Assembly: GCA_048939995.1 (NCBI GenBank)
Contig: JBHLOY010000005.1
Span: forward strand, 155,853 to 218,535
From: Promethearchaeota archaeon
GTDB lineage: Archaea; Asgardarchaeota; Lokiarchaeia; Sigyniarchaeales; SOKP01
Length of the DNA stretch: 62,683 nucleotides
Direction: 5' to 3'
Shown here: in pieces, positions 1-62,683 of the stretch
How positions within the stretch are numbered: the first letter of the stretch is position 1
How the letters are laid out: every line of letters begins with the position of its first letter
Position numbers and translations under genes: made by a program
Notes under the pieces: generated by a model
Told to the model about the DNA's origin: nothing
Databases searched by the model: none
The model's input: the letters and a program-made list of their open reading frames with translations, nothing else

Positions 1-53
1 TTTAACTTGAATTTGTTGCTCTTTAAATACTTTTTACGCGAATTATGATGATC

Positions 54-98
54 ACAAATTTTCTACCTTAACCTACAAATTTTCTACCTTAACCTACA
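54..98. repeat. 21-bp tandem direct repeat (ACAAATTTTCTACCTTAACCT x2 plus ACA)
   Basis: Exact copies at 54-74 and 75-95, partial third copy at 96-98. Confidence 0.9.
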
Positions 99-195
99 TC
101 CATTTTTGGTTTCTTCATTGGATTTCGCCTTTAGAGGATATGCGACTCTTCACATATTCTCTCTTATTTTTCCATTTATGAAAAAAGATTTTAAT

Positions 196-1176
196 TTAAG
201 GCTTAACGAGAATTTTAACAAAATGCCGACCGCTAGGCTGAAGAAATCGTTCGAAGGTTTTTTGCATCTCCTCTAGAGGGATCACTTCAGAAATGAATTC
301 ATTAGTATTAACTTTCCCTTTTCTAAACAACTCTATTGCTGCTAGAATATCTTCATGATCATGCCCCATGCATCCTTTCAAAGTAACTTCTTTGGAATTT
401 AACATAAATAGTGGGAAAGTGATATTTCCTTTATGGAACCCTTCTAACAGAATAGTACCACCTTTTTTAATGAAATTTATACCATTGGATATTGTTTCTT
501 CATTTCCAACGCAATCAAAAATAAAAGTTGGCTCTCCTAAATGCTTCGTAACTTTTTTTACTTTCACTCTACTCGTGCCAACTGCATCTGTAGCTCCCAT
601 TGCTATAGCCTTGTTCCTTAAAAACTCATTCGGCTCAACTATAACAACATAATTTGGACTTTTTTCTATCAATAATGCTTTGAGGGCGGTTAATCCAACA
701 TTTCCGCCACCAATAATCAATACATTCTCACCTTCCTCAATCTTAGAAAGTTTAAACGCTCTCATGATTAAAGCAAATGTTTCTATCATTACAGCATCTT
801 TAATACTTACATTATCAGGTATTGGAAATATCGAGATTTCAGGGGCTTTTACATACTCTGCAAACCCTCCATCTTGAAATATCCCCATTCCCTTTAACTC
901 CACTTGGTTTAAATCAAAGGATACATTTATACACGCTACTGGATCTCCCACCTTTACACCCGTAATACGTTCTCCTACCTCTTCTATTACACCTGTGATT
1001 TCATGACCCATCACTAATGGATAATTATACAATTTATATTTGAAATTTGTTATATCACTCCCACAAATCCCACAATAATGGACTCTGACTAATGCTTCAT
1101 CGGAATCAGGACTTGGTTTAGGATAATCTTCCCTATACACTATTTTTTGAATTTCCTCAATAACAGCAGCTCGAAT
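196..1176 (-). CDS. Zn-dependent medium-chain dehydrogenase (threonine/sorbitol dehydrogenase-like)
   Basis: CGICGSD, GHE and GGGNVG Rossmann motifs. ORF track starts at GTG 1140, but the frame stays open to ATT at 1176, giving the typical N-terminus (M)RAAVIEE after AGGAG. Confidence 0.85.
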   Translation of the reverse strand: MRAAVIEEIQKIVYREDYPKPSPDSDEALVRVHYCGICGSDITNFKYKLYNYPLVMGHEITGVIEEVGERITGVKVGDPVACINVSFDLNQVELKGMGIFQDGGFAEYVKAPEISIFPIPDNVSIKDAVMIETFALIMRAFKLSKIEEGENVLIIGGGNVGLTALKALLIEKSPNYVVIVEPNEFLRNKAIAMGATDAVGTSRVKVKKVTKHLGEPTFIFDCVGNEETISNGINFIKKGGTILLEGFHKGNITFPLFMLNSKEVTLKGCMGHDHEDILAAIELFRKGKVNTNEFISEVIPLEEMQKTFERFLQPSGRHFVKILVKP

Positions 1177-1266
1177 AAATTATTCATCTCCTATTTTTTA
1201 TTTAAATCCCTTCTCAAAATAAATAATTATATGAGCAAATATTCGAAAAAATTAATAATTTCAGAC

Positions 1267-2061
1267 TTAAGTGGATAGTATTTTGGAAAAATAATTTTTT
1301 AGGGAAATCAGAGTTTTCTCAAATTTATCTGCAAAATCTTTTGGTAATTCAGGAATTAACAAAAATAATATATCAAATAATTTAAAACTCGCTTTTATTA
1401 ACTCTTTTAATTCAAACTTCACAAAAGATTTCAGCAAATTTATTAAAACGGCCTCATCCACAACTTCTTCCACATTTTTAAACTCTTCATCAAAGATTTG
1501 ATTCTTCACACCATAAATGAGTTTTATAATTCTATTTCTTAAAGTTTCTAAATGATAATGAGCAACCCAGAGATTATTTCTAGCTAGCTGATGAATTAGA
1601 TTTATAATGTTATACGGAATAAAGTCTAATTCATGAGAAATTATAGATGTATAGTTTACATCAAATTGAATTGTTTTCTCTTTTAACAATGATTTTAAGG
1701 TTCCTGTCTTATCAATTTCAATTTTAAAAGGACCAAAAATTTGAAGTATAGATGGAGTAGTATAACAAAAATCAACTTCTAAACAATCCTCATAAATTAC
1801 TCCATATAATTGACAATTTCCCCAATCAACTTCAAATGTCGAAAGAATCGACCCAATTTTTTCAGCAAGTAATCGCCTTTTAGCGTAGATCTCATCAATA
1901 TCTTTATCATCCACTAAAAGATATAGATCGATATCTGAAAAAGAGTCGAAATTGCCTTGAGCGAGTGAGCCTACTACCCACATTCCCAATATACCATCCT
2001 CCCGTTGAATCACATCTTTAATTCTTCCTAAAACAGTTTCCTGTCTGTTTATATTCTTCAC
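1267..2061 (-). CDS. Nucleotidyltransferase, aminoglycoside/lincosamide adenylyltransferase-like
   Basis: GSLAQG..DSFSDIDL pol-beta NTase motif followed by a helical C-terminal domain. Confidence 0.7.
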   Translation of the reverse strand: MKNINRQETVLGRIKDVIQREDGILGMWVVGSLAQGNFDSFSDIDLYLLVDDKDIDEIYAKRRLLAEKIGSILSTFEVDWGNCQLYGVIYEDCLEVDFCYTTPSILQIFGPFKIEIDKTGTLKSLLKEKTIQFDVNYTSIISHELDFIPYNIINLIHQLARNNLWVAHYHLETLRNRIIKLIYGVKNQIFDEEFKNVEEVVDEAVLINLLKSFVKFELKELIKASFKLFDILFLLIPELPKDFADKFEKTLISLKNYFSKILST

Positions 2062-2221
2062 CAGAATCTCATTATCTTCATTTAACTAAATTCAAATATT
2101 CACTTATTTTGAGCCATAATTTCTAAAAATTAATAATCTTAATACCCCATTTTTTTTTAAATTTCGTTGAGGTATACTATGAATAATAAAGCAATTTATA
2201 CTCAAGAAATATCTTCTTGAA

Positions 2222-2404
2222 GTGATCATAATTTTAAGCCAGTCAAATTTTAAAATTGAAAAATGTTTGCTCTTTTGTCCTTTCTCTTACTCTTGCAACC
2301 TCCCCAAATGTGAAATAATCTGCAATTTCCCTGACTATAAAATCTGCCCCGATTATCAAATTAAACTATTAAGATTGAAATCATCATCGAAAACTTTACA
2401 TTAG
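2222..2404 (+). CDS. Small Cys-rich protein (putative metal-binding)
   Basis: 60 aa with 6 Cys (CLLFCPF..C...C...C...CPDY); occupies an intergenic gap. Confidence 0.5.
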   Translation: MIIILSQSNFKIEKCLLFCPFSYSCNLPKCEIICNFPDYKICPDYQIKLLRLKSSSKTLH

Positions 2405-2468
2405 TATTACATTGGTTTTTCTTAGAAATTTATTTCATTTTAGAATAAGATTGCATTAAAGAAGAAAT

Positions 2469-3281
2469 CTATTTTTTTAATATAGCATGGCAATTTGAAC
2501 AATACTCATCAGTAGGAGAATTTTCAGTCTTACACTTTTTACAGATCAATATTCCCGTCTTATAGTAAATAGAAGAAATAACATCTTGGAGCTTACCATA
2601 ATTTTGCTCATCTATTAAGTTAACAAAAATTTTTTTATGCTGGTCAGATTTCAAACAGTATTCAATTCCTCCTTGATGTAACCTTAAATCCATCATTCCT
2701 GTATGTGGAAATTGATAGCCAAAGCAACTCTTTTGTTCTGAATCCAATTGTTTGTGTAAATCTCTTATTTCGAATATAGCACCACGCATCTTTCCCGCAG
2801 AATAGGCAGTACCCATTAATCCTCCAAATATTGTAGCATAAGAAGATCCAGCCTTTAAAAATCCATGCGCTATAATTCTATAATTTGTAATATATATAAT
2901 GGCACTAGTGATTTGAAATTTGATATTTCCCATAACTACTCTTGGAACATAATAACCCACTTTTCCATAGTATTCATGTAAAATCTTTTCACCACTATAA
3001 AAACTATATTTTTCCATAATATATCTTTCCATTTCTCTGAATTTTTCTATTGGAATAGTACCTCGCACCCCCTGATAGAGTTTCTCTGAAAATAATATAG
3101 GATCATAGTTCATTACCTCTCCGATTAGATCGTAGATCTGAGTATCAGTTAGAAATTTATATTCCGGAATTACTTTCAACTGGAATCTGGTAAAAAGACG
3201 AATGATTTCGTTTATCTTTCTTCTTTTAACCAGAGCTTTAAGTTCATTTAGTACATGAACAAATTGATTATTATCAATCAA
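2469..3281 (-). CDS. Hypothetical protein with PH/GRAM-like core and C-terminal zinc ribbon
   Basis: IYITNYRII resembles the GRAM/PH LxLTNxRxI strand; C-terminal CKKC-x3-N-x6-CSNC. Confidence 0.55.
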   Translation of the reverse strand: MIDNNQFVHVLNELKALVKRRKINEIIRLFTRFQLKVIPEYKFLTDTQIYDLIGEVMNYDPILFSEKLYQGVRGTIPIEKFREMERYIMEKYSFYSGEKILHEYYGKVGYYVPRVVMGNIKFQITSAIIYITNYRIIAHGFLKAGSSYATIFGGLMGTAYSAGKMRGAIFEIRDLHKQLDSEQKSCFGYQFPHTGMMDLRLHQGGIEYCLKSDQHKKIFVNLIDEQNYGKLQDVISSIYYKTGILICKKCKTENSPTDEYCSNCHAILKK

Positions 3282-3388
3282 TCTCTAAGCCTTTTTTAAG
3301 TCATTTTGAAGTAATATATTATATAATTGAATGGTTATATTAAATTCTTATAAAAAATTATTAATAAAAAAAGGTAGGAAAAAAAATT

Positions 3389-3673
3389 TTATAGTTCTTC
3401 CTCAACCACTAATTCGTCTAGAGTAATATTAACATCTAACTCAGCATTCTGGATTTTTTTAACCACTTTTCGCAATCCATAGTCATTTAATATTAACTCT
3501 ATCAAATTCTTATATAGGCCTTCGATGTTCTCTTTACCCGCCTCCATATATATCTGCTCATCTGGGAGGCAAATATTGAGGATATCATAAAGGCCCTTGA
3601 TTGATTCCTTAATATTTTTGAAGTTCTCTTCGGCCTTCTCGACCATTTCATCCCTAAAATTTGTGTATGCCAT
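3389..3673 (-). CDS. Hypothetical helical protein
   Basis: 94-aa ORF, ATG start preceded by an AGGTGAT Shine-Dalgarno. Confidence 0.75.
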   Translation of the reverse strand: MAYTNFRDEMVEKAEENFKNIKESIKGLYDILNICLPDEQIYMEAGKENIEGLYKNLIELILNDYGLRKVVKKIQNAELDVNITLDELVVEEEL

Positions 3674-4068
3674 TTTTATTAATCACCTAAGTGATAATAA
3701 GTAACCAAACTATATAAATTGATCACTAATTGATCGAAAATAAAAATCCAAAAGTCAAAAAACAATAACAAAAACACAAACAAACCGCCGCAAAAGTAGG
3801 AAAAACGTAAAAATAAACGGAACCCTAATTATCCATTTTATGAAAAACACTAAAAACAATTGCTGAAATAGATCATTACTTAACGAAATGAATAAAAATT
3901 TTAGTAAAATAAAGGAAAAGTCGAAATTTTAGTGGGTTAATTTTTCCTAAATCATATATTTGAATGATATTAAACTAAATGAAATAAAGAATTATCATTT
4001 TCGATCAGGGATTATAAATAAATGAAAGATAAGACTTATTTCCCACCCAAAAAATGCTGAAAAAAAAT

Positions 4069-4299
4069 TGTTGCACATTATTTAAAAATGAAATTTTTAG
4101 GATGCTGAATTAATCCTTGAATCTTTTGATTTGACAACATTTGTGCAACATTTTTTCATAAATTTGCTAATACAATATAGGGGTTTGGGGGCGGTATGTA
4201 CACCCGTACCATGACATATGCATAGATTACTAGCTTCAGCCTCCTAATCCCCAAATTCAAAAACCAGAAGTTTTACTAATTTTTTGCAATTGTTGTACA
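4069..4299. promoter_or_regulatory. Repeated TGTTG(C/T)ACA boxes in both orientations
   Basis: TGTTGCACA 4069-4077, inverted TGTGCAACA 4142-4150, TGTTGTACA 4291-4299, degenerate inverted copy 4131-4139. Confidence 0.45.
4180..4253 (+). other. GC-rich stem-loop element (candidate ncRNA or cis-element)
   Basis: GGGGTTTGGGGGC pairs imperfectly with GCCTCCTAATCCCC and encloses the hairpin GGTATG-TACACC-CGTACC; a GC island in AT-rich DNA. Confidence 0.4.
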
Positions 4300-4377
4300 A
4301 TTTTAATTATATAATCTCTTCTAATTTTTGATTTAAGCTAGGTTATATTTATATCGTTAGTTGAGCATTAAATTATT

Positions 4378-4779
4378 ATGAGAAAGGCAGAAAAAATCAC
4401 ATTTATTCTAATAGTAATCGCAATCTTTTATCTCAGTTCTATTTTTATCATCAACGCATTTGTTAAAGAATCTGTGATAACTGAATATATTTCCGCCCTC
4501 ATATTTGTGGTTTTTCTATCAGGATTGTTTATTTTTTTTGGATATTTAATTATTAAAAAAGAAACTTATATAAGATCACAAAAAATCTTTTTAATCCTCT
4601 TTTTAATAATTGTCGGCGTTATTGAAGTAATTCTTATAATTATTGCTATTATTTCAGGTTTATGGATTTACTATCCTATTATAGGAATCTTCACTTGTAT
4701 ATCTCTTGCTGCTTTTAGTTCAATTATTTCAGTTATTGAATTAAGAATTTCAAAAAAAAAAGCCTTTTCAAAACTTTAA
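4378..4779 (+). CDS. Hypothetical membrane protein (about 4 TM)
   Basis: Four hydrophobic stretches in 133 aa. Confidence 0.65.
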   Translation: MRKAEKITFILIVIAIFYLSSIFIINAFVKESVITEYISALIFVVFLSGLFIFFGYLIIKKETYIRSQKIFLILFLIIVGVIEVILIIIAIISGLWIYYPIIGIFTCISLAAFSSIISVIELRISKKKAFSKL

Positions 4780-4816
4780 GAATTAGAGAAAAAAATTGGT
4801 GAATATTAAGAGCAAT

Positions 4817-5137
4817 CTATTCGGGCGGTTTCATTCCCAGTAGTGCCATTGCTTCGACGGCTGTACGCCACACTTCTATTTCATATTTGAATCCTTCGAT
4901 TTTATGGTACATGATTTGGACATTTTGATAATGATTTAAGGTTTCTTCAAGTCTTCCTTCCTTTACCTCAAATATTTCGATGGACATTATAGCACACTCA
5001 TTTGATCTGATAGCCGTAGCTAAAGATTTTCCTAAAGACCTGTCGGGACGATATTTTTTCAATTCTTCCATATAAACATTAGCAACTTCTTCTGCTTTAT
5101 GGGGGGGAAACCAAGTTTTTATTAAGACATACGGCAA
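4817..5137 (-). CDS. Small hypothetical alpha/beta protein
   Basis: TTG start after GAGGT SD; globular composition. Confidence 0.7.
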   Translation of the reverse strand: MPYVLIKTWFPPHKAEEVANVYMEELKKYRPDRSLGKSLATAIRSNECAIMSIEIFEVKEGRLEETLNHYQNVQIMYHKIEGFKYEIEVWRTAVEAMALLGMKPPE

Positions 5138-5296
5138 ATTTCTTACCTCTCTCTTTATTTTAGAAATTAAATTGGATTTTGAAGTAAAGAAATAATTAAT
5201 TGCTTTTTATTTAAATATTACAATTTTGTAAGTTTCAGATTTAATTTTGCTGGATTTTGGTAGATAATGAGAGTTTTAGTAATTCTATGATGATTC

Positions 5297-5332
5297 ACTT
5301 GATAATGTTAAGTAATTAGTTGACAAAGTCAA
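5297..5332. promoter_or_regulatory. Tandem palindromic operator, likely for the MarR-GNAT regulator
   Basis: TTGACAAAGTCAA (5320-5332) and ACTTGATAATGTTAAGT (5297-5313), both TTGA-N5-TYAA, 40-75 bp upstream of the gene. Confidence 0.55.
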
Positions 5333-5371
5333 GATTTATATTGATAGAATCATAATATATGATGAATACTA

Positions 5372-6295
5372 ATGAAAGCAAACTTGGAAAGAATTGCAAA
5401 AATACGTAGTTTTAATCGTTTCTATACTAATTTGTTAGGATTGTTAGATAAAACGCTCCTAAAAAGTAAATATTCTTTAACTGAAGTAAGAATCATGTTT
5501 GAAATTAACCGTTTAACGACGACAACTGCGAGTGAGCTTGTTAAAATACTTCATTTGGATCCAGCATACCTCAGCCGAATATTGAATAGTTTTGAAGCGA
5601 AAGGGTTAATTCAAAAGAAACAATCAAATAAGGATTTACGTAAACAAATTCTTTCACTAGCATCAGACGGAAAACAAGTGATTTCGGAACTTCAAGATAG
5701 AGCAAATAATCAAATTAAAGTATTGCTTACCGACATATCGGATGAACAGCAAGATCAACTAATCAATTCAATGAGCATTATCGAAAGAATTTTTAAGAGT
5801 GAAACTAAAAAACCAGAATTTTATAGCTTACGTTCTCATAGACCTGGTGATATCGGATATATAACACACAGACATGGAGTGCTTTATACAAAGGAATATC
5901 AACTTGATGAGACTTTTGAAGCTTATGTGGCTAAATACATGGCAGAATTTATTGAAAGTTATGATTCAAAAAAAGAAAAATTATGGATTGTTGAGCAGGG
6001 AAATGAGATTATAGGTTCAATTGCTATTAGTAAAATTGACGACAAAAATGCGCAACTCCGATGGCTTCTTGTTGAACCTCACATGCGAAATTATGGAATT
6101 GGAACAAAATTAATTCATGAGGCACTTAATTTCAGCAAAAATCAAGGTTATCAGAAAGTTATATTAGGGACTTTCAGTGATCTTATAATAGCTCGTAGAT
6201 TATATGAAAAGCATGGATTTAAACTAGTTGAGTCAAAAACTCACCCTATTTGGGGGCAAGATTTAACTGAAGAGCAATGGGAATTGATATTATAA
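5372..6295 (+). CDS. Bifunctional MarR-family regulator / GNAT acetyltransferase
   Basis: N-terminal wHTH (LDPAYLSRIL..FEAKGLI..DLRKQ); C-terminal GNAT (QLRWLLVEP..RNYGIG, ARRLYEKHGF). Confidence 0.9.
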   Translation: MKANLERIAKIRSFNRFYTNLLGLLDKTLLKSKYSLTEVRIMFEINRLTTTTASELVKILHLDPAYLSRILNSFEAKGLIQKKQSNKDLRKQILSLASDGKQVISELQDRANNQIKVLLTDISDEQQDQLINSMSIIERIFKSETKKPEFYSLRSHRPGDIGYITHRHGVLYTKEYQLDETFEAYVAKYMAEFIESYDSKKEKLWIVEQGNEIIGSIAISKIDDKNAQLRWLLVEPHMRNYGIGTKLIHEALNFSKNQGYQKVILGTFSDLIIARRLYEKHGFKLVESKTHPIWGQDLTEEQWELIL

Positions 6296-6404
6296 TTTAT
6301 GGATTTATACTTGGTAGTTGATATATAGGATATATAAAAAATTCATAAACAATTATAAATTTGGGAATTAAAGTCAAAATACTATTATTTATGAAGTTAG
6401 GAGA

Positions 6405-7247
6405 ATGGATGTAAATAAGCAATGGTTTATTAATAAAATCAATCAATTCCTTGAAAATGATGAATGTAATAGACTGAATAAGCTTGATAGGTCACTTATT
6501 TTCGAACCAGACGTACTTGTAGGAATTGCTGATGGAAATGATGATATTTATACTAGATATAAAAGTATTATTGGTGATTTTTATCTAAGTCCTTCTGAGG
6601 CTTATGAATGGTATTGTAAAAAGAATAATATTAAATTTAGTGATAAAAATCTAAGTGTAGTAGCTTATATTCTACCTATCAATCATAAAACTAAAATGGA
6701 GAACCTAAATTATTCTAAAACCATGCCCTCTGAAAGATGGGCTCATACAAGGCTTTTTGGGGAAGAAGCAAATATGAACATCCAAGTATTCTTAGTAGAG
6801 GAGTTAAAAAAGCTTGGAATAAATGCATTTGCTCCTACTCTTGATAAGAACTTATTTAAGATTAACCGAAAAATTTGGGCATCTAACTGGTCTCATCGAC
6901 ATAATTGTTTCGCGGCAGGTTTGGGTTCTTTTGGATTATCTGATGGTTTTATCAATGCACAAGGAAAAGCAATGAGGTGTGGCAGTATTATAATTGATTT
7001 AAAACTTCCAAATAATGGGAGTGATCGCCCCCAAGATCCTTATGAATTTTGTATTAAGTGTGGAGACTGTATTTCTAGATGTCCTGTAAATGCTATATCC
7101 TTCGAAAATCGTCATAATAAAATGATTTGTGCTACCCACCTGACAGGAACAATTCCTTTTATCAATCAAACTTATGGTATCAATATTTTTGCCTGTGGTT
7201 TATGCCAAGTAGGAGTCTCGTGCTCAGATGGTATTCCAAAAAAGTAA
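6405..7247 (+). CDS. QueG/epoxyqueuosine reductase-like 4Fe-4S protein
   Basis: WSHRH..AAGLGSFG motif, CIKCGDCISRCP and C..CGLCQ..C clusters. Confidence 0.75.
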   Translation: MDVNKQWFINKINQFLENDECNRLNKLDRSLIFEPDVLVGIADGNDDIYTRYKSIIGDFYLSPSEAYEWYCKKNNIKFSDKNLSVVAYILPINHKTKMENLNYSKTMPSERWAHTRLFGEEANMNIQVFLVEELKKLGINAFAPTLDKNLFKINRKIWASNWSHRHNCFAAGLGSFGLSDGFINAQGKAMRCGSIIIDLKLPNNGSDRPQDPYEFCIKCGDCISRCPVNAISFENRHNKMICATHLTGTIPFINQTYGINIFACGLCQVGVSCSDGIPKK

Positions 7248-7299
7248 ATAATTGGCACTTTTAATAAAAGTTTTTAATTTGAATGTTTTTTGTTATACC

Positions 7300-8127
7300 A
7301 TGGAAGATAATAATGACTCCAAAGATCCCATCGGAAATTATTCTATTAAACAATTTTCGAAAAATCGTCGATTACTGAGTGAAATTTATGATGAGTTCTT
7401 GAAAAAGCATTATATGACTGGATTTTTTGAAGTAGATGTAACACTTGGGAAGAACCTTATAAAGCAATATGAGGAGAACTCAGGGGAGCGGATATCTTTC
7501 TCGGGGTGGATCGCAAAATGTATTAGTAAGGCAGTTTCTAAATTTCCTGAGGTCAACTCTTATCGTACTGGTAAGAAAAAAGTTATTCAATTTGAGGATA
7601 TAGATATAATTATTATGATAGAACGAGAAGTACAAGGTAAAATGATTCCGGTGCCATATTCTATCCGTAAGACTGAAATAAAGGATTTATTGACCATTTC
7701 CCGGGAAATTCGATTTGCGCAAAAGAAACTTGTATCCGAGGAGGAGCAAATCTTAGAGCAAGGCTTGAAAGTTAAACTTTTCAATCTTATACCTAAAGGG
7801 ATACGAAGAAATCTAATGCGAAGGATGATAAGGGATCCAATTTATATAAAAAAACAAGGAGGACTGATTGTCATTACTGCGGTAGGAATGTTCACCAATA
7901 CACGACTTTGGGTTGGAGGATTCGGCGGTATTACAACGCTTAATATAGCATTGGGAGGAATAACAAAACGATTAATAAAGATTGATAATGACATTGTAGA
8001 ACATGAATTCTTACAAATCACAGCACATTTAGATCATGATATTGTGGATGGTGGTCCAGCCACTCGATTCCAAGCATATGTGGTCAAATTAATAGAAGAA
8101 GGATATGGATTAACTGAGTTATCCTAG
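7300..8127 (+). CDS. Stand-alone 2-oxoacid dehydrogenase E2-type acyltransferase catalytic domain
   Basis: DHDIVDGGPATRF catalytic motif; no lipoyl domain; ATG at 7300 preferred over TTG at 7252. Confidence 0.8.
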   Translation: MEDNNDSKDPIGNYSIKQFSKNRRLLSEIYDEFLKKHYMTGFFEVDVTLGKNLIKQYEENSGERISFSGWIAKCISKAVSKFPEVNSYRTGKKKVIQFEDIDIIIMIEREVQGKMIPVPYSIRKTEIKDLLTISREIRFAQKKLVSEEEQILEQGLKVKLFNLIPKGIRRNLMRRMIRDPIYIKKQGGLIVITAVGMFTNTRLWVGGFGGITTLNIALGGITKRLIKIDNDIVEHEFLQITAHLDHDIVDGGPATRFQAYVVKLIEEGYGLTELS

Positions 8128-8169
8128 ATCGAATATAATAGGAATAATAAAAATAGTAATAATTCTTCC

Positions 8170-8673
8170 TTACTTGAGATTCCAGATCATGGCGCATTCC
8201 CCTACTCCACCTTTCTGGACGCCTTCAAATCGTAAATTTTTAAATCCAAACTTTTTTCTAACTTTACTTAAGACACCCATAATAACTTGGGGGAACATAC
8301 ACGATGGAGTTCCGTTGTCATGAAGTTTATAATAGGTATTTGCATAACACATTTTACAACTATCTTGTTTTGCGAGTAATTTTATAGCGTTTCCATTTTC
8401 ATCTTTATGAAGCGCTACCTTAGCATTATCGGTAATAGCCCACTCCTTTTCTAAAAACTGTTGCAATCGGTCAAGAAATTCATCAATAGTTTCAATTCCT
8501 TCGTCATCAAATTCACTACCAATAATCCTTCCAATTTTTGTAAAGATCTCTCCCTTTTGTTCATGAGGGATGGCTTTTTGTAGGGCATACCATACCTTAA
8601 AGAAAGTACTATAAGGAACAGTTTCATAGCGTGTCTGTAAATTTTTTACTTCATCTTGGGTTAAGGTTCCCAT
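8170..8673 (-). CDS. V4R / methanogen-output-domain-like ligand-binding protein
   Basis: Helical N-terminal GRIIG segment, then C..C, CMFP and terminal GEC pattern typical of V4R folds. Confidence 0.5.
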   Translation of the reverse strand: MGTLTQDEVKNLQTRYETVPYSTFFKVWYALQKAIPHEQKGEIFTKIGRIIGSEFDDEGIETIDEFLDRLQQFLEKEWAITDNAKVALHKDENGNAIKLLAKQDSCKMCYANTYYKLHDNGTPSCMFPQVIMGVLSKVRKKFGFKNLRFEGVQKGGVGECAMIWNLK

Positions 8674-8828
8674 ATTCTATCACTTTAAATCTGTTTAATT
8701 TAGAATAAGAGACAGAAATCAAAAAGGTTCTTTTTATATCATATAAGGAAAAATCTCATAATTCTTAGATGAATTTAGATGATTATAGTTTGGATTTATA
8801 TATAATTAATATCTTCAGATGGTAGCAC

Positions 8829-9911
8829 TTAGCTAAGTTCTTTCTTCTTTCGCGCGATTTTTATCATTAAATCATCTAAATTTTCAGGTGGGATTATCAT
8901 CTTTTCTTTATTTCTGAGGAAAATTGCCCCCGATGGACATTTTGACACACAAACCCCACATCCGATGCAACGTTCTTTATTGATATGTGAAACTTCGTTC
9001 ACTTTTATAGCATCCATAGGGCAATATTCTAAACAAGTACCACATCCAGTGCATTGTTCTTCATCTATTTCTGAATAATAATTAGTGGCAAATAGTCGAG
9101 CAGGATTATCAAGTTTTCTAGCATCAGAAAGAATGCCGCAGCAACAACCACAACATAAGCAAAATCCTCCTGGGTTTTTTGAATTTCCTGGTTGAATTGC
9201 GAGACCAATCTCTATTGCTTTTTCCAATATTTCAAATGCTTCAGCTTTAGTAATTTCTCGAGCATCACCGCGATCAATGTAGTTTTGACTGTTTACCATA
9301 CATCTTTCTAACATGTCATGTTTGCAGGATATTCCAACTAATTCTTTAGATTGGACACATACACAAGGCGCTACAGCATATGGTCCTTCTACAGACTCAA
9401 GAATATTCTTAGCATCATCATAATTCATAATCTTATTTTCATAAGTAACAGCTGTATTAATTGGAACAACGCGCATTTGTGGAATCCCCGTTTTTTCACC
9501 TAAAAGTTCCCTTATAAATAATTCTCCGTAATCTTCACTTGCTTGCGCCATTTCCTTAGATAGCCTGTTAACATGAGTTTCAAAGAAGCCGATAGCATAA
9601 GGTAAATTACCATATAATGGTTCGTTGGTCTTAAGATCTACTTCCTTAAATATTATCCTTTTTTCCACCATTAAATCTAATTTGTCCTTAATCTCTTCGA
9701 GACTCATGCCTTTGCTCTTTGTGTGAGAATAAATTTTGCTCAGAGGTACCGGAATAAAATTGAGATGTGTAGCAAGTTCCGCTTCTTCAGGAGTGAAAAA
9801 AGCTTTTAACACCCTAATATCAGAATTGTCTTCTGAAGAAGGAAAGCCGATAGGCATCTTATCGAGATGCTGTTGTAAATCTCGATATATGCTATCACCT
9901 TTTTTCATCAA
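8829..9911 (-). CDS. 4Fe-4S dicluster protein with N-terminal wHTH-like domain
   Basis: FTPEEAEL N-terminus, PCVC, CLCCGCCC, two CxxCxxCxxxCP motifs. Confidence 0.85.
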   Translation of the reverse strand: MMKKGDSIYRDLQQHLDKMPIGFPSSEDNSDIRVLKAFFTPEEAELATHLNFIPVPLSKIYSHTKSKGMSLEEIKDKLDLMVEKRIIFKEVDLKTNEPLYGNLPYAIGFFETHVNRLSKEMAQASEDYGELFIRELLGEKTGIPQMRVVPINTAVTYENKIMNYDDAKNILESVEGPYAVAPCVCVQSKELVGISCKHDMLERCMVNSQNYIDRGDAREITKAEAFEILEKAIEIGLAIQPGNSKNPGGFCLCCGCCCGILSDARKLDNPARLFATNYYSEIDEEQCTGCGTCLEYCPMDAIKVNEVSHINKERCIGCGVCVSKCPSGAIFLRNKEKMIIPPENLDDLMIKIARKKKELS

Positions 9912-9964
9912 ATCATCTTATTAAAATTTTTGCTTTATCTAAATTATCTTTTAAAACTTAAAAA

Positions 9965-11152
9965 TTATACATATTCTATAGTAGCAGGAGGTTTTGGTGT
10001 AATATCCCAGTAAATATTTTTGGTATCAGGAATTTCCAGCAGTTTATATTTGAGTTCTTCGATTAATTCAATCGGTAAATTGGTCACACTTGCTCTTCTG
10101 GCATCTACACTATTGATTGATCTAATGATTACATCATAGATACCCGTATGACTTTCATGAAGCTCATAAAGCACTCTCGAGTATCCTTTTATCTGAGATG
10201 CGAAGTTAGTGAGTTTCTCAAAATCCCATTCCCCTTTTATAGATAAAGGAACCTCATAAGTTCTTTTGCCATCAATTATTCCCGTTACTTTTCTTAAAAG
10301 AACATCAGTTGTTGTGGCGACAAACGCTTGAAATGGTTCTTGTTCTCCTTTCTCGTTTATAATCATGGATTTACCATATTTTTCGATATAATATGCATCT
10401 ACCATGCTTTCAACAATATCATGAACCTTTTTCTCAAAAGCTAAATTTTCAGCTGTAACCGGACCTATTATCCTAGCGGCTAATGCTGGACCTGGAAAGG
10501 CTTTTCTATAAACTAAATTTTCTGGCATCTTAAAATAGGCAAGAATTTTCCTAACCTCATGTTTTGTAAGGCTAGCAACAGGTTGGATACTTGCTTCGAC
10601 TTCATATTCAATTTCTACGTTATGTTGGCTTTTTACAAAAGCTTGACTATGTTTTTCTTTCAATTGTAATTCTTCTTCAAGTGACATAGTTTCTTTTAGA
10701 TCTGAAATTTTAACTCCAAAGCTCTCTTCAATATCGGGTAATATAGTTCCATCAGCAAGGAGATCACATTTTTCATCTATAATAACTCTACTTATAGTGT
10801 CAGAGTAAGCCTGTTTAAATAATCTTCTCTTGTTTTCAGCATCCCCTTCACCATAAATTCTTGGTAAAAATTCCTTACGAATATCAACAATCATGATCTC
10901 TGGAAATAAGTGAGTAAGATAATCTTTCTCTTCCTTGCCCCGTATTATTCTCATAAGACCGTGATCAATGAATACTGGCAAGACATCAACTTGAGCCTCT
11001 TTAAGTAAAAGATATGTGCAGGAACTGTCAATTCCTCCTGAAAGGGCACAAAAAACTCGCTTATCATCTGTATATTTTTGAATGAATTTAACAGCAGATT
11101 TAACAAAGTTTGCTGGCTCATGAGGAGGATCAATTAATCTATGGTTAAGCAT
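9965..11152 (-). CDS. guaAB: GMP synthase ATP-pyrophosphatase subunit B
   Basis: SGGIDS PP-loop, GTILPDIEES, KSQHNV, FPGPALA and C-terminal KPPATIE; no glutaminase domain. Confidence 0.85.
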   Translation of the reverse strand: MLNHRLIDPPHEPANFVKSAVKFIQKYTDDKRVFCALSGGIDSSCTYLLLKEAQVDVLPVFIDHGLMRIIRGKEEKDYLTHLFPEIMIVDIRKEFLPRIYGEGDAENKRRLFKQAYSDTISRVIIDEKCDLLADGTILPDIEESFGVKISDLKETMSLEEELQLKEKHSQAFVKSQHNVEIEYEVEASIQPVASLTKHEVRKILAYFKMPENLVYRKAFPGPALAARIIGPVTAENLAFEKKVHDIVESMVDAYYIEKYGKSMIINEKGEQEPFQAFVATTTDVLLRKVTGIIDGKRTYEVPLSIKGEWDFEKLTNFASQIKGYSRVLYELHESHTGIYDVIIRSINSVDARRASVTNLPIELIEELKYKLLEIPDTKNIYWDITPKPPATIEYV

Positions 11153-11244
11153 AGATATTATTAATTTGAATATGAAAATAAGTTCAATTATTAAGTGGTT
11201 ATGATTAAAAAGTCAGATTTAGAATTAAAAAAATATAACGCTTT

Positions 11245-11721
11245 TTAAAAAATACTAGTAGATTTCTTATTCTTCTCATAATAACGTTGATGATATTCTT
11301 CTGCCCTGTAGAATTTAGAGTAAGGTATGATTTGAGTCACGATTGGTTTTTTATACTTGCCGGATTTATCAAGTTTCTCTTTTAATTTTAGAGCCTTTTC
11401 TTTTTGCTCCTCATTCTCATAAAAGATTACCGATCGATATTGTGTTCCTACATCCCAACCTTGTCTGTTTAGCGTTGTAGGATTATGTAGATCCCAAAAA
11501 ATTTCCAACAATTCCTCATAAGATATTACTTCAGGATTATAACTTACTAGAACTACCTCAGCATGACCAGTTTTATCTGTGCAGACGTCTTTATATGTAG
11601 GATTATCAAAGTCTCCTCCTGCATAACCAACAACAGTATCTACTACTCCTTTAACTTTCCTAAACCTAGCTTCTACACCCCAGAAGCAACCAGCACCAAA
11701 CATAGCTTTTTCTATTTCCAT
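11245..11721 (-). CDS. msrA: Peptide-methionine (S)-S-oxide reductase
   Basis: GAGCFWG, GHAEVV, GTQYRS, AEEYHQRY; start probably ATG 11721. Confidence 0.95.
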   Translation of the reverse strand: MEIEKAMFGAGCFWGVEARFRKVKGVVDTVVGYAGGDFDNPTYKDVCTDKTGHAEVVLVSYNPEVISYEELLEIFWDLHNPTTLNRQGWDVGTQYRSVIFYENEEQKEKALKLKEKLDKSGKYKKPIVTQIIPYSKFYRAEEYHQRYYEKNKKSTSIF

Positions 11722-11887
11722 GTAATACATAAAAAAAATTAACCCTAAAAAAATAGGCATAATGCGATATAAATTAGGCTATAAAATCACATATAATTTT
11801 AAAGATTCTAAGGGAAAAATTGTATTTTTAATAATAGATTTCAAAAAAAAATTTGTGAATTTAATACCTACATAAGAGTTATTCTAT

Positions 11888-13516
11888 TTATCTTTCTCTC
11901 AATTCCCGGTGAAGTATCTTTCCAACTATTGTTTTAGGAATTTCATCAATAAATTCTACAAATCGAGGATATTTCTCAAATCCCATATTTTCTTTCGACC
12001 AATCGATGATCTGTTGTTCTTTTACTTTACCTTTCGATTCCTCTTTCAATACAATAAACGCCTTTATATTCTCATTTCCTTCATCATCAATAATCCCTAC
12101 AACTGCACAATCCTTTATATGATCATTATAAAAAAGTAGATCCTCTACCTCTGTTGGATAAACTGAATGCCCCTTGTACTTTATCATATCTTTAAGACGT
12201 TCTTTTATTAAGATTCTTCCATCGTCATCCATTAATGCCATATCTCCCGTTCGTAACCATCCATCGATAATAGTATGTTTTGTTTCTTCAGGTCTTTTGT
12301 AATAACCTTTCATCATCTGGGGGCCACGTACCCATAGTTCTCCAACTTCATTTAATCCAAGAACTTTACCATCTTCACTAACTATTTTTACATCAGTATT
12401 TGGGAGGGGCATCCCAGCGGTTCCTGCTTTAAAGTTATCACCAAAAGTGTTAGCAGTTACTGCTGGTGACATTTCTGTAAGACCATATACTTCGCGAACT
12501 TTTGCTCCTGATAATTTCTCAAACTTTTTTCTTACATCGTCTGGTAAGGGTGCGGCTCCACTAAAGCAATATTTAATACTTGATAAATCATGTTTTTCTA
12601 TCCCTTCATAATTATTTATATTATTAAATAAAGGAGCGATGCCTGGAAAAACTGTAACTTTTGTGCTTTCGATTGCCTCAATAATCTCATGAGTTTCTCG
12701 AGGATTGAATACACATGTAAGAGTATCTGCCAAATGAACAACTGCATTCATTACAAAACACATATATATATGATAAAATGGTAATACCGCTAAAAAGTTG
12801 TCTTCACTTTCATTAATTCCGGGTAACCATGTTTTAATTTGATAGACGTTTGAAACAATACTTTTATGAGTTAACATCGCCCCCTTTGGAAAACCAGTAG
12901 TACCACCTGTATATTGAAGCATTGCCAAATCTTCTGGATCAATACTAATATTAGGAGGATTAGGTTTTGATTCTCTAATCAGATCCTCAAATGTAGGTTC
13001 TCCACCCATAGGAAACTCGGGTGGAGCCATTGGATCTGGTGATAAATAAGGTCCTAAATTACTGTAGAATTTATGATTAACCCCTGTATCTTCAATAATT
13101 GGATCAACGATGCCATTAAACCCTTCCCATCCAATATATATCTTCGCATCACTATCATTTAGTTGTCTTTTAACTTCTAAACTTTTAAATAACGGTGAGA
13201 GATTTGTGACTACACCTCCCATTTTTAGGACACCATAATAATAGGAAATATAAGCAGGATTATTAGTAAACTGGAGTGCTACGGTATCTCCTTCTTTTAC
13301 ATCAAGTTCTATTAACTTAGTTGCTGTGCGGTATACAATATCTTTTAACTGGGTATAGGTTAGTTGAAATCCCATGAAGTTAGTAATAATGTTATTGGGA
13401 TACTTTTTTGTAGAATCTTCAAGAAAATCGACTAATGTTTTATTGGGGATATCAATTATTTTTGGAATATCCTTAGGCCAATCTTTAAAATAGATTTTTT
13501 GATCTGACATATTCAT
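11888..13516 (-). CDS. Long-chain fatty acid--CoA ligase
   Basis: YTGGTTGFPKG, YGLTE, GWLRTGD, PKTIVGK adenylation motifs. Confidence 0.9.
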   Translation of the reverse strand: MNMSDQKIYFKDWPKDIPKIIDIPNKTLVDFLEDSTKKYPNNIITNFMGFQLTYTQLKDIVYRTATKLIELDVKEGDTVALQFTNNPAYISYYYGVLKMGGVVTNLSPLFKSLEVKRQLNDSDAKIYIGWEGFNGIVDPIIEDTGVNHKFYSNLGPYLSPDPMAPPEFPMGGEPTFEDLIRESKPNPPNISIDPEDLAMLQYTGGTTGFPKGAMLTHKSIVSNVYQIKTWLPGINESEDNFLAVLPFYHIYMCFVMNAVVHLADTLTCVFNPRETHEIIEAIESTKVTVFPGIAPLFNNINNYEGIEKHDLSSIKYCFSGAAPLPDDVRKKFEKLSGAKVREVYGLTEMSPAVTANTFGDNFKAGTAGMPLPNTDVKIVSEDGKVLGLNEVGELWVRGPQMMKGYYKRPEETKHTIIDGWLRTGDMALMDDDGRILIKERLKDMIKYKGHSVYPTEVEDLLFYNDHIKDCAVVGIIDDEGNENIKAFIVLKEESKGKVKEQQIIDWSKENMGFEKYPRFVEFIDEIPKTIVGKILHRELRER

Positions 13517-13692
13517 CTAGAAATAATTTTAAGTTATGTTATTATCGTCATTCTTCCTTTTATTTTTTATATTTTTATAGAAAAAATGGATTACAAACTT
13601 GAGACGAAAATATATCCCCAATTAATTACTGTCTATGGACATAGAGCAATTCATTGTATCATTATATGAGAAATTTATTTAATCGTTATAAG

Positions 13693-14376
13693 TTAAGTCT
13701 TTTTAGCAATAGTCAACATAATGATATAGTCTGCTACATCTTCAGCATTATCACTAATCGCTTCAAGTGCTGAAATGGAACTGTGTATTTCTATAGCACT
13801 GAAAGGATTTATATCAGGTGTATTCGAAACTAAGATTCTATTTATCGCAAAACGTAACTCATCACATTCATGTTCAAGTGTGTTTATTTCTTCGCCAAGC
13901 ATTTGAATTTCAGCTTCTTTAGCAGTAAGTAGCTTATTTACCATAGTATTTAATTTTTTAACAGTTTCTACCGATGTCTTTACCATTTCCATTACTTTCG
14001 AATGCACTTGTTCACCTAATTTAAGAAAATCGTTATGATTCATATAGATAAATATTCTAGCACTAGCGTTAGTTGTATTTGCTATATCATCAATTTTATT
14101 TGTGAGATGTATTAAATTTTCATAAACGCTTGAAGCAAGTTCTGCTTTTGAGAGCATATTAAGAATATTACGTCTAATTCCATCAGCTTGGTTTTCTAGT
14201 TCGTTGACACGAAAGAAAACTTTTAAAGCAAGGTCAATATTTTTTTCTTCTATCAAATACGATAATGCTTTATCATATTCAACGACGCATTCAAGTACTT
14301 TTTGCATATGGATTAGTGTTTTATTTATTGCATTCTCTTCATTACGAGATTTAAACCATTCAAATAATGCACTCAT
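13693..14376 (-). CDS. DUF47 / PhoU-like phosphate transport regulator
   Basis: LENQADGIRR..IDDIAN..LEHECDEL..EAISDNAEDVADY repeated E-x3-D motifs. Confidence 0.85.
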   Translation of the reverse strand: MSALFEWFKSRNEENAINKTLIHMQKVLECVVEYDKALSYLIEEKNIDLALKVFFRVNELENQADGIRRNILNMLSKAELASSVYENLIHLTNKIDDIANTTNASARIFIYMNHNDFLKLGEQVHSKVMEMVKTSVETVKKLNTMVNKLLTAKEAEIQMLGEEINTLEHECDELRFAINRILVSNTPDINPFSAIEIHSSISALEAISDNAEDVADYIIMLTIAKKT

Positions 14377-14395
14377 TCCTATTTCCTCCTTTTTT

Positions 14396-15616
14396 TTATT
14401 CTAATTTAAATATTTCATTTATTATATCTTCCCCAGGATGTTTAAAGATGATTCCCAATTCATTTGGAAAATACACAGTAACTTCTGAGTTTTCTAAAAA
14501 CCTTTGGTGGATTTCAGAGGTTGCTGGTATCGTAACAATTATTATTTTTTCTTTACCATTCAATTGAGTTTTAACTTCAAATCTATAAAAAACTCCCATA
14601 AATTTACGTCTTAAGATTTTTCCTAAAATAGCATTACTTTTCTGCTCGACACGATTACCTAATCTTATTTTCATGTGATTTGTTCTAACTAATAGTAATA
14701 TTTTATCCCCCTGTTGAATTTCACTAATTCTATCTTTAGGAATATAACCAATAAAATTTTTCTCTAAACCTATATTCACTGGTACAGCAATTGAATGATC
14801 ATGAATTTGAATTAAAAATTTATCTAAACTTCTTGATTCTTTAATGCTATCATATGAGCTTTCTTCTTTCTTACAAATACCTTCAAAATAATTTAATTCA
14901 CTTAAGAAATTAGCAACAAATAAATTTTTTGGATGATAATATATTTCGTGAGGACTACCAACTTGAATTATTTCCCCCTCATTCATTACTGCAATTCGAT
15001 CAGCAATCATCATAGCCTCTTCTTCCTCATTAGTTACATGAATTACTGTTAATTGTAATAATTCAGATTTTGCCATTAGCAATAACTCCTGTCTTAAATT
15101 CATCCTAAGACCAGCGTCAAGAGCCTTAAGTGGCTCGTCCAAAATAAGTAACTTAGTTTGCTCCAAATTTAAAAGAGCTCTGCATAAAGCAACTCGTTGT
15201 TTCATTCCTCCACTCAATTCCTGAGGTACTGCATCATCTCTTCCTGTAAGAAGAGTCATCATTAAAACTTGATCAACAAGAGTTTTTGTACTAGTTGAAT
15301 CTCTTGCGTTTACACGTCCACTATATGATATATTTTCAACAATATTCATATGAGGGAATAAAGCATAATTTTCAAACATAAAACCTAAATTTCTCTGTCC
15401 AGATGTTTTATTTGTTACGTCCTCTCCATCAAAAAATACTTTTCCAGAGTCGGGTTTTACTAAACCTGCAATAACCTTCAATAATGTTGTTTTACCTGCT
15501 CCTGTTGGACCCAAAATAATAAAATATTCTTTATCATTTATCTCAAGAGATAAGTTTTTAAGTGCTTTAAACTTTCCATAAGACTTTGACACATTATCTA
15601 ATTTAATATGGACCAT
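14396..15616 (-). CDS. ABC transporter ATPase (PotA/CysA-like, TOBE C-terminus) with degenerate Q-loop and H-switch
   Basis: GPTGAGKT, LSGGM, LDEP; FMFENY (Q to E) and HVTNEEE (H to N). Confidence 0.9.
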   Translation of the reverse strand: MVHIKLDNVSKSYGKFKALKNLSLEINDKEYFIILGPTGAGKTTLLKVIAGLVKPDSGKVFFDGEDVTNKTSGQRNLGFMFENYALFPHMNIVENISYSGRVNARDSTSTKTLVDQVLMMTLLTGRDDAVPQELSGGMKQRVALCRALLNLEQTKLLILDEPLKALDAGLRMNLRQELLLMAKSELLQLTVIHVTNEEEEAMMIADRIAVMNEGEIIQVGSPHEIYYHPKNLFVANFLSELNYFEGICKKEESSYDSIKESRSLDKFLIQIHDHSIAVPVNIGLEKNFIGYIPKDRISEIQQGDKILLLVRTNHMKIRLGNRVEQKSNAILGKILRRKFMGVFYRFEVKTQLNGKEKIIIVTIPATSEIHQRFLENSEVTVYFPNELGIIFKHPGEDIINEIFKLE

Positions 15617-15634
15617 TAGTTCACCTATTATTAT

Positions 15635-16789
15635 TTATGTTAAGGATAATTCAAAAAGAAGATTTTTTGGTGCTTTAAATACATGAATATCATCTTTATG
15701 AATTCCAATGATTAAATTTTCACCTGGAGAGAAATTCTCCTCAAAGTTACCTGGCTTGATTGATAAAAAACTATCCCCATTATCCAATCTTAAATAAAAT
15801 CTTTTTGTGGCCCCTATAAATCTTGAATTTTCTAACTTTGCTTCAAAAAACTGGACTTTAGACCAATCATAAGCACTACTTTGAAAATCATAATTTTGGG
15901 GGAATAAATAAACATCCTCGTATCTGAAAGAAATTACTATATTATCATCTAATTTAAATTTATTGCCAAAATTATTACACCTTAATTGTGGACCTCCTAA
16001 GCGAACCCAAAACAACAATTCTTCTTGCTCAAGTGTTTTTAAGACAAATCCTTGAAGAAAGTTGGTCTCACCAAGAAAATTTGCAACAAATATATTGTTA
16101 GGATTTTCATATAGTTCATAAGGAGTTCCCATTTGCAAAATTCTACCTGTTCTCATAATAATTATCTTATCAGCAATCGCCATTGCCTCCTCTTGATTAT
16201 GGGTAACATGAATTGCAGTTAGGCCTAAATCTTTGATCAAATTCCTTAACTCATGGCGAAAAACTTTTGAAACCTTTGGATCAAGAGATCCTAAAGGTTC
16301 ATCCATAATCATTATTTTCGCTCCTGTTGCGATAGCTCTAGCAATTCCTAATTTTTGTAATCCTGGATTGCCAAATACCGAAGGAAATTCATCTGCATAA
16401 TCAAGCAAATCAACGATTTCTAATGATTTTTCTGCTTTTTGAATAATATAATCATCATCATAACCTCGCATCTCCAAACCAAAAGTTACGTTTTCCCAAA
16501 CAGTTAAGTGATCAAAAATTTCAAAGTGTTGAAAGATGAATCCCATATCCCTATCTTCAGGAGGGATTCCATGAACATCTATTCCATCTATTAATACAAT
16601 TCCTTTTGTGGGCTCTTCAAGACCAGCTATCATTCTTAATGTAGTTGTTTTTCCACAACCTGTAGGTCCAATTAAGAAGACATAATCACCATCTTCAATT
16701 TTGAATGATATATTATCTACTGCAAGTACTTTTCCTTCATTAAATGTTTTAGTAACATTAATTAATTCAATATCAGGTAAATTTTTCAC
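15635..16789 (-). CDS. ABC transporter ATPase (PotA/CysA-like) with degenerate signature
   Basis: GPTGCGKT, FQ, MDEP, VTHNQEEA intact; signature reads FGNPG instead of LSGGQ. Confidence 0.9.
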   Translation of the reverse strand: MKNLPDIELINVTKTFNEGKVLAVDNISFKIEDGDYVFLIGPTGCGKTTTLRMIAGLEEPTKGIVLIDGIDVHGIPPEDRDMGFIFQHFEIFDHLTVWENVTFGLEMRGYDDDYIIQKAEKSLEIVDLLDYADEFPSVFGNPGLQKLGIARAIATGAKIMIMDEPLGSLDPKVSKVFRHELRNLIKDLGLTAIHVTHNQEEAMAIADKIIIMRTGRILQMGTPYELYENPNNIFVANFLGETNFLQGFVLKTLEQEELLFWVRLGGPQLRCNNFGNKFKLDDNIVISFRYEDVYLFPQNYDFQSSAYDWSKVQFFEAKLENSRFIGATKRFYLRLDNGDSFLSIKPGNFEENFSPGENLIIGIHKDDIHVFKAPKNLLFELSLT

Positions 16790-18449
16790 CCCTTCTTTTT
16801 CTAACTAGTCTTAACGCAAAGATCAAAAAGGCACTAAATAATATTACTAATATACTAGCAAAAATTGCACTTGGAAAAGCGTTAGCCTCAACCCAATCTA
16901 CAATTAATACAGGTATTGTTCTAATACTTCCCATAACAACAATCGTCGCACCAGTTTCCCCAAGTGATCTAGTAAAAACCATTATACAACCTGCAATGAT
17001 TCCTTGTTTTATATTTGGCATTGTAACTCTTCTAAAGACAGTTAGATTTGATGCTCCTAACGTACGGGCAGCTTCTTCTACACCTTTATTAGCACTTTCT
17101 AAAACCCCGATTATTGGCCTGACCATATATGGAAACGAGAACGACACATGGACAAATAATATCATAAAAAAACCAGGTTGAAAAAGTCCTAATCCAGCAG
17201 GACCCCAGAATAAGAAAATAGCAAAACCCAATGCTGCTGAAGGAATTGCAATAGGAATATCAAGAATTGTATCTAAAAATGTAATCACCTTTCCCCACTT
17301 TCTTTTTGTAATTATAAAAGCAAATGGTAATCCAAAGATGAGATTTATTAATACAGCTAACCCTCCAATTTGGATTGAATTCATAAAACTTGAGTAAAGA
17401 TAAGCCCACTTATAATCTTGCCCAAGAAATAATTCTCCAATTAAGTCACCCTCAAAAACTTGACTGAGAATAAAGAATGAAGGAATAAGGAAAATAGTTA
17501 TTAAGATACTTATCATAATAAAGTCTCTAATATATCGAAAGTATCTGTGACTGAAAAATCGTTCAATCTTGGGCCAGACTCTTTTAACTGGAAAATCGAC
17601 TTTTCTAGTAAAAAACTTGACTGATAAGAGGAGAGTTAATGAAATTAAAATTAAAATCCCTGCGAGGAGTGATGCTGAGGGTAATTCTAACTGTCTGCGA
17701 AAACCAACTATTAAAATTGGAGCAGTCTCTACCAAACCAGACATTATAATTGTAGCTCCAGTTTCTCCAAGACTTCTTGTAAAAGCTAGTATTGCACCCG
17801 CTATAACACCCTCCTTCATCATTGGCAAGGTAATCGTGCGAAAAACAGTAATTCCTGGTGCTCCAAGCGTCCGAGCCGCATCTTCATACAAGACGTCTGC
17901 TTTTTCTAATACTATTTTCATATTTCTAACAATATACGGGAAAGTGAAAACAATATGCCCTAATATGATTAATTCATAACCTGGAGCAACACCAAAAATT
18001 CCCCAAAAAAGCAGAACTGAGAAACCTAACGCGCTAGTAGGTACTGCCATGGGTAAATCAACTAAAGCATCTAGGAATTTCTTCCCTCTGAAGTTATAAC
18101 GAGTTAATATGATCGAAATTGGAAATGCAATCACTATATCAATAGCAACAGCAATTGCTGCTATTGAAAATGAAATTCCAAGGGAATTTAATATATTAAG
18201 CCATTGCAAATTTCCAATTAATTCATCATTAAATACATCATTATTAATTGCTGGTATGTTTAAGAAAATTGTTGAAAAGATGTTAATTATCGGTCCTATA
18301 ATAACTAAAATGAAAAAAATTATTGTTATCGAGTCAAGACTTTTTCTATAAACTGGTTTTGAAAGAAATCGTTCAATCTTCAAACTAAATGGAAGTTTGA
18401 TTTTTTGCTCTTCACAGTTTTCTATAAGAATAGTCTTTTCTTTACTCAA
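16773..18449 (-). CDS. Fused double ABC permease (CysT/CysW/ModB-like halves)
   Basis: Two repeats with D(L/I)P(M/I)A(V/I)P..ALG, EAA loops (EDAARTLGA, EEAARTLGA) and FTRSLGETGAT. Confidence 0.9.
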   Translation of the reverse strand: MSKEKTILIENCEEQKIKLPFSLKIERFLSKPVYRKSLDSITIIFFILVIIGPIINIFSTIFLNIPAINNDVFNDELIGNLQWLNILNSLGISFSIAAIAVAIDIVIAFPISIILTRYNFRGKKFLDALVDLPMAVPTSALGFSVLLFWGIFGVAPGYELIILGHIVFTFPYIVRNMKIVLEKADVLYEDAARTLGAPGITVFRTITLPMMKEGVIAGAILAFTRSLGETGATIIMSGLVETAPILIVGFRRQLELPSASLLAGILILISLTLLLSVKFFTRKVDFPVKRVWPKIERFFSHRYFRYIRDFIMISILITIFLIPSFFILSQVFEGDLIGELFLGQDYKWAYLYSSFMNSIQIGGLAVLINLIFGLPFAFIITKRKWGKVITFLDTILDIPIAIPSAALGFAIFLFWGPAGLGLFQPGFFMILFVHVSFSFPYMVRPIIGVLESANKGVEEAARTLGASNLTVFRRVTMPNIKQGIIAGCIMVFTRSLGETGATIVVMGSIRTIPVLIVDWVEANAFPSAIFASILVILFSAFLIFALRLVRKRRGEKFT

Positions 18450-18475
18450 AATTCTACCATCTCGATAAAGTAAAT

Positions 18476-19600
18476 CTATGCCGTTGCTTTACAAAGTAAC
18501 CACAAATCAGGAATTTCTAACAATACATTTCCATCTAAAGGAGTCTTTAATTCAGGAACATTAATTTCATAAGCAATACCATTAGTTTCATAATTAAATA
18601 CTTCGGGATCAATTGGTATTGAAGGATCAATAGGACGAAAGCCATAAGCCATTGCAGATTCAACAGTTTTAGTTTGATTAAGAAAGTCAAGAAAAGCATC
18701 TGCTACAACTCTTTGTTCTGGGGTAATCCAATCAGCATTTAATATGCAAAAAGGGTGATCACTATATAGGGTCCCTTCCTCGGGGTATATTGCAATAACT
18801 TTACCTCCAACTGAAGTACTGGAAATATCTCTTATTAAATTTTCATAGAGAAAAACAATGTTTAATGCATTTGGTCCTCCCTCCTTCATATATCGTGATA
18901 AAAAACCTGTTGACTTTCCAAACATAACCGCACTTGATTCAAATTCTCTTAACCATTGTTGGTTACCATAATTTGTGAGTTCATTCATCGTCAGATTTTC
19001 TGAGGTTATGCCAGATGCCGCAGAAATAGCCATTATCACACTCATAAAACCTGAATTTGATAAGCGAGGATCAGTATGTGCCATTTTAACATTCACATTA
19101 GGATCCAAATTAAGATTCCGCACATCAGAAAAGCTCTTGATATTATAAGTTGCATTAAAGGCTTCCCAAGTGGCAATAACTACGGGTGAATAAATCAATT
19201 TGACCGCTTCACTAATCTCCACAATTGGAATTACACTTCCAGTGTATTCTGCCCATTTTGTATTTAGAAATGTCATCCATATTGAACTTGCGGGGCTCCA
19301 TATTGTAGGAAATATCTCTCCATTAAGAATACTAATAATAGAATCTGATGATCCATAAGGATGCATATCTATTCTTATCTCTTCCCCTGGATGAGTAGTT
19401 CTCCACTCATTCATGAAATCGGTATAAGCCATTGTCATCCAACTTGCTTTTTCAGAACTATAAATTATAGTGATACGAACTTCGTTTCCAGTACCAATAG
19501 TCACAATATTCGTAAAGATAAACCCTATAATAAACCCTAAAATAAACAGTAGGCTAAATTTAACTTTATCATTTTTCCTTAATTTACGTTTACTTTTCAT
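18476..19600 (-). CDS. Membrane-anchored extracellular solute-binding protein (vWA-associated SBP-like, no vWA domain)
   Basis: N-terminal TM; SSEK, WSPASS.W, SPVVIA, HTDP..SNSG, YPEEGT..DHP, YGFRP motifs. Confidence 0.75.
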   Translation of the reverse strand: MKSKRKLRKNDKVKFSLLFILGFIIGFIFTNIVTIGTGNEVRITIIYSSEKASWMTMAYTDFMNEWRTTHPGEEIRIDMHPYGSSDSIISILNGEIFPTIWSPASSIWMTFLNTKWAEYTGSVIPIVEISEAVKLIYSPVVIATWEAFNATYNIKSFSDVRNLNLDPNVNVKMAHTDPRLSNSGFMSVIMAISAASGITSENLTMNELTNYGNQQWLREFESSAVMFGKSTGFLSRYMKEGGPNALNIVFLYENLIRDISSTSVGGKVIAIYPEEGTLYSDHPFCILNADWITPEQRVVADAFLDFLNQTKTVESAMAYGFRPIDPSIPIDPEVFNYETNGIAYEINVPELKTPLDGNVLLEIPDLWLLCKATA

Positions 19601-19612
19601 AACTTAGAATTT

Positions 19613-19711
19613 CTATATAAATGACTTGATATAATAATCAATAAGAGTAAATAATACCCCTCCAAAAATGCCTATAAGAAGAATCAAGAGATATAAAATT
19701 TTTCTATTCAA
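19613..19711 (-). CDS. Unannotated 32-aa single-TM peptide heading the ABC operon
   Basis: TTG start with AAGGAG SD; MNRKILYLLILLIGIFGGVLFTLIDYYIKSFI; stop 12 bp before the SBP start. Confidence 0.6.
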   Translation of the reverse strand: MNRKILYLLILLIGIFGGVLFTLIDYYIKSFI

Positions 19712-19749
19712 AGAAAAGCTCTCCTTAATAATTTACTTCTAATATTTTC

Positions 19750-19826
19750 TATATATTTAAATAAAAATGAGTAGATTCAATAAACATTCTTATATATTTT
19801 ATATATTTTATATAGTGCTATATAGG
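19750..19826. promoter_or_regulatory. Clustered TATATA repeats in the divergent promoter region
   Basis: TATATATTT-TATATATTT-TATATAGTGC-TATATAGG with 9-10 bp periodicity, plus a copy near 19750. Confidence 0.35.
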
Positions 19827-20022
19827 GTATCAAAACTGGAAAACATTAAAGCTAGGTTATCTAAAGAGAATTTGAAAAATTTAGGTTCCTTGTTCTATTG
19901 TCCAATTAATAATGGATACAAAATATTAACTTATTAATCAAATTTATATGTAAATATATTGTTCTTAAATTAGAAGCAAATTTTTATGATTTAATCCTTG
20001 AGTATTCTATAAAAAATCTAAT

Positions 20023-20697
20023 ATGATTAATATGAATGAAGAAATCGATAATAAAAAGCTTGGAAAAATGAGTATTGATGAATTAACTCATCTTTTTATG
20101 GATACTATACACGAACAGACTTTGAAATTAATTCAAGGAATTGAAAATCTTGTTGATGAAAATTTTGATCAATTCAAAACCAATTTAACTTACGTGATAA
20201 AAACAAATACTGAAGTTTCAATTAAAAAAAAATTTGAATCTAAGATATTTAAATCAAAATTGATGTTTTCAAAAGCAGATCGATTAAAATTATTCAATAA
20301 GATTAACGACATAAAAAATATTGGTGAATTCTTAGCCAACAAATTACTTCTTTATAAGGTTGTTTTTCCTGATGAAGAATTTAAACTTCAAATACAAAAT
20401 ATTCTCAAATCGTTAAGGATAATATCAAATCACATATCAGAAGCAGTTAAATTAATCGGTACTGATTTAAGTAAAGCTCATACTATATGTGAAGATATCA
20501 AAGAAGAGAGACGAACAATGAGAAAAGCAGAATGGCGATTGCTAAATAAACTCTACAACTATGATATGGATTATCTATCAAGAACTTTTCTATATTTGAA
20601 AGAGTTAATTGAAGATATTATGATGTTGGCCGATCACATCAAAAGCTTTTCAGAATACATTCAATTTCTGGCAACAAAATACTTAATTTTTGAATAA
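20023..20697 (+). CDS. Divergent DUF47/PhoU-like protein
   Basis: All-helical; FSKADRLKLFNKINDI and YLKELIEDIMMLADHI match DUF47 halves; first E-x3-D motif eroded. Confidence 0.65.
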   Translation: MINMNEEIDNKKLGKMSIDELTHLFMDTIHEQTLKLIQGIENLVDENFDQFKTNLTYVIKTNTEVSIKKKFESKIFKSKLMFSKADRLKLFNKINDIKNIGEFLANKLLLYKVVFPDEEFKLQIQNILKSLRIISNHISEAVKLIGTDLSKAHTICEDIKEERRTMRKAEWRLLNKLYNYDMDYLSRTFLYLKELIEDIMMLADHIKSFSEYIQFLATKYLIFE

Positions 20698-20715
20698 AAA
20701 CTAAAATGGTTTAGT

Positions 20716-21747
20716 ATGGCTGACAATTTTTCTTTAGTTCTAATTATTATTCTTATTATGTTAGCAGTCGGCTTAGCATTCTCAATCGGAGCAAATGATG
20801 AAACACTTTCAACTTTAGTCGGTGCGGGGGTTATTAAATTTAAATTAGCATTAATAATAGGTGGAGCAGCTATTGGTGGAGGAATGGTTGCATTTAGTTC
20901 TGGATTCGTGGCAAAAACTGTTGGTGCTGATATTTTAGGGGAAGGGATTACTTATACAACATACATGTTGTTAACTGTTATTATAAGCAGTATCATCTGG
21001 TTAGTAGTTGGAAGCTTTGCAGGGATTCCCTTAAGTAGTACACATTCCTTAATAGGGAGTGTAGTAGGAGTCTTAATTGTATACTCAATTTTTCAAGGCG
21101 GGGTTAATCCAGAAACAGCCTTGAACTGGGAAAAATTAGGAAACGTCGTGCTTAGTTGGGTTTTTTCACCATTATTCGGACTTCTAATTACTTATGGATT
21201 ATTTAAAATTTTAGCCAAGACTTATTTGTCCAGGTTAAAAGGGTTAAATCAGATTGAAAAATCAGAAAGATACTTTAAATGGCTTTTGTTATTAAGTGTA
21301 ATATTTGCCGAGATTTGGGTTGGAGCTAATTCAGGGGAAGCTTTAGGGATTCTTTATGGCCTTTTAAATAATGGTTCACTGAACATAGGAGAGTACTACC
21401 TCTTTGCGATAATATGTGGAATATTTTCTTTATTAGGAATATATTTTGCTGCTCGTTATGTTATAAGAAACTTAGCATCTCAAATGACTGATGCTCGTCC
21501 AAGCGAAGGATTGATTACTCAAATAAGCTCTGCAATAATTCTCATGATAGCCACTTTCTTTGGTTTACCTATTTCACATAGTCATGTAATTGTATTTTGT
21601 ATAATTGGAATGAGTTTAGCACAGAAAAAGGAAATCGATTATAAAGCTTTGGGTAAAATGGGTATATACTGGTTTCTAACTTTTCCAATCGCAGCACTCA
21701 TGTCTGGTTTACTTTATTATGGTTTAATCCTTTTTGGTTTATTCTGA
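20716..21747 (+). CDS. Inorganic phosphate transporter (PiT/PHO4 family)
   Basis: GAND, GIPLSSTHSLIG, W..SP, GLPISHSH; second signature reads GANS. Confidence 0.85.
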   Translation: MADNFSLVLIIILIMLAVGLAFSIGANDETLSTLVGAGVIKFKLALIIGGAAIGGGMVAFSSGFVAKTVGADILGEGITYTTYMLLTVIISSIIWLVVGSFAGIPLSSTHSLIGSVVGVLIVYSIFQGGVNPETALNWEKLGNVVLSWVFSPLFGLLITYGLFKILAKTYLSRLKGLNQIEKSERYFKWLLLLSVIFAEIWVGANSGEALGILYGLLNNGSLNIGEYYLFAIICGIFSLLGIYFAARYVIRNLASQMTDARPSEGLITQISSAIILMIATFFGLPISHSHVIVFCIIGMSLAQKKEIDYKALGKMGIYWFLTFPIAALMSGLLYYGLILFGLF

Positions 21748-21810
21748 TAAAATATTTAAGATTTATAGTAATTTATAGTAAATTAAGTAGAAAAAAGTGG
21801 TTGATAAAAA

Positions 21811-22494
21811 ATGGGATCATTAATAGAATATTTGAAACGAGAAACTGCATTAAATGTATTAGAAAAATCAATTAAACATGCTCAAATCGTTCAAAAATGT
21901 ATTAGGGAATTAGATAATGGATTAAATAGTTTACTTACTGAAAAAAACGATGCAAAAACTGTTGAAGCTTTCGATAAGGTTGAATCTTTAGAAGGAGATG
22001 CTGATGACTTGAGAAGGGAGATTCAAAGAGATATATCTAGAGGGGAATTAAATCCTAGCGTAAGACAAAATTTATCTCACTTAATTAAACGAATGGATGA
22101 TGTTGCAAATTGTTGTACTGGAGTCGCTCGTAGAATAACTACGATTCCAATGATATTTTGGGCTCAATCAAACCCTGAAACTATAAGTTTAGTCTTAGAG
22201 ATGATGAAAGCTACTGTTGAATGTAGTGAGTTTTTAGATAAAATAGTTATTGATTTGTTGGAAGAGAGAAAAAACGTAAAAGAATATGCAAAAAAAATTA
22301 ATTTCCATGAACATACTGTGGATATATTGAATATTAAATTAAGAAAAAGCCTGCAAGAAACTCACTATGATGTGAATTTTTTTACTGCATTTACAGCAGG
22401 TAACGTTTTTGATATTCTAGAAGCAATTTCTGATTCAATTGAGGGTGTAGCAGATTATATCATGGTTTTATTAACTAGTGCAGAAAGAATTTAA
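21811..22494 (+). CDS. DUF47 / PhoU-like phosphate transport regulator
   Basis: LEGDADDLRR..MDDVAN..HEHTVD..EAISDSIEGVADY. Confidence 0.85.
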   Translation: MGSLIEYLKRETALNVLEKSIKHAQIVQKCIRELDNGLNSLLTEKNDAKTVEAFDKVESLEGDADDLRREIQRDISRGELNPSVRQNLSHLIKRMDDVANCCTGVARRITTIPMIFWAQSNPETISLVLEMMKATVECSEFLDKIVIDLLEERKNVKEYAKKINFHEHTVDILNIKLRKSLQETHYDVNFFTAFTAGNVFDILEAISDSIEGVADYIMVLLTSAERI

Positions 22495-22510
22495 GAACAT
22501 TTAAAACTTT

Positions 22511-23056
22511 CTAAGAGGCGGATCTTTTAATCACTTTTACTAAGCCTTTTTTCCGTAGCTCTTCCATCATTTTTTCGATCATTTCTATAGATTTCTGAGA
22601 TATTTGGGCAACTTGTTCTAATGTGTTCATGCCATCACAAACTTTTAATACTTTATACTGATCCATAGAAAGCATTCCCAATTGAACACTTAGGGGTGAT
22701 ACCTCCTTAACAATTACAGGAATTCTCACCTCTCCGCCTGCTTCTAGAGTTTCGGCTCCTACTTCCGCCATGCTCGGGGAATCTCCGAAGAATGCGTGAG
22801 CTCCAGTTAAATCAAAGTTATCATTTATATAAACGTATATAGTGTGTTCTCTTACAGAAATGTCGTCAGGATCGTTTGGATCAGGATAAGGATTTCTATG
22901 TTTGTATTCTTTTGTGTAGATTCCCATTTTAAGGCCATCAGTAATTTCTTTTTTATCAATTCTTAAAGCTACCATATCTTCGCAGATATCGCACCAAGCA
23001 TAAGCCTCGATGAGGCTGAAATACTTTCTAACTTTATTCTCTGGTATCGAAATCAC
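22511..23056 (-). CDS. Hypothetical protein with CxxC/His N-domain and C-terminal winged helix
   Basis: WCDIC..H..HT; CDGMNTLEQVA..EELRKKGLV wHTH. Confidence 0.65.
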   Translation of the reverse strand: MISIPENKVRKYFSLIEAYAWCDICEDMVALRIDKKEITDGLKMGIYTKEYKHRNPYPDPNDPDDISVREHTIYVYINDNFDLTGAHAFFGDSPSMAEVGAETLEAGGEVRIPVIVKEVSPLSVQLGMLSMDQYKVLKVCDGMNTLEQVAQISQKSIEMIEKMMEELRKKGLVKVIKRSAS

Positions 23057-23287
23057 ACCTTTCTTATAATTTAAAGTAATTCCATAATAAGATCAGATAA
23101 TATATACAAATTATGTTGTTTATCAATTTAAAATTTAATAAAGTTATATTATTTCGAATCTATTCTTTTAAGATTTAATCTTTCCTTTATTTCGATTGAA
23201 TTTAAAATTAACCATTCATAACCGAAAATAATTAAAGCTATTGCTTATTTTGTAATCTATTATAGATTACGTGGTTTATAAATAGCT

Positions 23288-23464
23288 ATGTCAAGTTTTA
23301 AAAAGAATATGTGCTTTTCATGCGGTCGTCCTATTGCTCCGTATGAAGCAGCAGTACATTTTCCATGCCCTCAATGTGGAGATGTGACTATATGGCGATG
23401 TGAACGTTGTAGAACGATGGGAAACACATATAGATGCCTTAAATGTGAATTCCAAGGTCCGTAG
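23288..23464 (+). CDS. Zn-ribbon protein (DUF1610/HVO_2753 family), missed by the ORF track
   Basis: MSSFKKNMCFSCG..FPCPQCG..IWRCERCR..YRCLKCEFQGP; four CxxC; conserved position upstream of aEF-1beta. Confidence 0.9.
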   Translation: MSSFKKNMCFSCGRPIAPYEAAVHFPCPQCGDVTIWRCERCRTMGNTYRCLKCEFQGP

Positions 23465-23490
23465 ACTTTATATATTGATAATTTTAAAAA

Positions 23491-23766
23491 ATGATCAAAA
23501 TGGGAGAATTTGTAGCTTTAATCGATGTGATACCAGAAGATACAGACGTTGATTTTGAGAAATTTGTTAGTGAACTAAAGAGGGTTCTTCCACAGACTTG
23601 TTCTATTGAGCACTATGAAATAATGCCTGTAGCTTTTGGTCTTAAAAAGGTGAGAGTTCGTCTCAGATATCCTGAAGAATGGGGTGGTACGGATAAAGTT
23701 GAAGCATTATTAGGAAAAGTAGATGGAATCCAAGGAATTGAAGGTATTGCCTTTTCAAAAGCATAG
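23491..23766 (+). CDS. ef1b: Translation elongation factor 1-beta
   Basis: PEDTDVD..PVAFGLK..GGTDKVE. Confidence 0.9.
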   Translation: MIKMGEFVALIDVIPEDTDVDFEKFVSELKRVLPQTCSIEHYEIMPVAFGLKKVRVRLRYPEEWGGTDKVEALLGKVDGIQGIEGIAFSKA

Positions 23767-23789
23767 ATAGTTAAGCTTTATTATTTAAA

Positions 23790-24338
23790 TTAGAATAACT
23801 TTAAAAATTTCTTTATCTCGTCTAATTCTGGTCTTAAATTTTTAAGATTATTCTTTTTAGGGAATCTAGATTCATTACATTCCGAATTTAGAATATTATA
23901 ATGAGCCCACAGCTTTACATCTTTATTAATTAATTCCTGGATTAAAGGGATTGAATTAAAGTAGGAGTTATCACTGTAATTTTTTCTAAAAGCTTCTAAA
24001 ATTTCATGTGCTTGTTTGATTTGATCCGTATTGATTAATTTTTCATATATCTTCTTAATTGACATGGCATGTTTTTCAATTTCAGATATCACATAATCTT
24101 TATGAACTTTTTCTGCTATAGCATTTAGGAATTGCTGTTGTTCCTTTATATAAGAATCTACTCCTCCTCTTATTGCTAATTTTATAATCTCTTCTGCATA
24201 ATTAAACGCTTTTTCATAATCTCCTACCATTGCTGCATTTTTTGCCAAGATCTCTAGATCTTGAATTTTTGAAATGGTTTTATATTTACTCCCTTTAATA
24301 TGCTTAAATTCTTCGATTTCATTTGGTTTATTAGTCAT
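23790..24338 (-). CDS. Hypothetical helical-repeat (TPR-like) protein
   Basis: AKNAAMVGDYEKAFNYAEEII-type helices. Confidence 0.6.
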   Translation of the reverse strand: MTNKPNEIEEFKHIKGSKYKTISKIQDLEILAKNAAMVGDYEKAFNYAEEIIKLAIRGGVDSYIKEQQQFLNAIAEKVHKDYVISEIEKHAMSIKKIYEKLINTDQIKQAHEILEAFRKNYSDNSYFNSIPLIQELINKDVKLWAHYNILNSECNESRFPKKNNLKNLRPELDEIKKFLKLF

Positions 24339-24448
24339 ATTATGTTAGTCTCCCATAAATCTGAAAACATCGAAGCTACATCTATCTAATAATAATTAGA
24401 ATATTTATAATTTGATTTTTAAATGAAGATTATATAAGGAGAATGTGA

Positions 24449-26251
24449 TTACACTACTCTTTTGAATAACTTATCCAACTCTTTAAAAGATATAAATTTC
24501 AACGTTGGTCTTCCATGAGCACAATGAAAAGGGTCTTTGCAATGAGCTAAATCATTGATAAGTTTTCTGATATTGTGAATAGATAACTCATCTCCCCCAC
24601 GTATACTTTTATGGCAAGCTAAGTAATTAATAATTTGTTCTTTGATCTCAGAAAAAGTCTTATCTTTACCGATTTCTGTTATGTCACTAATTATTTCTTT
24701 TATTACGCCTAAAGCTGGTAATCTATAAAAAATAAAAGGAATTTCTCTTAGAATGAAAGTATTACCCCTAAAATGCTCAAATTTAAACCCTAATTTTGTT
24801 ATTTCATCTAAATTTGATAATAGAAAGAATTTTTCGCTTGGAGCCACCTCTATTTTCAAAGGAGCTACAAGTTTTTGAATTTTTGTTTTTGTTTGTTCAT
24901 AAAATTCGAGGAAAAATTCTTTACTTATTCGTTCGGATGCAGCATGTTGATCTAAAATATAGATACCCGGTTCTCCCTGTTCATTAAATCCTTCAAGTAG
25001 AATATAAATTTTATTACTTAATTGTCCGGTTTTAGAAATCAGTCGAATCTTGGGAAAATTTTTAGCCGCAATAAATCTTTTTCTGGTAAGTGTTTCAGCG
25101 GCATTACCTTCAATTTGATCAAATAAATCCAATTGAATAGATTTCTGTGCTTGTTCTTCTTGTTGATCATCAATATCTGAGTCAACATCTATGTTTGTTT
25201 TTCCTTCATCAATAATAAATTTACTAATTTCAGTTTTTAGGTACTTATCTTGTTTTCTGATGAATTTTTCCTCTACAAAATCTCGAATTACATTATAGAC
25301 CTTGTTATAAATAAAATCTTCATCTTCAAATCTAATATACAGCTTTTTTGGATGAATATTAAAATCCACATTAGCAGGATTTAATTTCAAATTTAGAATG
25401 AAGAAAGGATATTTTCCCACCATCAAAATATCTTTATAAGCTTCTTGGATTGCCCTGAATAATAAGTCACTAATAATATAACGATTATTTATATACAAAC
25501 TTGAATGGGTTCTGCTTTTATTAGCGAGATCGCTATGCCCAAGTAGACCTTGCAATTCAAATTCATTTTCGATGAAATTAATTTGTTCCATACGTTCTGC
25601 AACGCCTTTACCATAAATATGAAATATAGTAGTTTTCAAATCATTTGTTGCTGGACAATTAAGGATGGTTAAGTCATTATGAATATATATGAAATGGAGT
25701 TGAGGAAATGCTAATGAATATCTTTGTACTATATCTGTTATATGACCAAGTTCAGTTGTATCTTTCTTTAAAAACTTTTTTCTTACAGGCACGTTATAGA
25801 ATAGATTCTTTATCTTAATATCCGTACCAATAGGACAAGATATTTGGTTCATTTGATTGATTTTTCCACCATTAATAGTTAATCGATATCCTAAGTCATT
25901 CTCTTTAATTCTAGATACTATTTCGACTTGACTAACAGTAGCTATACTTGCTAAAGCTTCTCCCCTAAACCCTAAAGAATGTAATGTATCTAAATCTTCT
26001 ATTCTTCTTATTTTGCTACTCGTATGTCTATCAAATGCAACTTCAAGTTCCTCTGGAGGTATTCCTATTCCATCATCAATAACATGTATTAAAGTTTTAC
26101 CTGCTTTTTTTATAATAATCCTTATTTCATTAGCTCCAGCATCAATGCTGTTTTCGATTAACTCCTTTACTACATTTGCAGGTCTTTCTACAACCTCCCC
26201 TGCGGCAATTTTTTCAGCGTCTATTATTTTTTGAATCTTTTGTCGTATCAT
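24449..26251 (-). CDS. mutL: DNA mismatch repair endonuclease MutL
   Basis: IAAGEVVERPA, ENSIDA, GFRGEAL, DQHAASE, ACH, CAHGRP. Confidence 0.97.
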   Translation of the reverse strand: MIRQKIQKIIDAEKIAAGEVVERPANVVKELIENSIDAGANEIRIIIKKAGKTLIHVIDDGIGIPPEELEVAFDRHTSSKIRRIEDLDTLHSLGFRGEALASIATVSQVEIVSRIKENDLGYRLTINGGKINQMNQISCPIGTDIKIKNLFYNVPVRKKFLKKDTTELGHITDIVQRYSLAFPQLHFIYIHNDLTILNCPATNDLKTTIFHIYGKGVAERMEQINFIENEFELQGLLGHSDLANKSRTHSSLYINNRYIISDLLFRAIQEAYKDILMVGKYPFFILNLKLNPANVDFNIHPKKLYIRFEDEDFIYNKVYNVIRDFVEEKFIRKQDKYLKTEISKFIIDEGKTNIDVDSDIDDQQEEQAQKSIQLDLFDQIEGNAAETLTRKRFIAAKNFPKIRLISKTGQLSNKIYILLEGFNEQGEPGIYILDQHAASERISKEFFLEFYEQTKTKIQKLVAPLKIEVAPSEKFFLLSNLDEITKLGFKFEHFRGNTFILREIPFIFYRLPALGVIKEIISDITEIGKDKTFSEIKEQIINYLACHKSIRGGDELSIHNIRKLINDLAHCKDPFHCAHGRPTLKFISFKELDKLFKRVV

Positions 26252-26253
26252 TC

Positions 26254-29178
26254 TTAAAATTTATGGTTCAATTTCTCTAATTTTTCTTTAATTTCAATTA
26301 GTATCTTCATCGCTTCTAGAGGTGTTAATGTATTGAGATCAACATCTTTTATAGATTCGATTAAATTTATAAACTCCTCATTAAGCTCAGATGATTTTAC
26401 TGCTATAGGTTTAAATAAGGAAGTTTGAATGTATTTCTTTTTATGTATTGGTTTCGCCTTTTTTTTGATGCTAGTAATCTCAGATTTTAATTTCTCAATT
26501 TCATAGCTTTTTTTACCTAATTCTTGTTCTCTTTCTGAAATTTCTTCCTCACACTTACTCAACTCTTCATGTTTTAATTCTAATTCTAAATTTAACTTCT
26601 CTAATTCTTTCAGTTTTTCCGCTATTAACTTATTATGATATTTTCCAGAACTTTTTTCACTGTTATTCTCTTTAATGGTTGCTCTAAAGGGATCTTTTTG
26701 TTCTATTTGCTCTAAAATTTCAAACGCTCTAATAATAACATCATCAGGGATTCCAGCTAATTTTGCAACGTGAATTCCATATGATTTATCTGTACTCCCT
26801 GGTTTCAACTTTCTTACAAAATTAATACTCCCATCTTCATTTTCAATGATATCAAGATGATAATTTTTGATTCTTGGCAAACTAATTTCTGTTAATTGAT
26901 GATAATGGGTGCTAAAAAGAGTTTTCACCTTTATTTCATGAAGTCTTTGCATAGTGGCCATTGCAATACTCTGTCCATCACTAGTACTTGTTCCTCTTCC
27001 AAGCTCATCTATTATGACAAGACTTTTAGGCGTAGCATAATTCAATATTTTGGCAGTTTCTGTCATTTCAATCATGAAAGTGCTTAACTTTCTTGCTAAA
27101 TCATCTGAAGCTCCAATACGGGTGAAGATTTGATCTATAATCCCAATCGTGGCTGATTTTGCTGGAACAAAACATCCCATTTGGGCGATTATACAAATTA
27201 AAGCAACTTGTCTAAGGAAAGTACTTTTACCTGCCATATTTGGACCGGTTATTACTAGAATTTGATCATTTTCTGTGTCCAAATAGCAATCATTTGGTAT
27301 AAACTTCTCAGAAATATTAATTTGCTCAACTACTGGATGTCTTCCACCCTTAATTGTTATTTTATCTTCTTGATTAATAATAGGACGGCAATAATTATAT
27401 TGCTCTGCGATCTCTGCAAAACACGCGATTACATCTATAAATGCAATATTTTTTGCAGTTTCTAAAATATCTAATGTATGTTGTAATACTTTCTCTCTAA
27501 TTGTAGTATAAATCTCATATTCTAAATTATTTATTTGTTCCTCTGCTTCTAATATTTTTTCTTCAAGTTCCTTCAATTTTGCGGTTGTAAACCGTTTAGC
27601 ATTCTTAAGAGTCTGTCTTTCAATATACTCCTCTGGCAACTTCGGAATTGTCTTTAAAGTGTTTAAGGTGATTTGAATATAATATCCAAGAATATTATTA
27701 TGACCAACTTTAAATCCAGAATTTATTCTCCATTTTGATTTTTGTTCATTTTCATAATCAAGAAGATAATTTTTCCCATTATGTAGAAGATCTCTTAATT
27801 GATCTATTCTACTATCAAAACCATTTTTAATGAGATTTCCTTCTTTTATAGTTATTGGAGGGTCTTCTTTTATAGAAGTCTCAATTAAACTCCTGAGCTC
27901 CCTAAAATCATCAATTTTCGTTAGAAAATTGGAAATCTCTGGAATTTTAGATTTTTCTAATAGAATTTTTACTTTGGGAATTTTTTCTAATGAATTTTTA
28001 ATATTGATTAAATCTCGTGCGTTTGAACTCCTGGAATAATTAACTTTGTTAATATATCTTTCAAGATCACCAATAACTTTTAATTCTTCTCTTAATTCTG
28101 ATCTTAAAAATACATCATCTTTGAACTTCTGGACTATATTAAGTCGATGATTTATTTCATCAATATTAGTAAGAGGTTGAAGAATTATCTTCTTTAATAA
28201 ACGAGCACCCATTGGTGTATGTGTATGATTAAAAATCGAATATAATGTAGTGTCTCTACCTTTTTCCCATAGGGAAGTAATTAGTTCCAAATTTCTTTGA
28301 GTAATATAATCCAAATGCAAAATCATTTTTTCTTGGATTAAACTTATTTTGAAAATATTGGGTAAAATATCTCTCTGAGTATCTTTTAAAAAAGCTAGAA
28401 GGCCCCCAGCTGCTTGGATCACTAGTTTTTTATTTTCTAAACCAAATCCTTGAAGATTTGATATTTTAAAATGTCGTGTAATTAAGGAATAAGCTTCTTC
28501 ATATTCAAAAACATAATCATCATAGGGCTTAATTAGTGCATCATTCAAATCAGTTAAAAGTAGAAATAATTGTTCTTCTTTTTTAAGTTCTGTAGGAAAG
28601 ATAACTTCAACAGGATCATATTGGGAAAAAATACTAAGAATTTTTTCTAATGAGTCTTTATGGTTAGTGACAAACTCGGAAGCTACAAACTCCCCTGTAG
28701 AAAGATCTGCAAAAGCGATTCCAAAACCTTCTTTACGTTTTATTATAGAGCAAATATAATTATTTTCAGTTGACTTTAACATATCAGATTCTATTATTGT
28801 TCCCGGTGATAATATTCGTACGACTCCCCTTTTAACGATTCTTCCTTTCACTGTAGAAGGATCTTCTAGCTGATCAACGACTATAACAGTCTGTCCCATA
28901 TTTACTAGATTTTTTATATAACTCCCAGCATGATATGGAATTCCTGCAAGAGGATAGGAGTCATCACCTATTTTTCGTTTAGTTAACGTAATTCCTAAAA
29001 GTCTAGATACTTTCTCGGCATCATCATAAAAGAATTCGTAAAAATCTCCCATTCTATAAGCTAAAACATGATCTGGATATTTTTCTTTGTACTTATTCTT
29101 AACACTAAACCAATGTTTCATCATTGGTGTTAAATCTTTAAGATTAAGTTCTTCTATTGAAGTTTTATCCTTCATCAT
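26254..29178 (-). CDS. mutS: DNA mismatch repair protein MutS
   Basis: GDFYEFF, TGPNMAGKST, DELGRGT, STHYH; extra C-terminal coiled coil. Confidence 0.97.
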   Translation of the reverse strand: MMKDKTSIEELNLKDLTPMMKHWFSVKNKYKEKYPDHVLAYRMGDFYEFFYDDAEKVSRLLGITLTKRKIGDDSYPLAGIPYHAGSYIKNLVNMGQTVIVVDQLEDPSTVKGRIVKRGVVRILSPGTIIESDMLKSTENNYICSIIKRKEGFGIAFADLSTGEFVASEFVTNHKDSLEKILSIFSQYDPVEVIFPTELKKEEQLFLLLTDLNDALIKPYDDYVFEYEEAYSLITRHFKISNLQGFGLENKKLVIQAAGGLLAFLKDTQRDILPNIFKISLIQEKMILHLDYITQRNLELITSLWEKGRDTTLYSIFNHTHTPMGARLLKKIILQPLTNIDEINHRLNIVQKFKDDVFLRSELREELKVIGDLERYINKVNYSRSSNARDLINIKNSLEKIPKVKILLEKSKIPEISNFLTKIDDFRELRSLIETSIKEDPPITIKEGNLIKNGFDSRIDQLRDLLHNGKNYLLDYENEQKSKWRINSGFKVGHNNILGYYIQITLNTLKTIPKLPEEYIERQTLKNAKRFTTAKLKELEEKILEAEEQINNLEYEIYTTIREKVLQHTLDILETAKNIAFIDVIACFAEIAEQYNYCRPIINQEDKITIKGGRHPVVEQINISEKFIPNDCYLDTENDQILVITGPNMAGKSTFLRQVALICIIAQMGCFVPAKSATIGIIDQIFTRIGASDDLARKLSTFMIEMTETAKILNYATPKSLVIIDELGRGTSTSDGQSIAMATMQRLHEIKVKTLFSTHYHQLTEISLPRIKNYHLDIIENEDGSINFVRKLKPGSTDKSYGIHVAKLAGIPDDVIIRAFEILEQIEQKDPFRATIKENNSEKSSGKYHNKLIAEKLKELEKLNLELELKHEELSKCEEEISEREQELGKKSYEIEKLKSEITSIKKKAKPIHKKKYIQTSLFKPIAVKSSELNEEFINLIESIKDVDLNTLTPLEAMKILIEIKEKLEKLNHKF

Positions 29179-29306
29179 AAGAAAAAATTCAATTCTCAGA
29201 AATAAATATTATAACTCTATTAATTTTCACTTGAAATTTATAATTTTTATTATAAATTTAATAATAGCAAAAAAAAATAGCTTAGATACCCTCTGAGTGA
29301 GGGATT

Positions 29307-32099
29307 TTAGATATGTAGTATTTTCTTTTCTAAAGTCAGATCATAAGCTTCTTTCATAGCCTCTTCATAGATATCAATCTTGAACTTATTATGAAATGGA
29401 CTAATTTTGCTGCCTAATTTAGCAATTTTACTTAAGGTTTTTGGAAAGAATCTGATAACTGGGGCGGTGACCAATAATGCTGCTCTTTCAAACTCCTGCA
29501 AAGTGTTATCATCATAACCACCAAAAAAGCCATCTAAGAAAGAATAGAAGAATATGAATACAAAAATCCCTAATAGGAATATAATTGCAGTATTGAGGAT
29601 CTTATCTCCCAATGGAATTGACCAAATTAATTCTCCAACAAAGTACAATACTACAAAATTGATAAAAGCCGAAAGGGCTGGGGTAAGGAATGTCTTAAAG
29701 GGATAAATCTTGTATTTAATTATTTTCTTCCTAACTATAATCCAGGCAATCAAGTCTTTAAGTAAAACTGCAGGGATATAAGCTATAATCACATAGACCA
29801 TATCTCTCAAAAATACCACTAATACATACATCAACAATGCTCTACTAGCTTGTTCAATAATCCATACTACCATTGCATACCCAGTATGCCCAGTACCTTG
29901 GAATACAGAATCAACTAACCAGGAATAAATACCTCCAGCGTGAAAAAGTAACAGTGGAATTAAAAATTTGACCGCAGGAGCACCATACTCTTCACCAGCA
30001 GCACCTATTAAAAATTTTTCCCCTGTGGCAAATAGAACCGATATTAAGAAAAATGCAAAGTAATTCCCCCATCGAAAAGCTTGATAAATATATAGTTTAG
30101 TTAATGTATGTTTATTATGAGAGCTTGATTCACTATAAGCTCCTAGAAGTGTATTCGAATAAAGAGTAACTATTTGAACTATCATTCCTAGAGTCCATGT
30201 TAGATTAAACCATCCTAAATTATTGGAATAATTTGCTACAAATATAGATGTAATGATTACTTGTATAAACCAACCTATTTGCACGAAACCTTCTCCAATC
30301 CCTAATTTTGATCCATAACTTAATGATTCTTTCACTTCTTTTCTAGAGAAATCGATTCTAAAACATGTCTTAGCTGAAAAACCTTGTTTTTTAAACATTA
30401 AAATTGAAATAATAAAAGTCATCCAAAAATCAAAGCAGCGCGCAATTGCATAACCTATCCCTGCACCTAATGCTTCACCAAAAACAGGGTTAGCAGCACC
30501 CCATATACGCCCAAGATAACAAAAAATCACTTGACCTATCAATAGAAACACAATTTCCCAGAATATATAGAGAATTAAATAGAAATCTGAACGCTGCATT
30601 CCCTGAAAAGTATACATGAATACTAAGAAAACACCAGGGTATTGAACAAATGAATATATTATGAAAATCCAGCTCATATGAGCAAGGTTAGTATAGGGAA
30701 AAATGAATGATCCAATAAAAGCTATGATTGATATTTGAATGATGCCCGTAAAAATTTGCCACCATACATAAATTTGAATATAATGTATTGATTTTTCAGG
30801 GTTTTTTACTCTGTATTGGGCGAAGAATTTCGCCAAAGCAAAACTAGTTCCAAAGTCGAATAAGATCCAGATTATTTGAAAGAAATTGTAGGCATAATTA
30901 TACCAACCAGCAGCTTGTGGATAGGGTTGTATAATTTGAGGCATGATAAAGTTAGAGATCAATAATTGGGGTAATACTAGAATTAAACCTATAAAAAGAG
31001 TAAAAAGAAAACCTCCCAACTGGCGATGAACACCTATAACTTCCCATTCATCTTTTAAATCTACATGTTCCTCTACCTTTTTTTCTAAAATTTTGGCTTC
31101 CTCCAACTTTTTCTTCTCTTCTTCTTCAGCCTGAAGCTTTATAAGTTCAATTGTTTCTTGGTTCATTGCTGTTCTTGATTTTCGTTTAACTACAAGAAAT
31201 AACGCAATAGCTAATATTGCAAGAACCAAGATAATGATCCCAATTATGGTTTGCTCTAAAAAGTGAGGAACCGGTGAATAAGGCCAAGCTGCATATGTTT
31301 GGAACGATAGATTTAGACTATTATATATTAAAGCGTATAAAAGATAATTGAAGTAAGGCCATACTTTAAAATCTAAGTTAGCGTTTTTTTCTAACCAACC
31401 AGTGAACAAGACAACAGTTCCACTCCCTTTTAAGGTTTCAATAATAAGTGGTTGGCGATTGGCATCAATTTGTAAATTTTTTGAAATAGGATAAGCATCA
31501 ATAACTCTTTTTATTGAGGGTAAAAACAATTCCTGTCCGTTCTCTCTAATTAATAATGTCATATTTTTAACTTTCATATCAGGAGCAGAATTCCAATCAA
31601 TGTTGTTGCTAATTGGATGCGATGCATTATTAACGATACATAACATAGATTCTTGATTTGTTTCTTTATAGCTTTCGAATAACGAATTATTGATTAAATC
31701 TAATTCAGCTAAAAAAGTAGCATTATCATATAAATTTTGTCCTGTAAAAATCAAAGCACCACCTCCCCCAAACTCCACAAAATCTGAAATAACTTGCTGC
31801 TCTGAGCTATTTAAGAGAGCATCAAATACTACGACAGCATCAATCCATGATCCAATTGCAATCAATGGTTCAGGATCAGATATAATTGAAATATTAAAAT
31901 CTGCTTGATCAATCCCCAGACTTTGAAGAAATAACTCATCATTTCCCTTACTTATCACTAAAACATTTCTACTAATACTTGGCTGCGCAAATGCTGGTCT
32001 TATTAATAAGAATACAGCAATGTTAGTTGCAACTAATGTAATCAAACCTATAGTTAGTATTTTTGATACTTTTTTTTTTGTAATAGCCATAAATATCAA
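29307..32099 (-). CDS. MOP-superfamily (Wzx/MurJ-like) flippase fused to an N-terminal extracytoplasmic domain
   Basis: N-terminal TM, ~250-aa soluble alpha/beta domain, TM, charged linker, then ~14 TMs with FDFGTSFALAKF and FQG motifs. Confidence 0.6.
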   Translation of the reverse strand: MIFMAITKKKVSKILTIGLITLVATNIAVFLLIRPAFAQPSISRNVLVISKGNDELFLQSLGIDQADFNISIISDPEPLIAIGSWIDAVVVFDALLNSSEQQVISDFVEFGGGGALIFTGQNLYDNATFLAELDLINNSLFESYKETNQESMLCIVNNASHPISNNIDWNSAPDMKVKNMTLLIRENGQELFLPSIKRVIDAYPISKNLQIDANRQPLIIETLKGSGTVVLFTGWLEKNANLDFKVWPYFNYLLYALIYNSLNLSFQTYAAWPYSPVPHFLEQTIIGIIILVLAILAIALFLVVKRKSRTAMNQETIELIKLQAEEEEKKKLEEAKILEKKVEEHVDLKDEWEVIGVHRQLGGFLFTLFIGLILVLPQLLISNFIMPQIIQPYPQAAGWYNYAYNFFQIIWILFDFGTSFALAKFFAQYRVKNPEKSIHYIQIYVWWQIFTGIIQISIIAFIGSFIFPYTNLAHMSWIFIIYSFVQYPGVFLVFMYTFQGMQRSDFYLILYIFWEIVFLLIGQVIFCYLGRIWGAANPVFGEALGAGIGYAIARCFDFWMTFIISILMFKKQGFSAKTCFRIDFSRKEVKESLSYGSKLGIGEGFVQIGWFIQVIITSIFVANYSNNLGWFNLTWTLGMIVQIVTLYSNTLLGAYSESSSHNKHTLTKLYIYQAFRWGNYFAFFLISVLFATGEKFLIGAAGEEYGAPAVKFLIPLLLFHAGGIYSWLVDSVFQGTGHTGYAMVVWIIEQASRALLMYVLVVFLRDMVYVIIAYIPAVLLKDLIAWIIVRKKIIKYKIYPFKTFLTPALSAFINFVVLYFVGELIWSIPLGDKILNTAIIFLLGIFVFIFFYSFLDGFFGGYDDNTLQEFERAALLVTAPVIRFFPKTLSKIAKLGSKISPFHNKFKIDIYEEAMKEAYDLTLEKKILHI

Positions 32100-32161
32100 T
32101 TTTTTAGTTAAAATTAGTATTTAATAATGAAATTTTGCTATTTATTAACTTTTATTTTTTT

Positions 32162-33010
32162 CTAAAGATGCTTCTCAAGCCACACATACATATCACGATA
32201 CACTAATGCGCGACTTTTTTCGTTCCATAATTCATGGAGGAATCCATCATATTCTTTATACGTCTTATCTTGAGATTTTACTTCTTTATAAAATTCTATT
32301 GTTTTTGTTTTATCGACAATATTTTCAGTTCCAGCTTGTAAGATCAATAGTGGACAAAGTAAATTTACTGCGTTGTCCATAGCCCATTTCATTGAAGACT
32401 CCATTTCCGCTAAAGATTTCAACGTAATTACCTCTAATTTATTCTTATCAGCAATATGTTCCCTTAAAATTTTTAAATCACTTGTTAATTGATTTTGATC
32501 AATGACAAATTGGATATTTTTAGTAGGTTTTGAAATAGCTCCTCTAACCATTTTCATTACTTTTTTGCCGCTAGATGATTTCAACGTTAATCCTAATTGA
32601 GGGGATGATACAATGACTCCCGATAAACCGGGATGTTCAATAGCATAAATTAAACTTATTAAACCTCCAAAGTCATGCCCCATTAAATATATTTTATTAT
32701 TTCCAGCTTTTTCTCTTACAATATCAATGAATAATACAAGATCTTTTTGAATATGATCCATACTATCAATGTGACCCAAAATCTCAGCATTTCGATAATG
32801 TCCTCTTAGATCAAATGTGAAGACAGCATAACCTTTCTCTGTAAAGAATTCAGCAAGAACTTTTATTCTATCAGAGTGGGTTCCCCAACCATGAATTGTT
32901 ATCAAATATGCTTTTACATCATTGGAATCAGGGACCCAAAATTGATAAAACAGTTTTTTATTCTCCCTACCCTCAAAGTAGCCAGATACATTTATCATAT
33001 CGATCCACAT
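32162..33010 (-). CDS. Lysophospholipase/monoglyceride lipase-like alpha/beta hydrolase (nucleophile elbow GHDFGG)
   Basis: HGWGTHS, FDLRGH, GHDFGG, HELWNE. Confidence 0.8.
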   Translation of the reverse strand: MWIDMINVSGYFEGRENKKLFYQFWVPDSNDVKAYLITIHGWGTHSDRIKVLAEFFTEKGYAVFTFDLRGHYRNAEILGHIDSMDHIQKDLVLFIDIVREKAGNNKIYLMGHDFGGLISLIYAIEHPGLSGVIVSSPQLGLTLKSSSGKKVMKMVRGAISKPTKNIQFVIDQNQLTSDLKILREHIADKNKLEVITLKSLAEMESSMKWAMDNAVNLLCPLLILQAGTENIVDKTKTIEFYKEVKSQDKTYKEYDGFLHELWNEKSRALVYRDMYVWLEKHL

Positions 33011-33178
33011 TAAACTTCTATAAAAATAGATTTAATAAGAATAATAATTTCAGTATTTTTTTATTATTATTGTTTTTAGAAATGTTATTAAAGAAAGGTG
33101 CTAATATGACAAATTTTTACATTAATCAGTAAACTTCTTATAAAATAATTTTATTTTATTATCAATATTTTAAAATTA

Positions 33179-33793
33179 TTGTCAATTTCAATGAATGCAC
33201 TAGAAAAAAATGATGAAATCATTAGCATAATTATATTAGGCAGGGGGGGACAAGGAGCAGTCACTGCCTGTGAGCTTATTGCTGAAGCTGCCTATTTAAG
33301 TGGAAATTTTAAAGATGTTCACGCCTATCCATCATTTGGCGCTGAAAGAAGAGGCGCGCCAGTTCAAGCTTATGCCAAACTCTCAAGGACAGAGAAAATA
33401 TGGGATCGAGCACAAATTGAGCATCCTGATATCTTAATTGTATTCGATGAAACTGTTTTGGATTATGAGGTTGTGGCTTCATTAAAAAAATCAGGTATAT
33501 TTATAATCAATTCGAATAAAGAACCAGAATTTTTTGCAAATCAATTTAATTTTAGTGAAGATATAAAAGTGATAGTAGCCGATATTAGCAATCTAGCCTT
33601 AAAGAAGAATCTAACAATTGAGGGAAACCCGGTTATAAATACTCCAATTTTAGGTTTACTATCCAAAGCTTTGCCAGATTTGACTTTAGAAAATTTAAAA
33701 ACAGTTGTGGTTGATAAACTGGGTGAAAAATTAGGAACTCTTAATTTTGAGTTAATAGAACAGGGATATAATTTAGCGAAGATATTTAATTAA
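33179..33793 (+). CDS. porG: 2-oxoacid (pyruvate-type):ferredoxin oxidoreductase gamma subunit
   Basis: GRGGQGAVT, PSFGAERRGAPV, NTPILG. Confidence 0.9.
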   Translation: MSISMNALEKNDEIISIIILGRGGQGAVTACELIAEAAYLSGNFKDVHAYPSFGAERRGAPVQAYAKLSRTEKIWDRAQIEHPDILIVFDETVLDYEVVASLKKSGIFIINSNKEPEFFANQFNFSEDIKVIVADISNLALKKNLTIEGNPVINTPILGLLSKALPDLTLENLKTVVVDKLGEKLGTLNFELIEQGYNLAKIFN

Positions 33794-36047
33794 GTGGTAA
33801 TTTTATAATAAAGGTACTTCCTTTATTTCTTCCAGCTGATTCAGCTCTAATTTCTCCTTCATGCAAGTCAACTATTTCTTTTGATATAAATAATCCTAAA
33901 CCAGTACCTTGGATATCAACATATTCATAACCAGGACCATATCGTTCAATTTTTCCAAATCTTGTAAATAACATGTGCATCTCCTCTTTAGTGAGCCCAA
34001 TACCGGTATCACTTATCTTTAATTCCGCCCAATGGCCATTCTTAGTTAAACTGAGACTTATCTCGCCGTCTGGAGGGGTATTTTTTATTGCATTTGATAT
34101 TAAATTTATAAGCACTTGCTCAATCCTTATTTTGTCTATTCTCAACTCAAAAATGTCTGGAATGGATTGCTTTAAATTGATTTTTCTTTCTTTTATCCAA
34201 TAATCCAATTCTTTAATACATTCGATAATAATTTCACTTAGATTATGGGAGGTTTTTGTAAGTCGAAGTTTTTTATATTCAATACGAGAAATATCAATTA
34301 GATTATCAACCAAATGCCTTAATCTTTTCCCTCCTTTCACAATTAATTCAATTATTTCAAGTTGTTCTTTTTCAAGCTTGTCCTTATATAAACTTAATAA
34401 GAGTTCACTTCCCCCGCTTATAGATACAAGGGGAGTTTTCAATTCATGTGAAACTCTAGAAATTAAATTTTTTCTTATGATATCTAATTCCTTTAATTTT
34501 TTGACCTCTTCTCTTATTAAGATTTCAGCCTCCTTCTTTGGAGTAATATCCGTAAAAAGTGCCTGCACGTGGGTTTTCTCTCCTATTTTAATTAGACCTG
34601 CCTGCAAATTAACCCAGATTAAACTTCCATTTTTCCTATAAGCCTGTAGATCTATTCGATGGACTCTCTCTCCTTTAACAAATTTCTTAAACAACTCAAC
34701 AAGATTTTTTAGATATTCTGGATGAATAACAGAAGCATCCTTAAAATTCTTCCCTTTTAAGTCATCTTTAGTATATCCAAAAGTATCTGTAAATGTCTGA
34801 TTAAAATCAACGATAAGGCCTCTAGAATCTATTAATACGATCGAAAAAGGCGTATTTTCATAAAGACTTCTAAATTTCTCTTCTGATTCTCTCACCTTTC
34901 TTTCTAAATTAAATTTCTCTGTAACATCATTAATTGTTCCATCAATCTCAATTGGCCATCCATCTTTATCTCTTATTAAATGTGAATTTAACTCTAAGAT
35001 AATCTTTTTACCTTTTTTTGTTTTTGCATGGCATATATAGTTTCTTGCTACCCCCTCCTTAACAATTTTTTCTAGATAATCCCCCCGATCTTCAGGATCC
35101 TGCCAAAAATCCGTAACATTTTTACCTTTTAAATCTTCTGAAGGATCATATTCTAAAATTATATTATGTTCACTATTATGGTTCAAAATTTGGCCATCCA
35201 AAGTTACTTGGTAAAAACCAATATCTAAATTCTCTATTAGATTACGGTATTTTTGTTCTGATTCTTTTAAATTCTGTTCTGCTATTTTTCTTTCAGAAAT
35301 GTCTTCAGTATGAACAATAATTAGATCCGGACTAACGTAACCATAATTAACTGATAAATCTTTTTCTTCATCCAAATGTTGGAACCTATATTTCATTTCT
35401 CTTGTAATTTGGATCTTTTGCTCCATACAAATCTTTAAATCTTCTATAATATCTAATCTATCTTTATATAATTTGGATGCTTTATACCCTAAAAAATCAT
35501 TCACACGTCCATTTGTAATTTTCTCAGCTGCATTATTGAAATCTATTAGCACGAAATCATTATCATATTTTTGCCAAGTATATGCTGGAATAGGCCCCTC
35601 TTTATATAAAGCCTTGAAGATTCCCTCTGATTTTTTTAAATTTTGTTCAGTTATTTTACGATCTGTTATATTTTTACCAATACCTAAAATAGCATAAATT
35701 TCTCCATTTTTCTTTAAAGGAATTCCATATGTTTCAACATAAATGTAGTTTCCATGCTTTGTTTTAATCTTATATTCGCTTCTTTTTGATTGTTTCCCAT
35801 TTTTCCTTATCTCTTTAGTTATTTTATAGGCTTTTTGCAAGTTTTCTTTATCTAATAGATTTATGAAAGATACGTTAGGTATTTCATTTCTTTCATAACC
35901 TAAAGTAATCAATGTAATTTCATTGGCATCTAAAAAATTACCATTTAAATCATTGACATATATCAAGTCCAATGAATGCTCAAAAAGATCTTTGAATTTT
36001 TTTCTTACTTCATCCTTATTATATTCCATTTTAATAACCCTTAACAA
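33786..36047 (-). CDS. Cytoplasmic multi-PAS sensor histidine kinase
   Basis: About four PAS/PAC repeats ending (D/N)(I/V)(T/S); SHELKTPL, NLISNAIK, DTGIG, GTGLGL; no TM or receiver domain. Confidence 0.92.
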   Translation of the reverse strand: MLRVIKMEYNKDEVRKKFKDLFEHSLDLIYVNDLNGNFLDANEITLITLGYERNEIPNVSFINLLDKENLQKAYKITKEIRKNGKQSKRSEYKIKTKHGNYIYVETYGIPLKKNGEIYAILGIGKNITDRKITEQNLKKSEGIFKALYKEGPIPAYTWQKYDNDFVLIDFNNAAEKITNGRVNDFLGYKASKLYKDRLDIIEDLKICMEQKIQITREMKYRFQHLDEEKDLSVNYGYVSPDLIIVHTEDISERKIAEQNLKESEQKYRNLIENLDIGFYQVTLDGQILNHNSEHNIILEYDPSEDLKGKNVTDFWQDPEDRGDYLEKIVKEGVARNYICHAKTKKGKKIILELNSHLIRDKDGWPIEIDGTINDVTEKFNLERKVRESEEKFRSLYENTPFSIVLIDSRGLIVDFNQTFTDTFGYTKDDLKGKNFKDASVIHPEYLKNLVELFKKFVKGERVHRIDLQAYRKNGSLIWVNLQAGLIKIGEKTHVQALFTDITPKKEAEILIREEVKKLKELDIIRKNLISRVSHELKTPLVSISGGSELLLSLYKDKLEKEQLEIIELIVKGGKRLRHLVDNLIDISRIEYKKLRLTKTSHNLSEIIIECIKELDYWIKERKINLKQSIPDIFELRIDKIRIEQVLINLISNAIKNTPPDGEISLSLTKNGHWAELKISDTGIGLTKEEMHMLFTRFGKIERYGPGYEYVDIQGTGLGLFISKEIVDLHEGEIRAESAGRNKGSTFIIKLPLN

Positions 36048-36304
36048 TAAACAGAAATTTCTTTTAGAATCTTCTCTAAAGACTTTATCAAACTATTATT
36101 ATTTATTTTTTTCTTTTAAGAAAGGAAATAAGGATGCAAAGCTAATATTGGAGCTTAACTTACTATTTAAAATTTGATAAGTAAAAAAAAAAAAAATTAT
36201 AAGATACTTTTCGAGTAATTGTTATCAAATTTAATAGCAAGAATTTTATGTCAAAAGTTATTAATTCTCATATTAAATTCTATTCAATAATTTATGTGTT
36301 AGCG

Positions 36305-36604
36305 ATGACAAATTCCAAAAAGGATTATCAAAAAATTTTAGGCTCTGTTCAAAAACCCGTGAAAGGTGAGGCAGGGAAAACCGGAACTTGGAGCTCTAAA
36401 AAACCTATAATTGATATAGAAAAATGTATTCCTGCTAGATCAGGTAAACCTAGCTGTTTTAATTGTTGGTTATTTTGTCCAGAGGCAGTTATTTCAAGAA
36501 CAATTCCTCCAATTATAGAATTAGATTATTGTAAAGGGTGCGGAATATGCATGGAAGAATGTCCTGTTAAGGCTATCACTATGGAAGAGGTGAAAACCAA
36601 TTGA
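36305..36604 (+). CDS. porD: 2-oxoacid:ferredoxin oxidoreductase delta (ferredoxin) subunit
   Basis: KTGTW..KP, C..CFNCWLFCPE, YCKGCGICMEECP; ATG 36305 preferred over 36248. Confidence 0.9.
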   Translation: MTNSKKDYQKILGSVQKPVKGEAGKTGTWSSKKPIIDIEKCIPARSGKPSCFNCWLFCPEAVISRTIPPIIELDYCKGCGICMEECPVKAITMEEVKTN

Positions 36605-37902
36605 CGTTTACAGATTCTAAATCTAACACATCTATACAAAAAAGTAAAATCTTGACGGGTAATCATGCTGCTGCTCATGCAATCAGACAAGCAAAAGTAG
36701 GTGTAGTTTCAGCATATCCAATTACTCCCCAAAGTCCTGTAGTAGAAAAAATAGCTGAATTTATAGCTAAAGGTAAATTAAATGCTAAGTTTGTCAAAGT
36801 AGAATCAGAACATTCAGCATTAGCAGTATGTTGTGCTGCTTCTGCGACAGGCTCAAGAGTAGCTACAGCAACTTCTGCTCATGGTTTAGAACTAATGTAT
36901 GAAATGCTTCCTTGGGCTGCGGGAAATAGATTGCCTATAATAATTAACCTTGCAACTAGATCTCTTGGAGCCCCATGGAGTGTTTGGACAGATCATTCAG
37001 ATTTTATAACAATAAGAGATGTAGGCTGGATTCAGTTCATGTGTGAAGATAATCAAGAAATCTATGACACAAACATCCAAGCTTTCAAAATTGCTGAAGA
37101 TCCTCGTGTTTTTCTGCCAACAATTATAGCTTATGATGGTTACATCTTAAGTCATACCATGATGCCGGTGATTTTAGAAAATCAACAAGATATTGACGAA
37201 TTCCTCCCCCCCCTTGCACATCATATCAATTTATCAGATATCTCTCAAGTAAAAGGAGTTGATCCTGTTACTACACCTGATATAAGAAATAGAGGAAAGG
37301 AGGGGACTGCTCCTGCATATTATGAATATAGATATTCTTTACAAAAAGCTCTCGAAAATTCAATTGAGGTCATACAACAAGTTCATGATGAATTTGCACT
37401 AAAATTTGGCAGATCATATGGAAATGGTTTGTTTAAAACTGAACAAGTTGAGGATGCAGATACAATCATCTTCGCAATGGGATCTGTCGCATCTCAATCG
37501 AAAATCGTTCTAAAAAAACTTAGAGAACAAGGATTAAAGGTAGGATTAGTAAGTTTGAAATTGTTTAGACCCTATCCGGCCAAATTTTTAAGAGAATTAT
37601 TAAAAGATAAAAAAATTATAGTTGTATTTGACAGAGACATTGGATATGGCTATGAAGGTGTCTTATGTTATGAGTTAAAATCATCTTTATATGGTTTGAA
37701 GAATCCTCCTTATATCAAAGGATTTATCGTTGGTCTGGGTGGAAGAGATATAACAAATGAACAAATTATTGATGGAGTCAAAAGAGCATTGAACCAAGCT
37801 AAAACAGGAGAAATATCTCAAATTACTGAGTTTTTGGGTCTAAAGTTGGATGAAATTAGTAATTATGATGAATCAACATTCTTTGAAGAGGTGAAAAAGT
37901 AA
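36601..37902 (+). CDS. porA: 2-oxoacid:ferredoxin oxidoreductase alpha subunit
   Basis: AYPITPQS, VESEHSA, TATSAHGL, GLGGRDI. Confidence 0.93.
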   Translation: MTFTDSKSNTSIQKSKILTGNHAAAHAIRQAKVGVVSAYPITPQSPVVEKIAEFIAKGKLNAKFVKVESEHSALAVCCAASATGSRVATATSAHGLELMYEMLPWAAGNRLPIIINLATRSLGAPWSVWTDHSDFITIRDVGWIQFMCEDNQEIYDTNIQAFKIAEDPRVFLPTIIAYDGYILSHTMMPVILENQQDIDEFLPPLAHHINLSDISQVKGVDPVTTPDIRNRGKEGTAPAYYEYRYSLQKALENSIEVIQQVHDEFALKFGRSYGNGLFKTEQVEDADTIIFAMGSVASQSKIVLKKLREQGLKVGLVSLKLFRPYPAKFLRELLKDKKIIVVFDRDIGYGYEGVLCYELKSSLYGLKNPPYIKGFIVGLGGRDITNEQIIDGVKRALNQAKTGEISQITEFLGLKLDEISNYDESTFFEEVKK

Positions 37903-38807
37903 TGGTAAATGTAATGGATCTTCCCGAAGAAGAATTTATTTATCCTGGCACTAGAGCTTGTGCAGGTTGTTCAATGGCATTGATATATAGAATCGCACTT
38001 AAAGCTTTAGGACCAAATACAATAATAACCGTTCCTGCATCTTGTTTAACAGTTCTGCATGGAATGCAAGGTTTCTGTACGACTAAAGTTTCAGTTTATC
38101 ATACTCCTTTTGCTACTACTGGAGCTGCTGCCTCAGGAATTGTTGCGTCTTTAGAAGATAAAAACTTAGCTGAGGACATTAATGTAGTAGCATTTGCCGG
38201 AGATGGGGGTACTGTTGATATAGGAATACAAGCTCTTAGTGGAGCAGTTGAAAGAGGTACAAATTTTATTTACGCTTGCTATGATAACGAAGCTTACATG
38301 AATACTGGTGTTCAAAGAAGTGGTTCTACTCCACTTGGAGTTAGAACAACAACTACACCCGAAGGTAAATTAGGGCATAAGAAGAATATGCCAAAAATAT
38401 TAGAAGCACACGGAATCCCATACGTTGCCACAGCAATATCATCTTATCCACTTGATTTGTATGAGAAATTTCAAAAGGCTAAAAGTATTCAAGGATCAAA
38501 ATATATACACATTTTAGCCCCATGTCCCCCAGGGTGGAATTATGATCCAAAAGATTCAATTAACATTGGTAAATTAGCTGTACAAACAGGTTTTTGGCCT
38601 TTATTTGAAGTAATCGAAGGTAAATTCATACTATCAAGAGAAAGTAGAAGATATTTAGATCCATCTAAAAGAAAACCTATAGAAGACTACTTAAATGCCC
38701 AAAAAAGGTTTAAAAATCTTTCTAAAGAAGATATTGATACGCATAAAAAATATATTCGAGATTTATGGATTGAAATCCAGGAGAGATTGGAAAAAACTTC
38801 AAGTTAA
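37902..38807 (+). CDS. porB: 2-oxoacid:ferredoxin oxidoreductase beta subunit
   Basis: ACAGC, GDGG..DIG, DNEAYMNTG.Q.S (TPP binding), PCPPGW. Confidence 0.93.
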   Translation: MVNVMDLPEEEFIYPGTRACAGCSMALIYRIALKALGPNTIITVPASCLTVLHGMQGFCTTKVSVYHTPFATTGAAASGIVASLEDKNLAEDINVVAFAGDGGTVDIGIQALSGAVERGTNFIYACYDNEAYMNTGVQRSGSTPLGVRTTTTPEGKLGHKKNMPKILEAHGIPYVATAISSYPLDLYEKFQKAKSIQGSKYIHILAPCPPGWNYDPKDSINIGKLAVQTGFWPLFEVIEGKFILSRESRRYLDPSKRKPIEDYLNAQKRFKNLSKEDIDTHKKYIRDLWIEIQERLEKTSS

Positions 38808-38911
38808 TTCATTTTTTTTCTTTTTAATTTTCAATTTAGAGAATTATAACAATATTAAAAATAATTCAATAAAAATTAAAGAGATTATAATTTAAGATTA
38901 ATTGATACTTT

Positions 38912-39697
38912 ATGATAAGAACATTTATTTTCAACGAAATCAAGAATATTTGGATTGAAGAAGAAGAATATCTCTTTTTTCAGGATTTATGTGCTTTTCT
39001 GGAGGATGATAATTCAGTCATTTACCTTTGGAAAGGACCTAAATGTTCTAAAAGAAGATATAAGAAGGCATATGCATCCTTAAATGAATTAATTTCTAAA
39101 TATTTACAGCCAAAATTTCAGATAAACGTGTTAGCAAAACATCTTCCGTCTCAAATCGAAGAAAAACTTAATAAAATGTTAATTACAGCCAAAAAACAAG
39201 AAGAAAGTAGAAGATTAAAATTTTCAAAATTCACTACTATAAGATCTTATCTAGCCTTTTCACTTATTGCACTCATGCTTTCTACGATTTCAGCTGTTTT
39301 ACTAACCTCTTGCTTATTCTGGCTTAAAATAGGTGATTTTTTCTTTGTTTCTTCATTATCATATCTTAATTGGTTATTATACCCTCAGATCTTAATATTG
39401 ATTTCTTTAATTATGTTTATCCTAAACACTTTAGTTGGTTTATATGAAATGGAAACACAAGTTATTGTTTTTTCTTTAATAGGTTTAATATTTTGTAGTG
39501 GAATTTTAATCTATTTTCAACAAGGAATTTATCTCTTTTTATTTCAAGAAGGATCCTCATCAACTTTATATGTGCTTAAAATAGACGATATTGTCTTCTT
39601 TTGGATAATAATATTATCTGCAATTACTTTTTTTGTATTGATTAATCTGATCAAGTTATTTTCGTTTATTAGAACCTATAGAAAGTATATTTTGTAA
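38912..39697 (+). CDS. Gelsolin-like domain fused to a 4-TM membrane domain
   Basis: DLCAFLEDDNSVIYLWKGPKCS..A matches the gelsolin repeat D-x-F-L-D..IY-x-W-x-G..A; four hydrophobic helices in the C-terminal half. Confidence 0.55.
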   Translation: MIRTFIFNEIKNIWIEEEEYLFFQDLCAFLEDDNSVIYLWKGPKCSKRRYKKAYASLNELISKYLQPKFQINVLAKHLPSQIEEKLNKMLITAKKQEESRRLKFSKFTTIRSYLAFSLIALMLSTISAVLLTSCLFWLKIGDFFFVSSLSYLNWLLYPQILILISLIMFILNTLVGLYEMETQVIVFSLIGLIFCSGILIYFQQGIYLFLFQEGSSSTLYVLKIDDIVFFWIIILSAITFFVLINLIKLFSFIRTYRKYIL

Positions 39698-39761
39698 TCC
39701 AAGATATATTGTAACAAAATAATTCCATAAATGTTAAATTTATTAGCACAAGAAGAATAAT

Positions 39762-40646
39762 ATGGCTGAAGCTGCTAACATCTTACCAAAACTCGAAAAG
39801 GAAGACATTCGAATCTTAATGGCAATCGAAATTGGAATGAAAAGATCAGAGTATGTCAAAATAACTGATATTAGGTTTTATGCCAGATATCCTCTTGAAG
39901 AAACTCTTTTTAGATTGAAAAATGCACACAAATTTGATTTAATCATACGTAAATCATCAGAATATGAAATCTCATATACATTAAATTCAATAGGGTATGA
40001 TATATTAGCCTTACATACTTTAGTAGAAAGAGAGGTCATTAGTCATCTAGGACCATTAATTGGAAAAGGAAAGGAATCAGATGTTTATGGTTGCATGGAT
40101 GATAATGAAAACATATATGCTTTAAAACTGTATAGAATGGGTAGAACTAGTTTTAAAAATATAAAGAAGTATCGAAGTTTTATTGGAGAACGATCACATC
40201 TTTCTTGGTTATATATTAATAGATTAGCAGCAAGGAAAGAATTTAGGGCATTAAAGAAAATCTATAAACTCAAATTAAATACACCAAAACCAATTGCATT
40301 TAATCGTCATGCAATTGTTATGTCATATTTAAGAGGGAAGGAACTAGTATATTTTCAAAGTATAAAAAATCCTCGAAAAGTTTTCAATAAGCTCATAAAA
40401 CAAATAAAAGTAATTTTTCAAAAGGCAAATATGATCCATGGAGATTTAGGGGAATTTAATATTATTTTGGATGAGAAAGGAAATATATTAATAATAGATT
40501 GGTTACAATGGGTTCCAAAAGAGCATCCAAATGCAAAATCTCTATTAGAAAGAGATATTAATAATATATGTAATTATTTCGAAAAACGATTCAATGTGAT
40601 AAGTAATCCTTCTAATATAATTGAAGATTTTTATAAAACCAAATAA
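39762..40646 (+). CDS. rio2: RIO2-type atypical protein kinase
   Basis: N-terminal wHTH with GYDILAL, GKGKESDVY, GRTSF, IHGDLGEFNI, IIDW.Q. Confidence 0.92.
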   Translation: MAEAANILPKLEKEDIRILMAIEIGMKRSEYVKITDIRFYARYPLEETLFRLKNAHKFDLIIRKSSEYEISYTLNSIGYDILALHTLVEREVISHLGPLIGKGKESDVYGCMDDNENIYALKLYRMGRTSFKNIKKYRSFIGERSHLSWLYINRLAARKEFRALKKIYKLKLNTPKPIAFNRHAIVMSYLRGKELVYFQSIKNPRKVFNKLIKQIKVIFQKANMIHGDLGEFNIILDEKGNILIIDWLQWVPKEHPNAKSLLERDINNICNYFEKRFNVISNPSNIIEDFYKTK

Positions 40647-40652
40647 AAAATT

Positions 40653-41252
40653 TTAATTTTTAATTATCTTTCCTTGGATAATAAAATCTTCAAGACTCTT
40701 ACTATTTGTTATTCTAAGATTTATTATATTTGGCTTTAAAAATGTAATTAATGGCTCTAAATCTAATGTCTTCTTTAAAATTGAAAAATGAATGTTAGCC
40801 ATATGCTTACTTACCCTGATAATCTCTTTTATACCATTTATAATATTATATAGATTTTGTAATGATGTAATCGAATATATTGTATCAATTATATTCTTTC
40901 TAATAGGCAAATTTTCCATGTCAGCTAAAATAAGATTTACATTCAGACGCTTTATCCAATATTTATACTTTTTGACAAAATTTTTCAACATATTTAGGGA
41001 AATATCTATTCCAATATAAGTCGAATACCATATTTGATTAATCTTGCTCTCTTTTATCATAAATTCAAAGAGGAGGCCAGAACCGCATCCAACATCTAAA
41101 ATAATATTATGCTTTGTTTGCAAATTCCCAATTGCGGTTTTATATTTCTCTTCTTGAATTTTCTTGTATCTATGATCATAAAACTGCGAAGTAGTGTTAT
41201 ATTTTTCGATTATTTCCTTTTTTTTATTAGAATTCACGTTATAATTGGGCAA
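40653..41252 (-). CDS. Class I SAM-dependent methyltransferase
   Basis: ILDVGCGSG, GIDIS, ADMENLP. Confidence 0.85.
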   Translation of the reverse strand: MPNYNVNSNKKKEIIEKYNTTSQFYDHRYKKIQEEKYKTAIGNLQTKHNIILDVGCGSGLLFEFMIKESKINQIWYSTYIGIDISLNMLKNFVKKYKYWIKRLNVNLILADMENLPIRKNIIDTIYSITSLQNLYNIINGIKEIIRVSKHMANIHFSILKKTLDLEPLITFLKPNIINLRITNSKSLEDFIIQGKIIKN

Positions 41253-41366
41253 TTAGGTTTACCTATATAATGATTGTCTATAAAAAGGTTTTAATTGAAA
41301 AAAGTTTTTCTTTAAATTATCTTTTCTATAAATATATTAATCATTTTTTTTAACAAAGGTAAAATC

Positions 41367-41633
41367 ATGTCGAATAAGAATAATAATTCTGTTCCTAAGT
41401 CAAAAAATCCACTATCCATACTTATGGCATCACAGAATAGTCAAATACTATTAAGATTAAAAGATGGCACGGAATATAGAGGTACTCTTAAGGAGATCGA
41501 TGCCTATATGAATCTCATTCTAGAGAACTGTACTGAGATAATGGATGGGAGCCCAATCGCGAAATATAACGAGATTTTCATTAGGGGTAATAACCTATTG
41601 TTTATTAAACCAGATGCTTCTCAAATTATATAA
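41367..41633 (+). CDS. Sm/Lsm RNA-binding protein
   Basis: Sm1 G.L...D.YMNL.L and Sm2 IFIRGNN. Confidence 0.92.
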   Translation: MSNKNNNSVPKSKNPLSILMASQNSQILLRLKDGTEYRGTLKEIDAYMNLILENCTEIMDGSPIAKYNEIFIRGNNLLFIKPDASQII

Positions 41634-41648
41634 TAAATCTCGCAGAAA

Positions 41649-42086
41649 TTGAGAAAAATCTCCGATGATCTTGTATCTGTAATCGGTTATGGTACTTTTA
41701 TTACTAGAGGGATTTGGAAAGATAAAAAAAATGTAGAAGTTTGTTTTATTAAAGATTATATTCGCATTTTTCCCAGAGGAAGTTGGTTCCCTTATGTTCT
41801 ACCGTGCAGAGGAGGCTCATTTTATGCCTTGAAATTCGATGTAACAAAACAAGAGTTAAAAAATTTGGATAAATATGAAGGTGTTTATGAAAATTACTTC
41901 AAACTGGAAGAAGTAGAGGGATATAAAAAAGATAATCAACTATTTAAAGCCTATATATATCTACCTACTGAGGATACGATAAAAGAGCTCAAATTATCTG
42001 TTGAGTTGGATAAAAACGATAATTGGAAGGAAGAGATAAAAAAGTTCCCTGAAGTCTTAAATAAGTTTCCAGAATTAGGTATTTAA
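41649..42086 (+). CDS. Gamma-glutamylcyclotransferase (AIG2-like) family protein
   Basis: GYGT N-terminal motif, LDKYEG, AYIY. Confidence 0.75.
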   Translation: MRKISDDLVSVIGYGTFITRGIWKDKKNVEVCFIKDYIRIFPRGSWFPYVLPCRGGSFYALKFDVTKQELKNLDKYEGVYENYFKLEEVEGYKKDNQLFKAYIYLPTEDTIKELKLSVELDKNDNWKEEIKKFPEVLNKFPELGI

Positions 42087-42983
42087 TTATTTGAATAGTA
42101 TTGGGATTATATTCTCCCCTTTGATGATGGCATAAGATCCCGGATTAGGTGTAAATAAACCTCTATAATCGGCTGAAGAGAAGATAGATAAAAGCCTTCT
42201 ATTGAAAAACCATCTATAACCTTCAGGAAAACATTCATGGGCTCTTATAAGGAATTGTAAATTGTTCTGTTCCATGAATTTATCGAAAGCCTTCTGGCCA
42301 AAAAATTTAATGCCTGACCCTCTATAGCTACTAGAGAACTCGAGACTTTCTATTTCTTTTGGATCATTCCACAATATCTGAAAAATTGCCGGAGCAATCT
42401 CATCTAAGTCATTTTTTTCTAGATCTTCATATCTTTTCTTTTTTAGCTTTTCTAAAATGCTAAAATCTTCTGGAATCCCACCATGCAGACAAAGCACACT
42501 ATTATTTATTAAAGCGCATAAGGATAATTCCTTGTAGAGAGATATAACTTCATTAAATTTAGACTTGTCATTAAATCTTGAAATAAAATCTTGGAAAAAA
42601 CCATAATATTGATTCATTTCTAGAGTTTCGTGATTTCCTTTTAATAGATAAAATTTATGAGGTTCAATTATTTTTAAACTTAAAACTAGGATTAAACATT
42701 CAAGTTGATGAGGTCCACGATCAACTATATCACCCAAAAAAATTACCCCTTTTGGAGAAGCTTTATTTATTAATTCTATCATTTTTCTCAAACTTTGTAA
42801 ATTTCCATGAATATCTCCAATTACATAGATCTCATCTTCGGTATCTAAATTGAATTCAAGAATCACTGTTTCATCTTTAATCAGCTCTTTTACTACTTGT
42901 AAAGTATTTGAAATCTCTTCAAAATTTAAAAACGAAATTCTTTGTGGATCTTTAATCAAATTCTTGAAGTTAATTTTGGTCAC
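42087..42983 (-). CDS. PPP-family Ser/Thr protein phosphatase
   Basis: GDIHG, GDIVDRG, GNHE, HGG, LWNDP, IRAHE, SIFSSADY. Confidence 0.92.
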   Translation of the reverse strand: MTKINFKNLIKDPQRISFLNFEEISNTLQVVKELIKDETVILEFNLDTEDEIYVIGDIHGNLQSLRKMIELINKASPKGVIFLGDIVDRGPHQLECLILVLSLKIIEPHKFYLLKGNHETLEMNQYYGFFQDFISRFNDKSKFNEVISLYKELSLCALINNSVLCLHGGIPEDFSILEKLKKKRYEDLEKNDLDEIAPAIFQILWNDPKEIESLEFSSSYRGSGIKFFGQKAFDKFMEQNNLQFLIRAHECFPEGYRWFFNRRLLSIFSSADYRGLFTPNPGSYAIIKGENIIPILFK

Positions 42984-43128
42984 CTTATTTCTCTTGAAAA
43001 AATAATATTTGGGTATTTTTCTTATATAAATCTTTAAAATTTCTAAATAAATCTGATTATCGATCTTTTATTAAAAATATCCACTGATTGAAAATAAATT
43101 ATTATTTAAATATATAAAAGATAATTTT

Positions 43129-45153
43129 ATGGTAAAACAAGATTTAGAAGAGTTTTCACTTTTACTAAATAAGGAGATAAAAAAATTTGAATTTGAGAAA
43201 AGTAGGCAACAAAAGCTTCAAAAAAGTCAAGGAACTATTTATACTCCTCAGAAAATAGCAGACTTTATTGTTAAAGATGCTTTGAAGCTACTTTTTAGTG
43301 AATATTTTGGATCAAATTTATATAATGATTTTAGTGATATTCTGCTTTCTATCTCAGAAAACCAGAAGATTAAAAATAAAATCATGAATTTAATTCCCAC
43401 TTTAAAATTTTTAGATCCTGCATGTGGTACTGGAAGATTTTTAATCTCAATAGCTAAAAAATTGTTCCTAATTTATAAAAGACTTTATCCAAATGTATTA
43501 GATTACGATATCAAGAAAACAGTAATAGAAAAGAATCTGTTTGGCATTGATATCGACATTTCTGCTATAAAAATATCTAAATTAAGATTAATTAAGTGGT
43601 TGTTATCTGGTGTGCAAAATATTAACAAGTTAAAACTAAAAGTTGAAAATATAGATTTTATATTGAAAAAATATAGATTAAATTTCAATTTTTATAAGAA
43701 TGATTTCCTTTTAGATTTCAATTTAAAAAATTTTGACATAATTCTCGGAAATCCGCCTTATATTGAAAATAAAAAAATATCTGACAAAACTTATAAAAAG
43801 AAGTTAAGAGAGAGGTTTAATTCTGCCTATAAATTATATGACCTTTCCATACTTTTTATTGAAAAGGCACTAGAAATATTAAAAGAGAATAAAGGAATTC
43901 TCTCCTTTTTAACTACAAACAAATTTTTGGCAGCAGATTATGGACTAAAAATTAGAGAATTTCTTACAAAAAAAGCTGAAATTAAACAAATAATAGATCT
44001 TTCTTCCTTATCTATCTTTCATAATATTGCTGCCTATCCAATCATCATAACATTAAAGAAACAAACTCCGGTAAATGGCTTAATAAAAATAAAAAGAATA
44101 AAAAATTTAGAATTATTAAACCAAGAAAATCTAAGTGTAATGAATGAAATTCCACAAAATTCAGTGAATTTACTTCCATGTAATGTAATTCCCATTTCTA
44201 AAAATCTAAAGCTAGTTAAATTTTTATATAAAAATTATAAACAAATGTCAAAAGAAATCCCAGATCTTAAAATAGTATATAGACCCTATGGGTTTATTAA
44301 TTGGTCAAAGAATTTTAAGTATGTTTCTCAAACCTCCTCCTCTAATAGTGATTTATTATTGATTGGAACTGGAAACGTAGGAAAATACCATATAGACTTT
44401 GAAAAACCGATACGAATTGCTCAACATAAATTAAATATCTGTTATTTCAATTATCATAATAAATTTGAATCTAAATGGAACCGATTAAGTGGAGAAAAAT
44501 TAATTTCCAGAGAAATTGCTAAAGATCTCACATTTTCTTATGATCCAGGCATATTTACGAATATAACAGGATTATATTTTATTATTATTCCCTCATATAA
44601 TACAAATCAGATGTTTAGTTTGTTATTGCTTTTAAATTCTGAACTAATAAATCTAGTTTTTAAAGCATTATTTGGGACATTACATATGGCAGGTGATTAC
44701 TTAAGAATCAATGGAAGTTTTATTAAAAGATTGCCATTATTAAATGTGCTTCCGACTTCAATTTCTTCCTTAGGAAAGAGTCTTCAATTCCTTTCGCAAC
44801 TTAAGTCTGATTTCATTAAGTTAGATCAAGATAGATCCTTCAAAAGCATCGATATTTCATCTTTAGAAGAATTAATTATTTTTTACAAGAAATTATCTGA
44901 TGCAATTATTAACGCATTATACCTACAAAAAACAAATTCTTTAGATTACAAAAACCTTTTTGATTCTATAAATCATTTACCAAATATTGACATAAAGTAT
45001 TTTACTCGTATTTATAATATATCAAATTATTCTATTTATGGAAAAAATGAAAGAGAGTCAATTTTTAATTCTCTTCTCAACATATATGCAGATTTAAATG
45101 GTAATAAGCAAACTTTAAAGCAGATTGAACGATTTCAAAAACTGATCAAGTAA
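43129..45153 (+). CDS. N6-adenine DNA methyltransferase (TaqI/Eco57I-like), apparently orphan
   Basis: YTP, DPACGTG, GNPPY, DLS..FIE; C-terminal target-recognition-like region. Confidence 0.85.
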   Translation: MVKQDLEEFSLLLNKEIKKFEFEKSRQQKLQKSQGTIYTPQKIADFIVKDALKLLFSEYFGSNLYNDFSDILLSISENQKIKNKIMNLIPTLKFLDPACGTGRFLISIAKKLFLIYKRLYPNVLDYDIKKTVIEKNLFGIDIDISAIKISKLRLIKWLLSGVQNINKLKLKVENIDFILKKYRLNFNFYKNDFLLDFNLKNFDIILGNPPYIENKKISDKTYKKKLRERFNSAYKLYDLSILFIEKALEILKENKGILSFLTTNKFLAADYGLKIREFLTKKAEIKQIIDLSSLSIFHNIAAYPIIITLKKQTPVNGLIKIKRIKNLELLNQENLSVMNEIPQNSVNLLPCNVIPISKNLKLVKFLYKNYKQMSKEIPDLKIVYRPYGFINWSKNFKYVSQTSSSNSDLLLIGTGNVGKYHIDFEKPIRIAQHKLNICYFNYHNKFESKWNRLSGEKLISREIAKDLTFSYDPGIFTNITGLYFIIIPSYNTNQMFSLLLLLNSELINLVFKALFGTLHMAGDYLRINGSFIKRLPLLNVLPTSISSLGKSLQFLSQLKSDFIKLDQDRSFKSIDISSLEELIIFYKKLSDAIINALYLQKTNSLDYKNLFDSINHLPNIDIKYFTRIYNISNYSIYGKNERESIFNSLLNIYADLNGNKQTLKQIERFQKLIK

Positions 45154-45284
45154 AAAAACATAGATTCTATATCTAGATTTAACGATACAGAAAAAATAAA
45201 AAAATCTAAATTCTATTATATCAAATTTTTATTTATAAATTTATTAAAAATCAAAAATTTAAAAAAAGATGAGAAGTGAGAACA

Positions 45285-45605
45285 ATGGCTAAAAAAAAGA
45301 AAATTGTTAAAGAGCCTGAAGAAGATGATGTTCCTAGTGGAAAAATGGATGAAGATGGAGATGAAGTAATAGATTTATATGATGAAGAAGATAATTTAGA
45401 AGAAGATTTAGATTATGATTTAAGCCAAGTAGAGGATGAGATGCTAGAAGATGAAACTGAAGATGAGGAATTTGGATACGAGGTAAGTCAAGTAGAAGCT
45501 ATGTTAAGAAAAATTAACTGTGAACCCTGTTCAGGAAGCTCTAGCAAACGCCAATGTAAAGTACGCGATGATTTCGGATGTCCTCCTGATAAAGCTAAGA
45601 AATAA
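45285..45605 (+). CDS. Highly acidic small protein with C-terminal 4-Cys cluster
   Basis: Basic N-terminus, D/E-rich core, CEPC..C..C. Confidence 0.75.
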   Translation: MAKKKKIVKEPEEDDVPSGKMDEDGDEVIDLYDEEDNLEEDLDYDLSQVEDEMLEDETEDEEFGYEVSQVEAMLRKINCEPCSGSSSKRQCKVRDDFGCPPDKAKK

Positions 45606-45652
45606 GTTATCGATTTATATTTGCTCTCTTTTATTTTTTATTTTTTTACCAA

Positions 45653-46669
45653 ATGGATGATTGTGAGGATTTGATATCTAAAAACTTAAAGCGCCTTTTG
45701 ATTCTATATTTTACGATCCTCATTAGTACTCTCATTTGGAATATAAATCAAAATATTTTTGGCAATCCATTTTGGCCATGCTTTATTCTATCAACTACTA
45801 CTTTTTTAATAATATATACTCCTTTTGAAATTTATTTTAGTTTTAAAGATATCTGGCTTGATAGGTGGTTTCAAATACATTTAGAAGATCTATCCTTTAA
45901 GAAGGTAAGAATTAAGACAGATAAAGAGAAATCTAAAGGAATTGCAACTCTCTTAATTACCCCAAAAAGTAAAAATATCTTAAAATTAAAAGATGTTATC
46001 ATAGTTTTATGTCATGGTTTTTCTGATACTAAAGAAACACTTCAATTTTTTTACTTGCCATTAGCACTCCAAGGTTTTACTATACTAGCATATGATTCTC
46101 GAGGAACTGGTGAATCGAAAAAGGTTGGAAAAAGAAGCCAATTTTTGAAAAGAATTGAAGATTTTAAAATGATAATTAATTGGATTAAAACTAATGAAGA
46201 ATATAAAAATAAAAAAATCTATTCTGTCGGTTTTAGTGTAGGAGCTCTAACTGTGTTATGTGGCGGATTTCCAGATAAAAATATAGAAAAATTAGTGGCT
46301 ATTTCATCAATATCTAATTATAAAAAAATATTACCAACTTTTAATCCAATACTTTTACTTAGGTATTTTTTCAAAGGTATAAAACTCTTTATTAATGATA
46401 ATGAAAATGAGCGCTTATCCCCCTATATTGTTATTAATGAATTAAAACAAACTCTACCAGAAGAAGACTGGGAAAAACTATCGAGTAGGGTATTATTGAT
46501 TCATTCTAGAAACGATAGAATAATAAAATTAAGAAATTTTGAGGAACTTAGTAAAATACTCAATCTTAGAGACGAAAATAAATTAATTATGAAAAGAGGC
46601 GGACATACAAACAAAAAGAATGAATTAGTTTTAGTAAGCGCCTCATTAAGGTTTTTTAACACCCCTTAG
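45653..46669 (+). CDS. Membrane-anchored alpha/beta hydrolase
   Basis: Two N-terminal TMs; HGF, YDSRG.GES, GFSVG, ND, GGH. Confidence 0.8.
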   Translation: MDDCEDLISKNLKRLLILYFTILISTLIWNINQNIFGNPFWPCFILSTTTFLIIYTPFEIYFSFKDIWLDRWFQIHLEDLSFKKVRIKTDKEKSKGIATLLITPKSKNILKLKDVIIVLCHGFSDTKETLQFFYLPLALQGFTILAYDSRGTGESKKVGKRSQFLKRIEDFKMIINWIKTNEEYKNKKIYSVGFSVGALTVLCGGFPDKNIEKLVAISSISNYKKILPTFNPILLLRYFFKGIKLFINDNENERLSPYIVINELKQTLPEEDWEKLSSRVLLIHSRNDRIIKLRNFEELSKILNLRDENKLIMKRGGHTNKKNELVLVSASLRFFNTP

Positions 46670-46877
46670 AAAAGATCATAAGTTCTATTTAAATATTTTA
46701 TTTTTAATAAAAATTTAATATGCCAATTTGTAATTTTTGTAGTATGGAAATCAAAAAATTGAAGAAATCAATTCGAATTTCATTAGGAAACATGGTGAAT
46801 GGAAAATTTGACGCTGAAAAGATCTTTTTTTATCATTTAGAGTGTTTAATGAGTGGTTAAGCTCGAGATGATCCTTG

Positions 46878-48326
46878 CTATTCTAAAACCTTATTCCAAT
46901 TAGAGTAGTTAACGATTCTTTTATAATTTTGAACAATACTCTTGAATAAAGTACAGCCTAAACAGAACATATTTACAAAATCTTCAAATGTTAAATTTAA
47001 AATCTTGCAACTTGACTTCGAAAACCCAATTCCCCTTTCAACCTCGATTTTACCATTATAACCAGAAAGATTAACTACAAACTCTTCCTTATTCGACCCA
47101 TTTATGAAGTTAGTCCTTGAAATTCTTGCTAATCCACCAATAGGAATAATCCTATTGTCTTTTTGAGCTAAATATATACGTATATCAAATGTATGTTTTT
47201 CTCCATTCCAATCTATTAATGAAAATTCAGCTTTTTCTTGTAGCGTGTAAGGAAACGGATTCCGAGCATCCTTAAATTTATTATAGAACTCTTTTTTGCT
47301 TTCTTCTAATATCCTTCTAATATTAGAATTATCGTCATTTCTAGATATTTGCATAACACCAGCGCCTCCTGATCCACCTACTGGCTTAAGTATAAGAGAT
47401 TTATTAAACCCATTCTTGAAAGTTTCAACTTTATTTATAAAATCTCTTTCAAAGTAAGCTTTAGTGAACAATAAATATTTTAATTTATATTTTTCCAACT
47501 CCTTTTTATTTAGGTGACTTGAGAGGTATGTAAGTGATTTATCATCAGTAATGATAAAAATAGGATTAACTATTATAGTGTTTAACTTTCTAAAGTCTTC
47601 TTTTAAAACAGTAATAAATTTTTTAGAACTTAGACGCCTTGCAATTCCATCACCAATCAATAGATTGATCTTCTCTCCACTAAACTCAACCCAATTATGG
47701 GAATAGGATATTGAATCAGAAATTTGATTGTAATCTGCAATTAAAAAGATAAACTCTGCTTTAAATTCTGCATCAAAATTATCGATATTAAATATTTTGA
47801 CTGTATGCCCTTCAGCTTTTAATTTTCTTCTAAAATAATCAATCATTAAGACTTTTTCATGTATTAAATTATCATTCTCAGGAACTCCTACTAAAATTAA
47901 TATTTTTCCGTCTTCTCTTTTGTTATTACTAAATGCCTTATAAATGGCTCCAAGATATCCATTATAAAGGAGATTTTGTTGTTTCTCCGAAAGAATTGAA
48001 ATTCCTCGATGAGAACCCCCATTTGTTTCTAATAAGAAAAATTTATTTCCATCGGGTTCACTTGAGACCATAAAATCAATACTTCCTACATAGAAGAAGT
48101 CATTATTCTGCAAGTAATTGTCACCCTCCTTCAACATTCTTTCTAATGCCTCTTCTCTAACCTGATCCACAAAATTATCATCTTGAGAAGCTCTTAAAGC
48201 CGCAAAAGATATTAAATCTAACCCTAAAGCTTTTCCTAATTTAATTAATTCCAAGTCTGATTCAGATATATTTTTTGACATTAAGTTTAAAAATTTTGTG
48301 AGTAAATTCTCACCCAATATTATCAC
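46878..48326 (-). CDS. Circularly permuted ATP-grasp ligase
   Basis: SIDF..LLETN near the N-terminus; DDK, LKPVGGSGGAGV, LQE, FDIRIY, AR, VVNLS later. Confidence 0.65.
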   Translation of the reverse strand: MIILGENLLTKFLNLMSKNISESDLELIKLGKALGLDLISFAALRASQDDNFVDQVREEALERMLKEGDNYLQNNDFFYVGSIDFMVSSEPDGNKFFLLETNGGSHRGISILSEKQQNLLYNGYLGAIYKAFSNNKREDGKILILVGVPENDNLIHEKVLMIDYFRRKLKAEGHTVKIFNIDNFDAEFKAEFIFLIADYNQISDSISYSHNWVEFSGEKINLLIGDGIARRLSSKKFITVLKEDFRKLNTIIVNPIFIITDDKSLTYLSSHLNKKELEKYKLKYLLFTKAYFERDFINKVETFKNGFNKSLILKPVGGSGGAGVMQISRNDDNSNIRRILEESKKEFYNKFKDARNPFPYTLQEKAEFSLIDWNGEKHTFDIRIYLAQKDNRIIPIGGLARISRTNFINGSNKEEFVVNLSGYNGKIEVERGIGFSKSSCKILNLTFEDFVNMFCLGCTLFKSIVQNYKRIVNYSNWNKVLE

Positions 48327-48365
48327 TCAAGAATGATATTACTAATTAGAAGATATCATTGATTA

Positions 48366-49571
48366 TTATAAATACAAATACCCTTGATGGTTTCCTTTTG
48401 TACTTAATCTTAAACTCCCAAGTAGGATCTTTTTAACTTGTGTTTGTTCTTTAAAATTTAAATCTGAGAACAAAAGAATATATTTTTTCTCTAAATTAAT
48501 TACGAATAATAGCCCAACCTTGATAAGTTTCGAATCTTCAGTCATCAAGGAGATAATCACATAGTGATACGGTAAGTTAATTAGATCATTCACATTTATG
48601 TCAACTTCAACGATTTTATCGTTTTCTTTATCGTAATCATTTTTAATGAATTTTATGCCGTCTAAAGGGATAGAAATCTTTCTAAAATTTTCTAGAATCT
48701 TAGCAAACTGGCTTTGCCTAAGAAATCGTCTTTCTTCTTTATCCTTTTCATAAAAAAATTTATTCGTTTCTTTTAAGAAAATTATTTTCCTATTTTTTGA
48801 TTTCAAGGCATTTTGTTCTATTTCTTTTAATTCTTCAAGAGTATCGTCATGAAAAATTATTAAGATATCTGGATCTACGGTATCAATAAAGAAATTTTTA
48901 TAAATAATACCTGCTTCTGTTTTAATCCACCCATCAGTGTCAATAAGAATATATTTTGAATCCTTATGCCTTTTAACATAATTATCAATTAGAGCCTTAC
49001 ATGAATGGGCTACAATGAATTTAAAGCTTGATTTCGGAAAGGTACTACCTATGAAAACTGTCTCATCAGAATTTATATCTGCGCTTGATATTATGAAATC
49101 CCCAATTTTACCAATATTCAAAGTTGTAGGTAAATAAATAATCTGTTGCCCCAGATCCGAATCAAGATAACCCCCTATTAATCCCTCTTTAAGAATATTA
49201 TTAGCTAAATACTTTATAAGGGTTGTCTTACCACTACTTATTCCTAAGACCATTATTTTAAGAGGCGTCTGTGATTGATTCTTTTTAATTTCATTAATAA
49301 CAATATCTTTAACTCTAACCCATTCCTTGTTGATTGTGTTTTCTTCGACAACTTCAACGTGATCTTCATCTGCTATATAAATTTCAAATTTAGAAGACTC
49401 CAATGTATAAATCGGATATTTAGCTGCGCTTGGTATTATAAAAGAAGGTTCTTCACCAGCTTTTTGAGCTGTAAAAATTTTACCAAACACATCAACTTTT
49501 CCTTCAAGAAGATTAACTCTAGATGGCCCTTTAATTAATAATGTATGATTTTTATCTACATTTTTAATCAT
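48366..49571 (-). CDS. Clp1/Nol9/Grc3-like polynucleotide 5'-kinase
   Basis: N-terminal GP..LLEGKVDVFG domain, SGKTT, DSDLGQ..PT, IDTDGW, R...R lid. Confidence 0.8.
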   Translation of the reverse strand: MIKNVDKNHTLLIKGPSRVNLLEGKVDVFGKIFTAQKAGEEPSFIIPSAAKYPIYTLESSKFEIYIADEDHVEVVEENTINKEWVRVKDIVINEIKKNQSQTPLKIMVLGISSGKTTLIKYLANNILKEGLIGGYLDSDLGQQIIYLPTTLNIGKIGDFIISSADINSDETVFIGSTFPKSSFKFIVAHSCKALIDNYVKRHKDSKYILIDTDGWIKTEAGIIYKNFFIDTVDPDILIIFHDDTLEELKEIEQNALKSKNRKIIFLKETNKFFYEKDKEERRFLRQSQFAKILENFRKISIPLDGIKFIKNDYDKENDKIVEVDINVNDLINLPYHYVIISLMTEDSKLIKVGLLFVINLEKKYILLFSDLNFKEQTQVKKILLGSLRLSTKGNHQGYLYL

Positions 49572-49717
49572 AAAACACTCATTTCATTATGTTTAAATTA
49601 AATAATAGGGGTGTCTCTCGACATCTTTTACCAATAAAGAATATTTCTTTTTTCAGTTTTTTATTTATAATCAAATATTTCCTTTAATTTTTAAAACTTT
49701 TTTAATTTAATCTAATT

Positions 49718-50470
49718 TCATATTTGTTTAATAAAATTAATTATTTCAGAAATAATTATTTCATTATCGGGACTTTCAAGAATTGGATGCTCATTATTTT
49801 CTAACCAAATTTTTCGTTTCACTTTTGAATCAATATTTTCATATATATAATCCATACTTTTAGGTTTTATAACGGAATCTAAACGGCCTTGGAGTAATAA
49901 TGCTGGGCATTTAATTTTAGGTAAGTTTTTCTTCATCTCTTTAATGAGTTTCTTCATCTTTGTTGCTTGATTTAATGGAATTTTATCATAACCAACCCAT
50001 TTTCCATTTGTCTGCATTCTAAATTTTTCAGCAGGAATAGGATAATACTTTAGAAATAACTCAATTAATGGCACTAACTTACTTAAAAAAGGCTTAATAC
50101 CTACTGGAGCCCCTATTGTAAAAATTCCATCCAAATTATACTTGCCTGCTAAAATTAATGCTAGAACACCACCCATAGAATGACCACCCACAATTATTTT
50201 GTCATAATTTTTTTTAAGTAATATCAATTCTTCATTCAACGCACTTTTCCAAGCATCTAGGGAGGTATTCTTTAAATCTTTAGGAGATGTACCAAATCCG
50301 GGAAGTAAAGGAACTGAAATCGTCCAACCACTACGATTATGAATATCCTCAGCAATATATTTGAAATCAGCGCATGTTCCCCCTCCTCCTCCTGGAATCA
50401 TTAAAATCCCTATGCTATTGCCTTGAAAGTAAAAAGGACCAGCTCCTTCTAAGATATTTTGATTAAGCAT
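49718..50470 (-). CDS. Carboxylesterase (alpha/beta hydrolase)
   Basis: LPGFGT, GHSMGG, QGRLDSV, catalytic H. Confidence 0.85.
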   Translation of the reverse strand: MLNQNILEGAGPFYFQGNSIGILMIPGGGGGTCADFKYIAEDIHNRSGWTISVPLLPGFGTSPKDLKNTSLDAWKSALNEELILLKKNYDKIIVGGHSMGGVLALILAGKYNLDGIFTIGAPVGIKPFLSKLVPLIELFLKYYPIPAEKFRMQTNGKWVGYDKIPLNQATKMKKLIKEMKKNLPKIKCPALLLQGRLDSVIKPKSMDYIYENIDSKVKRKIWLENNEHPILESPDNEIIISEIINFIKQI

Positions 50471-50489
50471 ATTTAATCAGGAGTTTGAG

Positions 50490-51029
50490 TCATTTTTTCA
50501 TAGCTTTATAGCAAGATATACACATTTTTGATCCTTGATAATCAACAAGACGAGAATTCATAGTTAATTCATTACATACCTCACAAGGTATAGACTCTTC
50601 AATCTCAGCATGGCTAGGTGGCTTAAATTCTACTTCGCTAATGTTAAAAATTTCTTCTGGGCTAGATGACAATAATTTGTTGACTTTCTCATCCCTTGAT
50701 AATTTTTTGTCTTCAAAAACAGAAGTTTTCAACGCCAATCTAATCCCTCTTTCAGATTTACGATTGTATATCGTAAAGTTATTTTTGCCATAATCTAAAT
50801 GTACTAAATTTCCTTTACCATATGTTGTTCCTAATAAGGCTTGAATTGCATCTATACTACAATTATCATTTTCAACGACTGCTACTAATTCCTCGTCTAG
50901 AGAAGGTTTAAAACCATGATCTAGAATAAATTTTGCCACTAATACACCTATAGCTACACCAGGGCATATATGACCATGAAATAAAGTTGCCTTTTTCATT
51001 AAATCTTGTATATCCAAATAACTCACCAA
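50490..51029 (-). CDS. FmdE-family protein with C-terminal zinc finger
   Basis: FHGHICPG, ENDNCSIDAIQ, GKGNL, CEVC..CISC. Confidence 0.9.
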   Translation of the reverse strand: MVSYLDIQDLMKKATLFHGHICPGVAIGVLVAKFILDHGFKPSLDEELVAVVENDNCSIDAIQALLGTTYGKGNLVHLDYGKNNFTIYNRKSERGIRLALKTSVFEDKKLSRDEKVNKLLSSSPEEIFNISEVEFKPPSHAEIEESIPCEVCNELTMNSRLVDYQGSKMCISCYKAMKK

Positions 51030-51088
51030 TTTTATAAAAAATCCATTTATATAATTTATTAGATGATATTTATATATTTTTTATAGAT

Positions 51089-51607
51089 ATGAAATTTTCT
51101 ATTGAAAATACTACTGATTTGAAATTCCTAGTCGATGCGATGTTAGGAAGATTAGCACGCTTTTTACGAATTTTTGGATATGATACTGTATATGCAAATG
51201 ATCTAAGGGAATATTTTAAAATGGATCCCATTCCTGACAATAGTTTAAAAGACTATGCTGAAGATAGTGGACGAATAATAGTAACGAAAGATAACCTATT
51301 TTACGCTAAAAATAGAAGCAGAAGTATATATTTAGAAGGAGAGGGCATATATAATTACTTAAACCAACTTAAAAGAACTCTAAATATCAGTTATGAATTT
51401 GATATAAAGAAGGCGAGATGTTCTATTTGCAATTCAGAGTTAGTTAAGGTAAAAGACAAAAATTCAATTAGAGATAAAGTTTTAAAAGAGACTTATAAGA
51501 ATTACGATGAGTTTTATCAATGTATCAACCCAAAATGCAGAAAGGTTTTTTGGAGTGGACCTCATATATTAGACATCACGAATAATTTAAAGAAGAGCCT
51601 TAAATAG
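51089..51607 (+). CDS. Mut7-C RNase domain protein
   Basis: DAMLGRLARFLRIFGYD, RCSICN, C...C.KVFW.G.H. Confidence 0.9.
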   Translation: MKFSIENTTDLKFLVDAMLGRLARFLRIFGYDTVYANDLREYFKMDPIPDNSLKDYAEDSGRIIVTKDNLFYAKNRSRSIYLEGEGIYNYLNQLKRTLNISYEFDIKKARCSICNSELVKVKDKNSIRDKVLKETYKNYDEFYQCINPKCRKVFWSGPHILDITNNLKKSLK

Positions 51608-51616
51608 AATTTTTTT

Positions 51617-51838
51617 CTAAAAATAGGTTTGCTTAATTTCTTGAAATCTTTGCTTAGTCTTTTCGGCCTCTTCTATGCATTTACCCTTGATATACATATT
51701 ATAAGCTTGATTCAATAATTCAAGGACCTTTTTATATTCTTTATTCTTAAAATGGTTTTCTGAAAGTTCTATTAGGTAATCGCCTTTCTTCTTATAAAAG
51801 GCCATAAAATCCTTAGAGGTATCAATATTTTTGTCCAT
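51617..51838 (-). CDS. Small TPR-like hypothetical protein
   Basis: Helical repeat pattern, 73 aa. Confidence 0.55.
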   Translation of the reverse strand: MDKNIDTSKDFMAFYKKKGDYLIELSENHFKNKEYKKVLELLNQAYNMYIKGKCIEEAEKTKQRFQEIKQTYF

Positions 51839-51890
51839 TTTATTATCATTATTACACTTTTAAGAATATATAAAATTAAATCTGTATTGT

Positions 51891-53315
51891 TTAAAATTTT
51901 TCTGCTTTTCTACGGAACTCCTCTAAATCTATGATTTTATCATTTAATCGGGATTCTTCAGCAGCAAAAGCCATCAAGTGACTTTCTAATGATGCACGAG
52001 CATTTGTTAAAGGTTGAATTTTGTGCTTTCCAATTAGAGTCTCAATAAACTCATCCAAAAGTTCAAAATCCCCTTCATCTTTTTTACTCGCTTCCAAAGA
52101 CATCTTTCTTATATGTGCTAATTTTTTTTTTCCCGTAAAGTGGTCATAAAAATATAGTTTTTCCCCACTGACATTAAATTCTCCTATTAATGTTGCTTTT
52201 GTTCCATCTATCCTTAATGTACGTCCTTCTTGTTCGCTGAAACCATGCATCGTTAGATTAGCTGTAACTCCATTTTCAAATTCAATATTTACAATTTGAT
52301 GATCAACCACATTATTATCACAGCGATAAACACATCTACCAAAAGGACTAGTTTTTAGAATTAAAGCCTTAGCTTTGTCAGAATAGTCTTCTTTCTGACC
52401 TGTATATAAATAATATATTGGGAAATCTTGGTAATATCTTAATTTTTTAAATGGTTTTACAATTTTAGAAATATACGTTAAAAAAGTCGAATGACTCCTT
52501 CTTAGCCAAGCTAATAATTTTATAGTTAAATTTTCACTTTTTGCCATCATCTGAGTTATTGGCAATATATCAATATAAATTCTTGGAGCATAGTATAGAC
52601 AGTACTTTTTTGCAGGACATCCATCCAAACAGTAGTTAGGACCCTCTTTCGGAGCATTCTCTGCCTTAAAGTGCAATAGATTACCAAAAGAACTTATCTT
52701 TTTTGGCAAAGAATTCACTATCCAATAAAGAAGATCTAAATCATGACAACACTTGGCAAGGATCATAGGTGAGGATTTTTCCTTATTTGCCCAAGGTCCT
52801 CTTATATAGCTATGTGCATAATGATACCACATTACATTCTCTCTATGTGTAATATTGATAATATCTCCAAGTAATCCTTTATTTACTATTTCATGTACCT
52901 TTGAAAAGAAATTAGAGTATCTAAGTATGTGTCCTACTCCTAATATTCTCCCTGTTTCTTCCACCTTTTTCACTATTTTAATGCAATCTTGTAGAGTGTG
53001 TGCCATTGGCTTTTCTAATAAGACATCATAGCCCTTATCTAGGGCTTGAATTGTTGGTTCTGTATGCATTTGATCCTGGGTACATATAAATGCAACATCT
53101 GCAAATTGCTCTTCTTTAAATAACTCTTGCCAACTTTCATAGCACCTTTCAGGAAGAATTCCATGTAGAGAAGCAAATTTCTTACGTCTTGTTTCTATAG
53201 GTTCAGCTACAGCGACGAACTTTAGTTTTTTTCTATATTTTAGAGCATAATCTCCATATACTGTTAGGCCACGCCTACCAGCTCCAATGAGTACCGCAGT
53301 TATAGTTTTTGTCAT
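51891..53315 (-). CDS. Gfo/Idh/MocA family oxidoreductase
   Basis: IGAGRRG, LLEKPM, AKCCHDLD. Confidence 0.9.
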   Translation of the reverse strand: MTKTITAVLIGAGRRGLTVYGDYALKYRKKLKFVAVAEPIETRRKKFASLHGILPERCYESWQELFKEEQFADVAFICTQDQMHTEPTIQALDKGYDVLLEKPMAHTLQDCIKIVKKVEETGRILGVGHILRYSNFFSKVHEIVNKGLLGDIINITHRENVMWYHYAHSYIRGPWANKEKSSPMILAKCCHDLDLLYWIVNSLPKKISSFGNLLHFKAENAPKEGPNYCLDGCPAKKYCLYYAPRIYIDILPITQMMAKSENLTIKLLAWLRRSHSTFLTYISKIVKPFKKLRYYQDFPIYYLYTGQKEDYSDKAKALILKTSPFGRCVYRCDNNVVDHQIVNIEFENGVTANLTMHGFSEQEGRTLRIDGTKATLIGEFNVSGEKLYFYDHFTGKKKLAHIRKMSLEASKKDEGDFELLDEFIETLIGKHKIQPLTNARASLESHLMAFAAEESRLNDKIIDLEEFRRKAEKF

Positions 53316-53336
53316 TTTTTTCAGAATGTTTATGAT

Positions 53337-54455
53337 TTATCTATCTATAACAGAAGCAATTTTTCCTTCAATTAATAAATAATCTAATAAAACAATAGCA
53401 GTCATGGCTTCAATGACAACAATGATCCTAGGTACTATACAAGGGTCATGACTTCCTTCAATTCGAATTTCCTCTTCCTGCAACGTCTGAATATTTATTG
53501 TTTTTTGGGAGCGTTTAATAGATGGGGTTGGTTTAATAGCTACTGTAAATTCTATTGGCATTCCTGTAGATATCCCCCCTATAATTCCTCCTGAATTGTT
53601 TTTTTCGGTTAAAATCTTACCATTCTTAAAAATCCAAGGATCGTTATGCTCAGATCCTCTCATTCGAGCAGCATTAAAGCCCGCCCCGAATTCGATCCCT
53701 TTTATTGCAGGGATCGCAAAAATGGCTCTGCTTAAATTTGACTCAAGACTATTAAAAATTGGCCCTCCAACACCAGTTGGGTAATTATTAACAATACATT
53801 TGACTAAACCACCTATAGAATCTCCATCATCTTTCACAGTCTCAATTTCTTTTACCATTTTCTTAGATAATTCTGCATTTAATGTTTTTACTGGGGATTC
53901 TTCTCTGACTTTAATCTTCTGCTCAAAATCCTTAATATCATAATATAAATTATCTATTATTGATCCAATTCCTTTAGTATATGCGAAAATATTAATACCA
54001 TTTCTAAGTAAAACTTGCTTAGCTAATGCACCTGCCATAACAAAACTTGCTGTCATTCTTCCAGATAAATGTCCAGATCCTCTATAATCTGCAAATCCTC
54101 CAAATTTCTTCAAAGAAGAATAATCGATTTGAGACGGTCTCAATAAATTTTTGATCTTTTCATATTTTGAAGAATCAATATCTTTATTTTTAATAATAAG
54201 GCATATTGGGGCACCAGTAGTTTTGTTATTGAAAACTCCTGACAATATTATTGCTTTATCAGGTTCTTTTCTAGATGATGTTAAATATGAGAGTCCAGGT
54301 TTCCTTAAATTTAATTCATTTTGAATTAAATTTATATCAACATCTAAACCTGCTGGTATCCCATCAATTATGGCTCCTATTACTTCTCCGTGACTCTCTC
54401 CAAAAGAAGTTATTTTTAAAGCATTACCAAATGTATTATTTCCCATTTCTACCAC
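53337..54455 (-). CDS. aroC: Chorismate synthase
   Basis: FGESHG, TTGAPI, DSIGG, GSEHND, GGISTG, KPTPSI, HDPC. Confidence 0.92.
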   Translation of the reverse strand: MVEMGNNTFGNALKITSFGESHGEVIGAIIDGIPAGLDVDINLIQNELNLRKPGLSYLTSSRKEPDKAIILSGVFNNKTTGAPICLIIKNKDIDSSKYEKIKNLLRPSQIDYSSLKKFGGFADYRGSGHLSGRMTASFVMAGALAKQVLLRNGINIFAYTKGIGSIIDNLYYDIKDFEQKIKVREESPVKTLNAELSKKMVKEIETVKDDGDSIGGLVKCIVNNYPTGVGGPIFNSLESNLSRAIFAIPAIKGIEFGAGFNAARMRGSEHNDPWIFKNGKILTEKNNSGGIIGGISTGMPIEFTVAIKPTPSIKRSQKTINIQTLQEEEIRIEGSHDPCIVPRIIVVIEAMTAIVLLDYLLIEGKIASVIDR

Positions 54456-54545
54456 AATTAAGATGATTTATCATTTTTTAATTAATATTATATCCTTAAT
54501 TTTCTTAAGTTTTTATTCAAATAATATTGTTATTTTATAAAAAAA

Positions 54546-55865
54546 ATGAGCATAAAAATCAATCCAATTAGAGCCTTGAATGGAGAAATATTAGCTCCTC
54601 CATCGAAGAGTTATTCGCATCGTGTATTTATTGCTGCTAGTTTAGCTGAAGGCGTTTCTATAATTAAAAATCCCTTAATATTTGGGGATGTAGGAATTAC
54701 AATTGAAATTTTGAAAAAGTTGGGTGTAAAAATCTTAAACATGGGTAAAACTACTTATCTTGTTGAAAGAACTAAAAAGACCTTTAAAAGATGTGATGAA
54801 GTTTTAGATTGTAAAAATTCTGGTACCTCTATAAGAATCTTTACTGTTTTATCACTTTTAGTTGAAGGGGGGCTTTCATTTACAGGAGAGTTCTTAAAAA
54901 AAAATAGACCCATTCGCCCACTTCTGGAATCCTTAAATGAAATAGGTGTAAAGCATGAGCTCTCCGAAAATGTATTATCTGTCAAAAGAGTAAATAAGTT
55001 ATGTAATTTTATTAAAATTCCTGGAGATATCAGTTCACAATTCATAACGTCTCTTTTAATGATATGCCCATTAGTAATATGTGAAAATGATAACCCTATT
55101 ATAATTGAAGTAATAACTCCAATAAGATCATACCCTTATATAGAAATTACTAAGCATGTTTTAGATTCTTTTGGAATAAATATCATAGAGGATTTAAATC
55201 ACGAAAAAGTTGGTAGATATTACGTCAATAATCCCCAAAATTATAGAACTCAAATATTTGAGATTCCTGGAGATTTTTCTTCTATTGCAAATATCATTGG
55301 TGCAGTAGTAATTGCACCAGAAGATTCCAAAGTAGTATTCCACAATTTAGACTTTAAAAAACCTCAAGGAGACAAAAAAATAATTGAAATTTTACTTAAA
55401 ATGGGTGCAAATATTCAGATTGAAGAAGATAAAAATAAAATCACTGTTTATGGTAATCGAAATAAATTTGTTTTAAGAGGGTTGGATATAGATATAAAGG
55501 ATAACCCCGATTTATTTCCTATTTTAGCCATTATTGGTGCATTTGCAGAAGGTAAAACAACTTTATACAACGCTTCTACTCTAAGATTGAAAGAAAGCGA
55601 CAGAATTACTGCGGTCGCTTCTCAATTAGCTAAAATGGGAGTTAAAGTTAAACAAGGAAAAGATAAACTAACTGTTTATAATTGCACAAAATTGAAAGGG
55701 ACAATAATAAATCACGAGCAAGATCATAGAATTGCTATGGCCTTTATTGTAGCATCATTATATGCAGATTCATGCTCTCAAATCAATAATTTCAAGATAA
55801 TTGAGGATTCCTATCCAAATTTCATTACTGATCTAAATAAATTAGGGGCAAATATTAAGACTTAA
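54546..55865 (+). CDS. aroA: 3-phosphoshikimate 1-carboxyvinyltransferase (EPSP synthase)
   Basis: PSKSYSHR, NSGTSIR, SSQF, RLKESDR, DHRIAM. Confidence 0.93.
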   Translation: MSIKINPIRALNGEILAPPSKSYSHRVFIAASLAEGVSIIKNPLIFGDVGITIEILKKLGVKILNMGKTTYLVERTKKTFKRCDEVLDCKNSGTSIRIFTVLSLLVEGGLSFTGEFLKKNRPIRPLLESLNEIGVKHELSENVLSVKRVNKLCNFIKIPGDISSQFITSLLMICPLVICENDNPIIIEVITPIRSYPYIEITKHVLDSFGINIIEDLNHEKVGRYYVNNPQNYRTQIFEIPGDFSSIANIIGAVVIAPEDSKVVFHNLDFKKPQGDKKIIEILLKMGANIQIEEDKNKITVYGNRNKFVLRGLDIDIKDNPDLFPILAIIGAFAEGKTTLYNASTLRLKESDRITAVASQLAKMGVKVKQGKDKLTVYNCTKLKGTIINHEQDHRIAMAFIVASLYADSCSQINNFKIIEDSYPNFITDLNKLGANIKT

Positions 55866-55876
55866 TCTATTTTTGG

Positions 55877-56293
55877 TTATCTAAATGATTTCTGCCTTCT
55901 CTTTCTGGCTTTTGTACCACCAAAATGTTTGGGTTCTATTCTTCTAGAATCTCCAGAAAGTAAAGACTCATCATATTCTCTGAATGCTTTTTCAATTGCT
56001 TTAGTATTTATGAATTTATTAATTGCTTTGGCAATTGCTATTCTGGTTGCATCAGTTTGACCCATTTTTCCACCCCCCTTAACTTCAACATGAATATCAC
56101 ATTTATCTACTTTCGGATGTTCAATGACTTTTAATACTTCTTGAATCCTTAATCTAGCGATTACCGGTTCGTAGGATTCCAAGGGTACATTATTAATTTT
56201 TATCTGGCCTTTAGCAGGAAACTTTAAAACAGCTCTCGCTATAGCAGATTTCCTTTTTCCTGAAGATTGTATTATTTTAACTTTCTCAGACAT
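55877..56293 (-). CDS. rps9: 30S ribosomal protein S9 (uS9)
   Basis: GKRKSAIARA, GGG..GQ, EPKHFGG..AR...QKSFR. Confidence 0.96.
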   Translation of the reverse strand: MSEKVKIIQSSGKRKSAIARAVLKFPAKGQIKINNVPLESYEPVIARLRIQEVLKVIEHPKVDKCDIHVEVKGGGKMGQTDATRIAIAKAINKFINTKAIEKAFREYDESLLSGDSRRIEPKHFGGTKARKRRQKSFR

Positions 56294-56298
56294 ATTAA

Positions 56299-56769
56299 TT
56301 AAGCCTTAACTTTTTTATTATCCCATCCTAGTCTTGAACATAAATTTTCCAATGTAATATATTTATTATAATAAGAAAGTCTGCTTTTATCAGCATTAAG
56401 TATATCTTGAGGTTTTAATTTTTGGTACCTTTTTTGAAAACGTTCTGGAATGTCACCAACGTATACATGTACTCTCTTAATAGCATCTTTTCCTCGAAGT
56501 TTCTTCCTAGGTAACATCTTTTTAATAACCTTTCTCATTAAAGTGTCAGGTCTCCTTGGCCAAAAAGGCCCTCTAGTTGGATTAGTGGCAGTACTAATAT
56601 TTAATTTACTTAGATATTTTTCATGAATGTTATTCTTAGTTCCACTAATTATTGCATATTTTGCATTAAAAATAACTACTTTTTCTCCAAGTAAAACTTT
56701 TTTTGCTACTTGACTGCAAAAACGACCTAATATTTTATCTCTAGCATCTAATAATAAATATTCTTGCAT
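56299..56769 (-). CDS. rpl13: 50S ribosomal protein L13 (uL13)
   Basis: DA...LGR..S.VAK, NP.RGP..PRRP, MLP. Confidence 0.95.
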   Translation of the reverse strand: MQEYLLLDARDKILGRFCSQVAKKVLLGEKVVIFNAKYAIISGTKNNIHEKYLSKLNISTATNPTRGPFWPRRPDTLMRKVIKKMLPRKKLRGKDAIKRVHVYVGDIPERFQKRYQKLKPQDILNADKSRLSYYNKYITLENLCSRLGWDNKKVKA

Positions 56770-56793
56770 AATGACTCCCTTTTTGATTGAATT

Positions 56794-57150
56794 TTAATAA
56801 AAGATTTTCACATCTTTCCCTTCAGGATTTTGTTCTAGCAACTCCTCGATTGAGATAACTTTACTTCCTGAATTTTCAATTTTCTTCCTTGCTGGTCTTG
56901 AACAGTCTAAGCAAGCAATTGTTATTTTATGATCTAACTCTCCAATTCCTAATACTTTTCCCGGGATCACTATCACGTCACTTTCCTTTGTCTTCTTGTT
57001 AATCCTATGCAAATTTGCCTCTATACGATTTTTTCTTGGTCCAGATAACTTTTTTGAGATTTGCTTCCAAATTCTTCTTTTAGTCTTCCATAAATCCCGG
57101 ATCAATTTTCTGGTAGTATAATCTGAAGGACCGGTAACTCTATGACTCAT
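56794..57150 (-). CDS. rpl18e: 50S ribosomal protein L18e
   Basis: IW..I...L..PR.NR..NL..IN, PGKVLG.G. Confidence 0.95.
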   Translation of the reverse strand: MSHRVTGPSDYTTRKLIRDLWKTKRRIWKQISKKLSGPRKNRIEANLHRINKKTKESDVIVIPGKVLGIGELDHKITIACLDCSRPARKKIENSGSKVISIEELLEQNPEGKDVKIFY

Positions 57151-57228
57151 TTTTGTAAATCTTCATTTCTTATTATTCGTTAAATATGGGATGTAAAATT
57201 TACGATATTATAATAAATTTTTGATTGA

Positions 57229-58068
57229 TTAAGTTTGAATTTCAAGTTCCTCTAATTTAGTAATGAATTCATCAATTTTTTCATTAAATATTTCAAAAGT
57301 TTTCTTAGTAATAATATTGAAGGGGAGCACACCATCACTTTCTATTGAGAAAATATAAGAATTTTCTTTTGGATATACTCTGATTTTAGAATCAGAATTT
57401 TTCTCGCATGACTGGCATAGAGTACATGTTTTCCAATAATCATCCTTTAGTTTCAATTGATTTTTAGATGTCAACTCAAATAGTTCTTCGGGGCACATTC
57501 TCAAGATTAATTTATTTTGTTCTAGATTTTTTAGATCATTATCATTAAATTCGACGATAGGATAATACCTAAAGGCGATATTTGATACTGCTTGCCATTT
57601 AGCATGATCTCGCGCCATACCTAATATAGCATACGCTTCCAGGATAACTTGATTATTTTTATCAATCTTTACAATTGGAATATTAGGATCAACAGGAATT
57701 ATCTTTGGGTCATTTGATTTTAGATCGCCAGAATATATATCTATTGGAGTATTTGTAGTATTTGTAACTTCTAGAGTTAATGATACTTGACAAAGAGGAC
57801 AACCATAACCTGAGCATTCACATGAGTTTGGGAGGTTATATGTATCTAGATCAGTTTTAAGAGGAATTAATCCTATCCTGTGTGCTAAAATTTCATCATA
57901 AAGGGGGCTATCATTTTTAAGGATAATAACCTCATCAACAGCCATGACAGGAATTTCTGTTAAAATGATTCGACGTAATGCATTAACCATTTCAATGGAA
58001 ATCCCTTCAATTACAAATACTAATTCATGTGGTGTCTGCTCTATTACCTCAAGATTTAATGTGCTCAT
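57229..58068 (-). CDS. rpoD: RNA polymerase subunit D (Rpo3)
   Basis: NALRRI, N.SPLYDEILAHRIGLIP, HAKWQ, IESDG. Confidence 0.96.
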   Translation of the reverse strand: MSTLNLEVIEQTPHELVFVIEGISIEMVNALRRIILTEIPVMAVDEVIILKNDSPLYDEILAHRIGLIPLKTDLDTYNLPNSCECSGYGCPLCQVSLTLEVTNTTNTPIDIYSGDLKSNDPKIIPVDPNIPIVKIDKNNQVILEAYAILGMARDHAKWQAVSNIAFRYYPIVEFNDNDLKNLEQNKLILRMCPEELFELTSKNQLKLKDDYWKTCTLCQSCEKNSDSKIRVYPKENSYIFSIESDGVLPFNIITKKTFEIFNEKIDEFITKLEELEIQT

Positions 58069-58169
58069 TGTTTTAATAACTCAAAAAGATAATATTAGTA
58101 TCAGAATATAATCTCAAATACTTAATTTTAGATAAATTTTTCTTTTCTAAAAAAAAGGAATAGGATAAA

Positions 58170-59498
58170 TTAATAAAAATTAAAGTATTCGTATGCTTTA
58201 TTTGGACTTTGGAAACAATACTTAATTTCATGAAATTCTCTCCTAAATTCAGCAACTGCTTCCCCGACCTTCTTAGGATTTTCACCATCAATTAAAATTT
58301 TTTTGACAAATTCAGCAATATCTTCCATCTCGTTTTTTCCCATACCTAATCTAGTGACTTCGGAAGTTCCAATTCTCAATCCGCCTGGATTTTGATAATG
58401 TCTACCCTGAGCAATGTCGTATGGTAGAAGATTTCGATTCAATATAATATTTGCATTTTCTAAAAGTTTTTCTATATCTCCCCCTAATCCATGTTTTTTC
58501 TGGAATTCTGTTATATCTACCACAATTTGATGAGATTCTGTAAAACCCTTATGTTCCATTAATACATTGACTCCTCGCTCGTATAAAGCTTGAGCAAGAG
58601 CCTTAGCGTTATCTATAACATTTTTATGATAGTCTCTTCCAAATTCAAGCATTTCAGCTAATGCTATGGCTAATCCCGCTACATTATGAAGATGATGATT
58701 CGAAAGCAGAGCTGGAAATGCACACGATCTTAAAGTAGGAATTAAATCTTCCCTATTTGATACTAGAGCACCATGTTGGGGCCCCGGAAGTGTTTTATGC
58801 GTACTCATTGTCATAGCATCTACCCCCTCTCTCAAGGGATCCTGAAAATATCCAGATCCAATTAATCCAGCAACATGAGCAGCATCATATCCTACATAAG
58901 CCCCAATTTCTTTTGCGACATCACCTAGTTCTTTAACTGGATGTGGAAATAAAAATACCGAACCTCCAAACAAAACCAGTTCTGGCTTAAATTCTCTTAT
59001 AATTTTAGCTGAAGCATCGATATCTAGATTCATTTCATCATTATCAAAAGCAAGATATTCCACATTTAACCCTCGAGTCGTTCCAGCTGTACCAAAAATT
59101 TCTCTACCGCTTTTAGCAAACCTAGGACCATGAGATATATGCCCTCCTCTAACAATAGACATACAACACATCTTTCCATTGTTATCTGATGTAAAAGCAT
59201 TATACATAGTTAAATTTGCGACAACACCTGAGACAGGACGAACATCAGCGTGAATAGATTTAAAGTATTTATTAGCCAAATCCATACAGATATCTTCTAT
59301 TTTATCTATATATTTACATCCCGCATATACACGTTCGCCGCTCCATCCTTCTGCATATCGATGACTAAAGTCACAACTACAAGCCTCATCAACAGCAGGA
59401 CTAGTGATATTTTCTGAAGCGATTAAAGGAATACTATTCGCAAACCAATCATGATGTTCCATTAATAAATTCCTAATTTCTTTGACCTTATTTTTCAC
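58170..59498 (-). CDS. glyA: Serine hydroxymethyltransferase (archaeal type)
   Basis: LIASEN, YAEG, GGHISH, DAAH, STHKTLPGPQ, GLRIGT. Confidence 0.96.
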   Translation of the reverse strand: MKNKVKEIRNLLMEHHDWFANSIPLIASENITSPAVDEACSCDFSHRYAEGWSGERVYAGCKYIDKIEDICMDLANKYFKSIHADVRPVSGVVANLTMYNAFTSDNNGKMCCMSIVRGGHISHGPRFAKSGREIFGTAGTTRGLNVEYLAFDNDEMNLDIDASAKIIREFKPELVLFGGSVFLFPHPVKELGDVAKEIGAYVGYDAAHVAGLIGSGYFQDPLREGVDAMTMSTHKTLPGPQHGALVSNREDLIPTLRSCAFPALLSNHHLHNVAGLAIALAEMLEFGRDYHKNVIDNAKALAQALYERGVNVLMEHKGFTESHQIVVDITEFQKKHGLGGDIEKLLENANIILNRNLLPYDIAQGRHYQNPGGLRIGTSEVTRLGMGKNEMEDIAEFVKKILIDGENPKKVGEAVAEFRREFHEIKYCFQSPNKAYEYFNFY

Positions 59499-59711
59499 TT
59501 CTGATCTAACCTTTTTCTAAAATTAAAAATTGTTAAATTAATATTAAAACACCAATTTTTTTAAATCTTATCTCAAAATAAAAGAATTAATACATTTATG
59601 TTATTGGAGCAACATTGTTAACTTAAACTTAATTAACTTACTCAAGAATATCCAAATTATTAATTAATTTGACCAGAAACTTCAAAATTGATACAAAAAA
59701 ATGATTTTGAC

Positions 59712-60629
59712 TTAACCTTTAGATTTCTCTAAAATCAATCTCGCTTCATATAGATCTAACTTTTTGCCTGCTTTTTGTTTCTCCAATGCTGTTGCTAGCT
59801 TTTCCTGTTTAATCTTTTCGAGCTCCTCATCTTTTTTTATGTTAGCTTTATAAGGTTTCTTAGTCTTTTTTCCCTTTTTATAAAATTGTTTACCTCTCGA
59901 AAAAGTCCTTCTATGATTCATTAATTTTAAGAATTTTTCATGATAGTTATCAGCTTCTTTTTTGTTTTCAATAAGTTGTTCTTCAATCACTTTTTTTCTA
60001 TTTTTCAATTCTTTTGTTAATTGATACAATTCATTCATCTTTGTGTGATAGTTCTGAGATTTATTAGACCACTTATTTAATTGCTCATATATCTTACCTA
60101 AATTAATTTTAACAATCTGAATTTTCCTTTCTATTTTAAATAAATCCGAATTTTGTTGTTCTGCTAAAAAGTCTTGTTTTATTTTTGCCAACTCCCTAAT
60201 TTTGTCAATAATCGCATTCTCTTCAGAAATATTTAAGTTTTCGGTTTCAATCTTCCTTTCCATGGTGCTAATTTTATTTTCTATTTGCTTGATCGAGACA
60301 ATCTTTAAATTCCCTTTTTTTTGAAAGGTTAAATTCTGCAGTACTTTCTTTTCTTCCAATAATTTATCTGAAATTTTTTTATACTCAATCTTTTTTTCTT
60401 TTAACTTTTTAACCTTACTATTCCAATAATCTCTTTTTTTTTTGAGATCGTTTCGTGCTAATTTTAAATATCTATTAATCTGATTGTCAATTTCTTGCAA
60501 ATTAATTATATAATCCTTGGTTTTTTTATTTAAATCATCCCTCTTTTTCTTGAAAACTTCAATTTGATCCTGAAGTTCTTTAAAAGAGAGTCTAGAAGGC
60601 TGAGAGAATTGAGATTTTTCGCTACTCAT
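59712..60629 (-). CDS. Archaeal coiled-coil protein (COG1340-like)
   Basis: Heptad-rich; KRDDLN, LNISEENAII, C-terminal GKKLDL.E. Confidence 0.7.
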   Translation of the reverse strand: MSSEKSQFSQPSRLSFKELQDQIEVFKKKRDDLNKKTKDYIINLQEIDNQINRYLKLARNDLKKKRDYWNSKVKKLKEKKIEYKKISDKLLEEKKVLQNLTFQKKGNLKIVSIKQIENKISTMERKIETENLNISEENAIIDKIRELAKIKQDFLAEQQNSDLFKIERKIQIVKINLGKIYEQLNKWSNKSQNYHTKMNELYQLTKELKNRKKVIEEQLIENKKEADNYHEKFLKLMNHRRTFSRGKQFYKKGKKTKKPYKANIKKDEELEKIKQEKLATALEKQKAGKKLDLYEARLILEKSKG

Positions 60630-60871
60630 AAATAATTCATTAAGGAGTATCTATAAAAAGATTTGATTGATTAAGTAATTCAACCTTACATTTATTTTAT
60701 AGTTTTGGTAAAAGGCTCTTGATTTATTTAAAAAATCATCTATAATTACAGATCTGTAAAATAATATATATGGATTTTTCCTTTTTCATCAAAAGGAGTG
60801 AAATCGATTTTTATTAAAGAGTATAATCATTAAATTATCTTAGAATAATTGAAAATCAAATAGGATGGTTT

Positions 60872-61738
60872 ATGAACCCCAAGACAATAAAAGATAATGA
60901 TTTAATATTTTTAGTCCTAGATGAGCGAAGAAAATGGTTGATCAAAGTAAAATCGGGATCTGAATTCCATACTCATAAGGGGATAATCAATTTTAATGAT
61001 ATAATAGGAAAGCCATACGGTTCAGTTATATTTTCAAAACCATACGAATCTCAGGGCTATAAATTTTATATCTTACGACCCCTACCCTCCGATTATGTCC
61101 AATATATAAAGCGTAAAACACAAATTATTTATCCAGAAGATGCGGGATTGATCTTAATTTATACTGGAATTGGACCGGGAAATAAAGTAATTGAAGCGGG
61201 ATGTGGCTCAGGAGCTTTAACATGTATTTTAGCTAATTATGTTCAGCCAGATGGGCATATTTATTCATATGATATTAACCAGAATCACATAAAGAGGGCT
61301 ATTAAAAATGTTGAAAAAGCAGAATTACAGGATTTTGCTACTATTCAATATGGGGATGTTCTAAACGATAATTTTGAGCATGTAGAAATGGATTCTGCGG
61401 TATTAGATATGCCAGAACCTTGGAAGGCAGTTGAAAAAGTCAAGAAGTATTTAAAATTGAGTGGAACACTTGTCTCCTTTTCTCCTACAATAGAACAAGT
61501 AAAAAAGACAACATTTTCGCTTAAAAATAACCAGTTTTTTGATATAAAAACCTTCGAACTTATTAAAAGAGAAATACAAGTTAAAGAAAATGCCACAAGA
61601 CCTATGTCTAGAATGGTTGGACATACCGGTTATATGACTTTTGCTCGAAAAGTTCAAGATGTTAAAAATCCTTATCGTGAAAAGAAACCTATTAAACAAG
61701 AATTTGTAAACCTGAATGGAATGCCTTTAAGAGGGTAA
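60872..61738 (+). CDS. trmI: tRNA (adenine-N1)-methyltransferase (m1A57/58)
   Basis: TQIIYPED, EAGCGSGALT, LDMPEPW, TRP...GHTGY. Confidence 0.93.
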   Translation: MNPKTIKDNDLIFLVLDERRKWLIKVKSGSEFHTHKGIINFNDIIGKPYGSVIFSKPYESQGYKFYILRPLPSDYVQYIKRKTQIIYPEDAGLILIYTGIGPGNKVIEAGCGSGALTCILANYVQPDGHIYSYDINQNHIKRAIKNVEKAELQDFATIQYGDVLNDNFEHVEMDSAVLDMPEPWKAVEKVKKYLKLSGTLVSFSPTIEQVKKTTFSLKNNQFFDIKTFELIKREIQVKENATRPMSRMVGHTGYMTFARKVQDVKNPYREKKPIKQEFVNLNGMPLRG

Positions 61739-61741
61739 AAT

Positions 61742-62080
61742 ATGGAGATTGATTATAAAGATTTTTCTAAGTTAGATATTAGAGTTGGATTGGTTAAAGA
61801 TTGTAGGAAAATTGAAAAATCGAAAAATTTATACAAATTAGTGGTTGATTGTGGAGATGCTGGTATAAGACAAATAATCACCGGGATTGCAAAATATTAT
61901 TCCACTGAACAGTTAGTAAACAGGAAAATCGTCGTATTAGTTAATTTAAAACCCAAAATTATTATGGGTTTTGAAAGTAAAGGAATGTTATTAGCTGCTG
62001 ACGTCAATAATGAACCATTTCTGCTAAAAATTGATGAGAGGAAAGAAAAACGAATACCTCCGGGGAGTAAAATTAAATAA
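61742..62080 (+). CDS. tRNA-binding OB-fold protein (Trbp111/MetRS C-terminus/CsaA-like)
   Basis: F.KLDIRVG, NLKP..MG.ES.GMLLA, PGSKI. Confidence 0.88.
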   Translation: MEIDYKDFSKLDIRVGLVKDCRKIEKSKNLYKLVVDCGDAGIRQIITGIAKYYSTEQLVNRKIVVLVNLKPKIIMGFESKGMLLAADVNNEPFLLKIDERKEKRIPPGSKIK

Positions 62081-62500
62081 CTAGAAGCCTTTCAATTTGA
62101 CGCCCGTTTGAAATTCTTTCTTTTTCTTAAACCTTTCAGTTTTAAAAAAGTGCTTTTTCTTCTCAGGTAGTATATTAATATATTTCCTTAAAATATCTTC
62201 TACAAATTCCCTTGTAGCTTTATTAGGTATTTTATTAGGATCACTAAAATATGATAAAATTTCTTTATTTTTTGAATCTGGGGTAAGCCCTAAATTTTTT
62301 ATTGGAATATGGAATGAGTGTATGAACCACCCCGTTGTTTTTTGATCGTGAGCAATTACTCTTAAAATATTCTCTGGTTCCTTTCGGATTTTTATGTCAA
62401 GTAGCTTTTTTGATGATCGAACAAGAATACTCGCATAAACGGGGATATTGCTCTTTGGATCATGAATTTTTTTGTACAATTTTTTTAATTTCTCACTCAT
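62081..62500 (-). CDS. Hypothetical basic protein
   Basis: 139-aa ORF convergent with the tRNA-binding gene. Confidence 0.65.
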   Translation of the reverse strand: MSEKLKKLYKKIHDPKSNIPVYASILVRSSKKLLDIKIRKEPENILRVIAHDQKTTGWFIHSFHIPIKNLGLTPDSKNKEILSYFSDPNKIPNKATREFVEDILRKYINILPEKKKHFFKTERFKKKKEFQTGVKLKGF

Positions 62501-62683
62501 TTTAATTCAAAACATGAATCATATAATTAGAACGTTAATAATGTCTAATTAAGAATAATAAATAAACTTACCATTTGTCTGTATGGTTTAAAGCCATGTT
62601 TTTGCATGATTAAAGAGGAAAATTAAAAATCTTTTTTTACTTTATTTCAGATAATATGCCAGTTAAATTAAAAACATTTGAAA

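Follow-up and report, generated by a model that had tools for sequence, protein, structure and literature searches.

The known partner of DUF47 proteins is PiT, a carrier of inorganic phosphate (Pi). A precedent for Pi import by ABC transporters other than Pst is provided by PhnCDE and PhoCDET, which act as Pi importers (PMC6469041). One-site ABC transporters are common among exporters, the group in which degenerate sites have mainly been described (PMC3971661). In the literature covered, from which most subscription papers were absent, we found no description of the importer, promoter box or candidate regulator presented here.

The window is a stretch of 62,683 nucleotides from a Lokiarchaeia-type genome, and it contains two divergent operons whose nine genes were all judged real (Table 1). 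A sequence-only reading had placed a small membrane peptide, a binding protein (SBP), a fused permease, ATPases A and B and a DUF47 protein leftward, and a DUF47-like protein, a PiT and a DUF47 rightward; open reading frames and profile matches confirmed this order. Neighbouring genes lie -17 to 26 bp apart in the left operon; the two gaps of the right operon measure 18 and 63 bp. A scan for sigma-70 promoters and terminators, a method unsuited to archaea, stayed at chance level. The left operon was found again in at least five families of Asgard archaea, and in six related genomes the eight large genes all point the same way; the gene arrangement is therefore not due to chance.

Table 1. Features of the divergent locus (positions within the window).
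Feature	Position	Strand	Remarks
DUF47/PhoU_div protein "a"	13693..14376	-	PF01865 E=3e-21; core partner of the ABC importer
ATPase B	14396..15616	-	Intact signature, degenerate own site (motif table, 43 Asgard loci)
ATPase A	15635..16789	-	Intact Walker A/B, degenerate signature, TOBE tail
Fused permease, 558 aa	16773..18449	-	Two BPD_transp_1 stretches; type I importer, CysT/CysW/ModB/WtpB lineage
SBP, 374 aa, membrane-anchored, cluster-D	18476..19600	-	PF13531
Single-helix membrane microprotein, 32 aa	19613..19711	-	First gene of the left operon
Repeat box, about three CTATATAG-like units, 10-bp period	19798..19825		Lies between the two operons; candidate operator of a phosphate regulon
Divergent DUF47-like protein	20023..20697	+	TIGR00153 E=1e-12; no Pfam match
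PiT-family transporter	20716..21747	+	PHO4 E=8e-50
DUF47 "c"	21811..22494	+	PF01865 E=1e-25

The left operon is probably a type I ABC importer of sulfate/molybdate/tungstate descent that was recruited to phosphorus acquisition, most likely of Pi. That it serves phosphorus uptake is highly probable, and Pi is favoured as the substrate with reasonable confidence. What can be read directly from the sequence is the identity and lineage of the parts, their linkage to DUF47/PhoU, the promoter box in common with pstS, and the asymmetry of the ATPase motifs. A separately evolved phosphorus importer is the most likely explanation because the operon is almost always accompanied by PhoU-like genes and, in this family, has a promoter repeat in common with the standard phosphate-uptake operon.

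We surveyed 80 related, fully flanked loci from Asgard archaea, Bathyarchaeia and Thermoprotei. Related genomes in these counts are not independent samples. The conserved unit consists of SBP, fused permease, one or two ATPases and one DUF47 protein. A DUF47 or AbrB-PhoU regulator gene lay within 1 kb in 74/80 loci, in no fewer than five arrangements of position and orientation; DUF47 alone was found within 1 kb in 72/80, so that the DUF47 link claimed earlier is conserved across genomes. PiT is a patchy add-on (12/80 loci within 3 kb). The proposed architecture of PiT plus three DUF47 proteins is therefore correct for this genome's family and was rejected as the core form; PiT and the two further DUF47 genes would be a module added in that family. 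Not noted in the sequence-only reading were the asymmetry of the two ATPases, the promoter box, the changed PiT signature and the occurrence of the importer beyond Asgard archaea. Homologues of the microprotein occupy the same position in every Lokiarchaeia locus with upstream sequence, and none was detected in other classes.

On profile comparison, the sulfate-binding protein Sbp is the closest characterised relative of the SBP, through remote homology (hhalign: Sbp, probability 69%, E=4e-5; ModA, 17.5%, E=1e-3; E. coli PstS, 0.4, E=0.17), and it was also the best Foldseek match. Sequence searches of the PDB gave no match to the SBP, nor did PF12849 (PstS-type) or any NCBIfam family, Sbp/CysP and ModA/WtpA included. 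In a fold search, binders of sulfate, thiamine, glucose-6-phosphate and phosphonate tied at Z 19.7-21.2, which counts against the phosphate reading; PstS was absent from the top 50 fold matches, an absence that does not exclude PstS likeness. Cleft residues are invariant across 124 SBPs, among them the extra polar residues H175, E253 and H282. At S183, the position of a PstS-like hydroxyl, 48/124 have Gly, which weighs against Pi as the ligand. The Sbp ligand positions S45, S130 and W192 correspond to S84, S181 and Y252. The anchored SBP would bind a tetrahedral phosphorus oxyanion at an Sbp-like helix-N-terminus site, with extra polar side chains predicted around it (S49, E50, K51, S181, N182, S230, T231, Y252 and E253). 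Members of the SBP family are usually fused to vWA domains. Bacterial relatives are fused to or lie beside vWA domains and Ser/Thr kinases, and no cognate permease was present in six bacterial-type contexts examined. A TelA/XpaC context of the bacterial relatives was not seen at the loci examined.

The promoter box was modelled from promoters of this ABC importer only, in the family of the present genome (f1). With the genome itself left out of training, the box at 19798–19825 ranked first among 1142 intergenic regions. In f1 a score of at least 7 was reached by 13/14 pstS promoters and by 0/39 control promoters, and 10/14 pstS promoters had a shuffle p<0.05. The model also picks up AbrB-PhoU promoters. 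It gave no match at the tungstate-ABC or sat promoters of this genome, and the box was missing at three loci of the sister family f2. The promoter element common to the ABC operon and pstS, in family f1 only, lends independent support to the phosphate link. The repeat box would control both divergent operons, within a phosphate regulon to which pstSCAB also belongs in genomes that have it, and its likely binder is an AbrB-PhoU protein encoded at positions 2427-3434 of contig C13. In locus L185 the AbrB-PhoU gene faces the SBP gene; in its relative L182 pstSCAB lies between them.

No match to PstS, PstC, PstA, PstB, NptA, PhnD or PhnJ was found in the present genome (G000, 98% complete). Whether pstSCAB is absent from genomes with the locus had been suggested as a check. 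It was not found here, and the site that holds pst in close relatives is empty. Across carriers, however, pstSCAB is present in 23/57 from Asgard archaea and in 4/13 from Bathyarchaeia (pstC was likewise found in 23/57 and 4/13), so that strict replacement of pstSCAB by the importer was ruled out. The overall negative association between importer and pst follows lineage and is gone within f1 (11/21 vs 8/25). In four cases (G187, G148, L182 and G282) pst operons adjoin the ABC operon. The presence of pstSCAB in 40% of Asgard carriers fits a different phosphorus substrate equally well.

An importer in the same phosphate regulon could thus take up a phosphoester (sugar phosphate, glycerophosphate or nucleotide) or reduced phosphorus (phosphite or phosphonate), in which case it would supplement Pst and not duplicate it. 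Besides the frequent co-occurrence and adjacency with pstSCAB, this agrees with glucose-6-phosphate and aminoethylphosphonate binders among the tied top folds (6lkg, 8x1a, 4r6y), with the extra invariant H175, E253 and H282, with ATPases that score highest on PhnT2, and with a PF01663 phosphodiesterase gene that lies upstream in one genus. However, the phosphodiesterase promoters are without the box and genes of the PF01663 family are found in sulfation clusters as well, PhnJ and PhnD have no match in G000, and the partner for which DUF47 is known carries Pi. We consider such a ligand unlikely.

The transport parts are not of Pst type. In NCBIfam searches the permease passed the ModB cut-off with its two halves summed (TIGR02141, 219 vs 182.6 bits) and fell just short for the sulfate permease (TIGR00969, 237 vs 240); WtpB (205/340), CysT (195/246), CysW (171/329), PstC (74/196) and PstA (63/193) were all below cut-off. 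Its best PDB match was A. fulgidus ModB (2onk, E=4e-19), compared with just 4e-4 for PstC. The ATPases (384 and 406 aa) resemble PotA, PhnT2, WtpC and CysA, PstB lay outside the top 25 families, and TOBE_2 was above cut-off in ATPase A and weak in ATPase B. In a quick tree without bootstrap they formed their own clade separate from PstB (support 98), with clades of 15 rows each for ATPase A (support 99) and ATPase B (support 98). Profile scores, hhalign and the ATPase clade thus uphold the earlier statement that the ABC parts are not PstS, PstC, PstA or PstB. Among characterised proteins, those nearest to the SBP and the permease belong to sulfate/molybdate systems, which speaks against a phosphate reading. 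The operon might accordingly still encode a sulfate/thiosulfate (or Mo/W) importer that lies among phosphate genes for another reason, given the Sbp matches in profile, fold and ligand positions, the ModB score and the presence of sat in G000, on another contig. Against this, the neighbours of the examined loci, as far as they were annotated, included no recognised genes for sulfur assimilation or Moco; a search confined to sat found no match in 32/73 carriers, some of them 100%-complete or single-contig genomes; the box is common with pstS and not with sat or tup; and G000 has a separate Tup-like ABC system within a Moco cluster. We hold this reading to be improbable.

ATPase A has intact Walker A/B motifs, Q-loop and His, and a degenerate signature (FGNPG). 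ATPase B has an intact signature, with Glu for the Q-loop Gln and Asn for the switch His. By these motifs ATPase B supplies the signature of the consensus ATP site and its own site is degenerate. Nearly all Asgard copies pair one consensus with one degenerate site (motif table, 43 Asgard loci), and single-ATPase versions have wholly canonical motifs. The general features of a type I ABC importer are all present: an SBP, a BPD_transp_1 permease and an NBD in which at least one ATP site is complete.

DUF47 "a" and "c" pass the PF01865 cut-off, and in "a" the acidic PhoU-type motifs are kept (E61, D65, E168, D172, E205 and D209 invariant). DUF47 "c" is 34% identical to "a", shares a clade with it (support 95, quick tree without bootstrap), and probably arose in Lokiarchaeia by duplication of the ABC-linked type. 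The DUF47-like protein is below the TIGR00153 cut-off, has lost the first acidic motif, is 14% identical to the other two and clusters on long branches with PiT-associated DUF47s. The PiT (PF01384, 170 bits vs cut-off 33.7) retains Asp in its first signature; the second has Ser where T. maritima PiT (6l85) has Asp, as in all PiTs of this locus type. In this genome, DUF47/PhoU folds are also found beside genes for the metal transporters VIT1 and MgtE, which counts against the phosphate reading. That the locus is mainly a phosphate sensor (or metal-phosphate handler), its half-dead ATPases and altered PiT reporting phosphorus status to the DUF47s with little transport, would suit the conserved degenerate site, the altered signature and the permease-less, kinase-linked bacterial relatives, but is very doubtful given the persisting consensus ATP site, the canonical single-ATPase versions, the frequency of one-site transporters among exporters (PMC3971661), and a Pi uptake that in G000 would rest on a second divergent PiT alone.

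For the favoured phosphorus importer, the SBP would hand its ligand to the fused permease, the A/B heterodimer would hydrolyse ATP at one site only, and DUF47 "a" would act as a PhoU-like brake or sensor. Co-folding of DUF47 "a" with ATPases A and B scored 0.46, and 0.52 in a control with ATPase B replaced, which gives no verdict either way. More tentatively, we propose a separate ABC route for Pi from the sulfate-binding lineage, in which DUF47 directly brakes a one-site asymmetric ATPase heterodimer and AbrB-PhoU switches expression at the 10-bp repeat operator. If so, it would constitute an Asgard phosphate regulon without PhoR/PhoB and assign the large SBP-vWA family a class of ligand. A phosphorus importer would explain phosphorus scavenging in many Asgard and Bathyarchaeia genomes without pstSCAB, and correct its annotation as a sulfate/molybdate transporter. 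It would also provide a natural case of a sulfate-type site switched to phosphate, bearing on the classic question of sulfate-versus-phosphate selectivity. Phosphate control in archaea would gain an operator and a regulator that can be tested, and the DUF47 proteins, which are poorly understood, would be tied to a second class of transporter. Natural versions of the ATPases would show, within a type I importer, a graded passage from homodimers to asymmetric pairs.

Like PstSCAB-PhoU (PhoT family), the system is a type I ABC importer that depends on an SBP and has a partner of PhoU fold; in these archaea the two also have a promoter element in common and often lie side by side. It differs in that none of its SBP, permease and ATPases is orthologous to a Pst protein, DUF47 takes the place of PhoU, and the ATPases form a TOBE-tailed, asymmetric heterodimer. 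PhnCDE and PhoCDET are of another lineage, with a PhnD-type SBP that has no match in this genome. Sbp/CysP-CysTWA is closest in SBP profile and fold and has similar permease halves, but the importer is under the family cut-offs, its SBP shares only about 13-18% identity and has additional side chains in the cleft, and it has a fused permease, two ATPases and a phosphate instead of a sulfur context. ModABC/WtpABC shares the permease score over the ModB cut-off (two halves summed), the AfModB match and a TOBE-tailed ATPase, whereas the 374-aa SBP is not ModA/WtpA, Moco context is lacking and the Tup system is separate. The right operon has the layout of DUF47-pit (orfA/pap-pit) operons, although here two DUF47s flank a PiT without Asp in its second signature, and in most of the importer's loci DUF47 goes with the ABC importer and PiT is absent. 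Bacterial SBP_bac_11-vWA proteins have the same binding-domain family and conserved cleft residues, whereas the SBP of this locus, without a vWA domain, is wired to a permease and ATPases.

ORF calling recovered every gene that the sequence-only reading had named, and family scans agreed on their identities. The leftward operon runs microprotein, solute-binding protein (SBP), fused permease, ATPase A, ATPase B and DUF47 (PhoU-like; "a"); the rightward one runs DUF47-like, PiT and DUF47 ("c"). The permease was confirmed as sulfate/ModB-like rather than Pst (sulfate permease 237 bits, ModB 219, WtpB 205, PstC 74), and its closest solved structure was A. fulgidus ModB. The window's own genome (G000) measures 3.75 Mb at 98% completeness, and database labels on homologues of its SBP read Promethearchaeota/Lokiarchaeota.

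Coordinates of features in the window and at other loci (C, contigs of G000; L, individual loci)
Feature	Location	Strand	Remark
Membrane microprotein	19613-19711	-	32 aa; leads leftward operon
Promoter box	19798-19825		between the operons
181-aa protein	22511-23056	-	C-terminal winged-helix-like domain; convergent on pit operon; genus-conserved
MutL-like gene and ORFs	24449-32099	+/-	MutL-like judged from translation; then ORFs of 974 and 930 aa
~200-aa protein	C11:293586-294179		G000
~200-aa protein	L050:2593-3213
~200-aa protein	L047:2645-3271
~200-aa protein	L052:2550-3152
SBP-permease single frame	L046:9311-12001		G181; 896 aa; no promoter box
DUF47-like gene	L095:9149-9802		G000 C3; between V/A-ATPase operon and two divergent VIT1-like genes
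MgtE-domain genes	L210:4780-7167		G000 C6; followed by PhoU/TrkA-C fusion protein
Second DUF47-pit pair	L094:7795-9462		G000 C7; divergent; no promoter box

The SBP was found in 57 of 201 Asgard genomes (leaving out one additional weak match), in 13 of 111 Bathyarchaeia-class genomes, and also in Thermoprotei. Among 80 loci with complete flanks, DUF47 lay within 1 kb in 72, and either DUF47 or the candidate regulator AbrB-PhoU in 74. DUF47 was placed downstream, upstream, divergently, convergently or within the operon, so the linkage has been kept through repeated rearrangement. The ABC-DUF47 system is real and conserved. The expected linkage held for DUF47 but not for PiT, which lay within 3 kb in just 12 of the 80 loci, chiefly in the family of G000, where all eight genes run in the same direction in six genomes. 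The core is therefore SBP, permease, ATPase(s) and DUF47; the PiT unit is an add-on, and PiT with three DUF47 proteins did not hold up as the core architecture. In four Jordarchaeia-like loci (L081-L083, L155; family f8) the SBP comes with two separate permease halves, and neither DUF47 nor an ATPase adjoins them; the opposite strand carries a similar ATPase ~7-8 kb off. The SBP-permease frame of L046 is either a natural fusion or an assembly error.

The microprotein was found in every Lokiarchaeia locus with upstream DNA, and none was detected outside Lokiarchaeia among the compared loci. Heimdallarchaeia-type SBPs (L060-L070, L076-L079; families f5, f14), with no upstream microprotein detected, carry an additional C-terminal hydrophobic helix; our guess is that it is the counterpart. 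In a quick tree DUF47 c clustered with DUF47 a, the ABC-linked one; the divergent DUF47-like protein fell, on long branches, with PiT-linked DUF47s. All PiT copies of this locus type lack the Asp of the second signature, which may point to altered coupling or a regulatory role. Since PhoU-fold genes in G000 also adjoin VIT1 and MgtE genes, DUF47 by itself is no proof of phosphate.

Each ABC ATP site combines the Walker motifs of one subunit with the signature of the other. Motifs were tabulated for 43 Asgard loci with two ATPases. In 41, ATPase A retained Walker A, Q-loop, Walker B and His with a degenerate signature; ATPase B retained the signature but lost the Q-loop Gln, along with a lineage-dependent loss of His, catalytic Glu or Walker A Lys. 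The pair therefore forms one consensus and one degenerate site. Other two-ATPase versions had intermediate motifs, and full-length single-ATPase versions canonical ones. Among importers, the fused ribose ATPase RbsA, from another clade, offers a precedent for a degenerate site. In a quick tree all ATPases of the system formed a single clade apart from CysA, ModC and PstB, with asymmetric A and asymmetric B each monophyletic. Degenerate ATP sites have been reported chiefly for exporters (PMC3971661).

The strongest pointer to phosphorus is the promoter box, which is independent of gene adjacency. Tandem CTATATAG-like units with a 10-bp period lie upstream of the microprotein in the family of G000 (f1), and a 28-bp matrix was built solely from ABC promoters of f1. 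When left out of training, 18 of 19 ABC promoters exceeded the 99th percentile for intergenic regions of G000, and the G000 box ranked 1st of 1142. Within f1, to which these tests apply and whose genomes are related to one another, 13 of 14 pstS promoters, independent of training, reached at least 7 bits, against 0 of 39 control promoters; 10 of the 14 beat their own dinucleotide shuffles (p<0.05). Three loci examined in the sister family f2 had no box. AbrB-PhoU promoters scored 8-26, and this protein, encoded in G000 on contig C13, would be the binder of the box. A ~200-aa protein without Pfam match recurs beside pst, phosphodiesterase and the ABC operon; its upstream region in G000 ranked 6th of 1142, making it a candidate additional regulon member. 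The bacterial PHO box is a direct repeat of 11-bp units (PMC4415409); the box described here is reminiscent of it but differs in sequence and period.

G000 gave no PstC match over cut-off and no match to NptA or PhnD, and its only PstS-type protein was TupA-like. In three close relatives (G072, G097, G124) pstS directly follows a ~710-aa gene plus a small GTPase; in G000 that gene pair sits mid-contig but no pst follows it, which suggests a genuine absence. Absence of pstSCAB where the ABC locus occurs was seen in G000 but did not hold more widely: pstC was also present in 23 of 57 Asgard and 4 of 13 Bathyarchaeia carriers, which rules out mutual exclusion. In several co-carriers (G187, G148, L182, G282) the pst operon adjoins the ABC operon.

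The sole family match of the SBP was PF13531. Profile comparison favored E. coli Sbp (E=4e-5, 252 columns) over ModA (1e-3) and PstS (0.17), and the AlphaFold model (pLDDT 74) was a cluster-D binding protein with Sbp at top rank in Foldseek. In the profile alignment S84, S181 and Y252 match Sbp S45, S130 and W192, and E50, K51, N182 and S183 match D11, P12, G131 and G132 (mature numbering). S49, E50, K51, H175, S181, N182, S230, T231, Y252, E253 and H282 were unchanged across 124 ABC-linked SBPs, and 79 long fusion proteins mostly retained them; the S183 position was Gly in 48 of the 124. By the known Sbp/PstS selectivity rule, the additional acceptors and lysine of the predicted cleft would suit protonated phosphate more than sulfate. 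The closest relatives outside archaea were SBP-vWA and kinase fusions. Bacterial-type relatives (L098, L213-L217) form tandem pairs, are fused to vWA or lie beside Ser/Thr kinases; they have no cognate permease but retain the cleft residues.

We consider phosphorus acquisition probable, with Pi as the substrate somewhat likelier than not. Organic or reduced phosphorus is a lesser possibility: the predicted side chains would fit a phosphoester as well, and VIA-align left phosphonate- and G6P-binding proteins tied with thiamine- and sulfate-binding ones. Import of sulfate or Mo/W is improbable. Sulfate demand exists, since G000 carries sat within a glycan-sulfation cluster of a different contig. 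However, no sat was found in 32 of 73 SBP carriers searched, a Tup-like ABC of the Moco cluster covers tungstate, and tup and sat promoters of G000 scored below zero for the box. The glycan-sulfation cluster (L211, C2, a 16.5-kb contig) comprises sat, a CysC-like gene, a sulfotransferase, a PF01663 protein and glycosyltransferase-like genes. A role mainly as sensor is equally improbable.

We found no description of this ABC-DUF47 system in the searchable literature. It falls outside Pst and, by the SBP test, outside CysPTWA and ModABC as well; as judged from its sequences, the ABC system with DUF47 putatively works like Pst-PhoU.
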